The notes beneath the pieces are model-generated. The model worked only from the letters and a program-made list of their open reading frames with translations. It had not been told where the DNA came from and did not search any database. From an uncultured bacterium (GTDB lineage: Bacteria > Verrucomicrobiota > Verrucomicrobiia > Verrucomicrobiales > DEV007), in the NCBI GenBank assembly GCA_963977015.1, contig CAXBMO010000011.1:123844-187843 (forward strand): a stretch of 64,000 nucleotides of DNA, read 5' to 3'. Shown here piece after piece: positions 1 through 64,000 of this stretch. The translations under genes were made by a program, and so were the position numbers. Each line of letters starts with the position of its first letter. Position 1 is the stretch's first letter.

Positions 1-221
1 GCCTGAACGGAAAGTTTCCCCACCAATTCAGAGACCGTGGAACTTCCGTCCAACATCTGGAGGAAGTGATGTTCGATGTGCCCAATACTAAAATAGGTTC
101 CAGCCAGGGGATCCTCCAAAACAAAGTTCCCGTCTTGTCGATAGATCTGGAGATCATCGCGAAGCTTGGGCCGCAACGCGGATAGTTCGCGAGTGGATAG
201 ATTGGCTTCGGATCGCATCAT
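1..221 (-). CDS. N-terminal part (runs off the window) of a probable PqqD/RRE-like + M50 peptidase/adaptor fusion protein
   Basis: Not in the ORF track. ATG at 221, 3 bp after the stop of 225..2075, and open to the window edge: MMRSEANLSTRELSALRPKLRDDLQIYRQDGNFVLEDPLAGTYFSIGHIEHHFLQMLDGSSTVSELVGKLSVQ. The LRPKLRDDL...LEDP..G.YF.IG...FL..LDG..TV.EL pattern resembles N-termini of 'putative peptide zinc metalloprotease' proteins that accompany GAF-adaptor genes. The M50 domain itself is not visible. Confidence 0.6.
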   Translation of the reverse strand, partial: MMRSEANLSTRELSALRPKLRDDLQIYRQDGNFVLEDPLAGTYFSIGHIEHHFLQMLDGSSTVSELVGKLSVQ

Positions 222-224
222 CGC

Positions 225-2075
225 TTAGGGAAGTTGACGAAGTAGCCAGTTGGTTGGTGCACGGAGAATGGTCCAAACCGCGGGACGCCAGGGACCATGA
301 ATGGTGGCGCGCCCAATTCCTCCGGGGCGAAGGGATTCTTCCGGGTTGGCGATGGTTGCCTGGCAGACAAACACGTTTTCGCCGTTGCGAAACTCGGAAT
401 GGGGGGAAACAAGCGTCAAGTTGGCCTTCCACGTTTTCCCCGGATGAGAGTCAAATCTCATGGTTACCGATGCGTTGTCCCTGATGAGTGCAATGTCAGA
501 CTCCTCGACGGCGATCTCGGCCTGCATCGAATCCAGGGATCCGATTTCAAACAGGCGCTCGCCGAGTCGAATGATGGCTCCTTCATTTCTTTTGAGGTCG
601 CCGCGTAACACGCGCCCCTCGATTGGAGATTTAATCTGAAGGTTTTCCTGGCGATAAGTAAGAACGTTGGCCGTTTCGGCTAAGCTGTCGGCTTCGAGTC
701 GAGCCATTTGGGATTCAGCAATTTGGCCGGAACTCATGGCGGCATCCGCCTGTTTCTCAGCTCGAAGTCGACGGGCGTTGGCGTCGGCCAATTGCCACCG
801 AATTTCACGATCATCCAGGTCCGCAAGCAGTTGTCCGGTTTGGACGACTTCTCCGGGTTCAACGTGTGCCTTCCGAAGAATGCCATCAAAAGGGGCGGAA
901 ACGATTCTTCGGACGGTGGGTTGTAATGTAACCGGGGCATCGACCGGGATCGGGATCGGAGCGGCCGCGAAGGCGCCCAGACAAATGAGCAAGCTCACGA
1001 CAAAGCGTCTTTGGTTCGACTTTGCTCGTCCCCACATGCGATGGAGTCGACCGGTCATCGCTCCTGGCTTGCCTTTGTGCAGAAGGTGAAGTTGCGGACC
1101 TATCAGGTGTTGAGCGGTTTTGAGAAACCGCATCAGTTCCGGAAGCCCTTCCGGCTTCTTCTTCCAAAGGAACAACCATGCGCCGACAACCCGGTCGTTG
1201 TAATAGAGGGGCGCGCACCAATAGTGTTGAGAGGTTGAGTTCCCAAGAAGGGATTGAATCTCGGAAGACGCGAGAAAGACGGCGTTGTCAGTCGAATCCA
1301 GTTCCCGCTTTCCGTGCACGGTTTCGGTAAGGAGCGCCTGGATCGCGGTTCCCCCTGCACTCTTCAAAGGAGAATCGCTCTGCATTCCGGAAACGGCCTG
1401 TAGCTTGACGTTGCCCGTCTGCTGAGTCGTCGCCAATGCGACGCGGTCACACTTTGCCAGAACTTGAAGGATATCGACCAATTGAGTGGCTGCGGTGGGG
1501 AAATCACTGGCGCAGCCCGTTTTTTCCATGGCCTCGAAAAGTCCGCCAATACGTTGGGCGGCGAGATTCTCAACCTGGTGCCTCACTTCATCTTCGAGCG
1601 CATAGAAGAGCAAGGCGAACCACTGCAGGGTTGCCAATTCTCCTGTCCGCTCAATGCCGTCGTCATAAGGCATAACCAGACAAAGTCCGTAGTCGATTTT
1701 ACCTTGTTGTAAGATCGGGACGGTGATGAACGCCAGCGGGGTGTCCTGGACCTCAAAGTAGTCCGTGCGAGCCTTGCGCTCTTGGCGGCTGAGCATTCCG
1801 GTGTGCCAAACACAGGAGATGAGATCCTCCTCCGTGGGACCTTCGGCGAGCGTTATGGTGGGGGTCGTTTCGTCGCGGAAATCAACCTGGTATGCCCCAA
1901 TCGCGCGAAAGAGGTGCTTGATGAGGGAAAGCCCGGTTTGACCGCGGAGATGAAAAGGTAGCTTCGAGATCGACGATATCGCCTCATGCGCACTGGAGTG
2001 GCTCAATACCGAACGCTGCGCCAGTCTTTCGGTGGGGATACCCGTTGATCGAGGCTGCGAGGACGTCATGGTCAT
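225..2075 (-). CDS. GAF-domain-containing efflux/secretion periplasmic adaptor (membrane fusion protein)
   Basis: N-terminal GAF-like regions, one TM segment (FVVSLLICLGAFAAAPIPI), lipoyl half-motifs (VSAPFDGILRKAHVEPGEVVQTGQLLADLD; IKSPIEGRV), coiled coil, C-terminal beta-barrel ending LRPGGIGRATI. Confidence 0.85.
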   Translation of the reverse strand: MTMTSSQPRSTGIPTERLAQRSVLSHSSAHEAISSISKLPFHLRGQTGLSLIKHLFRAIGAYQVDFRDETTPTITLAEGPTEEDLISCVWHTGMLSRQERKARTDYFEVQDTPLAFITVPILQQGKIDYGLCLVMPYDDGIERTGELATLQWFALLFYALEDEVRHQVENLAAQRIGGLFEAMEKTGCASDFPTAATQLVDILQVLAKCDRVALATTQQTGNVKLQAVSGMQSDSPLKSAGGTAIQALLTETVHGKRELDSTDNAVFLASSEIQSLLGNSTSQHYWCAPLYYNDRVVGAWLFLWKKKPEGLPELMRFLKTAQHLIGPQLHLLHKGKPGAMTGRLHRMWGRAKSNQRRFVVSLLICLGAFAAAPIPIPVDAPVTLQPTVRRIVSAPFDGILRKAHVEPGEVVQTGQLLADLDDREIRWQLADANARRLRAEKQADAAMSSGQIAESQMARLEADSLAETANVLTYRQENLQIKSPIEGRVLRGDLKRNEGAIIRLGERLFEIGSLDSMQAEIAVEESDIALIRDNASVTMRFDSHPGKTWKANLTLVSPHSEFRNGENVFVCQATIANPEESLRPGGIGRATIHGPWRPAVWTILRAPTNWLLRQLP

Positions 2076-2259
2076 GGCAAGGGAGGCGAAGGCTGAACAA
2101 AGTGAAGAGGGAGGTGCTTATCTTGCCTGGGATCCTGCGGTAATTTTCGGTCTTCCGTCCGGGAAGAGCACGACGATCAGTGGTGTCGGGGAAAGCAAAG
2201 GAGGCTGTTTCATGAGGGGGCTTAATTCTAAGCCTTCAAGATATTAAACGCAAATTATA

Positions 2260-2275
2260 TTATAATTACCATAAT
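2260..2275 (-). promoter_or_regulatory. Conserved AT-rich promoter/operator motif, copy 1
   Basis: TTATAATTACCATAAT, 15/16 identical to 8230..8245. On the minus strand it overlaps a TATAAT -10-like hexamer upstream of the GAF-adaptor gene. Confidence 0.5.
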
Positions 2276-2517
2276 AATGTATGGAGGTGATGATCATAAG
2301 GTTTTCCTAACCACTGAATGAATACGCAGCTTCGCGAAAAGCTGGTTCAGCCGCATGTTCCGTAGCTTCCTGGGCACAGGGGAACGCCTGAAACGAGTGC
2401 CTCAGTTGCAATGGCAAGCGGTTGACATGCGCCGGTGGACGGCGAGCCGGGTGAGAGCACCTACTTCACTGCCGGAAAGGGGGAATGGTGGGAGCGGAAA
2501 AGTTCCGCCGATAGGTC

Positions 2518-5500
2518 TTAGGCCGCTGCGGCAGCCGCTGCTGCTGCATCATCCATTGCGGGAACGGGTGCATTTGTGCCTTCGCCCATTGCTTCCTCAG
2601 AAGTTGGGGCGGGTTCCTGGGGGAGCGCCTCGATATTGCCCTGAGTTTGGTTCGGCGAATCAAGATTGACCGCAGTTCCGTCATCCGTAATCACCTCCAA
2701 GGGTGCGTCGCTTCCTTCAGGCTCAACAAGATCTTGTGAAGACGTTTCATGGTAAACGAATTGAGCGTCCGCCGCAGTTGACTCAGTGCCATCCGCGAAG
2801 CGGACGATGCTTTCACCATGAATCAACACATCACCGTCGGCCGCCGTGTATTCAATGCCATCACTAACCAAGCCAATGGACTCGATTCCTGCTTCAGTCA
2901 GCGATCGAAGTTCGCCTTCGCTCACCATTCCGTCGCCGTCCGCATCCTGCCAGATTTTGAAGGATTCAAACTCACTATCCGCTGCGGAAAGCACTTGGTC
3001 ACTGTCGGAATCGAAGTAGAGAAGGCCTTCCATATCGGTTTTGGCGCCATCCACATAGTCTGTAAATGAGACTTCATGTTTGCCGGAGATTTGGCCATCC
3101 TGGTCGGAATCGTAAACCAGAACCGCGTCATCCTGATGTGCCCAAGCGGTTTGTTCCTGAGCCCCGTCTCCGTCGATATCGAAGCGGATCCCTTCTGCAG
3201 CTGAGAGGAACTCGACACCGTCGCCATCCAAATCGATGACGACCGGCGGGGCGGCGGTAAGCACAAAAATCGTCATCTGAGCTTCGGAACTGACTCCCGT
3301 TCCGTCCGTGGCCGTTACTTCGATAAATCGCGGGGTGATGGAGGGGGATGATTCCGTGTTCTCAAAGGTGATGGCCTGGAGCGCGGTGGTGTAATCCGCC
3401 AGGCTGGCCGTTCCCGTCAAGGTGATGGTGAGGGTGCCGGCACCCGATGACGCCACGGCGCTGATGGAGGCGGGAATGCCGGTGCTATTAAGGACATCGC
3501 CGGTTTGCGCATTCGTCAGGGTAATGGTCATGCCCTCGAGATTTGCCGAGTTGAAGTCGGTGACGTAGCCATCGCTGTCAGCGATGTTAACCGCGTCACC
3601 ACCTTCGACGAAGCGGGCATACGCCGCGTGGGGCTTGCCACCCGTGCTGGAGTCCTGGTCCAACACCACATGGGGACGAAACAGGTCGTTGGCCACGGTG
3701 GGGTCAGCCGCGCCATCGTTCTGGCCGGAGGGATTACCCTGGGCAAGATAGGTGCCTTCTCCGGTGATCGTATTCACCGAATAGATCCGGCCGCTATCGT
3801 TGTTGAGGATGGCCACATTCCCGTTGGCATCGGAAAACGCTCCGCCCCACGCACTGCCGTCAGAGGAATGCAAGGGAATCGCATTCGCAAAACTCGTAAT
3901 CGTCCCGTCCATCGTCATGGAGTAAACCGTGCTGCCCAGGGCTGCCCAAAACAGGTTATTCACCGGATCATAGGCGATGTCATGAAAGGTGGCGCTTTCG
4001 GACTGGTCAAAGGTTCCGACTTTGGTGCCGTTTTGCACATCGTAGATACTCCACGAATCGGTGTTACCCCTTTTGGCATACAGATAACCGTCCGCGGGAT
4101 TGAATTCCCCCACATATTCACCATTGGCAATACCCGAGCCGATGACGGAGGATGCGCCCGTTTCCGGATCCACTTGAATGAGGTCGGTGTCGGAGATCGC
4201 GTAGATTTGCGAGTCGACCGAGTTGAAAGCCATCGCGTTATAATTGCCGATGCTTCCCGAAACCGATCCGATGGGTTGATTGACGAAGGTGGCCAACGCC
4301 GGATCAAAAGCCAGGTAGTTGAGTTGACCGGAGGTGACCTGAAACGCGTTGTTGTTCACGGCGTCATCATATCCGGTAATCGTGACATTGATCGTGGCCG
4401 TTCCAATGTCGCCGTGTACGTCTCCCGCACCGTAGGTGAAAGAGTCGGAAGCCGTCTCGCCATTCGAAAGTCTGTCAAATGTGCCATTGGGATCGTAGTA
4501 AATCGTCCCGTCACTCATCAGAGTCGCAGTTGCACCGCTGGAGAGCCCGACGGGCACCCCTACGGTAGCGGTGACGCCGTTGATTTCAGCAATGGAGAAG
4601 GAATCCTCTTCCTGGTCGCTGTCGTTCGGTAATACATCGATTTGGACGCCCAGATCTTCACCGGTGGCGGCACTGTCGTCTACTGCGGTTGGGGCATCGT
4701 TTACCGCGTCAATGGTGATGTTCACCGTCGCATTCGAAACGTCGCCATCAGCATCGGTCAGCGAATAACTGAATGAATCTGTCCCGTTAAAGTTGGCGTT
4801 TGGAGTATAGGCGTAAGTTCCGTCCGTATTGACGACGAGTGTTCCGTTTGAAGTGTCGGATGTCTTTACATACGTGTTACCTCCGTCTCCGCTCAACGTG
4901 TCATTGCTGCTCAAATCTCCATTGAGGACAATGTCTTCATCAGTCGAAACCGTATCGTTGACGGCTTCGGGAAAGTCATCGACAGAGTTGATGGTGACAT
5001 TGACTGTGGCGGTGGAAACGTCCCCGTCGGTGTCCGTCAATGTGTAGGTGAAACTGTCGCTTCCGTTATAGTTTGCGTTGGGGGTATAGGTATAGGTTCC
5101 GTCCGCGTTGACGACCACCGATCCGTTGCTGGGATCGGAACCTTTCGCGAAGGTGTTGCCGCCGTCCGCACTCAATGTGTCGTTCGTGCTGACATCGCCA
5201 TTTCCGGAATTGTCTTCGTCAATCGTTAGCGTGTCATTGGTCGTGCTTGGAAGATCATCGGTCGGGTTGACGGTGATGGTGGCCGTCGCGGTCGATTCGT
5301 CGCCGTCAGCGTCCGTCAATGTATAGGTGAAACTGTCGGTTCCATAGAAGTCGGCGTTCGGAGTGTAGGTAAAGGTTCCGTTCGTGTTGACGACAACGGT
5401 TCCGTTGCTGGGATCCGACGCTTTGACGAAAAGGTTAGCGCCGTCACCGAGGGTGTCATTGGTGCTAAGGTCACCATTGAGGACGGAGTCTTCGTCCATG

Positions 5501-6546
5501 CTGGGAGTATCATTAACGGCGATGGGCTCGTCATCGACCGGGTTGACGGTAACGGTTACGGTGGCGGCAGACGTCGATCCATTGGAATCGCTGATCTTGT
5601 AGATAATGGTGTCTGTCCCATTGAAGTTCGCATTCGGAGTGTAGTTGAGGGTCCCATCTGGATTAATGGTGACCGTTCCGTTGACTGCGGTAGCTGACGT
5701 TACGGTTAGCGTCTCGCCCGGGGCGGCAGTGTCATTTTCCAGAACGTTGATGTTTGCAACCAAGGTGTCTTCATTCGTTGAAGCCGCGTCATCATTCGCA
5801 TTGGGGGGGAGATTGTAATTGATGGAAACGGTCGTTACTTCAACGGTTGGTGACGTGGAGTCGGAGTCACCGGTTGAACTCTCGGTTGTTGTGGCCCTGG
5901 TGGACGTTTTACTGGTAGAGGTGTCTACCGTGTTGTCCGCGGCGCTTTCATTTGGAAGAGGCGAATTGGTCCTTGGGCCGTCGTTGGGGCTGCCCCCAAA
6001 TCCCGCCGCCGGAGGCGTCTCGTCAGGAGTCAATGCCTCGGAAAGGTCATCATTGTAGGCGGAGAACGTGTCACGAAATTCCGTGTATCCCAAGTTCGAC
6101 AACCGCATCAGAGTAAAGTCATTCTCTGGGGGCAAATTTCCAATTTCACCACCAAGAGTTCTGGCCGGATTGGAGCCAGCTTCGTTTCCAGGTTCAACGC
6201 CGGAAGTGGCGGTAAGTTGGTTGGGAGGATTGTCAGGGGAGCCGGTAAGATTCGAGAACCGCTCAAAATACTGCGCAGCTTCGCTGTCAGGCGCGACATT
6301 GACGATAATTTCCTGTCCGTAGCCGGTGGAGGTAAAATAATCCTTTAAGATCACGGAATTCCCTTCCTGAAACTCGACTCGAAGATCACCTTCGATTGGA
6401 AGCAACGTCACGGTTGCAGGTGTTCCTGCGTCATCGAGGACGAAGACGATATCACCGGGTTCAACTGGAATGACATCACCATCTTTGACTGAGTGCCTGA
6501 GCTTGACGTTGCCGTCGGCATCACGAATTTGGATTTGGTGTTTCAT
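2518..6546 (-). CDS. Large T1SS-secreted repeat adhesin (BapA/LapA-like)
   Basis: No signal peptide. N-terminal BapA-prefix-like region, a PAAG motif and an S/T-rich linker. About 4 cadherin-like/Big_9 repeats (P.AVND.....ED......L.ND...YTPNANFNGTDSFTY...DADG), a propeller-like region, and a Ca-binding DLDGDG module near the C-terminus. Adjacent to TolC and T1SS genes. Confidence 0.9.
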   Translation of the reverse strand: MKHQIQIRDADGNVKLRHSVKDGDVIPVEPGDIVFVLDDAGTPATVTLLPIEGDLRVEFQEGNSVILKDYFTSTGYGQEIIVNVAPDSEAAQYFERFSNLTGSPDNPPNQLTATSGVEPGNEAGSNPARTLGGEIGNLPPENDFTLMRLSNLGYTEFRDTFSAYNDDLSEALTPDETPPAAGFGGSPNDGPRTNSPLPNESAADNTVDTSTSKTSTRATTTESSTGDSDSTSPTVEVTTVSINYNLPPNANDDAASTNEDTLVANINVLENDTAAPGETLTVTSATAVNGTVTINPDGTLNYTPNANFNGTDTIIYKISDSNGSTSAATVTVTVNPVDDEPIAVNDTPSMDEDSVLNGDLSTNDTLGDGANLFVKASDPSNGTVVVNTNGTFTYTPNADFYGTDSFTYTLTDADGDESTATATITVNPTDDLPSTTNDTLTIDEDNSGNGDVSTNDTLSADGGNTFAKGSDPSNGSVVVNADGTYTYTPNANYNGSDSFTYTLTDTDGDVSTATVNVTINSVDDFPEAVNDTVSTDEDIVLNGDLSSNDTLSGDGGNTYVKTSDTSNGTLVVNTDGTYAYTPNANFNGTDSFSYSLTDADGDVSNATVNITIDAVNDAPTAVDDSAATGEDLGVQIDVLPNDSDQEEDSFSIAEINGVTATVGVPVGLSSGATATLMSDGTIYYDPNGTFDRLSNGETASDSFTYGAGDVHGDIGTATINVTITGYDDAVNNNAFQVTSGQLNYLAFDPALATFVNQPIGSVSGSIGNYNAMAFNSVDSQIYAISDTDLIQVDPETGASSVIGSGIANGEYVGEFNPADGYLYAKRGNTDSWSIYDVQNGTKVGTFDQSESATFHDIAYDPVNNLFWAALGSTVYSMTMDGTITSFANAIPLHSSDGSAWGGAFSDANGNVAILNNDSGRIYSVNTITGEGTYLAQGNPSGQNDGAADPTVANDLFRPHVVLDQDSSTGGKPHAAYARFVEGGDAVNIADSDGYVTDFNSANLEGMTITLTNAQTGDVLNSTGIPASISAVASSGAGTLTITLTGTASLADYTTALQAITFENTESSPSITPRFIEVTATDGTGVSSEAQMTIFVLTAAPPVVIDLDGDGVEFLSAAEGIRFDIDGDGAQEQTAWAHQDDAVLVYDSDQDGQISGKHEVSFTDYVDGAKTDMEGLLYFDSDSDQVLSAADSEFESFKIWQDADGDGMVSEGELRSLTEAGIESIGLVSDGIEYTAADGDVLIHGESIVRFADGTESTAADAQFVYHETSSQDLVEPEGSDAPLEVITDDGTAVNLDSPNQTQGNIEALPQEPAPTSEEAMGEGTNAPVPAMDDAAAAAAAAA

Positions 6547-6638
6547 GGGGAGGGAGGAGTGGGCCTGTTAGTTAGGATGTTCGTTAGTCTGTGGGCGTAG
6601 GTTCCTTTGAGAAACTGCTGGCTGCCTGAGTGGAGATT

Positions 6639-8192
6639 CTAGCCTTCGGTCGAATCGGAAGGCTCCTCACTTGCTGAGCGAGCTCCTTTCGATTTGAAGG
6701 GATTGAGTCGAAAACGCTTCGGTTCTGGGGAAGGGGCCGTTTTGGGCTCTCCTTCGGTGGTATCGGCTTGCGAGACTTCGGCAACGACGGTTGCGGAAGA
6801 GTTTGAAGAACCGGTGGGAGGAGTGCCCTTCACGGAAAGCAATTCAGAAGTAAGCTCATTGCCTGTCGTGCGGTGACCAAAGTAGTCATTCACACCTTTT
6901 GTCCCGATGAGCGCCTCGGTTAAAGACCCTTGAACGCCGGCTAAGCGAAACGCACTCGTGTCCACATTGTATTTTGCGTCGATGACCTTGGTTTTCGCGG
7001 TGTGGAGTTCATCCTGAACGTCGAGGATGTTGAGCAAATCCTGCCGGCCGACCTTGAATTGCTCCTTGTAGTCGGATAGTGCACTTTCAAGGCGCGAAAG
7101 GTATTTGGAGAGGGAGATATAGCTGGTTTTGGAGCCTTCTCGTTCATTCCACAGCAGAGACCGGGTGTATTCGCTCTGTTCGATGGCTGCGCGCACCAGT
7201 TCTTCAGCCTTGCGCACCTGCAAATGTTCGCGTGCCACCAGGGCTTTGTTCGCACCCCCGCGGAAGAGATCCCAGGACATGACGAGCATGGCCCGGACTT
7301 CGTTGTCTTCCCCTTCAACTCCCAAAACATCTTCACCTACGCCCGCTCCGGCATCGAGATAGATTTTGGGGGTTCGATTTCCCTTGGCGCTTTTATGCTT
7401 GTGGGTGGCGGCGGCCAGGGCGGCGACAGCAGCCTGATAATCCCAATTCTCTTCAAGGCTGAATTCCTCTTCGGTTTGAGGAATTTCAGGAACTGGAGGG
7501 TAGGAAAGTCCGGTGGCGGGTTGGCCCGTAAGGCGGGTGAAGCGAACGATTGCATTGTCGAGCGCCAATTGCTGACTTTCCAAGGCGTTCTCCGCCAGGC
7601 TGAGCCGTCCTTCCACAAGAGCGAGATCTGCGCGGTTTCCCGCTTGTCCGACCGTTGCTTCGATCATCTCGCGCATGTCGTTGTGGCGACTGACGTGAGC
7701 TTTGGCTTCCTGAACCTGTTCCTTGGCACGAAGGATTTCGAGGTAAACTTCAGCGAGATCGACAATTCGGGCTTCGATCATGCTGCGTTCCACCAAGGCC
7801 TGGAGTTCGTGACCGTGGCGTGCGGAAATCGTCTGATTACGGGCCAATCCACCGTCGTAAATCAGTTGGCGAATTGAGAGTCCAATCTGGCGACTGAGAA
7901 GTCCGTCTCCGTCCGAACTGACCAATCCGTCCGTGGTTCGGTCGCGTTGGAGGTATCCACCGGAACCGTCGATCGAGACTTGTGGCGCCAAGTCTCCCCG
8001 GACGATCTTCCAGTTCTCGTAGGCACTGAGACGGTCGTAATTCGCGGCCTGAATTTCAGGCTCGTTGTGAAGCGTGAGTTTTGCAGCCTGTTGAAGGGAC
8101 TGCGCGGAGCCGATGCCATGGCCAAGGCCCAAGCATGCGACGACAATAGCGGTACCTCTGGCCGCAAGAGGTCGAAATTGAGTGAGTTTCAT
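6639..8192 (-). CDS. TolC-family outer membrane channel (LapE/AggA-like)
   Basis: Signal peptide; OEP motifs (APQVSIDGS, SWDLFRGG, YKEQFKVGRQDLLNILDVQDEL). Confidence 0.9.
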   Translation of the reverse strand: MKLTQFRPLAARGTAIVVACLGLGHGIGSAQSLQQAAKLTLHNEPEIQAANYDRLSAYENWKIVRGDLAPQVSIDGSGGYLQRDRTTDGLVSSDGDGLLSRQIGLSIRQLIYDGGLARNQTISARHGHELQALVERSMIEARIVDLAEVYLEILRAKEQVQEAKAHVSRHNDMREMIEATVGQAGNRADLALVEGRLSLAENALESQQLALDNAIVRFTRLTGQPATGLSYPPVPEIPQTEEEFSLEENWDYQAAVAALAAATHKHKSAKGNRTPKIYLDAGAGVGEDVLGVEGEDNEVRAMLVMSWDLFRGGANKALVAREHLQVRKAEELVRAAIEQSEYTRSLLWNEREGSKTSYISLSKYLSRLESALSDYKEQFKVGRQDLLNILDVQDELHTAKTKVIDAKYNVDTSAFRLAGVQGSLTEALIGTKGVNDYFGHRTTGNELTSELLSVKGTPPTGSSNSSATVVAEVSQADTTEGEPKTAPSPEPKRFRLNPFKSKGARSASEEPSDSTEG

Positions 8193-8229
8193 GTGTTTCT
8201 AGGTTCTGAGGTAACTTTCTAAGCTTTCC

Positions 8230-8245
8230 TTATAATTTCCATAAT
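8230..8245 (-). promoter_or_regulatory. Conserved AT-rich promoter/operator motif, copy 2, in the divergent tolC/T1SS intergenic region
   Basis: TTATAATTTCCATAAT, with an inverted partial copy TTATGGTAAT at 8269..8278 just before the T1SS ATPase start. Confidence 0.5.
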
Positions 8246-8286
8246 TTCAATATGTTTTTATCCGGGATTTATGGTAATCTTCACCA

Positions 8287-10491
8287 ATGGACCACGACTC
8301 CCACGATCCACTTGTTCAAGGCCTGATGTTTCTCGGCAGGTATTTTGGCGTACCTGTTAGTCCGATTGGAGCCACTCAAGGGCTGCCTGTCAACGGGCAA
8401 TTGAATCCAGTGTTGTTTGAGCGAGCTGCAAAGCGTTGTGGATTCTCTTCCAAGACGTTGAGGCGCCCCCTCAAACGGTTCCATAGTGCCACGTTGCCGG
8501 CCATTCTCCTGCTGGAAGGGGGGGATGCGGTCGTCTTGTTGGGTTATCTTCCAAAAGGAAGGGCAGAGGTTGCCGTTTTGAGCGCGGGCGGTGGCGTTGA
8601 GCAGGTTAAAATCAAGGAGTTGGACAAGGTCTACACGGGCTTCGCGATTTTGGTCAAACCCGTCTACGATTTCGAAAAACGGAGCGATTTTGCGCCTCCG
8701 CCACCAAAGAGAAACTGGTTCTGGGGCACGCTTTGGCGTTTTCGCGGGTTTTATGCTCGTGTCGGTTTTGCCACCATCATGATCAATCTGTTGGCGCTGA
8801 CCTCGTCGTTGTTCATCATGAATGTTTACGATCGCGTGGTCCCCAATCAGGCGGTTGACACCTTGATTGCACTCGCTGCCGGTGCGGTCGCTGCCTTTAT
8901 TCTGGAGTTCGCCCTGAAGTCGCTTCGGACCTTTTTTGTGGATCGTGCAGGGCATCGCGTGGACTTGATCCTTGGGGGCGATCTCTTCGCCAAAGTGCTC
9001 GGGATTCGTTTTGACGCCAAACCGCAATCAGCCGGGGCGCTGGCAGGGCAGGCCAGATCCTACGAGGGGCTGAGGGAATTTTTCACCAGTGCTTCAATCT
9101 CGGCCTTGGTGGATTTACCGTTCGTATTTGTCTTTGCCGCGATTGTCTTTGTTCTGGGAGGACCTGTCGCGATCCCCTTGGTCGCAGGGGCAATTCTCGC
9201 GTTGAGCATCGGGGCGTTGATGCAGATTCCAATCAGCCGGGCTGTGAGCAAGAGTTACTTGGCGGGCAACCAGCGTCAGGCCTTGTTTGTGGAGGGCGTG
9301 AACGCAATGGAAACGGTGAAGGCGACGCGGAGTGAATCTGAACTGCAGGCAAAGATGGAGGACAATGTTCACATTTCTGCGAAGGCGGATGGACAGGCCA
9401 GGGGGTATGCCCAGTTTGCGCTCAATGCGACGTCACTGATTCAGCATCTGGTAACCATCGCGATCGTGACGGTGGCGTTCTTTCAGGTTCGGGCTGAGCA
9501 AATGACGATGGGGGCGATGATCGCCAGTGTTATTTTGGCGGGGCGGGCGATGGCGCCATTGATGATGGTTTCCTCGCTGCTAACCCGGCTTCAGCAGAGC
9601 CGCCGATCGCTTCGGGGATTGAATGAGATCATGAAGGCGCCTTCCGAGCGAGAAGACCGAGGCAGCAAATATATTAATTTGGAAGACTTTACCCCTGAAG
9701 TTCGGTTCCATGATTTGGAGTTCCAATACGGGAGTGATTTCGGATCCGTTCTCAAGGATCTCAACCTTAAAATTGAACCCGGTGAACGAGTCGCCATCCT
9801 GGGCCGCATTGGTTCCGGTAAAAGTACTTTATTGCGTTTGCTGATGGGCTTTTATCAACCCTCGGCTGGTCGCATTGATGTGAGCGGCATTGATTTGCGG
9901 CAACTTGATCCTGCGGAACTGCGCCGACAAATTGGCTATGCTCAACAGGAGCCGACGCTGTTGTTTGGCTCGCTTCGCTCCAATCTCAAGGCGGGTTGTA
10001 GTTGGGCGAGTGATTCGATGATTTGGAAGGCGATTGAAAGGACTGGGTTGGCTGACTACGTAAGGTCGTTGCCCCGTGGAATCGATCATCCTGTTTCCGA
10101 AGGTGGTAAATCACTTTCCGGAGGGCAACGTCAGGCTGTGGCAATTGCCCGCGCCGTTTTGGAGGAGCCTCCTCTGCTCATTTTTGATGAGCCGACCAGT
10201 GCCATGGACTGGTCGAGCGAACAGAAACTGCTTCAGCAGTTGGATGGTTATTTAAAGGATGATCCGGCGCGAACGTTGATTGTCGCCACTCACAAGCGCT
10301 CGATGCTATCCATCGTAGATCGGGTCATTGTGATTGAAGACGGCCGGATCATTGCAGATGGCCCCAAATCTCAAGTTCTTGCCCAACGAGGAAAGGGGCG
10401 CACCGAAACAGAAGAATTGGGCGAGGAGGTCGCTCTTTATGCCTCGGAGCCGGTGGAGGCGTTTACCCAAGAATCCGGATACCGGTACTAG
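8287..10491 (+). CDS. Type I secretion ABC transporter (LapB/LssB-type, C39-like N-domain)
   Basis: C39-like domain (DPLVQGL..., LPAILLL), MNVYDRVVPNQAVDTL, Walker A GRIGSGKST, signature LSGGQRQ, Walker B LLIFDEPTS. Confidence 0.95.
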   Translation: MDHDSHDPLVQGLMFLGRYFGVPVSPIGATQGLPVNGQLNPVLFERAAKRCGFSSKTLRRPLKRFHSATLPAILLLEGGDAVVLLGYLPKGRAEVAVLSAGGGVEQVKIKELDKVYTGFAILVKPVYDFEKRSDFAPPPPKRNWFWGTLWRFRGFYARVGFATIMINLLALTSSLFIMNVYDRVVPNQAVDTLIALAAGAVAAFILEFALKSLRTFFVDRAGHRVDLILGGDLFAKVLGIRFDAKPQSAGALAGQARSYEGLREFFTSASISALVDLPFVFVFAAIVFVLGGPVAIPLVAGAILALSIGALMQIPISRAVSKSYLAGNQRQALFVEGVNAMETVKATRSESELQAKMEDNVHISAKADGQARGYAQFALNATSLIQHLVTIAIVTVAFFQVRAEQMTMGAMIASVILAGRAMAPLMMVSSLLTRLQQSRRSLRGLNEIMKAPSEREDRGSKYINLEDFTPEVRFHDLEFQYGSDFGSVLKDLNLKIEPGERVAILGRIGSGKSTLLRLLMGFYQPSAGRIDVSGIDLRQLDPAELRRQIGYAQQEPTLLFGSLRSNLKAGCSWASDSMIWKAIERTGLADYVRSLPRGIDHPVSEGGKSLSGGQRQAVAIARAVLEEPPLLIFDEPTSAMDWSSEQKLLQQLDGYLKDDPARTLIVATHKRSMLSIVDRVIVIEDGRIIADGPKSQVLAQRGKGRTETEELGEEVALYASEPVEAFTQESGYRY

Positions 10492-10513
10492 ACTTCAATT
10501 TTTGATACTGACG

Positions 10514-11746
10514 ATGAACGATCCAGCTTACCAATCCAACCTTCCAGCCTTGTGCGCTGCCGAAGTCGATTTTGCGCGAAACGCACGCCAGGCACTCCAT
10601 CGTGATCGTGTTCCGGGTGCAAACTTTCTGCTGTGGCTCATTGCGGCCATCATTGGCGGGTTTGTCTATTGGGCTTCCGTGGCCCATGTGGATGAGGTAA
10701 CCAAAGGGATGGGCAAGGTCATTCCTTCTTCCTCGGTGCAGACCATTGCGAATCTGGAAGGAGGGATCATTGCTGAATTGCTGGTTTCTGAGGGGACCCG
10801 TGTTTCAAAGGGCGATGTTCTCGTAAGAATTGACGACACCATGTCCAACGCTTCGCTAAAGGAGAATCGGGCAGAGGCGGAAGCACTTCGGGCTGAATTG
10901 ATTCGCCTCAAGGCGGAGGCTGACGGGATCAACGTCGTCGAGTTCTCCCCGTCGATGAAGGCCGCACGACCGGAATTGGTGGAACGCGAGACGTTGCTCT
11001 TCAACAAGCGAAGGAGTGAGGTGGATGAGGCAAAGGCGACTCTGGAGAAGTCCTTGGCGCTCGCTTCTGATGAGCTGCAAATGACGATCCCGCTCGTTAA
11101 AAAAGACATTGTCTCCAAAGTCGATCAGCTTCGAATCGAGCGCGAGGTTAACGAGCTCGAAGGAAAGTTGAAAGAGATTACCGGCGCATTTCAGAGCCGT
11201 GCGATGGAGCAGTACAACCAGACCAAAGCCAAGCTTGAGGGCTTGGAACAAGTGCTCCAAGGGCGCGAGGATCGCGTCAATCGCACGTTGGTGCGTTCTC
11301 CGGTTTCAGGGACGGTGAACAAGCTTCATGTGACGACTCTGGGTGGCGTGCTTCAACCGGGTGAGCCGATTGTTGATATCGTTCCCAATGATGAAACCAT
11401 GCTCGTTTCCGCAAAGATTCGACCGCAGGACATTGCGTTCCTGCATCCCGGGCAAAACGCAGTTTTGAAGTTCACAGCCTATGATTTCTCCATGTTTGGT
11501 GGCTTGGAAGGTGTCGTGGAAAATATCAGCGCAGATACCATCGAAGACGAAGTTGACCACCAGCATTACTACGAGATCAAAGTGCGGAATGAATCTGGAG
11601 AACTGGTTTCAAAAGAAGGAGAAGCTCTTCCGGTGATTCCGGGGATGGTCGTGGAGGTCGATGTCTTGACGGGGCGAAGAACCGTTCTGCAATATTTGCT
11701 CAAACCGTTTCACCGCATGCGTTTCAATGCGCTTCGCGAACGTTAG
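10514..11746 (+). CDS. HlyD-family T1SS membrane fusion protein (LapC-like)
   Basis: Start placed at ATG 10514 (MNDPAY); the longer ORF overlaps the ATPase. Motifs VDEVTKGMGKVIPSS..Q.I.NLEGGII, RSPVSGTV, KFTAYDFS.FGGL.G and IPGMVVEVDVLTGRRTVLQYLLKP. Confidence 0.93.
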   Translation: MNDPAYQSNLPALCAAEVDFARNARQALHRDRVPGANFLLWLIAAIIGGFVYWASVAHVDEVTKGMGKVIPSSSVQTIANLEGGIIAELLVSEGTRVSKGDVLVRIDDTMSNASLKENRAEAEALRAELIRLKAEADGINVVEFSPSMKAARPELVERETLLFNKRRSEVDEAKATLEKSLALASDELQMTIPLVKKDIVSKVDQLRIEREVNELEGKLKEITGAFQSRAMEQYNQTKAKLEGLEQVLQGREDRVNRTLVRSPVSGTVNKLHVTTLGGVLQPGEPIVDIVPNDETMLVSAKIRPQDIAFLHPGQNAVLKFTAYDFSMFGGLEGVVENISADTIEDEVDHQHYYEIKVRNESGELVSKEGEALPVIPGMVVEVDVLTGRRTVLQYLLKPFHRMRFNALRER

Positions 11747-13152
11747 AATTGGAAGTAGATAAAGGGAGATGACCCGATTGGAGAGTATAACAGAACTCCA
11801 AGAAGCAAAACGGCTACGATTAATTGTCCCTTGAACGTTGTCAGGTCCAGTGGCGGATAGGGCGACAAAGAGTGGGTCTCCCGGTAACGTCCAACCGCAT
11901 GAGCGACGAAGACCATGGGCAGGAGGATGAGCAACGGGGCGTAGATCCACTCAATGCCCGGGCCGTGATCAAATAGCATCCGGTTCGCAATGGTTAAGCC
12001 TTCCGATAAGGTTGGGATGCGGAAGAGCAGCCACCCGAATCCGACGATGGTCATGGTGATGATCCAACCCAGGAACTGCCCAATCCAGCCGCTTGGCCAT
12101 CCCAGTTTGGCGTTCTCCCAGTACCGGTTGATGGCCAATGCTCCGCCGTGGAGGAAGCCCCAAAGGACAAAATTCCAACTGGCGCCGTGCCACAGGCCAC
12201 CCAGAACCATCGTGGTCATGAGATTCACGTAGGTTCTTCCCCTGCCTTTTCGATTTCCGCCTAGGGAGATATAGAGATAATCCCTGAGCCAGGCCGAAAG
12301 GGAGATATGCCAGCGGTGCCAGAAATCCCGAATCGATGTTGCGGAGTAGGGGATGTTGAAATTCTTGGGGAGTCGAAATCCCAGACACAAGGCCAGCCCG
12401 ATTGCCATCTCGGAATATCCCGAGAAGTCGCAAAAAATTTGCAGCGAATAAGCGATGAGCGCGAGCCAAAGCGTCGCTGCATGGTAGGTGTCGGAGGCTC
12501 CATAGACGCTGTCTACATAGATGGCGAGGCGGTCAGCGATCAGGGCTTTTTTGATCAGTCCCGACAGAAAGATCACAATGCCGTTCGAGAAATTCGCCGG
12601 GGTAAAGCGGACCGGATTGCGTAGCTGGGGAAGGAATTCTTTCGCCCGGACAATGGGCCCCGCCACGAGTTGTGGAAAAAAGGCAATAAAGAGCGCAAAA
12701 TCCCGGAAGGAGTCAGCCGGTTTGAGTTTGTCTCGATAGATGTCGATCGAGTAGCTCATCGATTGAAACGTAAAAAAGGAAATTCCGACCGGAAGGATGA
12801 TCTCCAGGGTTGAGACGCCCCAGCCGAGCGGAGTCAGCAACCGGTTGGCGCTCTCGATGAAAAAGTTGAAGTATTTGAAGATGCCGAGAATCCCGAGGTT
12901 CAAGCAGAGGCTGAAACCCAGGTACCGTTTCCGCAGCCGGGAATCCGTGGTTCGAAAGATTCGTCCCCCGAGGAAGTAGTCGAGGGATGTGGTTAGCCAA
13001 ATGAGGGCCAGGAACCGGATGTCCCACCATCCATAAAAGACGTAGCTGGCAACCAGGAGGATGGTTTTTCGGTAGCCGGAGTTTTGGGAGAGGAGCATGG
13101 CCCCAATCACCAGCGCAAAGAAGACTGGAAAGATCAGACTCGAAAAGATCAT
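11743..13152 (-). CDS. MBOAT family O-acyltransferase (AlgI/PatA-like)
   Basis: LPVGISFFTFQSMSY, FFPQLVAGPIVR, DFSGYSEMAIG, FWHRWHISLS.WLRDYLYISLGG, GLWHGA.WNFVLWG, C-terminal FIYFQF. Confidence 0.95.
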   Translation of the reverse strand: MIFSSLIFPVFFALVIGAMLLSQNSGYRKTILLVASYVFYGWWDIRFLALIWLTTSLDYFLGGRIFRTTDSRLRKRYLGFSLCLNLGILGIFKYFNFFIESANRLLTPLGWGVSTLEIILPVGISFFTFQSMSYSIDIYRDKLKPADSFRDFALFIAFFPQLVAGPIVRAKEFLPQLRNPVRFTPANFSNGIVIFLSGLIKKALIADRLAIYVDSVYGASDTYHAATLWLALIAYSLQIFCDFSGYSEMAIGLALCLGFRLPKNFNIPYSATSIRDFWHRWHISLSAWLRDYLYISLGGNRKGRGRTYVNLMTTMVLGGLWHGASWNFVLWGFLHGGALAINRYWENAKLGWPSGWIGQFLGWIITMTIVGFGWLLFRIPTLSEGLTIANRMLFDHGPGIEWIYAPLLILLPMVFVAHAVGRYRETHSLSPYPPLDLTTFKGQLIVAVLLLGVLLYSPIGSSPFIYFQF

Positions 13153-13157
13153 CAATC

Positions 13158-14222
13158 CTAGAGATTGAGTGTTTTGAGATAGCGGCTGAGGAGAGCCGAA
13201 ACCTTTTGGTGTCCGATGCGGTTCAAGTGACCTCTGCCGGGAACCGAGTTGGCAAATCCCGTGGGAGGAGAATGCTCATTGCGAAGAGCATCCAAAAACG
13301 CCTCTCTGGTGCGGAGGACGTCAATTCCCGCTTCCTGGCATGCGGCAAACAGGTAGGACTCCAAGGGGGAATCCGCGGGTGTCTCGGTTAGTCCGGCGGG
13401 GATGGAGATTTCGTCGATGTATAAGATCGTGAGCAATTGGTTTCCGTAGCGGTCGATGAGCTCGCTGATCTGCCAGTCGATGAGATTCTTGAATTCCGGA
13501 GCAATCTCCGGGCGAACCGTTGTTTCCTTCGACACGGCGACCTTCTTTTTGGGCTTAAGGTTGCCGGGTAGGAACGAGTTTTTGGACAAGCCCAGGGAAC
13601 GAATTCGGAGGTAACTCCATCCGATAAACGGGGCGATGCTGATGAACTGGTCCTTCTTCAGCTTCAATGCCTGGGTTTCCGAGTCATTGGAAACGATCGA
13701 AAATTCAGAATCGGACGGTGTGATGAAAAAGTCTTTTACGGGATTGGTCGCATCTTCCAGCCAGTCATCGATCCGGCACTGGACAATCACTCGGTCAGGT
13801 TCCAGTCGCTCACGAAGGGAATCGCTGAACATCAACGCGTCGCACATGGAGCGCCCACTCATTCCCAGATTGATGACGGTGGAGGATTCAAGCTGATCCT
13901 CCAGCAGCGAACAGAAGTTCAGAGGGCGTGGAACTTGAAGCGCTTCGGTAAAGGAATCTCCCAAAACCACAATGGTTCGTTCGCTCTCGTTACCGCGATT
14001 CGCGATCGCGCCGGATGGATTGTTGAACCCAAACTCGTCATGCCGAATCCACGCAAAGCCTTCGCTGCCGTGAACATGAAGGGAGTTGGGCTGGTAGTGG
14101 GGGCCAAACGGGCCGTCTCGTTCGATCTTTGGAAGCCGAAGGGTGGTGAGAGAAATGACGAGATTCCAAAAAACGGCAGCCACGATCAATGCCGCTGCAG
14201 ATCTGAGAAGGATTCGGTACAT
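13158..14222 (-). CDS. SGNH/GDSL hydrolase-like protein (probable periplasmic O-acyltransferase partner)
   Basis: N-terminal TM from ATG 14222, VVLGDSFTEA, VINLGMSG, GHLNRIGH; directly upstream of the MBOAT gene. Confidence 0.8.
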   Translation of the reverse strand: MYRILLRSAAALIVAAVFWNLVISLTTLRLPKIERDGPFGPHYQPNSLHVHGSEGFAWIRHDEFGFNNPSGAIANRGNESERTIVVLGDSFTEALQVPRPLNFCSLLEDQLESSTVINLGMSGRSMCDALMFSDSLRERLEPDRVIVQCRIDDWLEDATNPVKDFFITPSDSEFSIVSNDSETQALKLKKDQFISIAPFIGWSYLRIRSLGLSKNSFLPGNLKPKKKVAVSKETTVRPEIAPEFKNLIDWQISELIDRYGNQLLTILYIDEISIPAGLTETPADSPLESYLFAACQEAGIDVLRTREAFLDALRNEHSPPTGFANSVPGRGHLNRIGHQKVSALLSRYLKTLNL

Positions 14223-14393
14223 TTGCTGGGTCAATAAGGCACTAACGCCAGGCAAACTCACAGTATCGCCATTTGGCGGCCGCACGATGCTACCATGATT
14301 CGTTTGAATGGCAAAAAACTTCGCTTTTTGCGCTTTCGTGGACATGTTGATCCCCCCTGCGTTTGGCCACGGCGGCCACCAACGCGGTGAGAT

Positions 14394-15473
14394 TTGAGTG
14401 TGACTCCCCAACTGATCAGCATTGACGAAATTCAGGATTTTTCGGAATTCAGCGAAGTCGTCGACGTGCGTTCTCCTTCCGAATTTGCGGAAGATCATTT
14501 GCCCGGGGCCATCAACTTGCCGGTTTTGTCTGATGAAGAACGGGCCATCGTCGGAGACCTCTACCACAATGAATCGAAGTTTACGGCGCGTCGACATGGC
14601 GCGGCATTGGTAACGCGAAACATTTCGGAGATGCTGGCCGGGCATTTCTCGGTCAAGCCGGGGGACTATCAGCCTTTGGTGTATTGCTGGCGTGGTGGTC
14701 AGCGTTCCAACAGCCTGGCCACGCTTCTGACCGCCATTGGTTGGAGGGTGAGAATTCTGAACGGGGGTTACAAGGCCTACCGAAGTTGGGTGATTCGCAG
14801 CCTTGAAGAAGGCTTTGAATGCCCGGAGTTACGGCTGTTCATCGTTGCCGGGCTGACCGGATCCGGGAAGACCCAGATGCTGCATCAGCTGAGGGCGCGA
14901 GGCGAGCAGGTTCTCGACCTGGAGGCGCTGGCGAATCATCGAGGCTCAATTCTCGGGAGCGAACCGGGAAGCCGCCAGCCTCACCAAAAGCGATTTGAAA
15001 GCCGATTGGTGGGGGCCCTGCAAAGTTTTGACCGATCTCGTCCGGTGTTTGTGGAGTCGGAGAGCCACCGTGTTGGTGAACTCTACGTTCCGGGATCGTT
15101 GTGGAAATCGATGAAGGCTTCGCCGGTCATCGAATTGACGGTGGATCTGGAGGAACGAGTTCAGTTTCTTTGCCGGCATTACCTGCATTTTCAGCAAGAT
15201 CAGGACCGTTTGATCGAGTGCTTGGATGTGCTTCGGCGCCTCCAGGGCAATAGTCGGGTGGAGCACTGGATCTCTTTGGTGCGCGATGGCGATTGGGATG
15301 GACTGGTTCGATCCCTGTTGGTCGATCACTATGACTCGGCCTACAAGAGCTCGCGTTCCAAGTTTGAAGGGGAGCGCCTCGGAACGATTTCCCTGGATTC
15401 GCTGTCGGAAAGCGGGATCGAAGCTGGAGTGGATCAGGTTTTGGAGCTGAGTTCCGGCGTCGGCGTGAAATAA
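14394..15473 (+). CDS. mnmH: tRNA 2-selenouridine synthase
   Basis: Rhodanese domain (VDVRSPSEFAEDHLPGAINLP, VYCWRGGQRS, GGYKAYR), P-loop GLTGSGKT, LDLEALANHRGS.LG, QKRFES, HYD.AY. Start may be GTG 14400. Confidence 0.95.
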   Translation: MSVTPQLISIDEIQDFSEFSEVVDVRSPSEFAEDHLPGAINLPVLSDEERAIVGDLYHNESKFTARRHGAALVTRNISEMLAGHFSVKPGDYQPLVYCWRGGQRSNSLATLLTAIGWRVRILNGGYKAYRSWVIRSLEEGFECPELRLFIVAGLTGSGKTQMLHQLRARGEQVLDLEALANHRGSILGSEPGSRQPHQKRFESRLVGALQSFDRSRPVFVESESHRVGELYVPGSLWKSMKASPVIELTVDLEERVQFLCRHYLHFQQDQDRLIECLDVLRRLQGNSRVEHWISLVRDGDWDGLVRSLLVDHYDSAYKSSRSKFEGERLGTISLDSLSESGIEAGVDQVLELSSGVGVK

Positions 15474-15514
15474 GCGACCGGCAAAGTCCGTGCCTCTACC
15501 TATCCTTCCGGCCT

Positions 15515-16750
15515 ATGAAACCCCTTCACCTCACACTTCTCTGCCTTTTTGCGCTTCACTCGGTCCAGGGAGCACCCGAATGGCCACGTTTTCGTGGTGA
15601 AAACGGCGCGGGAGTGGTTGAGGAAGCCAACATCCCGGCGGCATGGAGTGAGGGCGATTATCTCTGGAAGGTTGACCTTCCCGGCGTTGGTCACGGCTCC
15701 ATGGCCGTAGCCGGCGATCGCATTTTCCTGCTTTGCGCCGACGAGAAATCGAGCGAGAGAATGCCGGTCTGCATCAGCGCCAGGGACGGTTCCGTTCTCT
15801 GGTCGAAAACCTATTCAACCGAGCAGTTCAAGGGCCACCGCTTCAACAGTCCGGCCTCGACAACTCCGGCGGTTGATGACGAGAAGGTCTACTACACGTG
15901 GGGGACCAAGGAGCGGTTGACCGCCGTGGCGCTCAGTCACGAAGGGGAGCAAATCTGGATGGCCGATTTGGGACCCATCAAGGGCGGGCATGGGTTCGGT
16001 GCGTCGCCGATGGTTTACAAGGATTTGGTCGTCATTAACAATGATCAGGATGGCGACAGCAGCCTGATCGCTCTCGACAAAAATACCGGTAACGTTCGCT
16101 GGGAAATCCCGCGGCAGAGCATTCGTCTGAGCTATTCCGTTCCGGTGGTTCTTCCAACTGAGGACCGTGGTGATATTTTGGTTTTCACGAACTGGCAACA
16201 CGGTTTTACCGCAGTGGATCCGCAAACCGGCGAAGTGCTGAGCGAGATTCGCGTCTTCGATCTGGAGGCCAAGGAGCGGGCGATCAGTTCACCCGTTTTG
16301 GCGGGAAATCTCGTTCTCGGCACCTGCGGGTTCACCAATGAGCCGAAGCAGGCCGTGGCGGTGAAATGGAATGGACAAGGGCTCGAGGAAGTTTGGCGCA
16401 TCACGCGAAACGTGCCTCATATCCCCAGTCCCATCGTCATCCGCAATCGGGTTTACTTCTGGGAAGACAAGGGGATCGGCACCTGCGTCGATCATCAAAC
16501 CGGTGAGGTGATCTGGCGGGAGCGCATCGGTGGAGCCACGTTTTTCAGCTCACCCGTCAGCGATGGCGAAAAGATCTTCGGGATCGATGCCGATGGGGTC
16601 GTCGTCACCTTGGCGGCGAGCGATGACTACCAGGAACTGGCGCGAACCAAACTGGGCAATGGCGTCGTCTGTCGAAGCACGCCGGTGATCGCCCATGGCA
16701 ACATCTACGTGCGCACCTTTGACCAACTGATTGCTGTCAAAGGGCGGTAG
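15515..16750 (+). CDS. Secreted PQQ-binding-like beta-propeller repeat protein
   Basis: Signal peptide, WPRFRG.NG.G, repeated ALDK.TG..RW and SSP motifs. Confidence 0.88.
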   Translation: MKPLHLTLLCLFALHSVQGAPEWPRFRGENGAGVVEEANIPAAWSEGDYLWKVDLPGVGHGSMAVAGDRIFLLCADEKSSERMPVCISARDGSVLWSKTYSTEQFKGHRFNSPASTTPAVDDEKVYYTWGTKERLTAVALSHEGEQIWMADLGPIKGGHGFGASPMVYKDLVVINNDQDGDSSLIALDKNTGNVRWEIPRQSIRLSYSVPVVLPTEDRGDILVFTNWQHGFTAVDPQTGEVLSEIRVFDLEAKERAISSPVLAGNLVLGTCGFTNEPKQAVAVKWNGQGLEEVWRITRNVPHIPSPIVIRNRVYFWEDKGIGTCVDHQTGEVIWRERIGGATFFSSPVSDGEKIFGIDADGVVVTLAASDDYQELARTKLGNGVVCRSTPVIAHGNIYVRTFDQLIAVKGR

Positions 16751-16759
16751 CCGCGGAAT

Positions 16760-18082
16760 TCAATCGGACGATGCCTGGAAGAAACCTTCCGCCTTGTGGC
16801 GCGTCTCTTCGAATTCCAGCTCCGGCTCAGAGTCGGCGACGATGCCCGCCCCGACGTGAAAATGGAGGGTCTCGTTCTCGCGAACCGCGCTCCGGATCAC
16901 AATGTTGAACTGGCTCTCTCCGTTCAGCCCGAAGTAACCGATCGTTCCGGTGTAAACTCCCCGCTCAATCGGCTCCAGCTCGGCGATGATCTCCCGCGCA
17001 CGCTTTTTGGGCGCGCCGGTAATCGAGCCGCCCGGAAAACAGGCCTTCAACGCATTCACATGGTTGATTTCGCTCTTCAGCCGACCTTGCACGGTGGATA
17101 CAAGATGGAAGACCTGTTCGTAGGTTTCGAGCTCGAGAAGCCGGGATGCCTGCACACTGCCAAACTCGCAAACCTGGCCAAGATCGTTGCGCTCCAGATC
17201 CGTGATCATGATCAACTCCGCGCGCTCCTTTTCCGATGTGATCAAATCATACCGGCTCCGCTCATCCCTTTCCGTGTCCCGAAACCGGGGACGGGTTCCC
17301 TTGATGGGGCGGGTTTGGATCCCTCGTCCGCTCAGCTTCAGAAACTGCTCGGGCGACGATGATAAAATCTGGCGATTGCAAAGATTCAGGTAGGCGGAAA
17401 ACGGGGCCGGGGAGGCGTCGCGAAGCGCTTCGTAGAAGGCGAACGGGTCAAGGTCGGGAGGGAACGGCGCCTGAAAACGCCGGGTCAAATTCACCTGATA
17501 GATGTCTCCCGCCGCGATGTAATCTTTCGCCTTGCGCACGAGACGGCAGAACTCCGCCTTGCCCATGTCCGCCTGGAACTCCAGGGGCGGGAGCGCCGGC
17601 CTGGGTTCGGGCGCATCTGGGAGCCGTTGCGCGAGCCCGCCGTAGTCGAACCATTCCGCCGTGCGGTGCCGGAACACGAGAATCCTTGGATAAAGCCCGA
17701 ACTCGAACTCGCCGTTGTAGGCAATCGTTCCAAAGGCGCCGCCGAGCGGAAACCCCAGATCCGGGGCCGATTCGATCGCATTGTCGCGCAGCCAACGCTC
17801 CAGCTTCGAGGTATCGCGGAGATCCCCGTGCACCACCTCCTCGGGCTCGAAGGTCAACAGCGAAATCTCATCGCCCGATTGGCTCAAGCTCGACGAGTCG
17901 AGGAAAATCGCTTCCGGCTGATCCGCAATGCGGGCAAAGACCTCATTCGGCTGCACATCCGGCCAGTCGAGGCGGTTCAGGAGATTCTTGCTGTGGTTGG
18001 GAACAATCGGACTCACAAGCGAACGCCTAATGGAACCTGTTCCGGCCAAAGCGCAATCCCGCGTTGTGTCAGTTTCCGCCAA
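16760..18082 (-). CDS. pabB: Aminodeoxychorismate synthase component I (chorismate-binding)
   Basis: GDIYQVNL, SPAPFSAY, SSSPEQFL, TRPIKGTRPR, AELIMITDLERNDLG, FPGGSITGAPKKRA, GAGIVADS. Start uncertain (possibly GTG 18016). Confidence 0.85.
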   Translation of the reverse strand: MAETDTTRDCALAGTGSIRRSLVSPIVPNHSKNLLNRLDWPDVQPNEVFARIADQPEAIFLDSSSLSQSGDEISLLTFEPEEVVHGDLRDTSKLERWLRDNAIESAPDLGFPLGGAFGTIAYNGEFEFGLYPRILVFRHRTAEWFDYGGLAQRLPDAPEPRPALPPLEFQADMGKAEFCRLVRKAKDYIAAGDIYQVNLTRRFQAPFPPDLDPFAFYEALRDASPAPFSAYLNLCNRQILSSSPEQFLKLSGRGIQTRPIKGTRPRFRDTERDERSRYDLITSEKERAELIMITDLERNDLGQVCEFGSVQASRLLELETYEQVFHLVSTVQGRLKSEINHVNALKACFPGGSITGAPKKRAREIIAELEPIERGVYTGTIGYFGLNGESQFNIVIRSAVRENETLHFHVGAGIVADSEPELEFEETRHKAEGFFQASSD

Positions 18083-18160
18083 AAACAGCGCATAAATCCC
18101 GGAAGATGGCTCGAAAAAAGGAGAGACAAGACACGTTCAGCCCTCTAACATGTTGGCGTC

Positions 18161-18862
18161 ATGAAAATCTCCTTTCTGATCGCCACGTTGTTGGCCATGT
18201 GGAGCGCAGGGCTCCATGCGCGAACCTGGACCAGCGCCGACGGCACCAAAACCTTCGAAGCAGAATTACGGTCCTACCACGTCGCCAGCGGAACCGTCGC
18301 GGTGGTTACCGACAAGGGAGTGCTGATGAAGTTTCCGGCCAGCAAACTCTCGGAGGCAGACAACGCCTACCTCAAAGAGCAAAACGCCCTCAAGCCCGCC
18401 CCATCCGAGGACCCTGCCGAAATGCTTTCGTCCCAGGCCGTTGGCGAGGAGGTTCTGAAAGCCAAGCTCCATCGCCTTGAAGGCAAACGCTTCCGCCGGG
18501 CCGAGATCGACAAGGCGCCGGAATATTACATTCTCTACTACTCGGCTTCCTGGTGAGGCCCCTGCCGTGCTTCTGTTCCACAGGTTGTGGAGAAATACAA
18601 CAGTAGCGTCGCCGACAACCCCAAGGTTGCCATGATCCACATTTCCCAGGACACCAGTGAGGACGCTGCGGAGAGTTGGGCGGTCAAGGAAGGCTTTCCC
18701 TGGCTCACCGTTCTCCCCGGGGATGTGAAACGCAGCGATTTGTCGAAATACCGCACCCGGCCCGTCGTGCCATTCTACACCCTGGTCGATGCCTCGGGGA
18801 ATCAGTTGGCGACCGGATCCGGCGCCGTTTTCGCCAAAGCGGCGGAAGTCGGCGCTCAGTAA
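18161..18862 (+). CDS. Predicted selenoprotein: signal peptide + SHD1 domain + thioredoxin-like (nucleoredoxin/tryparedoxin-type) domain, UxxC active site
   Basis: ORFs 18161..18556 and 18587..18862 are in the same frame. Read-through of TGA 18554-18556 gives YYILYYSASW-U-GPCRASVPQVVEKYN...MIHISQD...FPWLTV...VVPFYTLVD, a 233-aa protein. The N-terminal RTWTSADG.KTFEAEL...KLSEADNAYL matches the SHD1 pattern. Confidence 0.88.
18571..18594 (+). promoter_or_regulatory. Candidate bacterial SECIS hairpin
   Basis: TTC-TGT-TCCACA-GGT-TGTGGA-GAA: perfect 6-bp upper stem, G-starting apical loop 26 nt 3' of the UGA, bulged lower stem. Confidence 0.7.
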
Positions 18863-18905
18863 ATCACCGTTCGCCCCGTGCGCAGCGCGCCGTCTCAGCG
18901 CCGTC

Positions 18906-19586
18906 TCAGCGCTGTTTCTCCCAAGGAAACCGCACGTAATCGGTCGACCAATTGCCGCTTTCCTTCTTCTGCTCGAACAGGAGGCGGTTCGGTTCCCGTT
19001 TCGCGCGATCGATCCCCTCGGTCTCGCCGATGTGATGGATCACCATCTGCACGTCCTCGCGCATCTCCGTCTCCACCACCGGATCCGCGCGATAAAAGAA
19101 ATGGATATCGGTCTGGCCATAGTTCCCCACAAAATCTTCGTCACAGCCGCCGACTTCCCAATACACCTTCCGCGTCAGCAGCATCGTGCCCGGGTGAATT
19201 TTCGTCTTGCCGCTTTCCGGATCAATCCGCTGAAACTTGTAGATCTTGCGCTCGTTCTTCTCCGCCAACGCCACCACCTTTTCCGCTTCGGACGGAGGCA
19301 GAATGTGGTCCATGTCGCTGTGGAACATCCACTCCGTCTCGCACACCTTTGTCCCCAGATTTCGCGCCCCGCCGATGTTGCAATACATGTCCTCCATCAC
19401 GCGGTAGATCTCCAGGTGAAAGTCCGGTTCCCCGACCAATTCCGACACCGGCGTTTTCGAGCAATCGTCCACCAGCATGATGCGAATCTGCTGCTTCAGT
19501 TCCTCCGGATAGCTCGCCCAGTTCTCCAGCTGCCGCTGCAGCATTTCCGTCTGGTTGTAGTAGGTGTAGATGAGTGTCAGTGCCAT
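18906..19586 (-). CDS. GT-A fold glycosyltransferase (family 2/7-like)
   Basis: IMLVDDCS, GGARNLG, DxD motif (SDMDH), VGGCDEDFVGNYGQTD. Confidence 0.8.
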   Translation of the reverse strand: MALTLIYTYYNQTEMLQRQLENWASYPEELKQQIRIMLVDDCSKTPVSELVGEPDFHLEIYRVMEDMYCNIGGARNLGTKVCETEWMFHSDMDHILPPSEAEKVVALAEKNERKIYKFQRIDPESGKTKIHPGTMLLTRKVYWEVGGCDEDFVGNYGQTDIHFFYRADPVVETEMREDVQMVIHHIGETEGIDRAKREPNRLLFEQKKESGNWSTDYVRFPWEKQR

Positions 19587-19599
19587 GCCTGCGTAAGGA

Positions 19600-20196
19600 T
19601 CAATGCCATTCCAGGTTGATGCGGTCGGTCAATCCCATGTCCGCGATCCGTTTGCGGAGTGCCTCGGTTCGCTCGGCCAGTTCGGGAATCTTGCGCTCGT
19701 GAGTCTCGACCAAAATCTGCTCGGCGACGTCGTAGGCGCCGGTGTCGAGCAGGCGGTTCACCACCTCCAGTTCCGCCCCTTCAACGTCGATCTTCAGAAC
19801 CGTGACCTTGGTGTCGAGCGATTGGAGAAACTCGGCCAGGTCGATCGTTTCAACTTCGACCGGAGCCGCCGTATTCACGTTGCCCTTGAAGTCGAGGAGT
19901 GAGGATCCGTTCGCCGTTTTCAGCGTTTCCGGCCCCAAATCCTCGTGGAGAAAGAAGCTCGCCGTCGCGTTTTTGTCGGACACGGCCTTCTGATACAGCG
20001 TCAGGTCTTTGGCATCGGCAAAGCGCTCTTTCAGATGGCGAACGGCTGCTGGATTCGGCTCAAAGGCGTGAACCACGGCTCCTTTTTCGAGGAACACTTC
20101 AATGGTGTCGCCAATGCTTGCTCCACAATCCACAACGACGGAACCCGGGGCGAGTTCCAGCGTCTTGAGAAAGGTTTCGTCGAGTTTTCCAGTCAT
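19600..20196 (-). CDS. FkbM family methyltransferase
   Basis: VVVDCGASIG, VHAFEPNP, VLKIDVEGAE. Confidence 0.9.
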   Translation of the reverse strand: MTGKLDETFLKTLELAPGSVVVDCGASIGDTIEVFLEKGAVVHAFEPNPAAVRHLKERFADAKDLTLYQKAVSDKNATASFFLHEDLGPETLKTANGSSLLDFKGNVNTAAPVEVETIDLAEFLQSLDTKVTVLKIDVEGAELEVVNRLLDTGAYDVAEQILVETHERKIPELAERTEALRKRIADMGLTDRINLEWH

Positions 20197-20205
20197 GATG
20201 GGGTG

Positions 20206-21135
20206 TTAGAGAACGCTCTTTACGAGTTCGGTCCATTCGTCGCGAAACCGGTCAATGTGAAACACTTTCTGGGCGGTTTCGCGACCAGCGCCGCCGATGC
20301 GTCGCGTCAGGTCAGGGTCGTTTTGTAAGAGCCGAAGATGGTCGATCAATTCGTCGATGTCATCCGAACAATAGCCGTTTACGCCATTTTCGATGTAGTC
20401 GGATTCTCCCTGCGAAGCGGTGCTCACCACCGCCAACCCGCAAAGCATCGCCTCCGCCCGCGTTCGCGGATTCGGAGACGCGTGGGCTGGATTCAGCAAA
20501 ATGCTGGAGTGGCTCAGAAAATCGCGATATCCGTCCCAGCTCGAAAACTTCACGTCCCGGCCCACCCAACACAGGTGAATTCCCGCGTCTTCGATTTTCG
20601 TCACGGCTTCGTGATTGCGAAACTGTGAGTGGCGCCCCGCCTGGTGCGACTGCACCACGACAACGCGTGGATCTGAGTAATCCGTTTGCGGCCATTCCTC
20701 GGGGCTGAACCCATGGAGGATCGGTCGCGAGTTCGCAAGTCCCCAAAGTCGATGCGACGTCGTGCTGTTGGCGACCACCGGCAGATCACCCAGAAAATCC
20801 TGCATCTCCTGGGACGAACACCCATCCACCATGTTGCACCCGTGATTGATCACGATCTTCGGCCCCTCAAAATGCGAGCGCCAATACTCAAACAGGTTGC
20901 GCTTGTCGATCTCATCCAACGTCCATTGATCCACATGGAGAAGCATCACCTCGCTCTCGTTCGCCTCATGGGAAGGAATGAGCCGCACGTGATCGGGGAG
21001 GGGACGATGCTGCGACGCCCACATCCGGCTGGTATCGGTAATCAGCGACCACTCGAACGGGACTTTGAACAGTTCGTAGTCATGCCCAATATGCCAGGGA
21101 TACTTGACGACCTTGATCGGAGCTTCGTTGGGCAT
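20206..21135 (-). CDS. GT-B glycosyltransferase (GT4-like)
   Basis: EAMLCGLAVVST, IENGVNGY, RRIGGAGRETAQKVF. Confidence 0.85.
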   Translation of the reverse strand: MPNEAPIKVVKYPWHIGHDYELFKVPFEWSLITDTSRMWASQHRPLPDHVRLIPSHEANESEVMLLHVDQWTLDEIDKRNLFEYWRSHFEGPKIVINHGCNMVDGCSSQEMQDFLGDLPVVANSTTSHRLWGLANSRPILHGFSPEEWPQTDYSDPRVVVVQSHQAGRHSQFRNHEAVTKIEDAGIHLCWVGRDVKFSSWDGYRDFLSHSSILLNPAHASPNPRTRAEAMLCGLAVVSTASQGESDYIENGVNGYCSDDIDELIDHLRLLQNDPDLTRRIGGAGRETAQKVFHIDRFRDEWTELVKSVL

Positions 21136-21162
21136 CGAAAAAAACGCTTCGCAGCCGAAGGG

Positions 21163-21804
21163 CTAGTTGTGGGGCAATTTGCCGTAACCGGCCTTGTTGT
21201 AGTCGCCCGTTCTCCGCGTATCGCCCGTATCGACAATCTTTGCCCGCTTGAATTGAAACGGCGTGGGAAACTTGCTCGCGCTCCGCTTCAGATACGCCAC
21301 GATGATGACGCCCTCGCGTCCCGCCTTCACCGACGCGTAGTTTTCCAGGATCAGGATGGTGTAGGCGCACAGCCGCCCGATTCGAAACGCGGTATCCTGG
21401 GTGTAATAGTAGCGCCCGTGCTTCGGGTAAAAGCCGGGATGAATCAGGTGATGGATGATGATCCCGCCATTCTTGCACGCATCGTGGCAGTTCTTGAAGA
21501 ACATGTACTGGTCGTTCACGTGTTCGCCCGTTCCATAATTCGTCACCAGATCGAATTTTCCCTCCAATTCAGCCGGGATCGGCGTATCCAGATCATGGGC
21601 AATCGCCCCGTTTTGGCCGTTCAGGTCGATCGTCGCCACCTTTTTCGCGCCGCGTTCCAAATACCACTGGCGTGCCGGCATTCTGGGCTCGGGCGACTTG
21701 TGTTCGATCGCGCCCATCTCGAGGATCTTCAGCCCCTCATAGGACTTCCCCCGCATCGCAAGCGCTCGCTTTTCGACCTCACATTCTTCAACGTGTTTTC
21801 CCAT
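21163..21804 (-). CDS. Class I SAM-dependent methyltransferase-like protein
   Basis: KILEMG, TIDLNG, FDLVTNYGTGEHV, CKNGGIIIH. Confidence 0.75.
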   Translation of the reverse strand: MGKHVEECEVEKRALAMRGKSYEGLKILEMGAIEHKSPEPRMPARQWYLERGAKKVATIDLNGQNGAIAHDLDTPIPAELEGKFDLVTNYGTGEHVNDQYMFFKNCHDACKNGGIIIHHLIHPGFYPKHGRYYYTQDTAFRIGRLCAYTILILENYASVKAGREGVIIVAYLKRSASKFPTPFQFKRAKIVDTGDTRRTGDYNKAGYGKLPHN

Positions 21805-21903
21805 AATCTTCGCGAAAAAGGCTCGGTAAAGGTGATTCTGGGCGAGTGCAAGGGGAATTCGGGAGCCCGTGAGGCGCGGATGTCAGGCCGGAATCTGAAC
21901 ATG

Positions 21904-21937
21904 AAAAGACCCAGCCGCTTGGCTCAGCGACTGGGTC
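21904..21937 (-). terminator. Rho-independent terminator
   Basis: Minus strand GACCCAGTCGCT-GAGCCA-AGCGGCTGGGTC-TTTT, about 55 bp downstream of the stop at 21992. Confidence 0.75.
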
Positions 21938-21991
21938 CCCCCTTTAGTTACACGTTTCGAGGTGTGTCACAACAAGTCGAGGAGCCGGCGC

Positions 21992-23548
21992 TCAGTTCAC
22001 GCCAACTTCGAAGACTGATACCGTTCCGCTTACCTCATTGCTCACCACAATCAGGTCCTTCCCGTTCGGGGACTCGGCCGCCGGGATGAAGACGATCGCC
22101 TCGGGGCCCAAATCGCCCGCATCGGCGGCTCCATCCGGGTTGTCTTCGTCAAATTCGACCGCAAAGTTCCGGTTGTTCTCGTAGCCGGCGAACGTCGGTG
22201 CGGATGGATCGCTTACGTCGAACACCATCACGCCGCCGACGCGCTCCAATCCGACAAAACAAAACGTCCGCCCGCCGATCGTGCCCACCGCGATCGCTTC
22301 CGGCTCCGGCCCCTTGTCGTCGGAGCGATTCTTGAAACTCGGCGACTCGTCATTCGTCGCGTTGAACCCTTTGCCCAGCCGCTCCGAGGTAATCCGCTCA
22401 ATCATGTCGCCGCTCTCCCAAACCAGCGTCATCTCGTCATCCCAAATCGCGAACGAGCGCGCGCCGTAACTGTAAATCTGGTCGATGTCTCCGTCGCCGT
22501 CGGTATCGCCCGTGGCGCTCGTCGTCTTCAGCCGGCCCAACTGCTTCACGTCCTGCAGCTCCGCCGCATTGGGGTAAGCCTCCGCATCCAGCTTCAGATC
22601 CTCGACCCGTTCCTCCTCGGAAAAACCGTCGTAATCGCGCGCATCACCCTCGTTCGCGGTAAAAATGAACGTCTTGTCATTGATCACCGCAGCCACCGCC
22701 GAATCCGGCTGATACATCCCCAGGACCGGCCACGTCTTGATCATCACCTCATCCGTCTTGTTGCTCGCATCAAACCCGTTGCCCGCTTCGTTGTGATCCT
22801 TGAACCCCAGCCCCACCAGCCCCTTGATGCTCTTGCTCGGCAGATCGATGATGAGCGCCCCATTGTTCTCCTGGCACATGATATAGGCCGTCTTGGAATC
22901 GCCCGAAATGCAGACGAATTCCGGCTCCAGATCCTGGGCAATGCTGGCTTTCTTTCCGAAAATTCGCACGCTCTCCGGCACCTCCGTAATCTCGCCGAAC
23001 GTGATCTGCGTCACGGTCGAATCCGCCACGTTTTCAGCCACCTCCACCACCGTCACCGATCCCTCCGGATCGTTGTTGTAATCGTCATTCGGCTCCCCCT
23101 CGTTCGCCGTTACGATGAACCGGCCATCGGGCGAAATCCCAACGTTGTCCGGCAGCGCTCCGGTGGGGAAGGTCTGCAGCACCGCCCCATCCGTATCCAT
23201 CACCACCAGCTTCCCGGGCGACTGTTTGTCGGCGGGAACGGCAGTCAACGCCACCAGGTTTCCGTGAACCGCCACGCAGGTGAACTCCTTGCCGTACTCG
23301 GAAACCGCAATCTCCTTCGCCGCGCTAATCTTGGACGGATCACTCAGATCAACGATCGTGATATTCCCCTTCTCGCCGTTCACGACAAAGGCCCGCTTCG
23401 TTCCCGGGTCATAATCGACGATCTCCGCTGCGCCCTCGTCAAAATTGCCCGTTTTCAGGGTGGAAAGAAGCTTCAGCGACACCGCGTCGTCCGCAAACGC
23501 GGCAACCGTGAAACCAATCGACACAACAACAGAGGCAAATATTTTCAT
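21992..23548 (-). CDS. Choice-of-anchor I family protein (alkaline-phosphatase-associated beta-propeller)
   Basis: Signal peptide from ATG 23548 (MKIF); GAAEIV.YD, GALPD, ANEGEP, DLEPE, GMYQPD, ANEGDARDY, YGARSF, RSDDKGPEPE, GDLGPE, NEVSGT. Confidence 0.88.
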   Translation of the reverse strand: MKIFASVVVSIGFTVAAFADDAVSLKLLSTLKTGNFDEGAAEIVDYDPGTKRAFVVNGEKGNITIVDLSDPSKISAAKEIAVSEYGKEFTCVAVHGNLVALTAVPADKQSPGKLVVMDTDGAVLQTFPTGALPDNVGISPDGRFIVTANEGEPNDDYNNDPEGSVTVVEVAENVADSTVTQITFGEITEVPESVRIFGKKASIAQDLEPEFVCISGDSKTAYIMCQENNGALIIDLPSKSIKGLVGLGFKDHNEAGNGFDASNKTDEVMIKTWPVLGMYQPDSAVAAVINDKTFIFTANEGDARDYDGFSEEERVEDLKLDAEAYPNAAELQDVKQLGRLKTTSATGDTDGDGDIDQIYSYGARSFAIWDDEMTLVWESGDMIERITSERLGKGFNATNDESPSFKNRSDDKGPEPEAIAVGTIGGRTFCFVGLERVGGVMVFDVSDPSAPTFAGYENNRNFAVEFDEDNPDGAADAGDLGPEAIVFIPAAESPNGKDLIVVSNEVSGTVSVFEVGVN

Positions 23549-23681
23549 GACAAGGGGAATCCTGAGGGCCGCCATTCTTGCCAAAATCCCCACCCAATGC
23601 ATCTCTCACCGTGCGACAATCTCGTCACCAAAGGATTGATCGCTTCGCCTTGCCCAGTTCGTCGCGATTGCGGAAGAGCCG

Positions 23682-23776
23682 GGCGCGGGTAGCGGAATTT
23701 GCCAAAAATTCTGTCCTGCGGAGGTTGTGGGTCGATGCCAGGTTTCGGAATTTTGGCAAATTCCGCTACCCGCGCC
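23682..23776. repeat. REP doublet (REPIN-like inverted repeat)
   Basis: GGCGCGGGTAGCGGAATTTGCCAAAAATTC (23682-23711) and GAATTTTGGCAAATTCCGCTACCCGCGCC (23748-23776) are reverse complements apart from one A. Each arm has GTAG followed by a short palindrome. Confidence 0.8.
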
Positions 23777-23879
23777 AAACCTCCATCGCCTTCAAATCCT
23801 TGGCGGTTCAGTAAAACGCCGAGCTCGCTCGGGTCGCAATTGCCCTCGAACGCCACTACTACACCCATCTTACCTATCA

Positions 23880-24238
23880 GGTCGGCCTTTTTTAGGATCT
23901 CGCGTTGACGTTTGAGATACTCGTTTTCCTACTTGAGTTGCTTGATCTCGGCAACCGCATCCTCGGCCGACGCTTCGGCTCGACCTTTGTCGCCTGCGGC
24001 TCCAAAACTCTCACCTCCGCTCTGGCCGAGGATGCGGTTGCGCCAGCTCCGGAGGCTGTTGACGTTGACTCCCAGTTCGCGCGCGACCTGGCTGATGGGG
24101 CGTCCGCTGTTCCGAAGCAGGTCGACCGCGTCCCTGCGAAATTCCTCAGTGTAGGTGTTTCCGGTATTTGACATGATGATCTGATTTTTGATGGTCTCAG
24201 ACCACGCCCCGCATGTCTACCGTTTCGGGGGAAGTTCA
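23880..24238 (-). mobile_element. Truncated IS3-family element (left IR + inactivated orfA)
   Basis: Left IR TGAACTTCCCCCGAAACGGTAGACA (24238-24214). orfA reads YTEEFRRDAV...SQVARELGV...LRSW, with a premature TAG at 23929-23931, then ENEYLKRQREILKKA containing an A6G slippery run. No orfB/DDE domain follows. Confidence 0.85.
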
Positions 24239-24306
24239 TTTTGGGTAGAGCATTTGAAGAAACGACGTGGGAATTCATCCGTTACCCTTCCGCTTTAATC
24301 GAAACC

Positions 24307-27111
24307 TTACCAATTCACCGCCGCCCCTTCGGCATCGGCTAACTCCTCGGTGCGTCGCCTATACCCATGCTTCTGAATCAGCGCCTTGGCCTTGGCCAGT
24401 TCGTCGCGGTCGTGGAAGAGGCGGGCGCGGTGGAGGTGGATATCGGCGAGGTAGAGCGGCATCGGCCCGCGTTCGGCGATGAGCTGGGCCTCGTCAAAAC
24501 TTTTGCATCCTGCTTCAATATTTCCCATAACACAATTTGTCCAACCGCAGTGCAATAGACCGACTGGGATAAAATGAACTTGGCCCGCTTTCCGAAGACT
24601 GCCTAGCGCCTGTTCCGCCAACGAATGAACTTTACTGGAAAAACTTTCAGCGATCTTCCCATTGTCGGGTTCAAAGCCACGAAAGGCCGCGACACGGGCC
24701 AAAAGGGTTTGGTCCAACGCTGTGGCAATCAAACTGGGTTCCCCATAGGGAACTTTTCGCGTTGCTCTTGATTGAACTTTTTTACAGATATTTAGAAGCC
24801 CTTTCGATTTCAGCGGGGACCTCAAAAGAAATGCTCGCCAGTACAGAACGTCCAATTTTCGGAGGAGAAATTCACAGTATCGGAAGCCAGCTATTCCTCC
24901 GAGAATTGGATAAACGGGTCTAAATCGCTTTTGGATTTGCTCTGCGAGGTGAAATGCTTCCTGAGCAGATTTTGAGTCTCCGTCCAGGAATTGATGGAAT
25001 GCTACCGTAGCGAGGGTGGACACCTGTTGGAATTTCTCCCTCGCATTTATGGCAATTTTCGCAGCTTGAACTCCGTAATCGATTGAAGACGGGAGGTTGC
25101 CAAGAAAGCCGTAGATCTCACTCAAATTGTTGGCGCTTCCTGCCGCAGCTTTGAGTTGGCCTAAATTCTCGCGTGCTTGCATCGCTAGGTGCATCGGTTG
25201 AACTGATTCTGGCAGTCTGCCCATTGCTCTTAAGAGAAATGCTGCCTCACTCAAGAGCCAAGCTTGCAGCAGATTGTTCAGCCGGGGCGTCGGTTTGTCC
25301 CAAACTTCGTCAAAGAAACTTGCAGTAGCAGAGAGGTCTGAACCAATGGCTCCCAATTTATCAGTGGAAAAGAATTCGGTGCGCACACCCTTCTTTAATT
25401 CTCTTCTTAGGATTCTTTTTTGAAAAACTTTCAGGGCTTCCTGTTGCCGCTGTGCAAGACAGCCGTGGCCAACAGCTTGGTAGAGAGGCTGAAGCCCGCC
25501 GAGGGTCCCCGGCTTTTCATCGGTGCTCTCGCAGAGGTAGTCGAAGAGGCGGCTGTGCCCGGCGGCGAAGGCTCCGGGTTGGTCCACCTTCAACTTTTCT
25601 GCGAAGTATTCGCGGATCAATGGATGAGCGTCGATACCGTAGGAGGATGGAGCATGACTGCCGGAAGAAAGTTCATTCAGCGTGATAAGATGGAGGCGTT
25701 CGAGGCCTTTAAGAGCCAGATTCCAGTCGATTTTGCTGAGGGTGACTATGGAGTCGGTGAGGCCTGGGATCGCGGGGGGCTGGCGGAGAGCCGCCAGGCA
25801 GCCTGGATCGACCGGGCGGTCGAAAAGACCGGTGAGGCGGAGGATTTCGAGGGCGTAGGTTGGACGGCCAATCCGAGTGGCGGAGCCTTTGCTCGCGGAC
25901 AGGCTGTTCACGCTACTATCTTGGGCAAGCCACTCCTCATACGCAGTGATGACACCGAAAGCGTTGCGCTGAGTGAAGTGCTCGCCAGCTTGGTAAAAAG
26001 TAACCACGTCCCGCTTCCGGATATCCCCGCCATGGGCATCGGCGAGGAAGCGTCCCAACATCTTCAAGGTGAGCGCATGACCGCCAACTTCCTCACAGGC
26101 TTTCACCAACTCTTCATCGGTGCCGTTGATCTGGAGATAGCGCAGTAAACTGATCGCTGCGTCTTGGTTGAGCATATTCAGTTCTTCTTCCGGGCAAACG
26201 CCTGTACGGAAGGGGCGCAGATCAGAAATCGACTCTCGGCTAGTGACGATGCAAAGGCCGGGGTGGCCCATCGCGAGATTGACGAGGAGGGTTCTAAGCC
26301 CTTCGTCTTTTAATTCGCCTGGACGCGCTTTGTCAATGCCCGGGAACTGAAGTGGTTCCAGTCCATCAAGGATAAGCAAGGCGTGGTGCTGTTTGATGAG
26401 TCCCGCGAGCCGTTCGCCACGATCGTGTGGACCGCCCAGCGTGGGGTCGGGATCGCCGAAAAACTTGAGGGCCTCGCTAAGAAAGAGATCGGCGCTGGAT
26501 TGGGAGGCTTCGCGGCTGCCCTGGCTGTAGAAGGACCAGTCAAAGTAGCGATCCACCCCCGGCCAGCCCTTCGCCGCCAAGGAATCCGTCATCCACTTCG
26601 CGACGAGGGAGGTCTTGCCCGAACCGCCGAAGGCGATGAGGGACAGGATGTGGGTGGATTCGCGCTGCGCCCAGGCGTCGTCGAGCATCGCCAGCTCCGT
26701 TTCGCGGCCGAAGAGGTGTTTGGGGGCGTGGCGGAGGAGACGGGAGGGGGCGTTTTGTTGCCTGGTGTCGATGTGGGTTCTCAGGTCATCGACGTGGATG
26801 TTCGCGAGATAGTCGGGCAGCTCGCAGTCGTCGATACGGATGGGGTGGAGTTCTTTCTTGTAGAATTTGCCAAGTTCCCATTCCCATTTAACCCACTTGG
26901 ATAGGGCTGAGTGTTTGGACAGGACAAGGACGAGTCGGTCCGTATCTTTGATCGCTTCGTGGATGGCGTCGGTAAAATCGGTTCCGGCCTGAATGGAATC
27001 GATGTCATTGAAGACGTTTTCATACCCCATTTTTCGGTAATGATTACCGAGCTGCGCGACGTAGGCGTCGTCTTGTGTGCTGTGACTAATGAACGCTTTT
27101 TTCTCCGCCAT
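24307..27111 (-). CDS. TIR domain + STAND-type P-loop NTPase + TPR-like repeats
   Basis: AFISHS.QD, LVLSKHSALSKWVKWE (TIR with Glu), LFGRETEL, Walker A GGSGKTS, Walker B LLILDGLE, IVTSR, GGHALTL, HPLIREYF, helical C-terminus. Confidence 0.85.
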   Translation of the reverse strand: MAEKKAFISHSTQDDAYVAQLGNHYRKMGYENVFNDIDSIQAGTDFTDAIHEAIKDTDRLVLVLSKHSALSKWVKWEWELGKFYKKELHPIRIDDCELPDYLANIHVDDLRTHIDTRQQNAPSRLLRHAPKHLFGRETELAMLDDAWAQRESTHILSLIAFGGSGKTSLVAKWMTDSLAAKGWPGVDRYFDWSFYSQGSREASQSSADLFLSEALKFFGDPDPTLGGPHDRGERLAGLIKQHHALLILDGLEPLQFPGIDKARPGELKDEGLRTLLVNLAMGHPGLCIVTSRESISDLRPFRTGVCPEEELNMLNQDAAISLLRYLQINGTDEELVKACEEVGGHALTLKMLGRFLADAHGGDIRKRDVVTFYQAGEHFTQRNAFGVITAYEEWLAQDSSVNSLSASKGSATRIGRPTYALEILRLTGLFDRPVDPGCLAALRQPPAIPGLTDSIVTLSKIDWNLALKGLERLHLITLNELSSGSHAPSSYGIDAHPLIREYFAEKLKVDQPGAFAAGHSRLFDYLCESTDEKPGTLGGLQPLYQAVGHGCLAQRQQEALKVFQKRILRRELKKGVRTEFFSTDKLGAIGSDLSATASFFDEVWDKPTPRLNNLLQAWLLSEAAFLLRAMGRLPESVQPMHLAMQARENLGQLKAAAGSANNLSEIYGFLGNLPSSIDYGVQAAKIAINAREKFQQVSTLATVAFHQFLDGDSKSAQEAFHLAEQIQKRFRPVYPILGGIAGFRYCEFLLRKLDVLYWRAFLLRSPLKSKGLLNICKKVQSRATRKVPYGEPSLIATALDQTLLARVAAFRGFEPDNGKIAESFSSKVHSLAEQALGSLRKAGQVHFIPVGLLHCGWTNCVMGNIEAGCKSFDEAQLIAERGPMPLYLADIHLHRARLFHDRDELAKAKALIQKHGYRRRTEELADAEGAAVNW

Positions 27112-27305
27112 GCCGTAACCTGATAGGAAATTGCAAGAAAGGTGGCCTACCCTTGCGATTTCGTCAACGCATCGCGGCGATGGTCATTCGCCGGGAGTTG
27201 GTGCGAAATGGACCGCAACGGCCGGTCGTCGCGACTTCTGGCTGCCCAAACTCCCCGATTCTTTACGGTTTACGGATCACGGTTCACTGCCATATTCCCC
27301 GCCCC

Positions 27306-29984
27306 ATGTCTGAATTAAGCAAGGCCTATCAACCCACCGACGTCGAGGAAAAGTGGTATTCCCGCTGGACGGAGTCGGAGTGTTTTCGTGGAGACGAGGA
27401 GTCGTCGGAACCCGGATATTCGATCGTGATTCCGCCTCCGAACGTCACCGGGATTCTGCATCTGGGTCATGTGCTGAACAATACGATCCAGGACATCCTG
27501 GCGCGACGGGCCCGTCAGCAGGGAAAAACCGTGCTGTGGTTGCCGGGAACGGACCACGCGGGGATCGCGACGCAGAGCAAGGTGGAGCAGAAGCTGCGCA
27601 AGGAGGAGAGAAAAACGCGTCACGACCTGGGGCGCGAGGCGTTTCTCGAGCAGGTTTGGGATTGGAAGGAGAAGCACGGCGGCATCATCATCAAGCAGTT
27701 GAAGCGGCTGGGGTGTTCCTGCGATTGGAGCCGGGAGCGCTTCACGATGGATGAGGATTACAGCCGCTGGATCTCGAAGATTTTTGTCGATCTCTTCAAC
27801 GAGGGCCTCATTTATCGCGGCAAACGGATGGTGAACTGGTGCCCCAAATCGCTGACGGCGTTGAGCGATGAGGAGGTGATCATGAAGCCGCAGAAGGGCA
27901 AGTTCTACACGATGCGCTACAAGATCGTGGGCGATGAGGAGCGCTTTGTCGAGATCGGCACAACGCGACCGGAGACGCTGATGGGCGATACTGCAGTGGC
28001 GGTGCATCCCAAGGACAAGCGTTACGCGGACCTGATCGGCAAGGAAGTGTGGCGACCGTTCCCGAAGGCGAAAATCCCGGTGGTGGCGAGCGATCACATC
28101 GACATGGAGTTCGGCACTGGCGTGCTGAAGGTGACGCCGGCTCACGACAAGGTGGACTTTGAAATCGGGGTGAAGAACAACCTGCCGATCATCGATGTGT
28201 TCAACCCGGACGGGACGCTGAACGAACATGCGGGCGAGGAATTCGAGGGGATGGATCGTTTCGACGCTCGCGTCAAGGCGGCGGAGAAGCTGGATGAGAT
28301 GGGTCTGCTGGTGAAGGAGGAGGATTACGAGAACAACGTCGGGTTCAGCGAACGCGCCGATGTGCCGATCGAGCCGCGCATTTCGATGCAGTGGTTCATG
28401 AAGTATCCGTGCGTGGAGGAGGCGACGCAGGCCGTTGCCAAGAACGAGATCACGTTCCGCCCCGAGCGGTGGCAGAAGACGTATTTGCATTGGATGGAGG
28501 GGATTCAGGATTGGTGCATCAGCCGCCAGCTTTGGTGGGGGCACCAGATTCCGGTGTGGTATCGCAAGGACAAGGCGGAGGCACTCCAGAATGCGGAGTC
28601 GCTCGATATGTCGAACCTGGGCGAGGACCTCTATTGCGGGATCGAACCTCCGGAAGGGGAGGGCGAATGGACGCGCGATCCCGACGTGCTCGACACCTGG
28701 TTCAGCAGTTGGCTCTGGCCGTTCGCGACGATGCGCAACAGCGACGAGGAATCGACCAAGACGCTGGAGAAGTTCTATCCCACCACCGATTTGGTGACGG
28801 GGCCGGACATCATCTTTTTCTGGGTCGCGCGGATGATCATGGCCGGGTATCGCTTTCAGGGCGGCCTGCCGTTCAAGAACGTGTTCTTCACCTCGATCAT
28901 TCGCGACAAGAAGGGCCGCAAGCTTTCCAAGTCACTCGGGAACTCTCCCGATCCGCTTGATTTGATCGATCAGTTTGGAGCCGACGGGGTTCGGTTCGGC
29001 CTGATGCGGATCGCGCCGACGGGAACGGACGTGCGCTATGATGAGGATCAAATCGTCGAGGGACGCAACTTCGCGAACAAGTTCTGGAACGCGTGCCGGT
29101 ATCGCCAGATGCAGGGTGACGTGGATGTTGAGCCGGCTGCGCCTTCGATCTACGCGATCGATATTCTCGCGAAGCTGGAGGATCTCGAGAAGAACCTGGA
29201 GCGGGCCTACGGGAACTACAAGTTTAACGAGATTGCTCAACTGCTCTACGACTTTGTCTGGAGCGAATTTTGCGATTGGTATCTCGAATCGATCAAGGGC
29301 GACTTTGCCGAGGACGCGGATCCGGCCCGGAAATCCGCCACGTTGAAGACGATCGACAGCATCCTGCGTCGCGTCATCCAGCAGCTGCATCCTTACATGC
29401 CGCACATGACGGAGGAGTTGTGGGAGACGCTCGGCTTTGCCGAGGAAGGCGAGTTTTTGATGCTGAAGGCGTTGCCGGAAGGCTCCCCGTTGGAAGGGCT
29501 CGACGTGGCGACGGTCGAGCGTTCGCGGCGTCAGGCCGAAGCCGTCTATCACGCCGTGGGCCGGGCGCGGAATTTGAAGGCGGAATACAACCTCGCCTCG
29601 AGCAAAAGCGTGAAGTTCATCCTCGCGCCGAACGAGGATTGGGTGGGCGCCGAAGCGGACGTCTTTCGCAACTTGTCAGGTGCCGGCGAAGTCATCATCG
29701 ACAGCGATCACGAACCGGAAAAAGGCGAGCCGAGTGCGTTAACCGACATCGGCCGCATCTACATGCCCTTGGCCGGACTCATCGACGTCGACGCCGAGAA
29801 GAAGCGTCTTGGCGGCGAACTCGCCAAGGTCGAGAAAGAGGTCATGATCTGCGAGAAGAAGCTTTCCAACGAGAAATTCGTCGCCAACGCCAAGCCGGAA
29901 GTCGTCGCAAAAGAGCGGGAGCGGCTGGAAAACTGGAACACGCGCAAGGCGGAGCTTGGCGAAATGCTGGCGGCGTTGGAGTAA
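27306..29984 (+). CDS. valS: Valine--tRNA ligase
   Basis: PPPNVTGILHLGH, GTDHAGIATQ, TTRPET, DWCISRQLWWGH, DVLDTWFSSWLWPF, KLSKSLGN, C-terminal coiled coil; start ATG 27306. Confidence 0.98.
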   Translation: MSELSKAYQPTDVEEKWYSRWTESECFRGDEESSEPGYSIVIPPPNVTGILHLGHVLNNTIQDILARRARQQGKTVLWLPGTDHAGIATQSKVEQKLRKEERKTRHDLGREAFLEQVWDWKEKHGGIIIKQLKRLGCSCDWSRERFTMDEDYSRWISKIFVDLFNEGLIYRGKRMVNWCPKSLTALSDEEVIMKPQKGKFYTMRYKIVGDEERFVEIGTTRPETLMGDTAVAVHPKDKRYADLIGKEVWRPFPKAKIPVVASDHIDMEFGTGVLKVTPAHDKVDFEIGVKNNLPIIDVFNPDGTLNEHAGEEFEGMDRFDARVKAAEKLDEMGLLVKEEDYENNVGFSERADVPIEPRISMQWFMKYPCVEEATQAVAKNEITFRPERWQKTYLHWMEGIQDWCISRQLWWGHQIPVWYRKDKAEALQNAESLDMSNLGEDLYCGIEPPEGEGEWTRDPDVLDTWFSSWLWPFATMRNSDEESTKTLEKFYPTTDLVTGPDIIFFWVARMIMAGYRFQGGLPFKNVFFTSIIRDKKGRKLSKSLGNSPDPLDLIDQFGADGVRFGLMRIAPTGTDVRYDEDQIVEGRNFANKFWNACRYRQMQGDVDVEPAAPSIYAIDILAKLEDLEKNLERAYGNYKFNEIAQLLYDFVWSEFCDWYLESIKGDFAEDADPARKSATLKTIDSILRRVIQQLHPYMPHMTEELWETLGFAEEGEFLMLKALPEGSPLEGLDVATVERSRRQAEAVYHAVGRARNLKAEYNLASSKSVKFILAPNEDWVGAEADVFRNLSGAGEVIIDSDHEPEKGEPSALTDIGRIYMPLAGLIDVDAEKKRLGGELAKVEKEVMICEKKLSNEKFVANAKPEVVAKERERLENWNTRKAELGEMLAALE

Positions 29985-30054
29985 CGAATACGACGACTTG
30001 ATTCGGGATTTCGAAAAGCTTGACGCTGCTCATCGAGTTGCCTAGCTTCAGCAA

Positions 30055-31116
30055 ATGGTGCGATCTTCTACGTCAGGTTTGGGATTCCCAGGGATTCGAA
30101 AGAGATGGGGTTTTCTCATGTTCTTGGTCTTGACTGTGGGGACGACGTGGTCGGAATCCACCAATATTTCCTTGGAAACATTGCGTGAGCAATACGAGAA
30201 AAAGTTGGAGGAAGTGCGGCGACCCGTCGTGAATTTGCAGGCGCGTTACGAGCAGGAATTGGAGAAGTTAAAACAGGTTACCCAAAAGAGCGGAGCGCTC
30301 GACCGGGTGTTGAAGATAGAGACAGAACGTGATTCTTATCTTCAAAACAAAGAAGTCGATCTTTCATCGTTTCCGGAATTGGAAAAGCTTCGAGCGACCT
30401 ATGACATGGCCATGAACCGGGTCATGCCAGACGTTCGAAATGATGAGGACAAAGTGACCGCCATTTATGTGCAACAATTGGAGGCGCTAAAAAAACAGCT
30501 AACGCAGCAGGGGAAGATGAAGGAGGCATTGGAAGCTGATCAAGCGATCCAATCTATCGAGGCGCTGAAGAACGAACTGCGGATTGTCGAGCAACGTTCT
30601 GCAAATCCCCGAAGAAATGAAAAGGTCGCTTGGGAGTTGATAGGGAAAGACGACTACGAAACTTCCGGGGCACTCGAGATCGAGGAAGAGGGCCCCGTTT
30701 TTAAGCTCCGTACACCGGGTGACGAGGCTTGGATTCAATCCAAAGTTTCCATGAAATCACCCTACCGAATCGCTCTTTCTTGTGCCACCGACTCTACCAA
30801 TATCAGAATTTATTTTGGTCAATGTCGTCTGATATTTAATTGGGAAGTCAGACCGGATCAACTGCGTTTTTGGGACCGCCTTAGCTCTAATCCCGTGCAA
30901 CCGGTTGACGGAAAAGGAAAGGTTTCGGTAGGAGACGTTCACGACTTTAGTATCGAAGTCACAGATAAAAAGATCGAAGTCTATGTTGATGGCCGTAAGC
31001 GAGCATACTTTGAGGGTGACTACTCCAAGCTTGAGGGACCGGTAGGAGTGGGGCCTGCGCATGGCAGTGTCGTCACGATAGAATCGTTTGGTGTTTTGGT
31101 GTCGAAAGACTACTGA
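30055..31116 (+). CDS. Exported hypothetical protein (coiled coil + ConA-like beta-sandwich)
   Basis: Hydrophobic N-terminus, long E/K-rich helical region, C-terminal beta-rich IEVYVDG region. Confidence 0.7.
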   Translation: MVRSSTSGLGFPGIRKRWGFLMFLVLTVGTTWSESTNISLETLREQYEKKLEEVRRPVVNLQARYEQELEKLKQVTQKSGALDRVLKIETERDSYLQNKEVDLSSFPELEKLRATYDMAMNRVMPDVRNDEDKVTAIYVQQLEALKKQLTQQGKMKEALEADQAIQSIEALKNELRIVEQRSANPRRNEKVAWELIGKDDYETSGALEIEEEGPVFKLRTPGDEAWIQSKVSMKSPYRIALSCATDSTNIRIYFGQCRLIFNWEVRPDQLRFWDRLSSNPVQPVDGKGKVSVGDVHDFSIEVTDKKIEVYVDGRKRAYFEGDYSKLEGPVGVGPAHGSVVTIESFGVLVSKDY

Positions 31117-31311
31117 TGGAAATGAGGCAATCGATTCTCGTGATAGCCATTTTTCTTTCCCATAGTTTGGTTGCTTGAACCGTCTTAGACTCGGAGATTG
31201 AATCTCGATTCAGCAACGAGGCTGAACGCCCAACAACCCTAAACCAACCGAATCAAAACGACCTCCAATCCCGAAAGTGACTCCAACGCTGGAAAGCGGG
31301 TTGCTTCGTTT

Positions 31312-33459
31312 TTGTTGAAGTTCGGCAAGATCGGGGCGGTTGCCTTGGCCGTGAGTTGCTTTGTGCTGCGGCATCCGCGCGTTTTCCGCGTTCTCGCCGT
31401 GTTGTTGGCGATCCCGCTGATTGCCTTCTTGATCGGGTCGATTGTCTATCAGGCGCGCGTCGCGTTTTATCCGCTGGACCGGATCGAGGATTTTCGCGAG
31501 CGGACCCTGGTCCTGGACCGAAACGGAGAGCGGATCGGTCATGTTTATGGGCATGGCGCCAACCGGATGGTGGTGACGCTGGATGAGGTGTCGCCGCATT
31601 TTGTGAACGCGTTGCTGGCGCGGGAAGACAGCCGTTTTTACCGGCACGGCGGGGTGGACTACATCGGTGTGGCGCGGGCCGTGGTGCGCAATATCAAGGA
31701 GAAGCGCGTCGCCCAGGGAGCGAGCACCCTAACGATGCAGTTGGCGCGCAACAGCTTCGATTTGAGCGATCATGATCTGGATCGAAAGTTTCTTGAGGTG
31801 GCGTTGACCCGGCGGATGGAGCGGGAGTTCAGCAAGGACGAGATTCTTCAATACTACATGAACCGGATCTACTTTGGCTCGGGATTATACGGCATCGAGC
31901 GCGCGGCGGAAGGCTATTTCATGAAGCCGGCGGCGGATCTGACCCTGGCGGAGTCGGCGTTGCTGGCCGGGATCATCCGCGGGCCGAGCCGGTTCTCGCC
32001 CTTTCGTGATGAGCAGGCCGCGTTAGCCCAGAAACGCGAAACCCTTGCGCGAATGCGGCAACTGCGAATGATCAGTGATGAGGAGTTGGCGGCGGCTGAG
32101 TCGGCGGAGTTGGCGTTGCGGCCGGTTGATCAGCGACGCGCCTCACCAGGTTATGTGATTCAAGAGGTTTACGAACATCTGGATGGCTTTCTGGACGAGC
32201 AGCAGGTGAAGAGCGGCGGGTTGCGAGTTTACACCACGATCGATCGGCGGCTCCAGGAGGCTGCCCAGGCATCGCTTCGTGGGCATTTGGCGGAAGTGGA
32301 GCAACAGGACGGCTTTCCGCATCCGGCAATGGTGCCGGGCGAGCGTCAACGCGAGTCGGCTTACGTCCAGGGGGCAGTCGTGGCGATCGACAACGCAACC
32401 GGCGGGATCCTGGCCCTGGTCGGTGGTCGCGACTACGACGATAGCCCGTTCAATCGCGCGTTCGATGCGAAGCGCCAGGTTGGTTCCACCTTCAAGACCT
32501 TCGTGTATGCGCAAGCCTTCTCCACCGGGCTGAAACCGGGAACGCTGGTGAGCGATGGACCGATCAGCATGCGCGGAGGCAACGGACGGCGTTGGGAGCC
32601 CGGCAACTCCGATGGCAAGTTTGGTGGGCCAACTCCCGCGGCTGTGGGGCTGATTCGCTCGCGGAACACGATGAGCATTCGCGTCGGGGAACGAGGTGGG
32701 CTGGTGCCGACACTGCAGTTTGCCCATGCGGTTGGCTTTCCGGGCGATCTCCTGGAATCACCGGTCACCTATCTCGGCGCGTTTGAGAGCGACCCGCTCA
32801 CGCTGACGAGCGCCTACTCCATTTTCCCGAATCACGGAATCAAGCGCGACCCGTATTTTGTCGAGCGGATCGAGAATTCGGAAGGCGAGATCCTCTTTTT
32901 GCGGGCGAAACCGATCGATCCCCCGGTGGTGCTCGCACCTTCAGTCGCATGGATGACGTCCGATGTCCTCGCCAAGGTGATGGACGAAGGGACTGGCCGA
33001 GGCGCGCGAAATCTGGGCTACGAAGCACCGTGCTATGGCAAAACCGGAACGACCGATGAGTTTCGCGATGCCTGGTTTGCCGGTTACACCGACAAAATCA
33101 CCTGTGGCGTCTGGGTGGGGATGGATCGGCCGCGCACGATCGTCTACAAAGGTTATGGCAGCACCTTGGCGTTGCCGATCTGGACGGGCGTGATGAAGGC
33201 GGCGGAGGAAACCGAGTTTGCGGCTGCCCCGCTCGAATCCCCGGCTCCCCTGGTCGAAACCATGCTTTGCCGTGAGTGCGGCCTGCTCGAAAGCCGCCGC
33301 TCGGTTGATCCGTATCTGTATGCGTTGCCGCGCGATCTCGTCCCGACCTCGGCTTGTACGGGCCATCTCGGCCGGTCGCTGGCGGGTGGAAGGGGGGAGG
33401 AGGCCAACCCGATTCGCTCGATCGGGCGTCTCCTGTTTGGTCGCAAAAAGAAGGACTGA
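31312..33459 (+). CDS. Class A penicillin-binding protein (PBP1A family)
   Basis: Transglycosylase motifs EDSRFY.H.G, GASTLTMQL, RK..E; transpeptidase motifs STFK, SRN, KTGT. Confidence 0.93.
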   Translation: MLKFGKIGAVALAVSCFVLRHPRVFRVLAVLLAIPLIAFLIGSIVYQARVAFYPLDRIEDFRERTLVLDRNGERIGHVYGHGANRMVVTLDEVSPHFVNALLAREDSRFYRHGGVDYIGVARAVVRNIKEKRVAQGASTLTMQLARNSFDLSDHDLDRKFLEVALTRRMEREFSKDEILQYYMNRIYFGSGLYGIERAAEGYFMKPAADLTLAESALLAGIIRGPSRFSPFRDEQAALAQKRETLARMRQLRMISDEELAAAESAELALRPVDQRRASPGYVIQEVYEHLDGFLDEQQVKSGGLRVYTTIDRRLQEAAQASLRGHLAEVEQQDGFPHPAMVPGERQRESAYVQGAVVAIDNATGGILALVGGRDYDDSPFNRAFDAKRQVGSTFKTFVYAQAFSTGLKPGTLVSDGPISMRGGNGRRWEPGNSDGKFGGPTPAAVGLIRSRNTMSIRVGERGGLVPTLQFAHAVGFPGDLLESPVTYLGAFESDPLTLTSAYSIFPNHGIKRDPYFVERIENSEGEILFLRAKPIDPPVVLAPSVAWMTSDVLAKVMDEGTGRGARNLGYEAPCYGKTGTTDEFRDAWFAGYTDKITCGVWVGMDRPRTIVYKGYGSTLALPIWTGVMKAAEETEFAAAPLESPAPLVETMLCRECGLLESRRSVDPYLYALPRDLVPTSACTGHLGRSLAGGRGEEANPIRSIGRLLFGRKKKD

Positions 33460-33464
33460 GGCGT

Positions 33465-34331
33465 TTACGGAGTTGCCGTCTCGTGGAGCGTGAAGCTCTT
33501 GCGGGTCTTTCGAGTCCGCAGAGTGAGCTCGGGCGATGGGGTTTCCGCCGAAGCGACGAACTGAAGCTCGAATCGATAGCTGCCCGGCTCGAAGCCTTTC
33601 CGGACGCGAAGAGACGAGCTGCCGCCATTCGTCTCCAAGCGGCCGAGCGTTTCGTTGTCGATCTTCAAAACGGAACCCGGTCCCGCCGAGAGGCGAAACT
33701 CGTAGTCGTCGGCTTGCGTGAGATTGAGGAGGCCCTCATAAACCACGACCGCCGGACGATCGAGATTCGCGAGGGGCTTGGCCGACAGGAGATTGGAGGC
33801 AATCCCGCCGGAGCGAAGCGGTTGATCGGAGCTTTTGATGTCGCCGCCAGCCTGATCAGCCGGGTAAAGCGTAAAATGGAGTTCAGAAAGAATCTCGGGG
33901 CTTAGCTTGGCGGCGAGCTCGGAGCGATGCCATGGAAGCGCTTGGTCCTGATACTGTTCGCGCCACGTGGCGACATCATCCGCAGAAACATCGCGAAGCT
34001 GGCCGCCGAACTCCTGGGTCGTGTATCGGACGATCTCCGCGATCTGAGCGTCGGAAAGAATGGCTTCGAGCGGCATCATTGGTTGGGAATACCGTGCGTC
34101 ATCTTTGGCGATTCCCTTGAGAATCAGCGCGGTCAGCAGCTCGGCCTGGTCGCCGGTCACGTATTTGGAAGTGTGGAGCGAGGGAGCCAGCCACTTGCTG
34201 TTCAGTTTCATCCCGAGACCGTCTTTTCCGTGGCAGGAAGCACAGATCAGATAGCTGCTCGAATCGGCGGTCAGGGCTCCCGGAAACAAGGTGGCGATGG
34301 CGGTGGCGATGAGGAAATTGGCGAGTTTCAC
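33465..34331 (-). CDS. Cytochrome c with PA14-like domain
   Basis: Signal peptide, CASCH haem motif, axial Met region (MMPL..LSDAQIA), PA14-like YEGLL...YEFRL. Confidence 0.8.
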   Translation of the reverse strand: MKLANFLIATAIATLFPGALTADSSSYLICASCHGKDGLGMKLNSKWLAPSLHTSKYVTGDQAELLTALILKGIAKDDARYSQPMMPLEAILSDAQIAEIVRYTTQEFGGQLRDVSADDVATWREQYQDQALPWHRSELAAKLSPEILSELHFTLYPADQAGGDIKSSDQPLRSGGIASNLLSAKPLANLDRPAVVVYEGLLNLTQADDYEFRLSAGPGSVLKIDNETLGRLETNGGSSSLRVRKGFEPGSYRFELQFVASAETPSPELTLRTRKTRKSFTLHETATP

Positions 34332-34565
34332 GATTCAAAAGGCGATTTTCGAAGCCGCTTGGAGGCCTCAAACGCCCCTGACGTTCAATCCAAATGAGCG
34401 GTTTTTGCAAAAAATCGGAAACGGAAGAACGCACCCCGGGCAAACGTAGATTCGACTGGCAGTCGAATCTGATCCTCAAGCGCATCAACCCAGCTCCCCA
34501 AAGCCCAGCCGCATCAATCGGCGAATGATCCGAGCAGAGAGCCGGAGGCTCATCCCAAACCTAGT

Positions 34566-34694
34566 CGGTCGGTGAAGCGAAGCGAAACCACCGGAAAAAC
34601 CGCCGTATTAGAATGCGTCCCGGCAGGGACGCTGGAAGCCTTCGACACCCACCCCTGAGACTCATGCTCCGGCGGACAGGATTGTCCGCGCTCC
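34566..34694. repeat. Cluster of short REP-like palindromes
   Basis: CGGTCGGT-GAAGCGAAGCGAA-ACCACCG; GCGTCCC-GGCA-GGGACGC (34615-34632); GCGGACA-GGAT-TGTCCGC-GCTCC (34672-34694). Confidence 0.55.
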
Positions 34695-34951
34695 TTGAAA
34701 AATCTCCGAACCTCCAATCTCAGCCGCATCAAATGGCTCAACCGGCGCAGCCAGCGCAAGAGCTTGACCTGGGAAAAGCTGTTAGCCCGGTGGGCCGCGG
34801 TGTGGCGACTGCCGCCCGCGAGGGTGGTGGAAGAAATCGACCCAGCCTGGCATCCCCGCCTTGCCTTATGAAAGCAACCCTGTCATCTTCTCACCCGATG
34901 GGGAGCCAACAGGACTTCAGAACCAAGCTGCGTGAACGTGCGCGATATTCC

Positions 34952-35027
34952 GACGTGGCCGGTGCGGGAAATCCGAACGCCGGGATCTATGAGGGTGGTG
35001 CTGGGCAACCGGTGCCCCTACCTTGTT
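34952..35027 (+). mobile_element. Degenerate group II intron 3' end (domains V and VI)
   Basis: ...GGCCGGTGCGGGAAATCCGAACGCCGGGATCT-ATGAGGGTGGTGCTGGGCAACCGGTGCCCCTACCTTGTT: DV-like stem with GAAA-type loop and DVI with GCAA loop and branch-point CCCTAC. The catalytic triad is degenerate and there is no RT ORF. Confidence 0.7.
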
Positions 35028-35049
35028 CGGTGGAGAGAATTAGAGTGCG

Positions 35050-35385
35050 ATGAAGGAGTTATTTCGAGAGAGGGATATCACTCGCGTTAGCTACTACAAG
35101 GCTGTCCTTGAAGGTTTTGGGATTCCCACGATGATTAGGAACGAGCATCTCACGATGTCTGGATTGTCGGAGATCCCAATTCCCGAATTTTTCCCGGCAC
35201 TCTGCGTTTTGAATGATGATGACTACCCAAAAGCAGTCGAGATCATTCGTGATCATGTGACAGGCTCCGACACCAGCTCTGAAGAGGAAGTCCCCTGCGC
35301 TGCCTGTGGAGAATTAAATCCTGCCAACTTCGGAAGTTGTTGGTCGTGTGGCAACCTGTTCGCTTTGAAAGATGGCCCACGATAA
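35050..35385 (+). CDS. DUF2007-like (putative signal transducing) protein with C-terminal zinc ribbon
   Basis: KAVLEGFGIPTMIRNE...P.LCV...DY.KA; CAACGE.NPANFGSCWSC. Confidence 0.8.
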   Translation: MKELFRERDITRVSYYKAVLEGFGIPTMIRNEHLTMSGLSEIPIPEFFPALCVLNDDDYPKAVEIIRDHVTGSDTSSEEEVPCAACGELNPANFGSCWSCGNLFALKDGPR

Positions 35386-35716
35386 CGTCATCTCAGATCA
35401 ACAACTCCTCAGGAAGCTGCAACGGGCTGCTCAAGTGCGTTCGATCTTCAGCATGTTGGCAATTCTTCCGTCCCTGGTGATTGGTGGCTTAATAGTGGGC
35501 GACTCGGGAAACGAAGGGCTATTGATTCTCATTGTCTTCGGAATCCCAATGCTCGTATCCGTGGGAATCACAGAATTGTATTGCAAGCGGATCGTGAGCT
35601 GCCCGTATTGCGGTGGGACTATGTGGAACTGTGGTACCGGAAATTTCAAGCCACGGCGAATGAAGCTTCGAAAAGATCGGGACGAATGCCCAAAATGTCA
35701 TGCGGCGATACAATGA
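35372..35716 (+). CDS. Small 2-TM protein with zinc-ribbon motifs
   Basis: Two hydrophobic helices, CPYC and CPKC; overlaps the previous gene's stop; followed by an attC-like site. Confidence 0.65.
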   Translation: MAHDNVISDQQLLRKLQRAAQVRSIFSMLAILPSLVIGGLIVGDSGNEGLLILIVFGIPMLVSVGITELYCKRIVSCPYCGGTMWNCGTGNFKPRRMKLRKDRDECPKCHAAIQ

Positions 35717-35720
35717 ATCA

Positions 35721-35843
35721 GCGAACAAGCCGAGGCACTCAAGCCCTGACCGCCACGACTCGAAATGACTTTTCTAATCCCGGCCCCTGATCGACGATTC
35801 TACCAGTGCTCACCATCCGGGCTGAGTGCTCTATGACGATCGC
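35721..35843 (+). mobile_element. attC-like integron cassette site
   Basis: GCGAAC-N8-GCACTCAAGCCC ... GGGCTGAGTGC-N8-GATCGC. The L-box arms pair with a single extrahelical base, spacers are symmetric, length is 123 bp, and the site starts 4 bp after a stop codon. Confidence 0.6.
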
Positions 35844-35902
35844 GGGAATCCAAGACACCGAACTCCAAACATAGCTTTGGGCGATAGCCCCGGTGCTACC
35901 GG

Positions 35903-38900
35903 TTGTTGGTGCAAAACACTGACCCGACGAACAGAGCCGCAGCGCACGAAATTTGCGCTGCCAAACTCGCAGGGCGTCGCGCGCTCATGTTGAAACATTC
36001 CCCCGGGAAATTTTTTCCACGGGTTTGGATGGTTCGTGCTAGGATGACGTCAGATTCTCTTTACGATGACGGAATCCCAATGAGATCACTACCCGGCATC
36101 TCCATATCCCTTGGGAGAGGGGGACGCAAGATGGTCCTGAGTCAGGGAACTCAGGCCACCTCCCACTTGGCGTATGCCGAGAGCGTGGGGCGGTTTGTGA
36201 GTTTGTCGTCGTGGGAGGAAGGGGATGGCGTCTGGCTTCCGGGGGCTTTTCGCGCTATTCGCAGCAAGTATCAGGGAGGGATCGCCTTTCCCTTGAGCAC
36301 GGGCAAACCCGGGACACGCTGGATGCTGGCTTCCGATATCCCGGATGGTTTTGCCTTGAGCCAATTGATTGGCGAGGACGTTCTCGCCAGTCCCGAGGGC
36401 TTTGCGAGCATGGTTCGGGCTGTGGATCGCGCGGCGGAATTGGCGGTTGAGGACTATGGGGTGCTTCCTGATTTCACACCGGAGAATGTGGTGATGGAGC
36501 CGTTGTCGGACGGAAGTTGGCGCGCCACTTTTCTGCATTTTGAACCGCTGCCCGACGGCGAGAAGAGGAATGGTGAGTCCGGCGGTCAAAACGTGATCGA
36601 GCGCCTCATCCAGCTTTTCTACACCATCGCCACTGGGGAACCGGCCCCTTCGCCGGAGGCATTGCGGGCGGAATTTCACCGGGGGGGCTCTCCACTGAGG
36701 ATGTGGTCACGCCCCGCATGGGAGTCCTGTTCTCAACTCCTTTCCGCCGATCCCGGCGATCCGGAGGCGGCACGCAACAACCTCCGGGAGAGTCTCTCCA
36801 ATCGACCTTTCCGGTTGCGACCGGAGATGCTTCCTTCCCGGCTCAAGCGTGGCCATCTTTCCTGGGTTCCGGATCCCGATGACCTGCCAAAGGCGATCCA
36901 GGATTCCCAACCGAGCGGCGGCTTTCGAGCGCCCCTGAGTTGGGCGCATCCCTTGGGCGGGGATCGGCTCCATTTGCTACCGCCGCCGTCGCTCAGTGGG
37001 AATGTGGATTTGACCGCGGCGACAAAACAGGCGCGGCAGCGGAGCGGGAATCGCTTCACGTCGGTCGAGGATTCGGCAAGCAGCGAGCGTTACCGATTGC
37101 TGGTTGAGGATTTGAAAGGCGCAACGCCGCTGTCCGATCTGGATTTGAGGGAGGTCACCCCGGAGCGTGTGGTCGGATTTCTCAGAATGTTGAACCAGGA
37201 ACTGGAGGCGTTGGAAGCCTGGGGCGCGCCGGAGCCGTCCCTTCAGGTTGAGGACATTCTCCTCAAGAGCGTTCCTGGCCGTGGGCGGGAGCGTGTTGCG
37301 GTGAAGCTGCCCGGTCCTGATGAGTGCCAAATCGTCTTTCGAGCCTTCTCCGGGAATCCTTTTTGCCGTCCCGGCCTGGGGTTTTCAGTCTTGCAACAGG
37401 GCGGCAGGGACTCCGACTGGATCGCTAACGCGTTCGGGAAACGCCACAACGTGGTTAGGCTGGCTCATCAATTGTTGGAAGATGTCTACCGGCATCAGAT
37501 GGGAGGGCTACCTCCTGTCGTTGCCGCCTGCCTTCGCCGAGGGTATGAATTGGATCCGGATACAGAATCTCGCTGGCGTCAGAAGTTCCTTCGGCGATTG
37601 GGCCATGCGATCCGGCAGGTCGATCAGCCGAAGGTGCCGGATTTCTTCCAGCCCTTTTCCAAGGCCCGGTTGCTTCAAGCTGCGGCTGTCCTTGCCGGGC
37701 TTGTCACGATTCCGCTCCTGATCCGACCGCTTTCGGATTTGCAGAAAGGGGCGCCGGATGGCGGATGGGTGGCGACTCCTCCCAGGGTGATCGCTCCGGT
37801 CGCGAACGACGAGGCGGAAGCCGGTCCGGTTCTTCAGCCGCGCATCAATCTCCCACCGACGAACGAAACCGTGGCCAGGCCGGAGCCGCTGCCTGTCGAA
37901 AGGCCCTTGCCCGAGTTGGTGGTCCGTGCCAGGCCGCTGCCGATGGCGGATCTGGAAGTGGTCGACGTGGCGTCGGCGCCGCTACCGAAGATCGAGCATC
38001 CTCCCATGGATTGGGAAGCGATGAATCGGGCGAAACTGACCCGCAACCTGGCGCGTGTGGAATCTCTGGTTGACGAGGGGGAGTTTGAAACTGCGGCTGA
38101 GGAGTTGGGAAGGCTGGGGGATGCGAATCCTGATTCTGAAGCGGTGGCGGAAATGCGGAACGACTTCGTGGCGGCACTTGGGGTGCTCCCTTCCGGCCAC
38201 ACTCAGACCGGGAACATTTTGCGCCAGTCGGCCCGCGATGGAAACTCCCGCGCCATCAAATGGCTCGCGGAAGTGACGCATCGCGACGACGAACCCGATG
38301 CCGTGGATTGGAATCGGATGGCGGTTCGGCATGGTGATGCGAGCGCCGCGATCCGGTTGGGAATCGATGCATCAGAGGGGCGGTTCGGGACGCGTGATCT
38401 TACTGAAGCGGTTAGCTGGTTCCAGCGTGCGGAGGCGCTCGGCCATACTGAGGCTCTCTACTTGCTTGCGGAATGCCATCTGTTTGGAAAAGGCATTCCC
38501 AAGGACATGAGAAAGGGAGTCGAACTGCTGAAGCGCGCTCACGATCATGGAGATCCGAGGGCGACGAACATGTTGGCGACCTGCTACTCCAAAGCGATGG
38601 GGGTGCCCCGAAACTTTGCCAAGGCGCGAAGTCTTTATCGGGAAACGATGCGACGCGGAGGCGATCGCGCCGCCGGTAACCTGGGGGTGATGCTCCTGCG
38701 AGGTTGGGGGGGAGAAAGCGATCCCGAGGAAGCGCGCAAGGTGTTTGGAGTGGGCGCGGATCAGGGTGACCCAAACGCGGCTTACTTTCTGGCGAAATGC
38801 CAGGAAAGCGGAATTGGAGGCCCGGCGGACCGCGAGGAGGCGAAACTCCATTACCTGCAGGCGGCGAACAGCGGACACCCGGCTGCCCTGAAGTGGTGCA

Positions 38901-38959
38901 AAGAACATGGGGTGGAACTCGAGAGGAGCAAGGTTCCGACCGCTCAATCAACCCGTTGA
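35903..38959 (+). CDS. Membrane protein with degenerate kinase-like N-region and C-terminal SEL1 repeats
   Basis: VLPDFTPENVVM resembles a kinase catalytic loop. Followed by a TM (AAAVLAGLVTIPLLI), a Pro-rich linker and 5-6 SEL1 repeats (EAVSWFQRAEALGH.EALYLLA...G.G...D). Start uncertain (ATG 36043 or 36080 possible). Confidence 0.75.
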   Translation: MLVQNTDPTNRAAAHEICAAKLAGRRALMLKHSPGKFFPRVWMVRARMTSDSLYDDGIPMRSLPGISISLGRGGRKMVLSQGTQATSHLAYAESVGRFVSLSSWEEGDGVWLPGAFRAIRSKYQGGIAFPLSTGKPGTRWMLASDIPDGFALSQLIGEDVLASPEGFASMVRAVDRAAELAVEDYGVLPDFTPENVVMEPLSDGSWRATFLHFEPLPDGEKRNGESGGQNVIERLIQLFYTIATGEPAPSPEALRAEFHRGGSPLRMWSRPAWESCSQLLSADPGDPEAARNNLRESLSNRPFRLRPEMLPSRLKRGHLSWVPDPDDLPKAIQDSQPSGGFRAPLSWAHPLGGDRLHLLPPPSLSGNVDLTAATKQARQRSGNRFTSVEDSASSERYRLLVEDLKGATPLSDLDLREVTPERVVGFLRMLNQELEALEAWGAPEPSLQVEDILLKSVPGRGRERVAVKLPGPDECQIVFRAFSGNPFCRPGLGFSVLQQGGRDSDWIANAFGKRHNVVRLAHQLLEDVYRHQMGGLPPVVAACLRRGYELDPDTESRWRQKFLRRLGHAIRQVDQPKVPDFFQPFSKARLLQAAAVLAGLVTIPLLIRPLSDLQKGAPDGGWVATPPRVIAPVANDEAEAGPVLQPRINLPPTNETVARPEPLPVERPLPELVVRARPLPMADLEVVDVASAPLPKIEHPPMDWEAMNRAKLTRNLARVESLVDEGEFETAAEELGRLGDANPDSEAVAEMRNDFVAALGVLPSGHTQTGNILRQSARDGNSRAIKWLAEVTHRDDEPDAVDWNRMAVRHGDASAAIRLGIDASEGRFGTRDLTEAVSWFQRAEALGHTEALYLLAECHLFGKGIPKDMRKGVELLKRAHDHGDPRATNMLATCYSKAMGVPRNFAKARSLYRETMRRGGDRAAGNLGVMLLRGWGGESDPEEARKVFGVGADQGDPNAAYFLAKCQESGIGGPADREEAKLHYLQAANSGHPAALKWCKEHGVELERSKVPTAQSTR

Positions 38960-38991
38960 CTTCTCTCTGGACTCCTGATGTGATGGATTCC

Positions 38992-39504
38992 ATGAATCGC
39001 AGTCTTCTCCCCATCTGGTGTATCGCGGTAGCGTTGAGTGGTACCAGCTGTCTGGGGCCGTCTGGAATGGGGCATGCCATGATTTTTTCCGGCCTTCCTC
39101 CGGTTGGCAGCGTTGTCGCCGGGGGAATCCTTGTCACCGGCAAATACCGGTCCACGGTCGAGCAGCGAACCAGTGCCCTGCGTCTCGCCAAAACCGCCGC
39201 CCTGCAGCTCGATCCCGGAGTTCGCGAATCCTTGATCGCGCGCCGCTCGCCCTACCTGGCGGTTCGTGTTCTCAAACCGGTTTCCCGTTCCCAACAGCCG
39301 CGATCGATACCGGCGGACCCCTCCGCCAAAATCGTTGATGTCATGGTCTACGATCTCGAAAAAGGGCGCATGGCGACCAAGGAGGTTTTTGAAGTCGCCG
39401 AAGAACCCGAGCCGGGCGAATTCGCAGAGTTCGACACGTATTTCACCCACTATGTCGGAGGGAGTGAGGACGTCGACACATCGTCCGAAACCGAGGAGCC
39501 GTAA
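38992..39504 (+). CDS. Hypothetical lipoprotein
   Basis: Hydrophobic N-terminus with a possible lipobox (LSGTSC); start uncertain. Confidence 0.6.
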   Translation: MNRSLLPIWCIAVALSGTSCLGPSGMGHAMIFSGLPPVGSVVAGGILVTGKYRSTVEQRTSALRLAKTAALQLDPGVRESLIARRSPYLAVRVLKPVSRSQQPRSIPADPSAKIVDVMVYDLEKGRMATKEVFEVAEEPEPGEFAEFDTYFTHYVGGSEDVDTSSETEEP

Positions 39505-39506
39505 TT

Positions 39507-40199
39507 TTATTGCGCCACAAACCTGCGGTTGATGTCCTGAGCCATTTCGTTGACGGCGCGCCGGAGTTCCCAATCCGCGCGCCGATAGAGAACTGCCGCA
39601 TCGGCTTGGAGAAAGTGGGCATTCTGCTCAACGCTCCGCTTTACGATTTCCTGTCGCGACCAAACGACTTGGCCGGTTCTGGCGTCGCGGATTTTCAAAT
39701 CTTTGAGGTGGGCTACCGAACTCACCTGCGTGCGACGGTTTTTCGTCGCGATCCCGGCGGCGGCGGCACCCGGAGTGCTGGCAATTGACCCGATCAAAAG
39801 AGCGCGCTCGGCGTCCGGTTGCACTTGCCCGGAGGCGTTGAAATCGGCGATGGAGCCACTCAGGACGTAGTCAGCGTGGCCGCTCTGATTGGGGCCGAGG
39901 ACCTGCGCGAACACTCCGCTGTGTCGCAGATGCTTGGTTACGGCCCGGGTGACCTCGCCGGCGATCTCCCCTTCTCGATAGCCTTCCCGTCCCGTGACGC
40001 GCCAGTGCTGGGAACCGACCCGGACATTGATGCGTTGATCGCGGGGAGCGAGGTCGCGAAGCAACTCAACCCGAAGCGTCGTTCCCCGCTTTGTGCCGGA
40101 AACCTTGTCCGATTGCATGAGAGGGTAACCAACTTGATGGACGCAGGATGACAGGCCAAGCGTCGCTGCAAGCAGCAAGAGAACGGAGGGGAGTTTCAT
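39507..40199 (-). CDS. Hypothetical lipoprotein
   Basis: MKLPSVLLLLAATLGLSSC lipobox; ADYVLSGSI.DF fold reminiscent of CsgG/LpoB/YajG-type lipoproteins. Confidence 0.75.
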   Translation of the reverse strand: MKLPSVLLLLAATLGLSSCVHQVGYPLMQSDKVSGTKRGTTLRVELLRDLAPRDQRINVRVGSQHWRVTGREGYREGEIAGEVTRAVTKHLRHSGVFAQVLGPNQSGHADYVLSGSIADFNASGQVQPDAERALLIGSIASTPGAAAAGIATKNRRTQVSSVAHLKDLKIRDARTGQVVWSRQEIVKRSVEQNAHFLQADAAVLYRRADWELRRAVNEMAQDINRRFVAQ

Positions 40200-40373
40200 A
40201 ACGCGGAAAAGATCAAGCTCGTCGCATTCAGGTCCCAATTCAATCTCATTTCCGACACGTTCTCCGGGCCGTTCCCGGAGTCTTAATCATGCAGATGTCT
40301 AAAATATTAGCTTGCTTTGATTGCGGGTGCTTGTTAGGAACCGCCTTGTCTCACTGACCCCCAACACATCACC

Positions 40374-41786
40374 ATGAACTCTTCAACCTTTCTGAGGAAT
40401 GCGCTTGTCGGAATTGTCGTATCCTTTCTGCCTGCGGCAGCTTTCGGCCAATTGGTGATCCCGAATCTCGGCGTCAACGCCGGTCCAGCCGGCAATGTTT
40501 CAACCTCCATCACCGTCAATGGCGCCAACATCGGGGTTGGGACGCAGGCTGACATCAATGTTCTCGGCCAGCTTGGTGTCAATGTTGGTGCAGGTGTGAA
40601 CGTCGGAGCGGATGGCACGATTCCCGGAGTTCCCTCATTGCCTGGCAGCGGGGTTGTTCTTGGGAGCGGGGGAAGCGCCGGAGGAACTGCGGCGTCGATT
40701 TCGTTGTTATCACCAAGTTCGTCACTGGTGTTTTCAGACGCAATTCTCGACACGCTCTCCAACAGCAGTCTACCCAGTCCCATTTCCCAGCGATTTGTCG
40801 CCTTTCAGGGCATCTCCGCAGCGACACGCGATATTGGAGCCCGATTGCTGGAGATCAGGACGGGCCAATATGTGGGATTGTATGAAATGAAGCTCAACAA
40901 CGAGTTTGGTGAGCCGTTTGAGAGTGAAGGCAAAAATGCGGTGATTGTGACCGATGACGATACCTGGTGGGAAATTTATGCGCAGGGCGATTTGTTTGAC
41001 GGTGAGATTGAGGAATTTGGCTTTGCCGATTCCCTGGATATCAGCACCTATGTCGGAACGCTGGGAGTCGAATACCATCCCAATTACTATCAAACGCTGG
41101 GCTTTGCGGCGTCCTGGATAGAAACCGATTCCAGCTTGGGAAATAATCTCGGTTCCAGTGATATATCCGGCGTCGCTCTATCGCTTTACGGTTCCTGGTA
41201 TGATGGCCCGCTTTATGTGGATGGACTCATTGCTTATGGATGGCTGGATCACGATATCTCGCGGCGAGCTCCGAATAATCTCAGTGCGTTGGGCGCCACG
41301 GAAAGCGCGGCATGGAATTTCCAGTTCAACACGGGGGCGAACTTCAGTTTCCATCAGTTTGTCACCGGTCCCTATCTCCGGGCGGAATATACCAACGGCA
41401 CGGTGGATGAATATCGCGAATCCGGTGCCGGACTTCTCAACCTGGATGTCGAAGGTCAGGACTACGATTCGTTGAGCTCACAACTCGGGTGGCAGATTTC
41501 GCTGCCGATCGAGACCCCGCGCGGAACGATTGCTCCCCACCTGCGCGCCGCCTGGGTTCACGAATACCTCAACGACTCGAACCTTGTGGGAGCCAGCCTG
41601 GTATCTTTTCCCTCCAATCGCCTCACTGCACAGAGCGTGAAGCTGGATGACGATTACGCCGTTTTTGGCGCTGGTGTCGTATTGAGCCGGAACAATCGCA
41701 TGACCCTCTCGGCCGATTACGAGATTCTGGTGGGTGACGAAATCACCAACCAGGCGGCTTCCCTCTCACTCAGCATCAAGTTTTAG
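40374..41786 (+). CDS. Autotransporter beta-domain protein with short G/V/N-rich passenger
   Basis: Signal peptide; beta-barrel motifs (GTLGVEY, YRESGAGLLNLDV.GQ...SLSSQLG, LRAAWVHEY); terminal F. Confidence 0.88.
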   Translation: MNSSTFLRNALVGIVVSFLPAAAFGQLVIPNLGVNAGPAGNVSTSITVNGANIGVGTQADINVLGQLGVNVGAGVNVGADGTIPGVPSLPGSGVVLGSGGSAGGTAASISLLSPSSSLVFSDAILDTLSNSSLPSPISQRFVAFQGISAATRDIGARLLEIRTGQYVGLYEMKLNNEFGEPFESEGKNAVIVTDDDTWWEIYAQGDLFDGEIEEFGFADSLDISTYVGTLGVEYHPNYYQTLGFAASWIETDSSLGNNLGSSDISGVALSLYGSWYDGPLYVDGLIAYGWLDHDISRRAPNNLSALGATESAAWNFQFNTGANFSFHQFVTGPYLRAEYTNGTVDEYRESGAGLLNLDVEGQDYDSLSSQLGWQISLPIETPRGTIAPHLRAAWVHEYLNDSNLVGASLVSFPSNRLTAQSVKLDDDYAVFGAGVVLSRNNRMTLSADYEILVGDEITNQAASLSLSIKF

Positions 41787-41859
41787 AGCTGCGTCTTCAC
41801 CTCGACCACAATCCGGCTGATGACCCATTTTTCGTCCGGGCTGATGGCGAACTCAAAGG
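41679..41859 (+). repeat. 181-bp direct repeat, copy 1
   Basis: Ungapped match to 42537..42717, 15 mismatches by manual count. Confidence 0.92.
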
Positions 41860-41885
41860 TGGAACTCCCCTGAAAAAGTGGACCG
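41860..41885 (+). mobile_element. Isolated IS3-family-like terminal inverted repeat
   Basis: TGGAACTCCCCTGAAAAAGTGGACC begins exactly where repeat copy 1 ends; resembles the IS3 IR at 24238-24214. Confidence 0.6.
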
Positions 41886-42052
41886 TATTTTCTTGGTTTC
41901 TTTAGGCTTAGTTTAGAGTGATAGGATTGCAACGTCGGTCCAGGCTATCGCCTCAAAGCGCACCGCTTTTCGCAAACTAACAAGCTACCAGAAAGCAGTT
42001 GAGTGCTTCAGGAGCAGCCGTATCGTCTGCTTAAGAAGTCCCACTTAGCAAG

Positions 42053-42454
42053 ATGAATAACGAACGAAATCCAGTTGGTTGGTTTGAGATCTATGTTTCA
42101 GACATGGAACGAGCCAAAGCCTTTTATGAAAAGACCTTCGATACGACGCTTGAAGAGTTGCCATCGCCCGATCCAACAATTCAGATGATGGCGTTTCCGA
42201 TGCGTTCACCTGACGATTGCGGGGGTGAGCTTCCGGGAGCTTGTGGCGCGCTGGCAAAAATGGATGGTTGCACTCCAGGTGGAGGCGGGACGCTCGTCTA
42301 TTTTTCCTGCAATGATTGCGCAGAGGATGAAGCTCGCGCGGTCGAAGCAGGCGGGCAGGTCGTGAAACCAAAATTCTCTATCGGGGAATACGGATTCATT
42401 TCATTGATTGCCGACACAGAGGGAAACATGGTTGGGCTTCACTCAATGCAGTAA
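42053..42454 (+). CDS. VOC/glyoxalase family protein
   Basis: NPVGWFEIYVSDMERAKAFY, LVYF, AGGQV..PK.SIGEYGF, DTEGNMVGLHS. Confidence 0.92.
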   Translation: MNNERNPVGWFEIYVSDMERAKAFYEKTFDTTLEELPSPDPTIQMMAFPMRSPDDCGGELPGACGALAKMDGCTPGGGGTLVYFSCNDCAEDEARAVEAGGQVVKPKFSIGEYGFISLIADTEGNMVGLHSMQ

Positions 42455-42536
42455 AAGCAAAACCAAAACACTCTGGGGAGAACAAATGGATGGAGTAGCA
42501 ACGGTTGTCCCGATGCGAGTTCAACTTGCTCACCAG

Positions 42537-42717
42537 GTATTGAGCCGGAACAAACGCCGGCCCCTCTCGGGCGATTGCGAGATTCTGGTGGGTGACGAAC
42601 TTACCAACCCGGCGGCTTCCGTCTCAGGCAGCATCAAGTTTTAGAGCTACCTCTTCACCTCGACCCCAATCCGGCTGATGACCCATTTTTCGTCCGGGCT
42701 GATGGCGAACTCAAAGG
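42537..42717 (+). repeat. 181-bp direct repeat, copy 2
   Basis: See copy 1. Contains a decayed autotransporter 3' end and the functional protease stop codon. Confidence 0.92.
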
Positions 42718-43792
42718 AAGTGGTTCCTTCGATGGTGTGCTCGTTCATGTCGTCAGCGACGATGAATTCCGAGGTGACGGTCGCGGTGTATCCCTCTCCG
42801 GTCTTGGTGACGGTGGGGCCTTTGAGCACCCGGTGAGAGCGCGTCGGCCAAGCGCGTTCGTATTCACGAATGTCCTGTTCAATGTGTTGGCGGTCGAGGA
42901 GGCCCTGATCGAAATACCAAACCTGACCGCCGTAGTAGTTGAGCTGCGAGTCGGTTGAATCGGAGTCGCCCGCTTTGAGGTAGGAATGGACGAGCTCAAC
43001 CAGGCTTTGCTCGGTCGACTTGGCAGGTTTTGGCGCCTTGGTGTTTTTGACCGGTGTGGCGCGAAACGTCGTTGGGTCGGGAAACTGAGCTTTGACGAGG
43101 ACGGTGGCATCGCGAACGCGCTCGATCACGCCGTCGGGTGAGTCTAGCGACGTGGAAGGAAGCGCCAGGTCTCTGGTGAGTTGGGCGGCGGCGAGAAGCT
43201 TGCTGGATTTGATCGCGTAGTTGACGTTCTCGGGGAAGTCGCCGGTCAGCTCGACCATCCGCATGCGGTCGAGCTTGGAAGTGACGATCCCGACCACCAA
43301 GCCTTTCGAATTGGCCAACGCCCCGCCGGAGTTTCCCGGTTGGACCGGGAGGCTGATCTGAAACTTGAAGTCGTCATCGTGGAGCCCCATCAAGCCACTG
43401 ATATGACCTTTCGAGTATTTGGGGGAGACGCCCTGGATTTTCGGATTGGGAAATCCGATGGTGAAGACGTCGTCACCCAATCGGCACGAATCGGATGAGG
43501 TGATGGGAAGGTAGGGGGAATCAACGTCGAGGTCGATCTTCAGAATCGCGATGTCGGCATCCGGAAAGTTGCTGACGACTTTGGCGATGTAGCGCTTTTT
43601 CTGGTGGTGAATCTGGATTTCGCTCGCACCACGAATCACGTGGCTGTTCGTGGCGATAAAGCCCTCCGGCGATATGAAGAAACCCGAGCCCGAAGACGGA
43701 CCTTTCGGCCCTTCCGCAAAGGCGGTAAACGTAGCCAGACAGAATGCCGCGATTCCGGCGAGCGAGAATGAGGTAAAGCCGACGTGTTGCAT
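42647..43792 (-). CDS. Exported trypsin-like (S1C) serine protease with C-terminal NTF2-like domain
   Basis: GSGFFIS, TNSHVI, DIAILK, QPGNSGG triad; signal peptide from ATG 43792. Confidence 0.9.
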   Translation of the reverse strand: MQHVGFTSFSLAGIAAFCLATFTAFAEGPKGPSSGSGFFISPEGFIATNSHVIRGASEIQIHHQKKRYIAKVVSNFPDADIAILKIDLDVDSPYLPITSSDSCRLGDDVFTIGFPNPKIQGVSPKYSKGHISGLMGLHDDDFKFQISLPVQPGNSGGALANSKGLVVGIVTSKLDRMRMVELTGDFPENVNYAIKSSKLLAAAQLTRDLALPSTSLDSPDGVIERVRDATVLVKAQFPDPTTFRATPVKNTKAPKPAKSTEQSLVELVHSYLKAGDSDSTDSQLNYYGGQVWYFDQGLLDRQHIEQDIREYERAWPTRSHRVLKGPTVTKTGEGYTATVTSEFIVADDMNEHTIEGTTSFEFAISPDEKWVISRIGVEVKR

Positions 43793-43799
43793 GGTGAGA

Positions 43800-44336
43800 T
43801 CAGACTTTGGTTCCAAAGAGTTTGCGGGCCATTGAGACGACCTTGCTTTCTTCCATCCCGGCGAGTCCCTCCATGACGCGATCGGCCAGGCGCAGGAAGT
43901 CGCCCAGTTCTTCCATCTGGCGATGAAACTCGACCGCATCGTCGGCTTTGAGCTTGTCGGTCTTTTCCGAGCAGCGGCGCAGCACTTCGATGGCAGGGGC
44001 GATTTCGCGGCGTTTGCGTTCTCTCGCGATGGTGCAGAACATCTTCCAGACGTCTTTCTCGGCTTCGAAGAACTCCTTGCGTTCGCCTTTGCGAATCACG
44101 CTTTTGATCAATCCCCAACCGACCAGATCGCGCAGATTGGTGTTTGCGTTTCCGCGGCTGATGTGAAGGTCCTCCATGATTTCATCAGTGCTGAGCGGTT
44201 CCGGACTGACCAGCAACAACGCGTGAATTTGCGCCATGGTTCGATTGATGCCCCAGGCGTTGCCAATCGCGCCCCACTGCGTCACGAAATCGTCGCGCGC
44301 TTCAATCAGGGTTTCAGCTTCTTCCGATTTGTTCAT
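43800..44336 (-). CDS. GbsR/MarR family transcriptional regulator
   Basis: WGINRTMAQIHALLL, LSTDEIMEDL.ISRGNA..NLR.L..WGL, GERKEFF.AEKDVW. Confidence 0.9.
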   Translation of the reverse strand: MNKSEEAETLIEARDDFVTQWGAIGNAWGINRTMAQIHALLLVSPEPLSTDEIMEDLHISRGNANTNLRDLVGWGLIKSVIRKGERKEFFEAEKDVWKMFCTIARERKRREIAPAIEVLRRCSEKTDKLKADDAVEFHRQMEELGDFLRLADRVMEGLAGMEESKVVSMARKLFGTKV

Positions 44337-44338
44337 GT

Positions 44339-44358
44339 TTTTCAAGATTTTCTGAAAA
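44339..44358. promoter_or_regulatory. Palindromic candidate operator immediately upstream of the regulator start
   Basis: TTTTCA-AGATTTTC-TGAAAA, 2 bp upstream of the ATG. Confidence 0.55.
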
Positions 44359-44703
44359 TCCAGAACATGCAAGCTTTGGCAGCAAGACTTTCTGACTTTG
44401 CCACAACGTTGCTCTTCTTCCAACTAGGGCGCGTTTGAAAATGATGACGGACGCGCAAGTTGTTCCTCTTTTTTGAAGATTGGCTTCGCGTGATCTTGAG
44501 ATGCGGCGCTTTTCCCGACTGGAAATGCTGTTCGGGGCTTTGTGAGAAGGCTCATCGCCGCCCCGAGCCATCATTCCCAGTCGACAAAATCACTCGCAGT
44601 GCTTCTCGACCTCATTTTCAAACGCGCCCCAGAACGAGCCGCTGAATCTCCGGACTTCTGGCAAGGGGACCAAGTCCAGTCTGGGTTGATCGGTTCTCCC
44701 TGT

Positions 44704-47700
44704 TCAGGTAGTCAGCTTGGCACCGGGATCAACGCTGCGCAGATGCAGATCCATTTGAGGAAATGCGATTTCGATCCCTTCTTCGACAAAGCGCCGGTGG
44801 ATTTCGGAGTGGAGTTCGTGGGTGGTGAGGAGCCGGTTTTCCATGGTCGGCAAATAGCAGCGCAACACCAGATTCAGGGCGCTGTCGCCAAATGCCTCGA
44901 AGGCCACCATCGGCTTGGGATCCTCGGTCGTTGCCGGGTGACTGGCGGCGATCTCTTCCAGTAGGCGCGTTACCTTGTCGGTATCGCTTCCATAGGCGAC
45001 TCCGACCGGAATGACGATCCGGTTGATCGTATCCGTCAGCGTCCAGTTTTTGAGCGTGCCGGTGATGAATTCCTTGTTCGGGACGACGAACTCCTTGCGA
45101 TCCCAGTCGGTGATGGTCGTGGCGCGGATCTGGATGCGCGAAACGGTGCCCGTGACTTCCCCAATGGTGACGATGTCTCCCACCCGAATGGGGCGCTCGA
45201 AGAGCAGAATAATGCCGCTGACGAAGTTGGCGACAACTTCCTGAAGTCCAAAACCCAGGCCGACACTGAGGGCAGCCACGATCCAACCCAACCGCGACCA
45301 ATCCACGTTCAGAATCTGGAAGATGAACGAAATGCCGATGGCGACGACAACGTAGCCGATGAGTTTGGCGAAGGCCTTGCGGCTGCCGGCATCGACGGGC
45401 AATGTGCGGGCGAGGGCCAGTTCCAGAATGCCGGGCAGATTGCGGGCGCAGACGATGGTGATGACCGTCAGCAGGCTGGCGCCAAGCAGTTCGGCGACGG
45501 TGATTCCGCCGACGGCCACGACGGAATCGAGCCGCCGCAGGGCCGGGGCCGATCCCAGCCACGCAAACCAAATTCCGGCCACGACGCCGATTCCCACCAG
45601 AAAACGCAAAAGGGAGCGGGTTTGCGCACTCACCATCTTGAGGTCGATCTCCGGTTCAGCCAATTCCGTGCCGGGAATTTCTTCGGAGGCGACGCTTTCG
45701 TTTTCGGTCTGCGCGTGCCGTTTCTGGCGCCGCTCTTCAAGGATGCGTTCCAGTGCGATTTTACGTTCCTTTACGTTAAAGGCGCGCACGGCCAAGCCCA
45801 GGGCAACCGGCCCCGCAATGAGCCAGCAGGCAGTCAGTTGAAACCGGTAATTCAAAACGAACGCAGTCAGGTAATAGCCACTTGCTGCCAGAAGTGCCAG
45901 CGCCACCGGCAGGCCCACTGCCAACGTCGGCCATATTCCATGGTAGCGGTCGACCCAGCCACCGGGATTCTCCTCGATGAGCCCTGAGAGAACCCCGCGA
46001 CGAGGATCGGTGATTCGCTTTCCGACCCATGCCACCCAGATCATGGCGGCAATGAAGAGCAGGCGACCGAGGCTGTTGAAGGCTTCCGAGGACCCGGTTG
46101 CCACCGTGATGATGGCGAGCAAGATCAAGGGAACGTAGCCGTAAAACAGCAGTTCCAGATTGGAGCGCAAACACTCCAGGATGGTTGGTTTCCAGCCAAA
46201 GTGGCCCTCACCCAACCCGTTTCGCCGCGCCATCTGGTGGGTGAAATGGATCGATAAAATCGCGATAAATGACCAAATCAGTGCGTCGGCCACTCCCTGC
46301 AGCCAATCGGTGGCTGAGGGCAACTGGTAGATTTTCCAGCCCAGGTAGCCCAGAAACAGCGGCAATGGCAGGACACGCCCCACGGTTAGCGCCAGGGCGG
46401 CTCCGGTGTGCGCCCACCGGTCACTCGACGTCCGGCGTGTTTCCACGGCCAGCGCGTTGAGGGTTGCGTGCATTTTTCGGCGGCAGGCTGTCAGGCCCAG
46501 ACAAATGGCTGCGACCAGCGCAAATTGCCAGGGCGACTGACGGGGGATCTGAGTCATGGCACGAACGAAGTCCTGCAAATTTTCAACGCTGAACAAGGCC
46601 CTGGCCGCGGCGGGCACTTCCACAAACGTGCCCGGGCCCAAAATGGGGGAACTGGGTGCCCAGAACAACTGATCCCCGAGGAAGTTCCGGTATTCGGCGA
46701 TCTCGTCCCGATACTCCATTTCCGTGGCGCTCAGTTCGACAAGGTCTTCCCCCAGTCTCCGGTAGGCATCGCGCAACAACGTCAGCACTTCCTTCAGGTT
46801 TTCCAGAATGGGTTCGGCGGCGGCCCAATGCTCCTCATTTGCTTGCGCCTCTTCCTGCACTTCCGGAAGCTCCCGCAGTCTTCGGTCGACCTGAAACGCA
46901 GCGGCTCGAGCCTCGGAAAGTCGCTCTCCCAAGGCCTTGAGACTTGCCCGCCCCTGGCGCGGATTGGGCAGGGCCCGCCGTTCCTCAATCAAAATCTGGG
47001 CGAACGCCCCCTGAACGCCGCCGATGGCCAGTTGCTTGTCCACCTGGGCGGCCGTTTTGGAGAAGCTTGCCAGTTTCTGGGCGGCCTCCTTCCGCTCCTC
47101 GCTCAGCGCGGTAATTTGTCCGGTGAGGGTCTCATACTCATTGGAGCGCTCCGCCAGCTCGTCCGCCAGGTCGCGAACGAACGGGGATTGGTCTTCGGCC
47201 TCTGTGCGGGATTTTTCGGCAATCTGACGCGATTGCTCGGAAAGCATGCGCCGTTGTTCATCTCCCAGCGCCTGTAGTGCCGCCAGTCCCGCCGTGCCTA
47301 TGCGCACTTGATCCCGGAGCAGATCACGCTGCGCCGTGAGGAGCGCCAGCCGCGGTTCCCGGCTCAGTTGCTCCTGCTGTAGTGCGTCCAGCTTTTTGGT
47401 GGCGGCGATTTTTCGGGCCAACGATTTTGCCCTTCGGGCTTCTTGCAATATTTGGGGCGAAACCTCCTCGGTGGCGAGTTGAGCCAAGGCCGTTTCCGCT
47501 GCGGCCAAGGCTTCCCGCGCCGATTTCGTTTCCTTCGGAATGGCATCGGGCCGCACGGTTTCCTGCCGGAGCAATTCGTCTTCCCGGGCCGAAAGTTCGG
47601 ATTTCAATTCGGCCAACCGGGCCCGCTCCTGCGCAATGCGTTGTTCAAGTTGAGGGAGGTCGAGCTTGGTCGCCTCCTCTTTGAGCGAGGCCAGGCTCGC

Positions 47701-48054
47701 ATCATTGGTGGGGAGCGTTTGGCGCTGTTGCTGCGATTTCAGGGTCAGTTCACCCGCTTCCCCCAGCGCTTTGCGATAGCTGGCTGCCAGCCCCTCATTC
47801 CGAGTGGTTTCTTCCTGCAGGTCGATGGCTTGCTGGAACAGGTTGGCAACTTCCGAGCGAATCCCCTCGGGCAATTCCATATTCGACTTCGCCTCTTCCA
47901 TTCGGACTCGCAACGAGTCGGCGGATTGCACGGAGACTTCAGCCGCAGCGGGTGTCTCGTCCCGTGTGGGTTCACTTTGCTGGCCGTAAGTGGCTACGGA
48001 CGCAACCACTAGCGAAAGCAGAACGAGGATGGGGCATCTGATTAAGGCGAGCAT
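44704..48054 (-). CDS. Large mechanosensitive channel (MscK/KefA-like)
   Basis: Periplasmic coiled coil, multiple TMs, ALSVGLGFGLQEVVANFVSGIILLFERPIRVGD, IRATTITDWDRKE, FGDSALN, IAFPQMDLH. Confidence 0.93.
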   Translation of the reverse strand: MLALIRCPILVLLSLVVASVATYGQQSEPTRDETPAAAEVSVQSADSLRVRMEEAKSNMELPEGIRSEVANLFQQAIDLQEETTRNEGLAASYRKALGEAGELTLKSQQQRQTLPTNDASLASLKEEATKLDLPQLEQRIAQERARLAELKSELSAREDELLRQETVRPDAIPKETKSAREALAAAETALAQLATEEVSPQILQEARRAKSLARKIAATKKLDALQQEQLSREPRLALLTAQRDLLRDQVRIGTAGLAALQALGDEQRRMLSEQSRQIAEKSRTEAEDQSPFVRDLADELAERSNEYETLTGQITALSEERKEAAQKLASFSKTAAQVDKQLAIGGVQGAFAQILIEERRALPNPRQGRASLKALGERLSEARAAAFQVDRRLRELPEVQEEAQANEEHWAAAEPILENLKEVLTLLRDAYRRLGEDLVELSATEMEYRDEIAEYRNFLGDQLFWAPSSPILGPGTFVEVPAAARALFSVENLQDFVRAMTQIPRQSPWQFALVAAICLGLTACRRKMHATLNALAVETRRTSSDRWAHTGAALALTVGRVLPLPLFLGYLGWKIYQLPSATDWLQGVADALIWSFIAILSIHFTHQMARRNGLGEGHFGWKPTILECLRSNLELLFYGYVPLILLAIITVATGSSEAFNSLGRLLFIAAMIWVAWVGKRITDPRRGVLSGLIEENPGGWVDRYHGIWPTLAVGLPVALALLAASGYYLTAFVLNYRFQLTACWLIAGPVALGLAVRAFNVKERKIALERILEERRQKRHAQTENESVASEEIPGTELAEPEIDLKMVSAQTRSLLRFLVGIGVVAGIWFAWLGSAPALRRLDSVVAVGGITVAELLGASLLTVITIVCARNLPGILELALARTLPVDAGSRKAFAKLIGYVVVAIGISFIFQILNVDWSRLGWIVAALSVGLGFGLQEVVANFVSGIILLFERPIRVGDIVTIGEVTGTVSRIQIRATTITDWDRKEFVVPNKEFITGTLKNWTLTDTINRIVIPVGVAYGSDTDKVTRLLEEIAASHPATTEDPKPMVAFEAFGDSALNLVLRCYLPTMENRLLTTHELHSEIHRRFVEEGIEIAFPQMDLHLRSVDPGAKLTT

Positions 48055-48366
48055 ATTTCGAGCTTCTTATAAATTAGGATGGGCGAAAGTTCTACCATCG
48101 GTTTGCCACCTGTTTGAGGGAGGCGGCACGAAAGAATCCGCATCTCAGTGCCTTTGAACAGGCCGAAGGGCGTTCCTGATCCCGTTTCGGACCGGAATTG
48201 CCAGCGCCAGTTGGGATTCTCTTCGGGCAAAATCAGGAAATCCCTGACCATTTTCCACAATTGCGGTTGCGCCCGGGGATAAGCTCCCGCTAAGTGCTTG
48301 TCCTTTGCGGCTAATCCATTTTGGGATTTGGCCGCATCGCTGAGCACGATTTTCTGCTTCCCATAC

Positions 48367-51300
48367 ATGAATCCTGACCGCGCGACACTCAACTTCCTCA
48401 ATGCATTTCCAGAAGACAATCGTAAGGAGGGCGAGCGACTCCAGAAGGAGGGCTGCGTTGTCCAGATTTTCGGAACCAGTATCAAAGTTCAGGGAAAAGT
48501 TGAGGAAGGGCGTTCCGCCTGTCGCACCACAATCAAACTGAGCGGAAACGCTTGGGAAGGCGATTGCTCCTGTCATGAAGGCATTCAGTGCCCGTCGCTG
48601 GTGGCCACGATGATGGAGCGCCTGGCTCGCAATGGTGAGTTGCCGGAATCTCCCAACGAGGTCGAGGATCAGTCGCTTACCGAAATTCTTGAGGGAAAAC
48701 TGAATCGCCCGGTTTCCGACAATGAGGCGAAATACGTCGAGAAGCTGGAACAGCGCTATCGCCGGTTCGAGACCGAAGGCCGGATGACGGATCACGATAT
48801 GGCTCGGCTTTATCCGAAGTGGCCGATCGAATCCTACGACGATGCGATTCAACTCTGGCCGGTGCCGCCGAACGATATTATCCAGTTCTGGAACTACATC
48901 GCCTACCACTTCGACAATCGGAACATGCCGTATCCCAAATTTTTGGGGGTGGTGACCGATTTGGCTGCAGTCGAGGCATCGATGAAGGAGTGGGAACGCG
49001 AGAAAGCTGAGGAAGAATGGCGCCAGACGGTTTGCGCCTTTTCCGAGGTGGATCTTGATGATCCCCTGCATTTGGAAATGCGCCTGCTGTTGACCACGAG
49101 CGAAGCACGGTTGCAGTGGAAGGGAACCGACGCCGAGAAGTTCGATACGGTGCTGCAGAAGTCGGATTTGCTTCGTCTGAAGGGCTTGTACAAAAATGGA
49201 GCGCTGCGATTGAACGGCGCTTCCGCCCTAGTCTGGGAAGAATTTATTGGAGCACTCGGTGAGGAGGAGGAAGCGATCACCCTGCGGCTGGAGTCGTATG
49301 AACAGGCCGGGGTCTTGAACCGGATTCTCCATACCGAAGAATTGGCGGGACGACTGGTGAACCTCGACGATCGAGTCGTCAAACTGGACGATCGGCCGGT
49401 GAGCTGGGTTTGCGAGATTAGCCAGGTGGAAGAGGAAGACGTTTATTATCTTCAACTCATTTCGGCCGAGGGAGAGCCGATTCCGCACACCGTGCGCCTG
49501 CTTCCGGGATTGAGTTGTCTGTATTTGGGGGACGAAACCGCGTTTCCCGGGCCGACATTTTGGGGCGAGGGAACGGAGATTCAGCCGCGCTATGCGATTC
49601 CAAGCAAGGTCATTTTGAGTGAGCCGGGGGTTGCATTCCTCGGCGGAGTTGGCGCAGATCTTCCCGAGTCACTCATGAAGATGATTCGTGAGGAAACCAT
49701 GAAGGTGCGCATGAATCTTCGGTTGAGCCAGAAACTGACGGGAAGCGAGAGCGAGAATCTGTTGGTGGAAGTGACCGCGATTGATGAGCCGGAAACCCGG
49801 CGTGAAGTGTTGGAGAAGGAAGGCTGGATTATCGCCGAGCGGAAGGAAGGCACGAACGGAGTGATTTACCGTTACGATCGCGCTCAGCTGCGACGCTTCC
49901 CGGCATTGATGGAGCCGATGAGCCTGTCCTGGGATGCCGGCAAAAAGGCATTTCGCGGACGGGTTACGAAAACCTTCCCTGAGAAGTTTGTGAATTGGTA
50001 TGAGTCGCTTCCCGAGGGGATCGACAAGGAAGTTGATGAGCATCTTGGCTCGCTCATGGCCGATCCGATCAAGGCTTCGGTTACCTTCGATATTGTTGCG
50101 AGCGAGATCGACTGGTTTGATCTCAAGATTGTGGTCAACGTGGAGGGACTCAACCTTTCGACCCAGGAGATCAAAGCTCTGGTTGCCGCTCGCGGGGGCT
50201 TTGTCCGGATGAAGGACGGAACCTGGTTGCGCTTGGAAATTGATTTGACCGAGCAGCAGACGGAGGCCGTGAATCGCCTTGGCCTGGATCCGTTTGATCT
50301 TACTGGAGAGAGCCACCGGATGCACGTCCTGCAGTTGAACGAACCACTCGCCAAAGAGGTCTTTGACGAAGAGGCGTGGAACAAAATCTGTGAGCGGAGC
50401 AATGCTCTCAAGTTGCAGGTTAGTCCCGCTGTTCCGGAGCAATTGCAACTTCAGCTTCGACCTTACCAGATCGAAGGTTACCAATTCCTTTCCTACCTCT
50501 CGACCAACGGTTTCGGCGGAATTCTGGCTGATGACATGGGTCTTGGTAAAACGGTGCAGGCCATCACCTGGCTTCTCTGGCTCCGAAACCAGAAGGACAA
50601 TGAATGCAAGCCCACGCTCGTGGTCTGCCCCAAGTCCGTGCTCGATGTTTGGGCCGGTGAGGTGAAGAAGTTTGCTCCTCACCTCCGCGTTCGCATCCTC
50701 CGCAACAAGTTTGAGCTGAACATGGACGAGATCGCGACGGACGTCGATGTCCTCGTGCTCAACTACAGCCAGCTTCGCGTCAATGCCGAGCCGCTCGGCA
50801 CCCAGCAGTGGCTCGCGATGATTCTGGACGAAGGTCAACAGATTAAGAACCCGGATTCGAAAGCGGCGAAAGCAGCTCGCGCGATGGAAAGCGACAACCG
50901 CCTCGTCCTCACCGGTACTCCGATCGAGAACCGCCTCCTCGATATCTGGAGCTTGATGGCCTTTGCCATGCCCGGCGTGTTGGGAACCCGCAAATATTTC
51001 CGCGAACGCTTTGATCGTCGCAAGGATCCCCAGTGCCAGATTCGTCTCGGTGCGCGCCTCCGCCCCTTCCTTCTGCGGCGAACCAAAGGTCAGGTCGCTC
51101 TCGATCTGCCGCCGAGAACGGAGGAAGATGTGCTTTGTAAAATGGAGGGCGAACAGGATTCCCTCTATCAGGCTGAAGTGAAGCGGATTCAGGAGACGTT
51201 GCTCAACGTCAAGAACGATGAGGATTTCAACCGCGCGAGATTTACGGTTCTGCAGGGATTGACCCGCCTCCGCCAGATTTGCTGTCACCCCGGTCTCTTC

Positions 51301-51840
51301 GAACGGGCCTACATGGAGGACGAGAGCGCCAAATTCACCGCGTTGTTCTACCTGCTCGATCAATTGAAGGAGGAAGGCCACAAGGTTCTCGTCTTCAGCC
51401 AGTTCGTCTCCATGCTTGAGATCATTCGGGAGCGTCTCGTTGAGGAGGATCGCCCCTATACCATGCTGACGGGCCAGACTCGTGATCGCCAGAAGGTCAT
51501 CGAGGAATTCCAGACTTCCAACGACCCAACCGTTTTCCTCCTGTCACTCAAGGCGGGTGGTAGCGGTCTCAACCTCACGGCGGCCAGTTACGTCGTTCTT
51601 TACGATCCATGGTGGAATCCGGCGGTGGAAAACCAGGCGATTGACCGGACTCACCGGATTGGCCAGCAGAACAAGGTGATCGCCTATCGCCTCCTCATGC
51701 GCGACAGCGTCGAGGAGAAGATCCGCATTCTCCAAAAGCAGAAGGAAGCCACCGCAACTGGCGTTCTCGGTGAAGAAGGCTTTGCCAAGACGCTCACCCG
51801 CGATGACCTGAGCTTCTTGTTTGAGACGGCCGCGGGGTAA
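48367..51840 (+). CDS. SNF2-family helicase with SWIM-like N-terminus
   Basis: CSC....C region, LRPYQ, LADDMGLGKT, LDEGQ, LTGTPIEN, LLRRTK, VLVFSQF, QAIDRTHRIGQ; start ATG 48367. Confidence 0.95.
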   Translation: MNPDRATLNFLNAFPEDNRKEGERLQKEGCVVQIFGTSIKVQGKVEEGRSACRTTIKLSGNAWEGDCSCHEGIQCPSLVATMMERLARNGELPESPNEVEDQSLTEILEGKLNRPVSDNEAKYVEKLEQRYRRFETEGRMTDHDMARLYPKWPIESYDDAIQLWPVPPNDIIQFWNYIAYHFDNRNMPYPKFLGVVTDLAAVEASMKEWEREKAEEEWRQTVCAFSEVDLDDPLHLEMRLLLTTSEARLQWKGTDAEKFDTVLQKSDLLRLKGLYKNGALRLNGASALVWEEFIGALGEEEEAITLRLESYEQAGVLNRILHTEELAGRLVNLDDRVVKLDDRPVSWVCEISQVEEEDVYYLQLISAEGEPIPHTVRLLPGLSCLYLGDETAFPGPTFWGEGTEIQPRYAIPSKVILSEPGVAFLGGVGADLPESLMKMIREETMKVRMNLRLSQKLTGSESENLLVEVTAIDEPETRREVLEKEGWIIAERKEGTNGVIYRYDRAQLRRFPALMEPMSLSWDAGKKAFRGRVTKTFPEKFVNWYESLPEGIDKEVDEHLGSLMADPIKASVTFDIVASEIDWFDLKIVVNVEGLNLSTQEIKALVAARGGFVRMKDGTWLRLEIDLTEQQTEAVNRLGLDPFDLTGESHRMHVLQLNEPLAKEVFDEEAWNKICERSNALKLQVSPAVPEQLQLQLRPYQIEGYQFLSYLSTNGFGGILADDMGLGKTVQAITWLLWLRNQKDNECKPTLVVCPKSVLDVWAGEVKKFAPHLRVRILRNKFELNMDEIATDVDVLVLNYSQLRVNAEPLGTQQWLAMILDEGQQIKNPDSKAAKAARAMESDNRLVLTGTPIENRLLDIWSLMAFAMPGVLGTRKYFRERFDRRKDPQCQIRLGARLRPFLLRRTKGQVALDLPPRTEEDVLCKMEGEQDSLYQAEVKRIQETLLNVKNDEDFNRARFTVLQGLTRLRQICCHPGLFERAYMEDESAKFTALFYLLDQLKEEGHKVLVFSQFVSMLEIIRERLVEEDRPYTMLTGQTRDRQKVIEEFQTSNDPTVFLLSLKAGGSGLNLTAASYVVLYDPWWNPAVENQAIDRTHRIGQQNKVIAYRLLMRDSVEEKIRILQKQKEATATGVLGEEGFAKTLTRDDLSFLFETAAG

Positions 51841-51843
51841 GTC

Positions 51844-52281
51844 ATGCGTCATCCGATCGACCAGGTTGATGCACTTTACGAGGGAATCGGCGGTCTACTC
51901 GGCTCTGTCCTGGCGGCATTTGTTCTTGGGATTTTCGGTTTGCTTACCAATCTGGTATCGCGATTGCCGGTTCCGGTCATTCCAAGAACGAGGCCGGAGT
52001 GGGTCCTGGACCTGATTGCGCCCATTTCCCCGATTCTCTGGCTTGCCAATGTGATCGGGCTCTGCTTCGCGATTTACTACCTGGCAACCGGGGTGCTGGA
52101 AAAACGAATCGCGCTCTTCTGGTATTACGCCGGTGGTTGCGGATTGTTTGCCCCCATCGGGTTGTACGGCGGCTACTGGTGGCTGTCGCTCATGCTCTTC
52201 ACGACGGTTTGCATCTACTATTGGTACGCGGTGCCCTTGGCTGGGAAATTGTTGAGCCGCCAGCGGGGGCTGAGTGAGTAG
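51844..52281 (+). CDS. Hypothetical membrane protein
   Basis: About 4 hydrophobic segments; starts 3 bp after the helicase stop. Confidence 0.65.
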   Translation: MRHPIDQVDALYEGIGGLLGSVLAAFVLGIFGLLTNLVSRLPVPVIPRTRPEWVLDLIAPISPILWLANVIGLCFAIYYLATGVLEKRIALFWYYAGGCGLFAPIGLYGGYWWLSLMLFTTVCIYYWYAVPLAGKLLSRQRGLSE

Positions 52282-52313
52282 GCGGAAGAGTTGATGCAGG
52301 CTTTGATCCGGCC

Positions 52314-52637
52314 CTACCGCGTGCAGAAGCCCCAGACGCAGGCGGACCAGACGCAGCCAAAGGCGAGGGAAAGTCCGAACCCGGTGAAGAAGAAGGCCAC
52401 GGGAGCCTTGGTTTTCCAACGGAGGGAGGTGATGTAGCCGCCGAGAAGGGGGACAATCCCAATGATGGGAAAGATGATTGCGGCGAGGCCGATGTAGGGA
52501 TCGCTCTTGCCGGTGACGAAAATGAGGAGGCCGCCAATGATGGCGATGGCAAATGGAGCAACGAAGGCAATGACGAGGTTGGTTTTGGCGTAACGCTGCT
52601 TTGGGTCTTCGGGAGGTGTCGTGGGCTCGTTGCTCAT
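52314..52637 (-). CDS. Hypothetical 3-TM membrane protein
   Basis: Three hydrophobic segments; fills the gap before nadB. Confidence 0.65.
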   Translation of the reverse strand: MSNEPTTPPEDPKQRYAKTNLVIAFVAPFAIAIIGGLLIFVTGKSDPYIGLAAIIFPIIGIVPLLGGYITSLRWKTKAPVAFFFTGFGLSLAFGCVWSACVWGFCTR

Positions 52638-52732
52638 GGCTGGTCCGGAAAGTATCGCTCAAAAACGGGAGGATGTGCAAGATTGTTCGGTGTGCTTGCG
52701 CGGGCCGAGTCCCAGTGCCAAACTGCCAGTTC

Positions 52733-54334
52733 ATGGAATCCTACGACTTCATTGTCATTGGGAGCGGCATCGCCGGTCTCACCTTCGCGCTGAATGCGTC
52801 GAAACACGGAAGCGTGTGTATCGTGACGAAACGGAATGCGGAGGATGCGAATACGTCGTGGGCGCAGGGAGGGATTTCGTGCGTCTGGAGCCCGGAGGAT
52901 TCCTTTGAAAAGCACGTCGCAGATACGCTGGATGCGGGGGCGGGATTGTGCCGGGAAGATGTGGTTCGGCAAATTGTGAAGGAAGCTCCCGATGCGATCG
53001 AGGATTTGATCCAGGCCGGGGTGAAGTTCGATCGGCGAAAAAATGACGACGGAGATGATGAATATGATTTGGGCCGGGAAGGTGGCCATTCCAAGCGCCG
53101 CATTCTGCACACCGCTGATACCACCGGGCGCGAGATTGAAACGAGGCTGATTGAGCGCGTTCGCGAGACGAAGAACATTGAGGTTCTGGAGCATCACTTC
53201 GCGATTGACCTGATCACGACGAGCAAGATGGGATACGCGTCGGAAGATCGCTGTGTTGGAGTTTACGTATTTGACGAATTGGATAGCGACGTGATGACGC
53301 TGCGCTCCAATCGCATCATTCTCTGCACCGGCGGGAGTGGGCGCGTTTACCTTTATACTACGAACCCGAAGATCGCGACGGGGGATGGAGTCGCGATGGC
53401 CTGGCGCGCTGGCGCGGAGGTGGCGAACATGGAGTTTACCCAGTTCCATCCAACGTCGCTTTACAATTCCAAACTGAAGTCGTTTCTGATTTCTGAAGCG
53501 GTGAGAGGGGAGGGCGGACGTTTAACCGATAAGCATGGAAACGATTTCATGCCCAAATACGACAAACGTGGAAGCCTGGCACCGCGGGACATTGTGGCAC
53601 GTGCGATCGATACGGAGATCAAGCGGACCGGTGGACCGTTTGTCTATCTGGACATCAGCCACAAGCCGAAGGACTTCATTGCGAAGCGGTTTCCCAATAT
53701 TTACGAAACCTGTCTGAGTGTGGACATCGATGCGGCGAAGGAACCAATCCCGGTGGTGCCTGCAGCGCATTATCAATGCGGCGGGGTGGTGACCGATATG
53801 AATGGTGCGACCAGTATTCGCGGACTCTATGCGGTGGGAGAAGTGGCTTGCACGGGGCTTCACGGCGCGAATCGACTGGCGAGTAACTCGCTGTTGGAAG
53901 GCGCAGTGGTCGCGAAACGAGCGGTGGATGACATCATCCGGAAGTTGCCGCTCAAAGGAGTGACGCCGCAGCTTTTTGAATTGCCGGCGTGGGAATCGGG
54001 CGAGGCGGAAGATGTGGATGAACTGGTCGTGATTTTCCACAACTGGGACGAAATCCGCCGTTTGATGTGGGATTATGTTAGTATCGTGCGGACGAGCAAG
54101 CGCCTGCAACGGGCGTCAACGCGCTTGCGGAATCTGAACCGGGAGGTGCAGGAGTTTTACTGGAACTTCAAGATCTGCACCGAGTTGCTGGAATTGAGGA
54201 ACCTGCTCGACACCGCATCCCTGATGGTGGATTGCGCAATGCGGCGAAAAGAAAGTCGGGGCCTTCACTATACCCTGGATTTTCCGGAGCGAGATGAGCG
54301 ACTTTGCGCGGACACGGTTTTGCGCAGGTTTTAA
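52733..54334 (+). CDS. nadB: L-aspartate oxidase
   Basis: IGSGIAGL, WAQGGI, REGGHS.RRILH, QFHPT, SEAVRGEG, LAPRDIVARAI, PAAHY.CGG, GLHGANRLASNSLLE, ESRGLHY. Confidence 0.97.
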   Translation: MESYDFIVIGSGIAGLTFALNASKHGSVCIVTKRNAEDANTSWAQGGISCVWSPEDSFEKHVADTLDAGAGLCREDVVRQIVKEAPDAIEDLIQAGVKFDRRKNDDGDDEYDLGREGGHSKRRILHTADTTGREIETRLIERVRETKNIEVLEHHFAIDLITTSKMGYASEDRCVGVYVFDELDSDVMTLRSNRIILCTGGSGRVYLYTTNPKIATGDGVAMAWRAGAEVANMEFTQFHPTSLYNSKLKSFLISEAVRGEGGRLTDKHGNDFMPKYDKRGSLAPRDIVARAIDTEIKRTGGPFVYLDISHKPKDFIAKRFPNIYETCLSVDIDAAKEPIPVVPAAHYQCGGVVTDMNGATSIRGLYAVGEVACTGLHGANRLASNSLLEGAVVAKRAVDDIIRKLPLKGVTPQLFELPAWESGEAEDVDELVVIFHNWDEIRRLMWDYVSIVRTSKRLQRASTRLRNLNREVQEFYWNFKICTELLELRNLLDTASLMVDCAMRRKESRGLHYTLDFPERDERLCADTVLRRF

Positions 54335-54434
54335 AGTCGTTGGCAATCAACGGGTTGACGGAAATCGATTTGGCGTGCTCAAAAAGAGGTTGAGTATGCC
54401 CGAACCAAAGCCAAAGTTCTGGGGAATTCTTAGC

Positions 54435-54827
54435 ATGGCAGTCAACGTATTTTTGATAGATCGGGATTTGGTTTGCGTAGTGGTGGAAGGTAATTTTGGA
54501 ATGGGGCAGGCTGAACAAATGTTGAGAGACATTGCGGAGATTCTCCCGGATCAGGAAGGTGACTTTGATGTGTTGATGGATGGATTCGGGCTCGATTCAG
54601 AAGGGCTTGGGATTACGGAAATGGACTCCCTTGCCAGGCGGGTTGCCCGGCAGCCCTGTAGTTCGAGAATTCGCAAAATGGCGCTGGTTGCGGGGTGTGG
54701 AAAAACGCTTGGGCTCTTTAAGCTGTACACCCAATTCGCTGACAATAATGGCGAAATGCAGATTTTCCGAAGCCCCGGAGAGGCGAAGAAGTGGATTTTG
54801 GAAGAGGTTGATCAGCCCCAGATCTGA
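54435..54827 (+). CDS. Small STAS/SpoIIAA-like protein
   Basis: RKMALV and IFRSPGEAKKWI patterns; start uncertain. Confidence 0.6.
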   Translation: MAVNVFLIDRDLVCVVVEGNFGMGQAEQMLRDIAEILPDQEGDFDVLMDGFGLDSEGLGITEMDSLARRVARQPCSSRIRKMALVAGCGKTLGLFKLYTQFADNNGEMQIFRSPGEAKKWILEEVDQPQI

Positions 54828-55696
54828 GCGATTTTTTTCTGGAGGAACGCCACACTGCGTTCGAGTTGATCAAAACCGTCGACACCATCTTCAATGCTGA
54901 TCCAACCGTCGAAACCGACGCGTTTCAGTTCCGCAAAAATCGCGTCGTAGTCGTTCAGGCCTTTGCCAATTTCTCCATGTTTCAACCGTTTGGCGTATCC
55001 TTCCGGGCCGGATTCTTCACGCTTCAAATCTTCGATGGTGCCTTCGATCAGGTAGCGGTCACTGGCATGCATCGTCACTACTCGATTGGAGACTCGGCGC
55101 AAAAGTTCCAGCGGATCTTCGCCAGCCAGGATCGTATTGCTGGGATCGTAGTTTACGCCAAAATTCGTCGCGCTCACGGATTCGACCAAGTCGCAGAAAA
55201 CGTCGCTCAGTTGGGCGAATTCGGGATAGTTCCAGAAGTCGTCCTTGTAGTGATTTTCCAAAATCAGCGTGATTCCCATGGGCGCGGCGTAGGCTGCGCA
55301 TTCATCGATGCATTCGGCGGCGAGCTTCACGCCCTCTGAAACGGAAAGTTCCGGACGGCGTTGGCCGGACAAAACTCGGCAGTAGTTGGCGCCGAGGGCT
55401 TTGGAGAGTTCAATCCAGCGTTTTTCCTGCTCAATCTGAGCCTGGCGAAACGCGACGTCGGGATGGGTGAAATCCGGCGAGCAACACATCATTGGGATGC
55501 ACATGCCTTCATCTTCCACTCTCAGTCGGATCGGTTCCCAATTGGTTTCGTCCTCCAATTCGAGGAAACCGGCGTAAAACTCCAAGCCATCAACGTCCAG
55601 CTGCGACGCCATGTCGATCCACTCGGCAATCCCCATACTCCCATCTTTGCAGAGGGCGTGCATATAGGGTTTGGGAAAGGCGGCAAGTCGAGGCAT
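54812..55696 (-). CDS. Sugar phosphate isomerase/epimerase (xylose isomerase-like TIM barrel)
   Basis: DGLEF, CRVLSG, LENH, NYDPSN, MHASDR, GWISIED. Confidence 0.9.
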   Translation of the reverse strand: MPRLAAFPKPYMHALCKDGSMGIAEWIDMASQLDVDGLEFYAGFLELEDETNWEPIRLRVEDEGMCIPMMCCSPDFTHPDVAFRQAQIEQEKRWIELSKALGANYCRVLSGQRRPELSVSEGVKLAAECIDECAAYAAPMGITLILENHYKDDFWNYPEFAQLSDVFCDLVESVSATNFGVNYDPSNTILAGEDPLELLRRVSNRVVTMHASDRYLIEGTIEDLKREESGPEGYAKRLKHGEIGKGLNDYDAIFAELKRVGFDGWISIEDGVDGFDQLERSVAFLQKKIAQIWG

Positions 55697-55878
55697 TGGA
55701 GCCAACTTGGAAGACAATTGAAGTCGCGTCAATGAGGTGTCGCGGTCCCGGTCGTGAATTCGAAATTCAACGGGTGGCATTGACAGCTACGCAAATTTTG
55801 CTAAAAATCCCTCTTGTTATCAATTTTATTATTATTATCTAAATTGATTCTCAATTAACCCACCTTCGGATTTCTCCC

Positions 55879-56667
55879 ATGAAGCCCTTTCTTTCTCTTT
55901 CCTTGGCCCTTGCTGCTCTGTTCAGCGTCAGTTGTGAAACCCTGCAAACGAACGCAAAAACTCCAACCCCTCCTGCACCTACGTATCAAAGCACCGGTGC
56001 GACTTACCACGGAAAGGCCTCCTGGTATTCGGTGAAGACCAATGGTGGTTACGCAACCGCCAGCGGTGAACGGTTTAACGAATGGGCGGATACCGCAGCG
56101 CATAAAACCCTTCCGCTGGGGACGAGGGTCAAAGTTACGAATTTGAGCAACGGGCTCCACAAGGTCGTGCGGATCAACGATCGCGGTCCCTACATCACGG
56201 GGCGGATTATCGATGTTAGCCTGGGGGTGGCCCACGATTTGGAATTCGTCAATCGGGGCGTGGTGCCGGTCACGGTCGAGGTTGTGAAGAAGACTCCTGT
56301 TCCCTCGACTCCGCCCAAACCGGAATACCAAGGGCTCTTTTCTCGTTCAGCTTCGAAAAATCATTCCAAGTCGACGGTTTCCCGAGCGCAGAAATCAAAG
56401 AACGCCAGTTCGCGTGAGCTTCCAGATTTTGAGGCCGCATTCCAGAACGTGGCCAAAGCCTTTTCGGGAAAGAGCAGTCAATCTACCACGAAGCGTGGCA
56501 ATGAGCTCCAGTTGCGGGCCAGGATTGGAGCACTTGGGAAAGGTTTGAAGAGCCAGGTGGTAGAGCAGAAGGCCAAAAGCGACCATCGCTCCCAGAAGGT
56601 AAAGAATTCCCACGAATCCAGGGGCCCTGCCTATGGTTTTCGTTCGGCCCTGCATCGCCGGAAGTGA
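55879..56667 (+). CDS. rlpA: RlpA family lipoprotein (septal ring lytic transglycosylase)
   Basis: Lipobox (SVSC), GKASWY, TASGE, TAAHKTLPLGT.V.VTNL.NG..VVRINDRGPY..GRIIDVS; basic low-complexity tail. Confidence 0.88.
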   Translation: MKPFLSLSLALAALFSVSCETLQTNAKTPTPPAPTYQSTGATYHGKASWYSVKTNGGYATASGERFNEWADTAAHKTLPLGTRVKVTNLSNGLHKVVRINDRGPYITGRIIDVSLGVAHDLEFVNRGVVPVTVEVVKKTPVPSTPPKPEYQGLFSRSASKNHSKSTVSRAQKSKNASSRELPDFEAAFQNVAKAFSGKSSQSTTKRGNELQLRARIGALGKGLKSQVVEQKAKSDHRSQKVKNSHESRGPAYGFRSALHRRK

Positions 56668-57600
56668 CGAGTGGTTCACGGTCCGGGCTCCGGAAACTGG
56701 CGTGAGGTTTGCCGGCGGATCAATTCGGCGGGCAATCTCATAGCGGAACGGTTTGATTGGCGCAGCCTGCCGGATTTGAAGAATCAGCTCTGCTGCAAAG
56801 CGTTCGATCTGACGGTTGGCTGTGGTTTCAAAACGTGCCCGTTGAAGGCTGGAAATCAGCATCGCATTCGCGTTTGCCGGATGAAGATCATTCGACCGGA
56901 TTGCTCCCCAAAAGGATTCGGTTCTGGCCGGGTGTTCCCAGCGATATACGAGGACGATTTCGCTACCTGATGCGCGAGACCAGGCTTCCTGAGATTCGAC
57001 GGTCAACTCGTATTCGTCATCCAGAACCAGAAGGTAGACGGGAGTCGCGGACTGCTGGGCATGGGCCTGCAACATGGAGCCCAGCCGGCTTGCCGAATCC
57101 TCATTGAGCAGACCAAGCGGGTCGCAAAGAAATTGATTTGGTTTGCGAGGTACCTCAAGAGGCGCTGAATCGGCCATGTCGGGAGCCGGTTTTGCTGAGC
57201 GTGAATCTGCAACGTTGAACGCGAGAACCGCTTCCTCCGCATCCATCGAATCCGGGCTGGAGATTTGGATGATGGCCTCTTCAGGCTGAGGCCACAAACT
57301 CCCGCCCAAAGTGGTCAGGACATCATTGGATTGACGGGCGGCGTTCCAGGAGGGAAGCGGACCCAGTGAGATTTCCGCCGAAGGCTGGCGCCACTTCATT
57401 TTGTTCGTCGTGCTTTTGGGAAGCGAGAACTCAAGGCGATCAATGAGGCCGCCCGGTTCCTTCTTCCTCTGCAGGCGTTTCCTGAATGACAACAAGCTGC
57501 TTTCGCCACCCTTGTTCGGCGAATCGAAGCAAAATCCCGGATCTGCCACTACGATTAATCCAAGGAAAGCGATGGCGAACTTTGAAGTGGCAATTCTCAT
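56395..57600 (-). CDS. Exported TPM-domain-like protein with C-terminal TM
   Basis: Signal peptide, FLCDPLGLL....RL..L..HA....VYLLV (TPM-like) and TM FVGILYLLGAMVAFGLLLY. The 3' end overlaps rlpA, so the true end is uncertain. Confidence 0.6.
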   Translation of the reverse strand: MRIATSKFAIAFLGLIVVADPGFCFDSPNKGGESSLLSFRKRLQRKKEPGGLIDRLEFSLPKSTTNKMKWRQPSAEISLGPLPSWNAARQSNDVLTTLGGSLWPQPEEAIIQISSPDSMDAEEAVLAFNVADSRSAKPAPDMADSAPLEVPRKPNQFLCDPLGLLNEDSASRLGSMLQAHAQQSATPVYLLVLDDEYELTVESQEAWSRASGSEIVLVYRWEHPARTESFWGAIRSNDLHPANANAMLISSLQRARFETTANRQIERFAAELILQIRQAAPIKPFRYEIARRIDPPANLTPVSGARTVNHSSLPAMQGRTKTIGRAPGFVGILYLLGAMVAFGLLLYHLALQTFPKCSNPGPQLELIATLRGRLTALSRKGFGHVLECGLKIWKLTRTGVL

Positions 57601-57749
57601 AGCCCTTGGCCGGAATCCTCGGTAGCGAACCTGGAGTGAAGACGGAAATTCATGGAAATTAGTTTAGTTATACAAAATATCATGAATTCTGTAAAATTAA
57701 ACGGCTTTTTCCAGAGCTCGTCCCAACTCCCTCGTCGACGAGGATTCGA

Positions 57750-59777
57750 CTAAGGTTCCAAATATTTTTCGAACCACGCCAAGTCCCATTTCAATTTTGC
57801 CTTTCGATGGGTGTAGCTGCTGAGTCCGTGACCAGCGTCGGGATAAATCAACAGCTCGCAGGGCGCATCGAGGTAGTGATGGAGCGCGCGATGAAGCCCG
57901 CGACTGTGAGACGCCGGCACCCGGGGATCCTTTTCGCCGACGTGAATGATGGTCGCGGTTTTGATGCCTTTGCGCATTCCAAAGACAGGTGACGCCTTCA
58001 GGTAAGCCGCAGGCTTTTCCCAGGGAAGTCCCTCCATGTAGTTGATGACGTGGCCCGGCGTATCCTCCTCCGCCCACTGCATCGTCATGTCAAAGACGCC
58101 CGCACCGCTGCTGGCCGCTTGAAAGCGATTGGTCGCAATCAGGCAGTTGGTAAGATACCCACCGTTGCTCCAACCGCTAACGCCGAGCCTCTCCGGATCA
58201 GCAATCCCGCGCTGGATCATCGCGTCGACACCGAGCAGGATATCCTGAACCTCGATCTCGTTTTCGCGTCCGATCAAGTCCGTCATGAACTCGTCCCCAT
58301 ATCCCGTTGAACCCCGATAGTTGGGAAGCAACACGGCATACCCCTTTGCCGGAAAAAGGCTGCGATGGTAAATCCAGTAGCGAAAACAGAATTTTGCCGA
58401 GGCGGTGGGTCCTCCGTGAATGGCAACGATCAGGGGAAGCGGGGCTTCTCCGTCGTAGTCGGGCGGCAGCTCCAGAATTCCTTCGACTTCATCGCCATCC
58501 GTTCCCTTCCATTGCACCAGGCCCAGCTTGGGGAGTTTCCAGCGGTCGACCTGGGGATTGACTTTGACGATCCGCTCCGGTTCTTCCGAAAGTAAGCCAA
58601 CAAAGAGATCGCCCGCATAATCATGACCGCTTTGCGTGGTCGCGATTCGCGAGTTTTCGCGGGAAATGCTGAAATCGTCGATCACCACGATTTCCGGAGA
58701 GAGAAGTTCGGACACTCCGGTTTCGAGATCGACGCTGTAGATGCGTTCCAACGCGTGGTGATCCCCCTGAAAGGCCAGCTTTGTGGAGCCAGGAATCCAT
58801 TTCAGGCCACCGTTCACCTCAACATCTTCAGGACGGGGCAACTGGCGGATCTCAGGTTCGTTTCCGGCGAAGGTAGCCGCAAAAATCCAGGTAGGATAGC
58901 CATCGAAACTAATCGAAAACGCGAGGTTCCGACTATCGTCTGACCAAACAGGGTTCTCCAGCCAGCCGAACGGAGATGGTGCTTCGTCCCGCCATTGAGG
59001 ATCCGCCAAGTCGATTGCGTTCCCTGTTTTGACTTCGAGCACGCGAACCTCCGACTTCCCTTCGTGGGAAATCAGGAGCTGATCGGGATCCGTGATCATC
59101 GCGATCCGCGTCTGGTCGGGCGATACTGCAAAGCTCCGAATGTAACGCGTTTCGTCGACCAGCTTCTCGGCCTTCCACGCTTCCAGATCCAATTCCCAAA
59201 GCTCGGATACTTTGTGAATCCCGTGACCAAACTCAAGATCGTCCTTGAACTCGTTTCGCAGGTCAGCCCAATCCTCAATCGTATGATCCTTCGTCACCGT
59301 ATAATAGATCGAGGAGCCATCCCAAGCGAGTTCATACCGTTGAATCCCGCCCTTGACCTGGGTAACCGGCGTTAGCCCGGATCCATCGCGGAAAATCCGC
59401 CAGACCTGGGTTTTCCCGTCATAAGGTGGCTTCTCCTCGCCTTCGCGCTCAAAGTTCGCTGCGAAATAGATCGTGCGGTTATCGGGAGCCCATTGTGGGG
59501 CATACTCGCTGGTCCGCTCAAAGGTGAGGCGTTGTCGTTGCTTCGTTTCTACGTTAACGACCCAAAGGTCGTAGTTGCGTTGATCGTCTTCCTTGTTCCA
59601 CCGAACCTCAATGTAGGCGACATGTCTTCCGTCGGGCGAAATTTCGCAATGGCTGATATAGGCCTGGGAGAAGTAGTCTTCCAGTGTGATGTCGTGATCG
59701 CGAACTGCAGGCTCCGAAAACGCAGCGCTCAGACTGCAGACAAGAAGTACAAACGTGGTAAAGCGAAAGCTGCTCAT
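57750..59777 (-). CDS. S9 family (prolyl oligopeptidase/acylaminoacyl) peptidase
   Basis: Propeller SPDG repeats, IHGGP, PNYRGSTGYG, nucleophile GWSNGG, GEKDPRVP, GH. Confidence 0.95.
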   Translation of the reverse strand: MSSFRFTTFVLLVCSLSAAFSEPAVRDHDITLEDYFSQAYISHCEISPDGRHVAYIEVRWNKEDDQRNYDLWVVNVETKQRQRLTFERTSEYAPQWAPDNRTIYFAANFEREGEEKPPYDGKTQVWRIFRDGSGLTPVTQVKGGIQRYELAWDGSSIYYTVTKDHTIEDWADLRNEFKDDLEFGHGIHKVSELWELDLEAWKAEKLVDETRYIRSFAVSPDQTRIAMITDPDQLLISHEGKSEVRVLEVKTGNAIDLADPQWRDEAPSPFGWLENPVWSDDSRNLAFSISFDGYPTWIFAATFAGNEPEIRQLPRPEDVEVNGGLKWIPGSTKLAFQGDHHALERIYSVDLETGVSELLSPEIVVIDDFSISRENSRIATTQSGHDYAGDLFVGLLSEEPERIVKVNPQVDRWKLPKLGLVQWKGTDGDEVEGILELPPDYDGEAPLPLIVAIHGGPTASAKFCFRYWIYHRSLFPAKGYAVLLPNYRGSTGYGDEFMTDLIGRENEIEVQDILLGVDAMIQRGIADPERLGVSGWSNGGYLTNCLIATNRFQAASSGAGVFDMTMQWAEEDTPGHVINYMEGLPWEKPAAYLKASPVFGMRKGIKTATIIHVGEKDPRVPASHSRGLHRALHHYLDAPCELLIYPDAGHGLSSYTHRKAKLKWDLAWFEKYLEP

Positions 59778-59832
59778 CCGCGCAGCCTAGGGGGCGTGAG
59801 CAGAAAGATAAAGGGATGAGTCATTGAAGCCC

Positions 59833-60969
59833 CTAAAAATACATTCTGACCGCCGTCATGAACGTCCAGAAATTGTGATCCCGGTCGAACCCGTCAATCG
59901 TGGACCACTCAACGCCGTTCATGATCTTGAGCTTGTCGCCACAAATGTACCAATTGAGTCCGCCGTAGATGGCGTGGTATTCATCTCCTCTCGCCACCGG
60001 TGAACCTTCCCGCTCATAACGTTTTTGAACGGGGATTCCATCCATCTCATCAGCCATGACGAATTGATAACGCAAGACGGCTTCCAGTCGGTCCGTAAGA
60101 TCGAAGTACGGCATGATGATCGCTCCATTCAAATCGGAGGCCAGGTCATTGAAGGCATCGTCCGCGTAGATAAAGTCCGTCATGAGGTGAAAGCGCCCCC
60201 AATCACTTTGGCTGCTGAGTGAGAAATTCTCGTGGTAAGGCCGGTAGGCGTTCTGCTCCCGGTCGCCATGGCGGTGAAACCAATCGATCCTGACATTGGT
60301 ATTCTCGCCAAAATCGCGGGAAATACGCCCATACTGTCCCCACGAGCCGTGTTCAGGAAGCCCCCAGTCTTCGGTCAGTTGACCCGAAAACCCACCAAAC
60401 GAAATATCGAAGCCATGCCAATTGTGAGCGGTTCCCACGATGCCACCAGCTTTTGACGGAACGATCTCGTTCACGATCAAGGAGCGCTCAATCGTCTTGA
60501 TTCGTTTTGAGGAAGTTGAGTATTCGCGGGTGAACTCTGGCTTCAGTTTGCCAAACTTGACCGTGTATTTGTCGCTGGGTTCCCACGTAAAGTAGGCGTC
60601 GTCCACATCTTCGAAGAGGCGTCCCGATTGATTGAAGTCACGCTTGAGGTTGAATTCCGTCTGAAACTTGAGGTATTCGGAAAATTTGGCGGCGAAACCG
60701 AATCGAAAGCGGCGATTCTCCCAATCACTGGAATCCGACTCTGACTCCACATTGTAGTACTGACCCTGGTATCGTCCAATGAGTCGGAGTTCCTTGAGGA
60801 TCGGATGGCCGCCTTCGTAAAGCGTCGCAAGTCCAAGGAGATCGTCATAGCGATCGCAGAAGAGCTTGGGATCTTCGATGATGATCTCTTTTGAAGATTC
60901 GACGGGGCCTGCCAAAGCGTAGTTCAAGCCCAGAACCAAACTGAGGACAAAGGTGACGTTCACTTTCAT
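59833..60969 (-). CDS. Phosphate-selective porin O/P-like outer membrane protein
   Basis: Signal peptide, RRFRFG, EYSTSSKRIKTIERS, GLNWY, terminal F. Confidence 0.85.
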   Translation of the reverse strand: MKVNVTFVLSLVLGLNYALAGPVESSKEIIIEDPKLFCDRYDDLLGLATLYEGGHPILKELRLIGRYQGQYYNVESESDSSDWENRRFRFGFAAKFSEYLKFQTEFNLKRDFNQSGRLFEDVDDAYFTWEPSDKYTVKFGKLKPEFTREYSTSSKRIKTIERSLIVNEIVPSKAGGIVGTAHNWHGFDISFGGFSGQLTEDWGLPEHGSWGQYGRISRDFGENTNVRIDWFHRHGDREQNAYRPYHENFSLSSQSDWGRFHLMTDFIYADDAFNDLASDLNGAIIMPYFDLTDRLEAVLRYQFVMADEMDGIPVQKRYEREGSPVARGDEYHAIYGGLNWYICGDKLKIMNGVEWSTIDGFDRDHNFWTFMTAVRMYF

Positions 60970-61140
60970 GGTGATTGTGGTGGTCGTGTTAGTGTAGGGG
61001 TTGCATCGCGATGCGATGGCTAGCCCCTGGCCGCAACCTAATTTTTCCTGAAAGTTAAGGAGAAGGCAACGATGAAATATTGTGATTCCAACTTTTTTCG
61101 GAGATTGCCAGGGCCCCTTTTCTGGCTCAGACTGGGAGCC

Positions 61141-62043
61141 ATGAAACCCCTGCTTTGGATCGTTCTATCCCTCTGTATTGTGACGTTTGGCTATGGGAAA
61201 GCGCCCGTTTTCGACTTCCCGGGTGCGACCGCTGAAACCTATAAAACAGCGTCCGGTGATGACCTCAAAATCTATATCTTCTCGCCGGAAGGACATGATC
61301 CTGACAACGATCGCAGACCCGCGATTGTCTTCTTTTTTGGTGGCGGTTGGAACGGGGGGAGCCCCGGTCAATTTGAACAGCATTGCCGTTACCTAGCCTC
61401 CCGGGGCATGGTTGCGATGACCGCCGACTACCGCGTCAAGAGTCGCCAGAAGACGACGCCCAAAGAATGCGTTGCTGATGGGAAGTCCGCCGTTCGGTGG
61501 ATTCGGCAGAACGCCGCACGATTGGGAGTCGATCCGGACAAGGTCGCTGCTGGCGGAGGTTCGGCTGGAGGCCAGGTAGCGACAGCCACGGGAATGGTCG
61601 ATGGCTTTGATGACCCTGCCGACAACGTGGAAGTTTCCTCCAAACCCGACGCGCTGGTTCTCTTCAACCCGGTCTACGATAATGGACCCAAGGGATGGGG
61701 GCACAGCCGGGTCGTCGATTATTGGGAGGCCTTTTCGCCTGCTCACAACATCACGGGTGACGATCCGCCCGCCGTGGTTTTTCTGGGATCGAAGGATCCG
61801 CTGGTTCCGGTGGCCACGGCAGAAAAGTTTCGCGACACGATGAAAGCAGAAGGTCTCAAAAGCGAACTTCACGTTTATGAAGGGCAGCCCCACGGATTCT
61901 TTAACGAAGGAAAGGGCGGTTCGGAGATCTTCCTTGATACGATTCGGAAAATGGACGCATTCCTGAGCTCGGTTGGCTTCCTGGAAGGCGAATTGGACGA
62001 GTCCCTGGTCCTGGCGGTGTCCAAGAAAAAGAGTAAAGGCTAG
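61141..62043 (+). CDS. Exported alpha/beta hydrolase (esterase/lipase)
   Basis: FFGGGW, GGSAGG, FNPV, D..VP, HGFFN; start ATG 61141. Confidence 0.9.
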   Translation: MKPLLWIVLSLCIVTFGYGKAPVFDFPGATAETYKTASGDDLKIYIFSPEGHDPDNDRRPAIVFFFGGGWNGGSPGQFEQHCRYLASRGMVAMTADYRVKSRQKTTPKECVADGKSAVRWIRQNAARLGVDPDKVAAGGGSAGGQVATATGMVDGFDDPADNVEVSSKPDALVLFNPVYDNGPKGWGHSRVVDYWEAFSPAHNITGDDPPAVVFLGSKDPLVPVATAEKFRDTMKAEGLKSELHVYEGQPHGFFNEGKGGSEIFLDTIRKMDAFLSSVGFLEGELDESLVLAVSKKKSKG

Positions 62044-62102
62044 TCAGGGGCTCGGAAAGACCGGCACACTTATTCCTGAGTCGAAGCAATTGTCTGGAGA
62101 AA

Positions 62103-62151
62103 TTGCCACATCTTGTGGCTCATTTCCGATTGACGCTACAATATCTTGATG
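62103..62151 (+). promoter_or_regulatory. Tandem NrdR boxes flanking a -35 hexamer
   Basis: TTGCCACATCTTGTGG (62103-62118) and CTACAATATCTTGATG (62136-62151), 33 bp apart, with TTGACG at 62130-62135. Confidence 0.7.
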
Positions 62152-62179
62152 TCACTCTCGCGCTGAGCTAGTTGTTGCG

Positions 62180-62677
62180 ATGCGTTGTGTAAAATGTCAG
62201 AGCCTAGAGGATAAAGTCCTGGATTCACGGATGTCGAAAGACGGTTCCGCAATTCGGCGCAGACGCGAGTGCCTTGGATGCGGCCATCGATTCACCACGT
62301 TTGAGCAGCTGGAACAGAGCGATTTTCGAGTCATCAAGCGCGACGGGATTCGCGAAGCCTTCAGCCGCGATAAACTGCTTGGCGGTTTGTTGAAGGCGTG
62401 TGAGAAACGCGCCGTTCCCACCGAGATTCTGGAGAAAGCTGCCGATCAGATTGTCAGGGAACTGAAAAGCGAGAACCTCAAAGAGATCGAATCGCAACGG
62501 ATTGGGCCATTGGTCATGCGTCAACTTCGCGACATCGATTCCGTTGCCTATGTCCGCTACGCATCCGTCTATCGGCAGTTTGAAGATGTGGGGGAATTCA
62601 TCGACGAAATTCAGTCCCTTTCTGAAATGCCTGATGATCAGCGCGGGCAGAAAGATCTCTTCCTTCAGGAGACGTAG
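62180..62677 (+). CDS. nrdR: Transcriptional repressor NrdR
   Basis: CVKC...VLDSR...IRRRRECLGCGHRFTTFE zinc ribbon; ATP cone VIKRDG.RE.F; VAYVRYASVYRQF. Confidence 0.97.
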   Translation: MRCVKCQSLEDKVLDSRMSKDGSAIRRRRECLGCGHRFTTFEQLEQSDFRVIKRDGIREAFSRDKLLGGLLKACEKRAVPTEILEKAADQIVRELKSENLKEIESQRIGPLVMRQLRDIDSVAYVRYASVYRQFEDVGEFIDEIQSLSEMPDDQRGQKDLFLQET

Positions 62678-62815
62678 TAGGCGCCGCCTTTTCCCGAGTT
62701 TTTCCCATTAATAACGATCGAATTGGGTAAAACTTGGGAATAACCTGAGAGCATAACAATAGCACCAAAATCGGTTTGACTTTGTGCCAATTCCCTAACA
62801 AAGACACCGGTTATT

Positions 62816-63379
62816 GTGATTTCACTTAGAGAACAGCTCCCCCTCCTCCGCATCAACCGCGGAGAAGTCGTCCACTACGATGAGTCGTGGGTATTTGATC
62901 TCATTCGTGATGCCGCGGAGCGGTCAGGGCATGAGGACAGCTGGTTTGCGGACGACATCGCCAAAGGTGTGGTCCTCTATCTCAAAGAGAAGTTTCACAA
63001 GACGTCGATTGGGATTGAAGAACTCTTCGTCAAGATTGAGCGCACCCTGCGTGCCGTTGGATTTCCGGATATTGCAGGCAATCTCCAGCAAAGCGCCCCA
63101 CCGGCGAGACTCTCATTGGCTTCCGTCGCGGAAGATGCCGGTGAAGGCTTCGAACTTCTCTTCTTTCAACTGCTGGGGAATCGACTGGCCTCCGTCCGTG
63201 AACTCGGGGCCCGGCGTCTGCATTGCTCAGAGCTGCGCTACGCCGTTCAACGCATCAACGGAACCGATCGTTGGAACGCCAACTGCGAAAGCCTGCAGAG
63301 CGAGATTCTCGACTACATGACCTTGGAAATGACGCGCGGAGATCAGGCCGACGATCGTTTGTCGCTCATGGTGACCTAG
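62816..63379 (+). CDS. Hypothetical protein with ATP-cone-like N-domain
   Basis: GEVVHYDESW...IRDAAERSG....ADDIAKGV..YL......IGIEEL...IERTL..VGF.DIA follows the ATP-cone helix pattern. Confidence 0.65.
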   Translation: MISLREQLPLLRINRGEVVHYDESWVFDLIRDAAERSGHEDSWFADDIAKGVVLYLKEKFHKTSIGIEELFVKIERTLRAVGFPDIAGNLQQSAPPARLSLASVAEDAGEGFELLFFQLLGNRLASVRELGARRLHCSELRYAVQRINGTDRWNANCESLQSEILDYMTLEMTRGDQADDRLSLMVT

Positions 63380-63461
63380 TCGCATCGTCGCTTTCGCACC
63401 GCGTTTTTCAGTTGAGCCGCATGCAATCAGGGCAGAACCTGATTGCGAACCAATTTTGCCA

Positions 63462-63806
63462 ATGACGATTTTTGAGAAAATCATCGCTCGGGAGATTCCG
63501 GCCCAGATTGTCCATGAAGATGAGCAATGCATTGCCTTCAACGACGTCAATCCCCAGGCGCCCACGCACGTATTGATCGTTCCCAAAAAGGTTATCGCGA
63601 GGGTCGGTGAGGCGGAAACCGAGGATCAGAGCGTGCTCGGCCACCTTCTCCTTGTCGCAAAACAAATCGCCACGGAACTTGGAATCAATTCCACCGACCA
63701 AGGATTTCGACTGATCATCAACAATGGCAGCGATGGAGGAGAAAGCGTTCCCCACCTGCACGTCCATCTGCTCGCTGGCCGTCCCTTGAAGTGGCCTCCG
63801 GGCTAG
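63462..63806 (+). CDS. Histidine triad (HIT/HinT) nucleotide-binding protein
   Basis: TIFEKIIAREIPA, PQAPTHVLIVPK, HLHVHLL, WPPG. Confidence 0.95.
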   Translation: MTIFEKIIAREIPAQIVHEDEQCIAFNDVNPQAPTHVLIVPKKVIARVGEAETEDQSVLGHLLLVAKQIATELGINSTDQGFRLIINNGSDGGESVPHLHVHLLAGRPLKWPPG

Positions 63807-63923
63807 ATGGTTGGGCGGATTCAAAAAACAGTCAGGACCTTAAGAATTCCGCTGAGTTTTCCCTTGCAATCTTCGCGCAAGTCAGCACATTCCTCGTCCA
63901 CTCAAGAGAGGCCTTGACCTTAC

Positions 63924-63998
63924 TCCGGATTAGCTCAGCGGTAGAGCGGGTGGCTGTTAACCACTAGGTCGTTGGTTCGAATCCAACATCCGGAGCCA
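63924..63998 (+). tRNA. tRNA-Asn (GTT)
   Basis: Acceptor TCCGGAT/ATCCGGA, D-arm AGCTCAGCGGTAGAGC, anticodon loop CTGTTAA, T-arm GGTTCGAATCC, encoded CCA. Confidence 0.97.
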
Positions 63999-64000
63999 TT

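Follow-up and report, generated by a model that had tools for sequence, protein, structure and literature searches.

Given that one reading frame in the window (the whole stretch of 64,000 nucleotides that was analysed) is interrupted by a single TGA and then continues in the same phase, we questioned whether this codon ends a short protein or is decoded within a longer one. The table-11 ORF list holds two entries at this locus, 18161..18556 and 18587..18862, the latter from a GTG start, and both lie in one frame. The first runs from its ATG to the TGA, encodes 131 residues and ends in PEYYILYYSASW; past the TGA the same phase resumes with GPCRASVPQVVEKY and stays open up to the TAA. The ORF listing and the translation bear out an earlier sequence-only reading, which had described two same-frame ORFs parted solely by this TGA and a 233-residue read-through protein, with the active site ...YYSASW-U-GPCR.... 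Elsewhere in the genome TGA is an ordinary stop, closing 1202 of the 2747 frames that reach 400 codons or more. We consider it highly probable that the locus holds one gene, encoding an exported selenoprotein of 233 residues, and that its UGA is decoded as selenocysteine (Sec). The selenoprotein reading of the TGA is strongly supported by the comparisons set out below, and the codon almost certainly specifies Sec in the active site of a thioredoxin-like enzyme that marine Verrucomicrobia secrete. The features of the gene are collected in Table 1.

Table 1. Features of the interrupted gene and its predicted product, with positions in the window.
Feature	Position	Strand	Description
Whole gene	18161-18862	+	ATG 18161 to TAA 18860-18862; 233-codon frame, lone interruption TGA 18554-18556
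Predicted Sec-type signal peptide	18161..18220	+	Residues 1-20, MKISFLIATLLAMWSAGLHA, cleavage before R21; read from sequence
SHD1-like domain	18221..18388	+	Residues 21-76; four beta strands and a helix; conserved KLSEAD
Linker	18389..18439	+	Residues 77-93, Pro/Glu/Ser-rich; pLDDT minimum of the mature chain (block mean 76); varies and contains gaps in alignment A1
Thioredoxin-fold domain	18440..18859	+	Residues 94-233; tryparedoxin/nucleoredoxin (Thioredoxin_8) type
UGA, putative selenocysteine U132	18554..18556	+	N-terminal nucleophilic position of W-U-G-P-C; aligns with Cys in homologues
Resolving cysteine C135 (TGC) of UxxC	18563..18565	+	TGC or TGT in 67/67 Sec-type loci (38 TGC, 29 TGT)
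SECIS-like mini-hairpin	18576..18592	+	Stem 18576-18581/18587-18592 (UUCCAC/GUGGAG), loop 18582-18586 (AGGUU)
Candidate cis-proline P204	18770..18772	+	V-V-P-F-Y, facing the active site; Pro ([IV]-P) in 17/17 full-length rows of A1
True stop codon TAA	18860..18862	+	

Among 115 tblastn matches spanning the interrupted position, the column held TGA in 71, TGC in 33 and TGT in 11, and deduplication left 67 TGA-bearing (Sec-type) and 44 TGC- or TGT-bearing (Cys-type) loci; 39 database proteins carry CxxC at the UGA position. The proposal that the TGA occupies the place of the first Cys of a thioredoxin motif was therefore upheld by the homologue alignment, in which TGA and Cys codons share one column. 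The TGA could instead have arisen recently as a nonsense mutation, or reflect a sequencing error, making the locus a pseudogene of a Cys-type thioredoxin, and gene callers and public records do read it as a stop: of 96 database matches, 49 end at the Trp that precedes the Sec codon, as had been foreseen for standard annotation. However, the same TGA recurs in 67 non-identical loci with identities of 33-78%, and purifying selection goes on past it, with dN/dS over codons +1 to +60 of 0.075-0.216 versus 0.084-0.103 upstream (four pairs, dS near saturation). By these estimates, coding constraint persists downstream of the UGA. In all 10 Sec rows examined the frame remains open past the TGA for about 100 codons, which supply the remainder of the fold, and C135 is invariant across the Sec-type loci with synonymous variation only; were translation to end at the TGA, this stretch would not code for protein. 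With a Sec-specific hairpin and a complete set of Sec machinery also present, as described below, we regard a mutation or error as extremely unlikely.

The same region bears on a further alternative, in which 18161-18556 encodes an exported SHD1-only protein and a separate gene for a 91-residue protein begins at GTG 18587. Each is a legal table-11 ORF; however, the 30 nucleotides that part the TGA from the GTG specify G-P-C-R-x-S-x-P-Q-x, in which the Cys is invariant and the variation follows codon periodicity, and the downstream ORF alone would miss both the active site and the fold's first strand. Cys-type relatives, moreover, are single proteins of 225-250 residues. We give this two-gene arrangement hardly any credence and continue with a single selenoprotein gene.

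Bacterial SECIS elements have been characterized by a stem-loop that follows the UGA directly on its 3' side and contains a guanosine in its small apical loop, according to the consulted portion of Zhang, Fomenko & Gladyshev 2005 (PMC1088965), and the hairpin downstream of the UGA has this form, with the caveats that RNAalifold returned no pairs and that the single-sequence z-score was close to zero (both detailed below). The sequence-only reading had drawn it as TCCACA (18577-18582), GGT and TGTGGA (18586-18591), with a loop 26 nt past the UGA. Such a hairpin is present, but relatives favour a 6-bp stem closed by the AGGUU loop; the comparative stem carries an AGKUN-type 5-nt loop that starts 25 nt after the UGA, and the additional A-U pair with a GGU triloop is an alternative fold open to the present sequence. 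Of the 67 Sec loci, 59 form at least five of the six stem pairs and the other 8 just three or four; among the 44 Cys loci, one forms five or more. The loop reads AGUUG in 38 of the 67 Sec loci, AGUUA in 18 and AGGUU in 5.

We observed pairing in 90.8% of stem cells, compared with 35.6-60.2% when the partner was slid, and compensatory changes at three pairs, namely 35-51 (CG/UA/UG), 36-50 (UA/GC/CG/UG) and 40-46 (CG/GC), with a covariation score that none of 500 shuffles reached. Covariation was measured on the stem supplied as a named structure, after RNAalifold had yielded 0 consensus pairs on the alignment of the 67 Sec sequences. Folding 18554-18620 as a single sequence gave z = -0.50, with 52 of 200 shuffles as stable or more so; the significance of the hairpin thus comes only from comparison with relatives, since alone it is not beyond chance. 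Rfam models run over 17500-19500 with E <= 10 returned only noise, in the form of four matches of 13-15 bits.

Because the hairpin overlaps conserved codons (P-Q-L/V-V-E), part of its conservation lies at the protein level. Codon choice nevertheless separates the two forms: the Leu codon within the hairpin is TTR in 56/56 Sec forms versus CTN in 34/34 Cys forms, and the Pro codon is CCA in 55/66 versus 3/44, with CAG and GTG each used in 66/67 Sec forms. A Cys form nested among Sec forms (L087) has the identical peptide APQLVEKY and encodes it with CCG-CAA-CTC. Judged from these alignments, the hairpin is kept at synonymous sites only in TGA-bearing genes, which, together with the covariation, sustains the original suggestion of a SECIS-type element. 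In the mini-SECIS of E. coli fdhF, SelB binds a short stem-loop that lies within the coding region, a set distance downstream of the UGA, and has an apical G and U. The putative SelB site described here is likewise a short in-CDS stem-loop downstream of its UGA whose apical loop contains G and U; unlike the fdhF element, it has an AGUUG/AGGUU pentaloop, and a bulged U is not evident.

The genes selA, selB, selC and selD, proposed at the outset as a check on Sec decoding, all scored above curated cut-offs in this genome: selA at 498 bits (cut-off 268), selB at 293 (242), selD at 376 (125) and tRNA-Sec at 61.8 with its Rfam model (47). The tRNA has the anticodon UCA in the anticodon loop CUUCAAA, and ARAGORN called 0 genes at its locus. 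The match to SelB is full-length, spanning 2-580 of 581 model positions, and selD itself has one in-frame TGA. By these scores, the genome encodes a complete bacterial Sec pathway. The sel genes sit on contigs other than that of the window, in a 51-contig assembly with an estimated contamination of 2%.

Three further Sec candidates of the genome carry a similar hairpin after their UGA. These are a thioredoxin paralogue, C2 (CUGCAC-AGUUG-GUGCAG, at the same offset and with a compensatory G-C), DsbD (GAGAC-AGUU-GUCUU) and selD (CGCA-AGUUU-UGCG). Direct reading of the DsbD sequence places its in-frame UGA, at residue 671, in the C-terminal thioredoxin domain, within W-U-L-T-C. A strict motif scan of the genome found no gene beyond the present one, and a loose hairpin scan matched 17 of 239,706 TGA sites, about 13 of which look like off-frame noise.

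The UGA might still be recoded to a residue other than Sec, such as Cys or Trp by near-cognate read-through, or the locus might yield mainly a truncated product, with the full enzyme made only under selenium as a selenium-gated switch between SHD1-only and full forms. As general background, termination competes with Sec insertion in any SelB-dependent gene, and the truncated product would retain an intact signal peptide and SHD1 domain (pLDDT 86 in the model). However, the alternative residue is Cys, and never Trp or Gly, in 44/44 non-TGA loci, and both the hairpin and the full-length SelB argue for Sec insertion of the canonical kind. Truncation would also leave a chain that ends inside the thioredoxin domain after its first core strand, making it unlikely as a designed product. 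We consider such recoding or switching improbable and retain Sec insertion as the preferred reading, under which SelB bearing Sec-tRNA(Sec, anticodon UCA) would bind the hairpin on the translating mRNA and deliver Sec at the UGA to give W-U-G-P-C.

Closer inspection of the read-through product suggests an exported protein of two domains joined by a linker. The n/h/c-region pattern at the N-terminus recurs in homologues, mostly with Ala at -1, and conservation begins exactly at R21-T-W-T-S; the AF2 model has a low-confidence helix at residues 4-14. From this pattern we infer a signal peptide and export. The SHD1 module named in the sequence-only reading appears SHD1-like by family profile and fold, in lines of evidence that agree but are individually weak, and it missed the Pfam threshold: SHD1 (PF03983) scored 19.6 bits (E 8.4e-4) on the present protein, below the cut-off of 23.7. 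Among 24 family members, 8 matched the model at E <= 0.01, the best of them at 1e-6. The Sla1 SHD1 structure was the top, though weak, match both of the family profile against PDB sequences (2hbp_A, E 0.024) and of the fold model for this region (2hbp, E 2.3e-3, TM 0.73 on target, rmsd 1.6 A over 57 columns), and a ...KLSxxD.A... motif is common to both. The yeast SHD1 is cytosolic and binds the endocytic NPFxD signal, whereas the domain here is bacterial and predicted to be extracytoplasmic. It recurs in 9 places of the genome versus none of 14 control genomes.

The C-terminal domain was assigned more firmly, with Pfam scores of 40.2 bits for Thioredoxin_8 (cut-off 27), 35.7 for Thioredoxin (23.5) and 30.3 for AhpC-TSA (26). 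Thioredoxin_8 matched 17 of the 24 aligned members, the remaining 7 being entries that end at the TGA. AF2 modelled the domain at a mean pLDDT of 90.5 with a helix starting at residue 133, and in this model only the part downstream of the TGA completes the fold. Top Foldseek matches were the W. bancrofti thioredoxin 4fyu and tryparedoxins (E 1.5e-7 to 1e-6), followed by ResA and StoA, with target TM of 0.58-0.72 over the top 10. The tryparedoxin/nucleoredoxin-type fold expected from the sequence is thus corroborated by profile and structure, and the downstream motifs IHISQD, FPW and VPFY, also pointed out beforehand, are present in conserved columns of alignment A1. P204 of the last motif presumably adopts the cis conformation, as in thioredoxin folds generally.

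Comparison with tryparedoxin and nucleoredoxin (Thioredoxin_8, PF13905) revealed the best Pfam family, a shared W-C-x-P-C-type motif and the best structural matches (1oc8, 1o81, 1fg4, 1qk8 and 9fov). Unlike those proteins, which are cytosolic, eukaryotic or kinetoplastid, and Cys-based, the present one is bacterial, Sec-based, SHD1-fused and predicted to be exported, at an identity of 22-29%. TlpA, ResA, CcmG (DsbE) and StoA, which are fed by DsbD or CcdA, are exported thioredoxin-fold reductases with an N-terminal beta-hairpin extension; as noted, ResA and StoA are among the fold matches, and DsbD is present in the genome. In contrast to these periplasmic reductases, the gene here has no cytochrome c maturation context around it, and NCBIfam scores lie so far under their cut-offs (ResA 21.5 bits against 170, DsbE 20.7 against 123, TlpA 15.1 against 230, StoA 21 against 210) that the protein is not an equivalog of any of them. 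No NCBIfam model scored above its cut-off for the protein, the selenoprotein models TsoB and SelL-related included.

UxxC thioredoxin-fold selenoproteins are themselves long known. In the consulted parts of the literature they rank among the commonest marine selenoproteins (Zhang & Gladyshev 2008, PMC2398784) and have been catalogued since 2005-2008 as Trx, 'Trx-like 1 COG0526' and 'thiol-disulfide isomerase-like' proteins (PMC1088965, PMC2398784 and a 2026 review, PMC13188914). As those parts describe them, they resemble the present protein in having Sec in place of the first Cys of CxxC in a thioredoxin fold, many Cys homologues, a small hairpin after the UGA with G in the apical loop, and a marine source; the Cys homologues found here are named 'thiol-disulfide isomerase/thioredoxin' by JGI, which is the COG0526 label. 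The signal peptide and SHD1-like N-terminus go unmentioned for the published UxxC families in those same parts, in a comparison that covered the UxxC motif and COG0526-type naming, and the present protein may yet belong to one of the published subfamilies. The consulted text of PMC13188914 contains no occurrence of SHD1, Verrucomicrobia or 'signal peptide', and that of PMC2398784 none of Verrucomicrobia or 'signal peptide'; across the portions consulted of PMC13188914, PMC12013277, PMC1088965, PMC2398784 and PMC9312934, neither SHD1 nor Verrucomicrobia is mentioned in this connection. The earlier impression that this architecture is not a described selenoprotein therefore holds in part: as far as these portions extend, what appears to be absent from the published catalogues is just the fusion to SHD1 and this subfamily of Verrucomicrobiales, while the UxxC thioredoxin-fold class is not new.

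As to function, Sec-dependent export would be followed by cleavage of the signal peptide before R21, and the tryparedoxin-like domain would act as a periplasmic thiol/selenol-disulfide reductase. The U132 selenolate would attack a substrate disulfide or sulfenate, with C135 resolving the selenenyl-sulfide, and the oxidised enzyme would most plausibly be re-reduced by the genome's own UGA-containing DsbD. We propose that the N-terminal SHD1-like domain may serve as a targeting or partner-binding module. Whether the specific role is that of a DsbD-fed reductase is, in our judgement, evenly balanced. A TGA occurs somewhere in the DsbD match of 7 of 9 genomes with a Sec-type orthologue versus 15 of 52 others, these genomes being kin, and the link of DsbD to the gene, as far as genome sequences indicate, is co-occurrence only. 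More speculatively, and with a low probability, marine Verrucomicrobiales might possess a periplasmic reducing pathway with selenium at two successive steps, from Sec-DsbD (W-U-LTC) to a set of Sec-containing exported thioredoxins. The SHD1 domain of the present one would be a peptide-motif reader docking the reductase on particular exported clients, and the SelB of the clade would read a distinctive AGUU-type loop common to all these genes.

The gene neighbourhood did not contribute to this assignment. Flanking genes in the window encode a PQQ-type propeller, a chorismate-binding enzyme and glycosyl/methyl-transferases; no redox partner was found in this neighbourhood, and no neighbour backs the proposed function. 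Clustering of neighbours around 84 full-length loci with 1.5-kb flanks found no neighbour kept in more than 7 loci, so synteny gives no functional clue. The only related cluster comprised tandem thioredoxin paralogues, in 6 of the 84 loci.

The entire family is mis-annotated in public databases, where the truncated entries are recorded as 'hypothetical' or 'SLA1 homology domain' proteins of about 130 residues. A family model, used with the hairpin signature UGA-N6-TGY-N12-CCN-CAG-KTN-GTG, would set right the annotation of dozens of Verrucomicrobiales genomes, some of them from strains in culture. Cultured carriers of a Sec-type locus include Roseibacillus ishigakijimensis KCTC 12986, Roseibacillus persicicus KCTC 12988, Rubritalea marina DSM 17716 and Rubritalea profundi SAORIC-165. 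The gene leaves the textbook view of Sec decoding as it was; it would add an exported multi-domain member to the thioredoxin-like selenoproteins and, with Sec-DsbD, gives a hint of a selenium-dependent periplasmic redox chain. For the study of SECIS constraint the family also offers a natural experiment of unusual clarity, in that one and the same peptide is written with different synonymous codons in its Sec and Cys forms.

The reading of this gene as an exported thioredoxin-fold selenoprotein holds on the Sec/Cys column, the hairpin, the sel genes and the constraint past the TGA, and we consider it highly probable that the gene is a genuine selenoprotein gene. Re-reading window 18161-18862 (+) bore out the single frame split only by a TGA that the sequence-only reading had described: ATG 18161 starts a 131-codon frame ending ...PEYYILYYSASW at TGA 18554-18556, beyond which the same frame runs on as GPCRASVPQVVEKY... 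for 101 further codons to TAA 18860-18862. Residues 1-20 of the 233-aa read-through product, P0001, look like a Sec-type signal peptide, and family conservation in the protein alignment A1 begins abruptly at R21-TWTS. Residues 94-214 match Pfam Thioredoxin_8 (40.2 bits, cut-off 27), Thioredoxin and AhpC-TSA. The AlphaFold model is confident (mean pLDDT 90.5, pTM 0.72), with a thioredoxin fold that is complete only when the half downstream of the TGA is included. Structurally, the Trx domain is closest to a W. bancrofti thioredoxin and to tryparedoxins (E 1.5e-7 to 1e-6; the ten best have target TM 0.58-0.72), with ResA and StoA ranking next; curated ResA, DsbE, TlpA and StoA models all scored far under their cut-offs on the protein.

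A protein search returned 96 matches, 49 of which stop exactly at the Trp ahead of the active site (lengths 128-173 aa; 45 end ...Y[YF]SASW and 4 end ...YFTASW). Another 39 carry ...SASW-CxxC (CGPC 31, CPPC 7, CAPC 1), and the remaining 8 comprise the ~240-aa forms P0026 (WGASWCGPC in A1) and P0032 and six entries with other lengths or architectures. At the DNA level, with stops read through in 61 related genomes, nine gave a full-length match with exactly one TGA (33-100% identity, the window's own included) and many others a match without any stop; a scan of species-representative genomes contributed 79 more loci. Across all 109 loci, 115 tblastn matches of P0001 span residue 132, where 71 have TGA, 33 TGC and 11 TGT. 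Removal of duplicates left 67 Sec-type and 44 Cys-type loci, with the TGA or Cys in the active-site column that the sequence-only reading had proposed to look for; the pattern used in the scan, Y[IVL][LFM]Y[YF]SASW, is blind to the residues after it, and the Sec:Cys ratio is still no unbiased census. By title, Sec-type loci in the named-record scan all belong to Verrucomicrobiales, Akkermansiaceae, Roseibacillus, Rubritalea or generic 'Verrucomicrobia/-ota', and Cys-type loci come additionally from Chthoniobacterales, Luteolibacter, Haloferula and one Planctomycetaceae record. Six relatives' loci (L022, L077, L080, L084, L089 and L097) hold two to three tandem Sec-type Trx genes within 1-1.5 kb, each with its own TGA and its own hairpin, which suggests local family expansion.

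Coding constraint points to translation of the stretch downstream of the TGA. Across four pairings of the window's gene with relatives, dN/dS for codons +1 to +60 past the TGA was 0.075-0.216, and for the 40 codons upstream 0.084-0.103, figures that are rough with dS near saturation throughout and one upstream value not computable for saturated dS. All 67 Sec-type loci keep the resolving Cys three codons past the TGA, encoded by TGC or TGT. A quick maximum-likelihood tree, built from 66 Sec and 44 Cys rows (110 in all; active-site column masked; Sec row L082 left out as its locus ends too early), requires at least seven Sec/Cys changes, at least two of them forced by well-supported branches alone, and places the window's protein inside a 62-row clade in which 57 rows are Sec and 5 are Cys (L066/L068/L069, L073, L087). 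These reconstructed changes agree with the frequent Sec/Cys exchange already known (PMC1794560).

The SECIS-like hairpin was borne out as well: UCCACA-GGU-UGUGGA is present at window 18577-18591, and at least five of six stem pairs are kept in 59/67 Sec-type loci and near-absent in Cys forms (1/44). Taken alone, the window hairpin is unremarkable (z = -0.5; 52/200 shuffles fold equally well), and Rfam gave no meaningful match in this region. Numbered from the T of the TGA (position 1), positions 23-28 pair with 34-39 in Sec-type loci around a loop at 29-33, which reads AGUUG in 38 of the 67, AGUUA in 18, AGGUU in 5 (the window among these), AGUUU in 3, AGUUC in 2 and AGGUG in 1; eight of the 67 form only 3-4 stem pairs. 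The decisive signal for a Sec-specific RNA constraint lies at synonymous sites. The Pro codon is CCA in 55/66 Sec-type versus 3/44 Cys-type loci, the next codon is CAG (Gln) in 66/67 Sec-type loci with Gln rare in Cys types, the Leu codon in the hairpin is TTR in 56/56 versus CTN in 34/34, and the Val codon is GTG in 66/67 versus 14/37. The Cys form L087:1630-1707 (+), which the tree nests within Sec forms, encodes the identical peptide APQLVEKY with core codons CCG-CAA-CTC-GTG-GAA that abolish the hairpin; in this natural control, the RNA constraint has been lost along with the UGA.

In a gap-free alignment of the 67 Sec-type sequences, 90.8% of cells in the named stem were paired, versus 35.6-60.2% with the 3' partner slid by 1-3 columns. 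Three stem pairs showed both-sided changes (CG/UA, UA/GC/CG, CG/GC; 9 cells), and the stem covariation score of 0.109, versus 0.057 in shuffles, was reached by 0/500 shuffles. Unaided RNAalifold predicted no pairs from the same sequences, and hairpin conservation is partly protein-level. Within the genome the full signature (UGA, xxC and hairpin core) occurs once, at this gene, and the hairpin core by itself 10 times.

The assembly (6.89 Mb, 51 contigs, 95% complete, 2% contamination; window at C11:123844-187843) contains selA, selB, selC and selD, each over its cut-off, as the proposal of a selenoprotein had called for. The tRNA-Sec anticodon loop is CUUCAAA (anticodon UCA), ARAGORN called no tRNA at this locus, and the gene lies ~6.6 kb from selD on one contig. 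Elsewhere in the genome TGA serves as the most frequent ordinary stop, ending 1202/2747 frames of at least 400 codons, and we therefore rejected a reassigned genetic code as the explanation.

Sec machinery, further Sec candidates and example SHD1 matches in the source genome (G000; C, contig; L, single locus)
Feature	Location	Strand	Details
tRNA-Sec	L001:1501-1595 = G000:C5:263260-263354	-	61.8 bits, cut-off 47
selA	G000		498 bits, cut-off 268
selB	G000		293 bits, cut-off 242; model positions 2-580 of 581 covered
selD	G000:C5:255715-256644 = L018	-	376 bits, cut-off 125
Exported Trx-like selenoprotein candidate, signal peptide, without SHD1	G000:C2, TGA 344553	+	YHSASW-U-GGCK
DsbD, 765 aa	G000:C12:129189-131486 = L129:862-3159	-	...FTADW-U671-LTC..., sequence read
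SHD1 match	C26:62613-62768		Pfam PF03983
SHD1 match	C5:295512-295667		Pfam PF03983
SHD1 match	C10:94830-95006		Pfam PF03983
SHD1 match	C11:11702-11860		Pfam PF03983

Three further Sec candidates in the genome have a loop of the same type after their in-frame UGA. The C2 candidate, a Trx paralogue, has CUGCAC-AGUUG-GUGCAG at an offset equal to that of P0001's gene, with a compensatory G-C pair; selD itself carries one in-frame TGA (...SSCAG-U-ASK...) followed by CGCA-AGUUU-UGCG; and in DsbD the TGA replaces the first Cys of the C-terminal thioredoxin domain, the frame runs on for 94 codons, and the loop of GAGAC-AGUU-GUCUU begins 23 nt past the UGA. An AGUU-type loop after four Sec-candidate UGAs hints at a clade-specific SelB recognition motif. 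Separately, the TGA at 58446 (-) on C10 lies in an open frame (...GMTGVT-U-AGCKKDVSSAF...) and is followed by a GACGUC-AGUUC-GGCGUU hairpin; the product may be a UxxC selenoprotein of metal-binding (HMA-like) type.

For the N-terminal half, three weak lines agree on SHD1. Pfam SHD1 is sub-threshold on P0001 residues 20-75 (19.6 bits vs cut-off 23.7) and reaches E <= 0.01 in 8/24 family members; for a profile from 30 entries ending at the TGA, the best PDB sequence match is Sla1 SHD1 (2hbp; E 0.024); and the N-terminal-half model (pLDDT 86) has 2hbp as its top fold match (E 2.3e-3, target TM 0.73, rmsd 1.6 A over 57 columns), with YgdR-like and Tudor domains ranking behind. SHD1 (PF03983) occurs at 9 other places in the genome, 8 over cut-off, within open frames of 235-752 aa, and in 0/14 well-known control genomes; this lineage therefore seems to use it repeatedly as a module of its exported proteins.

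Novelty had been overrated. In the GOS survey (PMC2398784), 'Trx-like 1 (COG0526), UxxC' is the third-ranking marine selenoprotein family, at 321 Sec sequences and 7,880 Cys homologues, and UxxC Trx-like selenoproteins are therefore a well-known kind. We did not find the SHD1 fusion or this Verrucomicrobiales subfamily in the selenoprotein papers searched: in the accessible text, 'SHD1' is absent from PMC13188914 and PMC12013277, 'Verrucomicrobia' from these two, PMC2398784 and PMC9312934, and 'signal peptide' from PMC13188914, PMC1088965 and PMC2398784. The family may already be counted within 'Trx-like 1' or 'thiol-disulfide isomerase-like'. The gene is chiefly useful for annotation correction and for showing SECIS constraint very cleanly by comparison.

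Most likely the protein acts outside the cytoplasm as a thiol-disulfide reductase: U132 would make the nucleophilic attack and C135 would serve as resolving residue. Because periplasmic Trx-like reductases normally draw their electrons from DsbD, an electron relay from Sec-DsbD to the SHD1-Trx protein is plausible and is supported by co-occurrence only: a TGA lies anywhere in the DsbD match in 7/9 genomes with a Sec-type orthologue versus 15/52 others, these genomes being kin. Both features simply track Sec use, and we regard the Sec-DsbD link and the bacterial role of SHD1 as leads. Gene context is uninformative on function; the flanking genes encode a PQQ-type propeller, a chorismate-binding enzyme, GT2, an FkbM methyltransferase and GT1, and no neighbour is kept in more than 7 of 84 loci. 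Immediately downstream on the opposite strand, the genes for the GT2 glycosyltransferase, the FkbM-type methyltransferase and the GT1 glycosyltransferase lie in a run at window 18906-21135 (-); they probably form a cluster for polysaccharide modification that has no connection with the selenoprotein gene.
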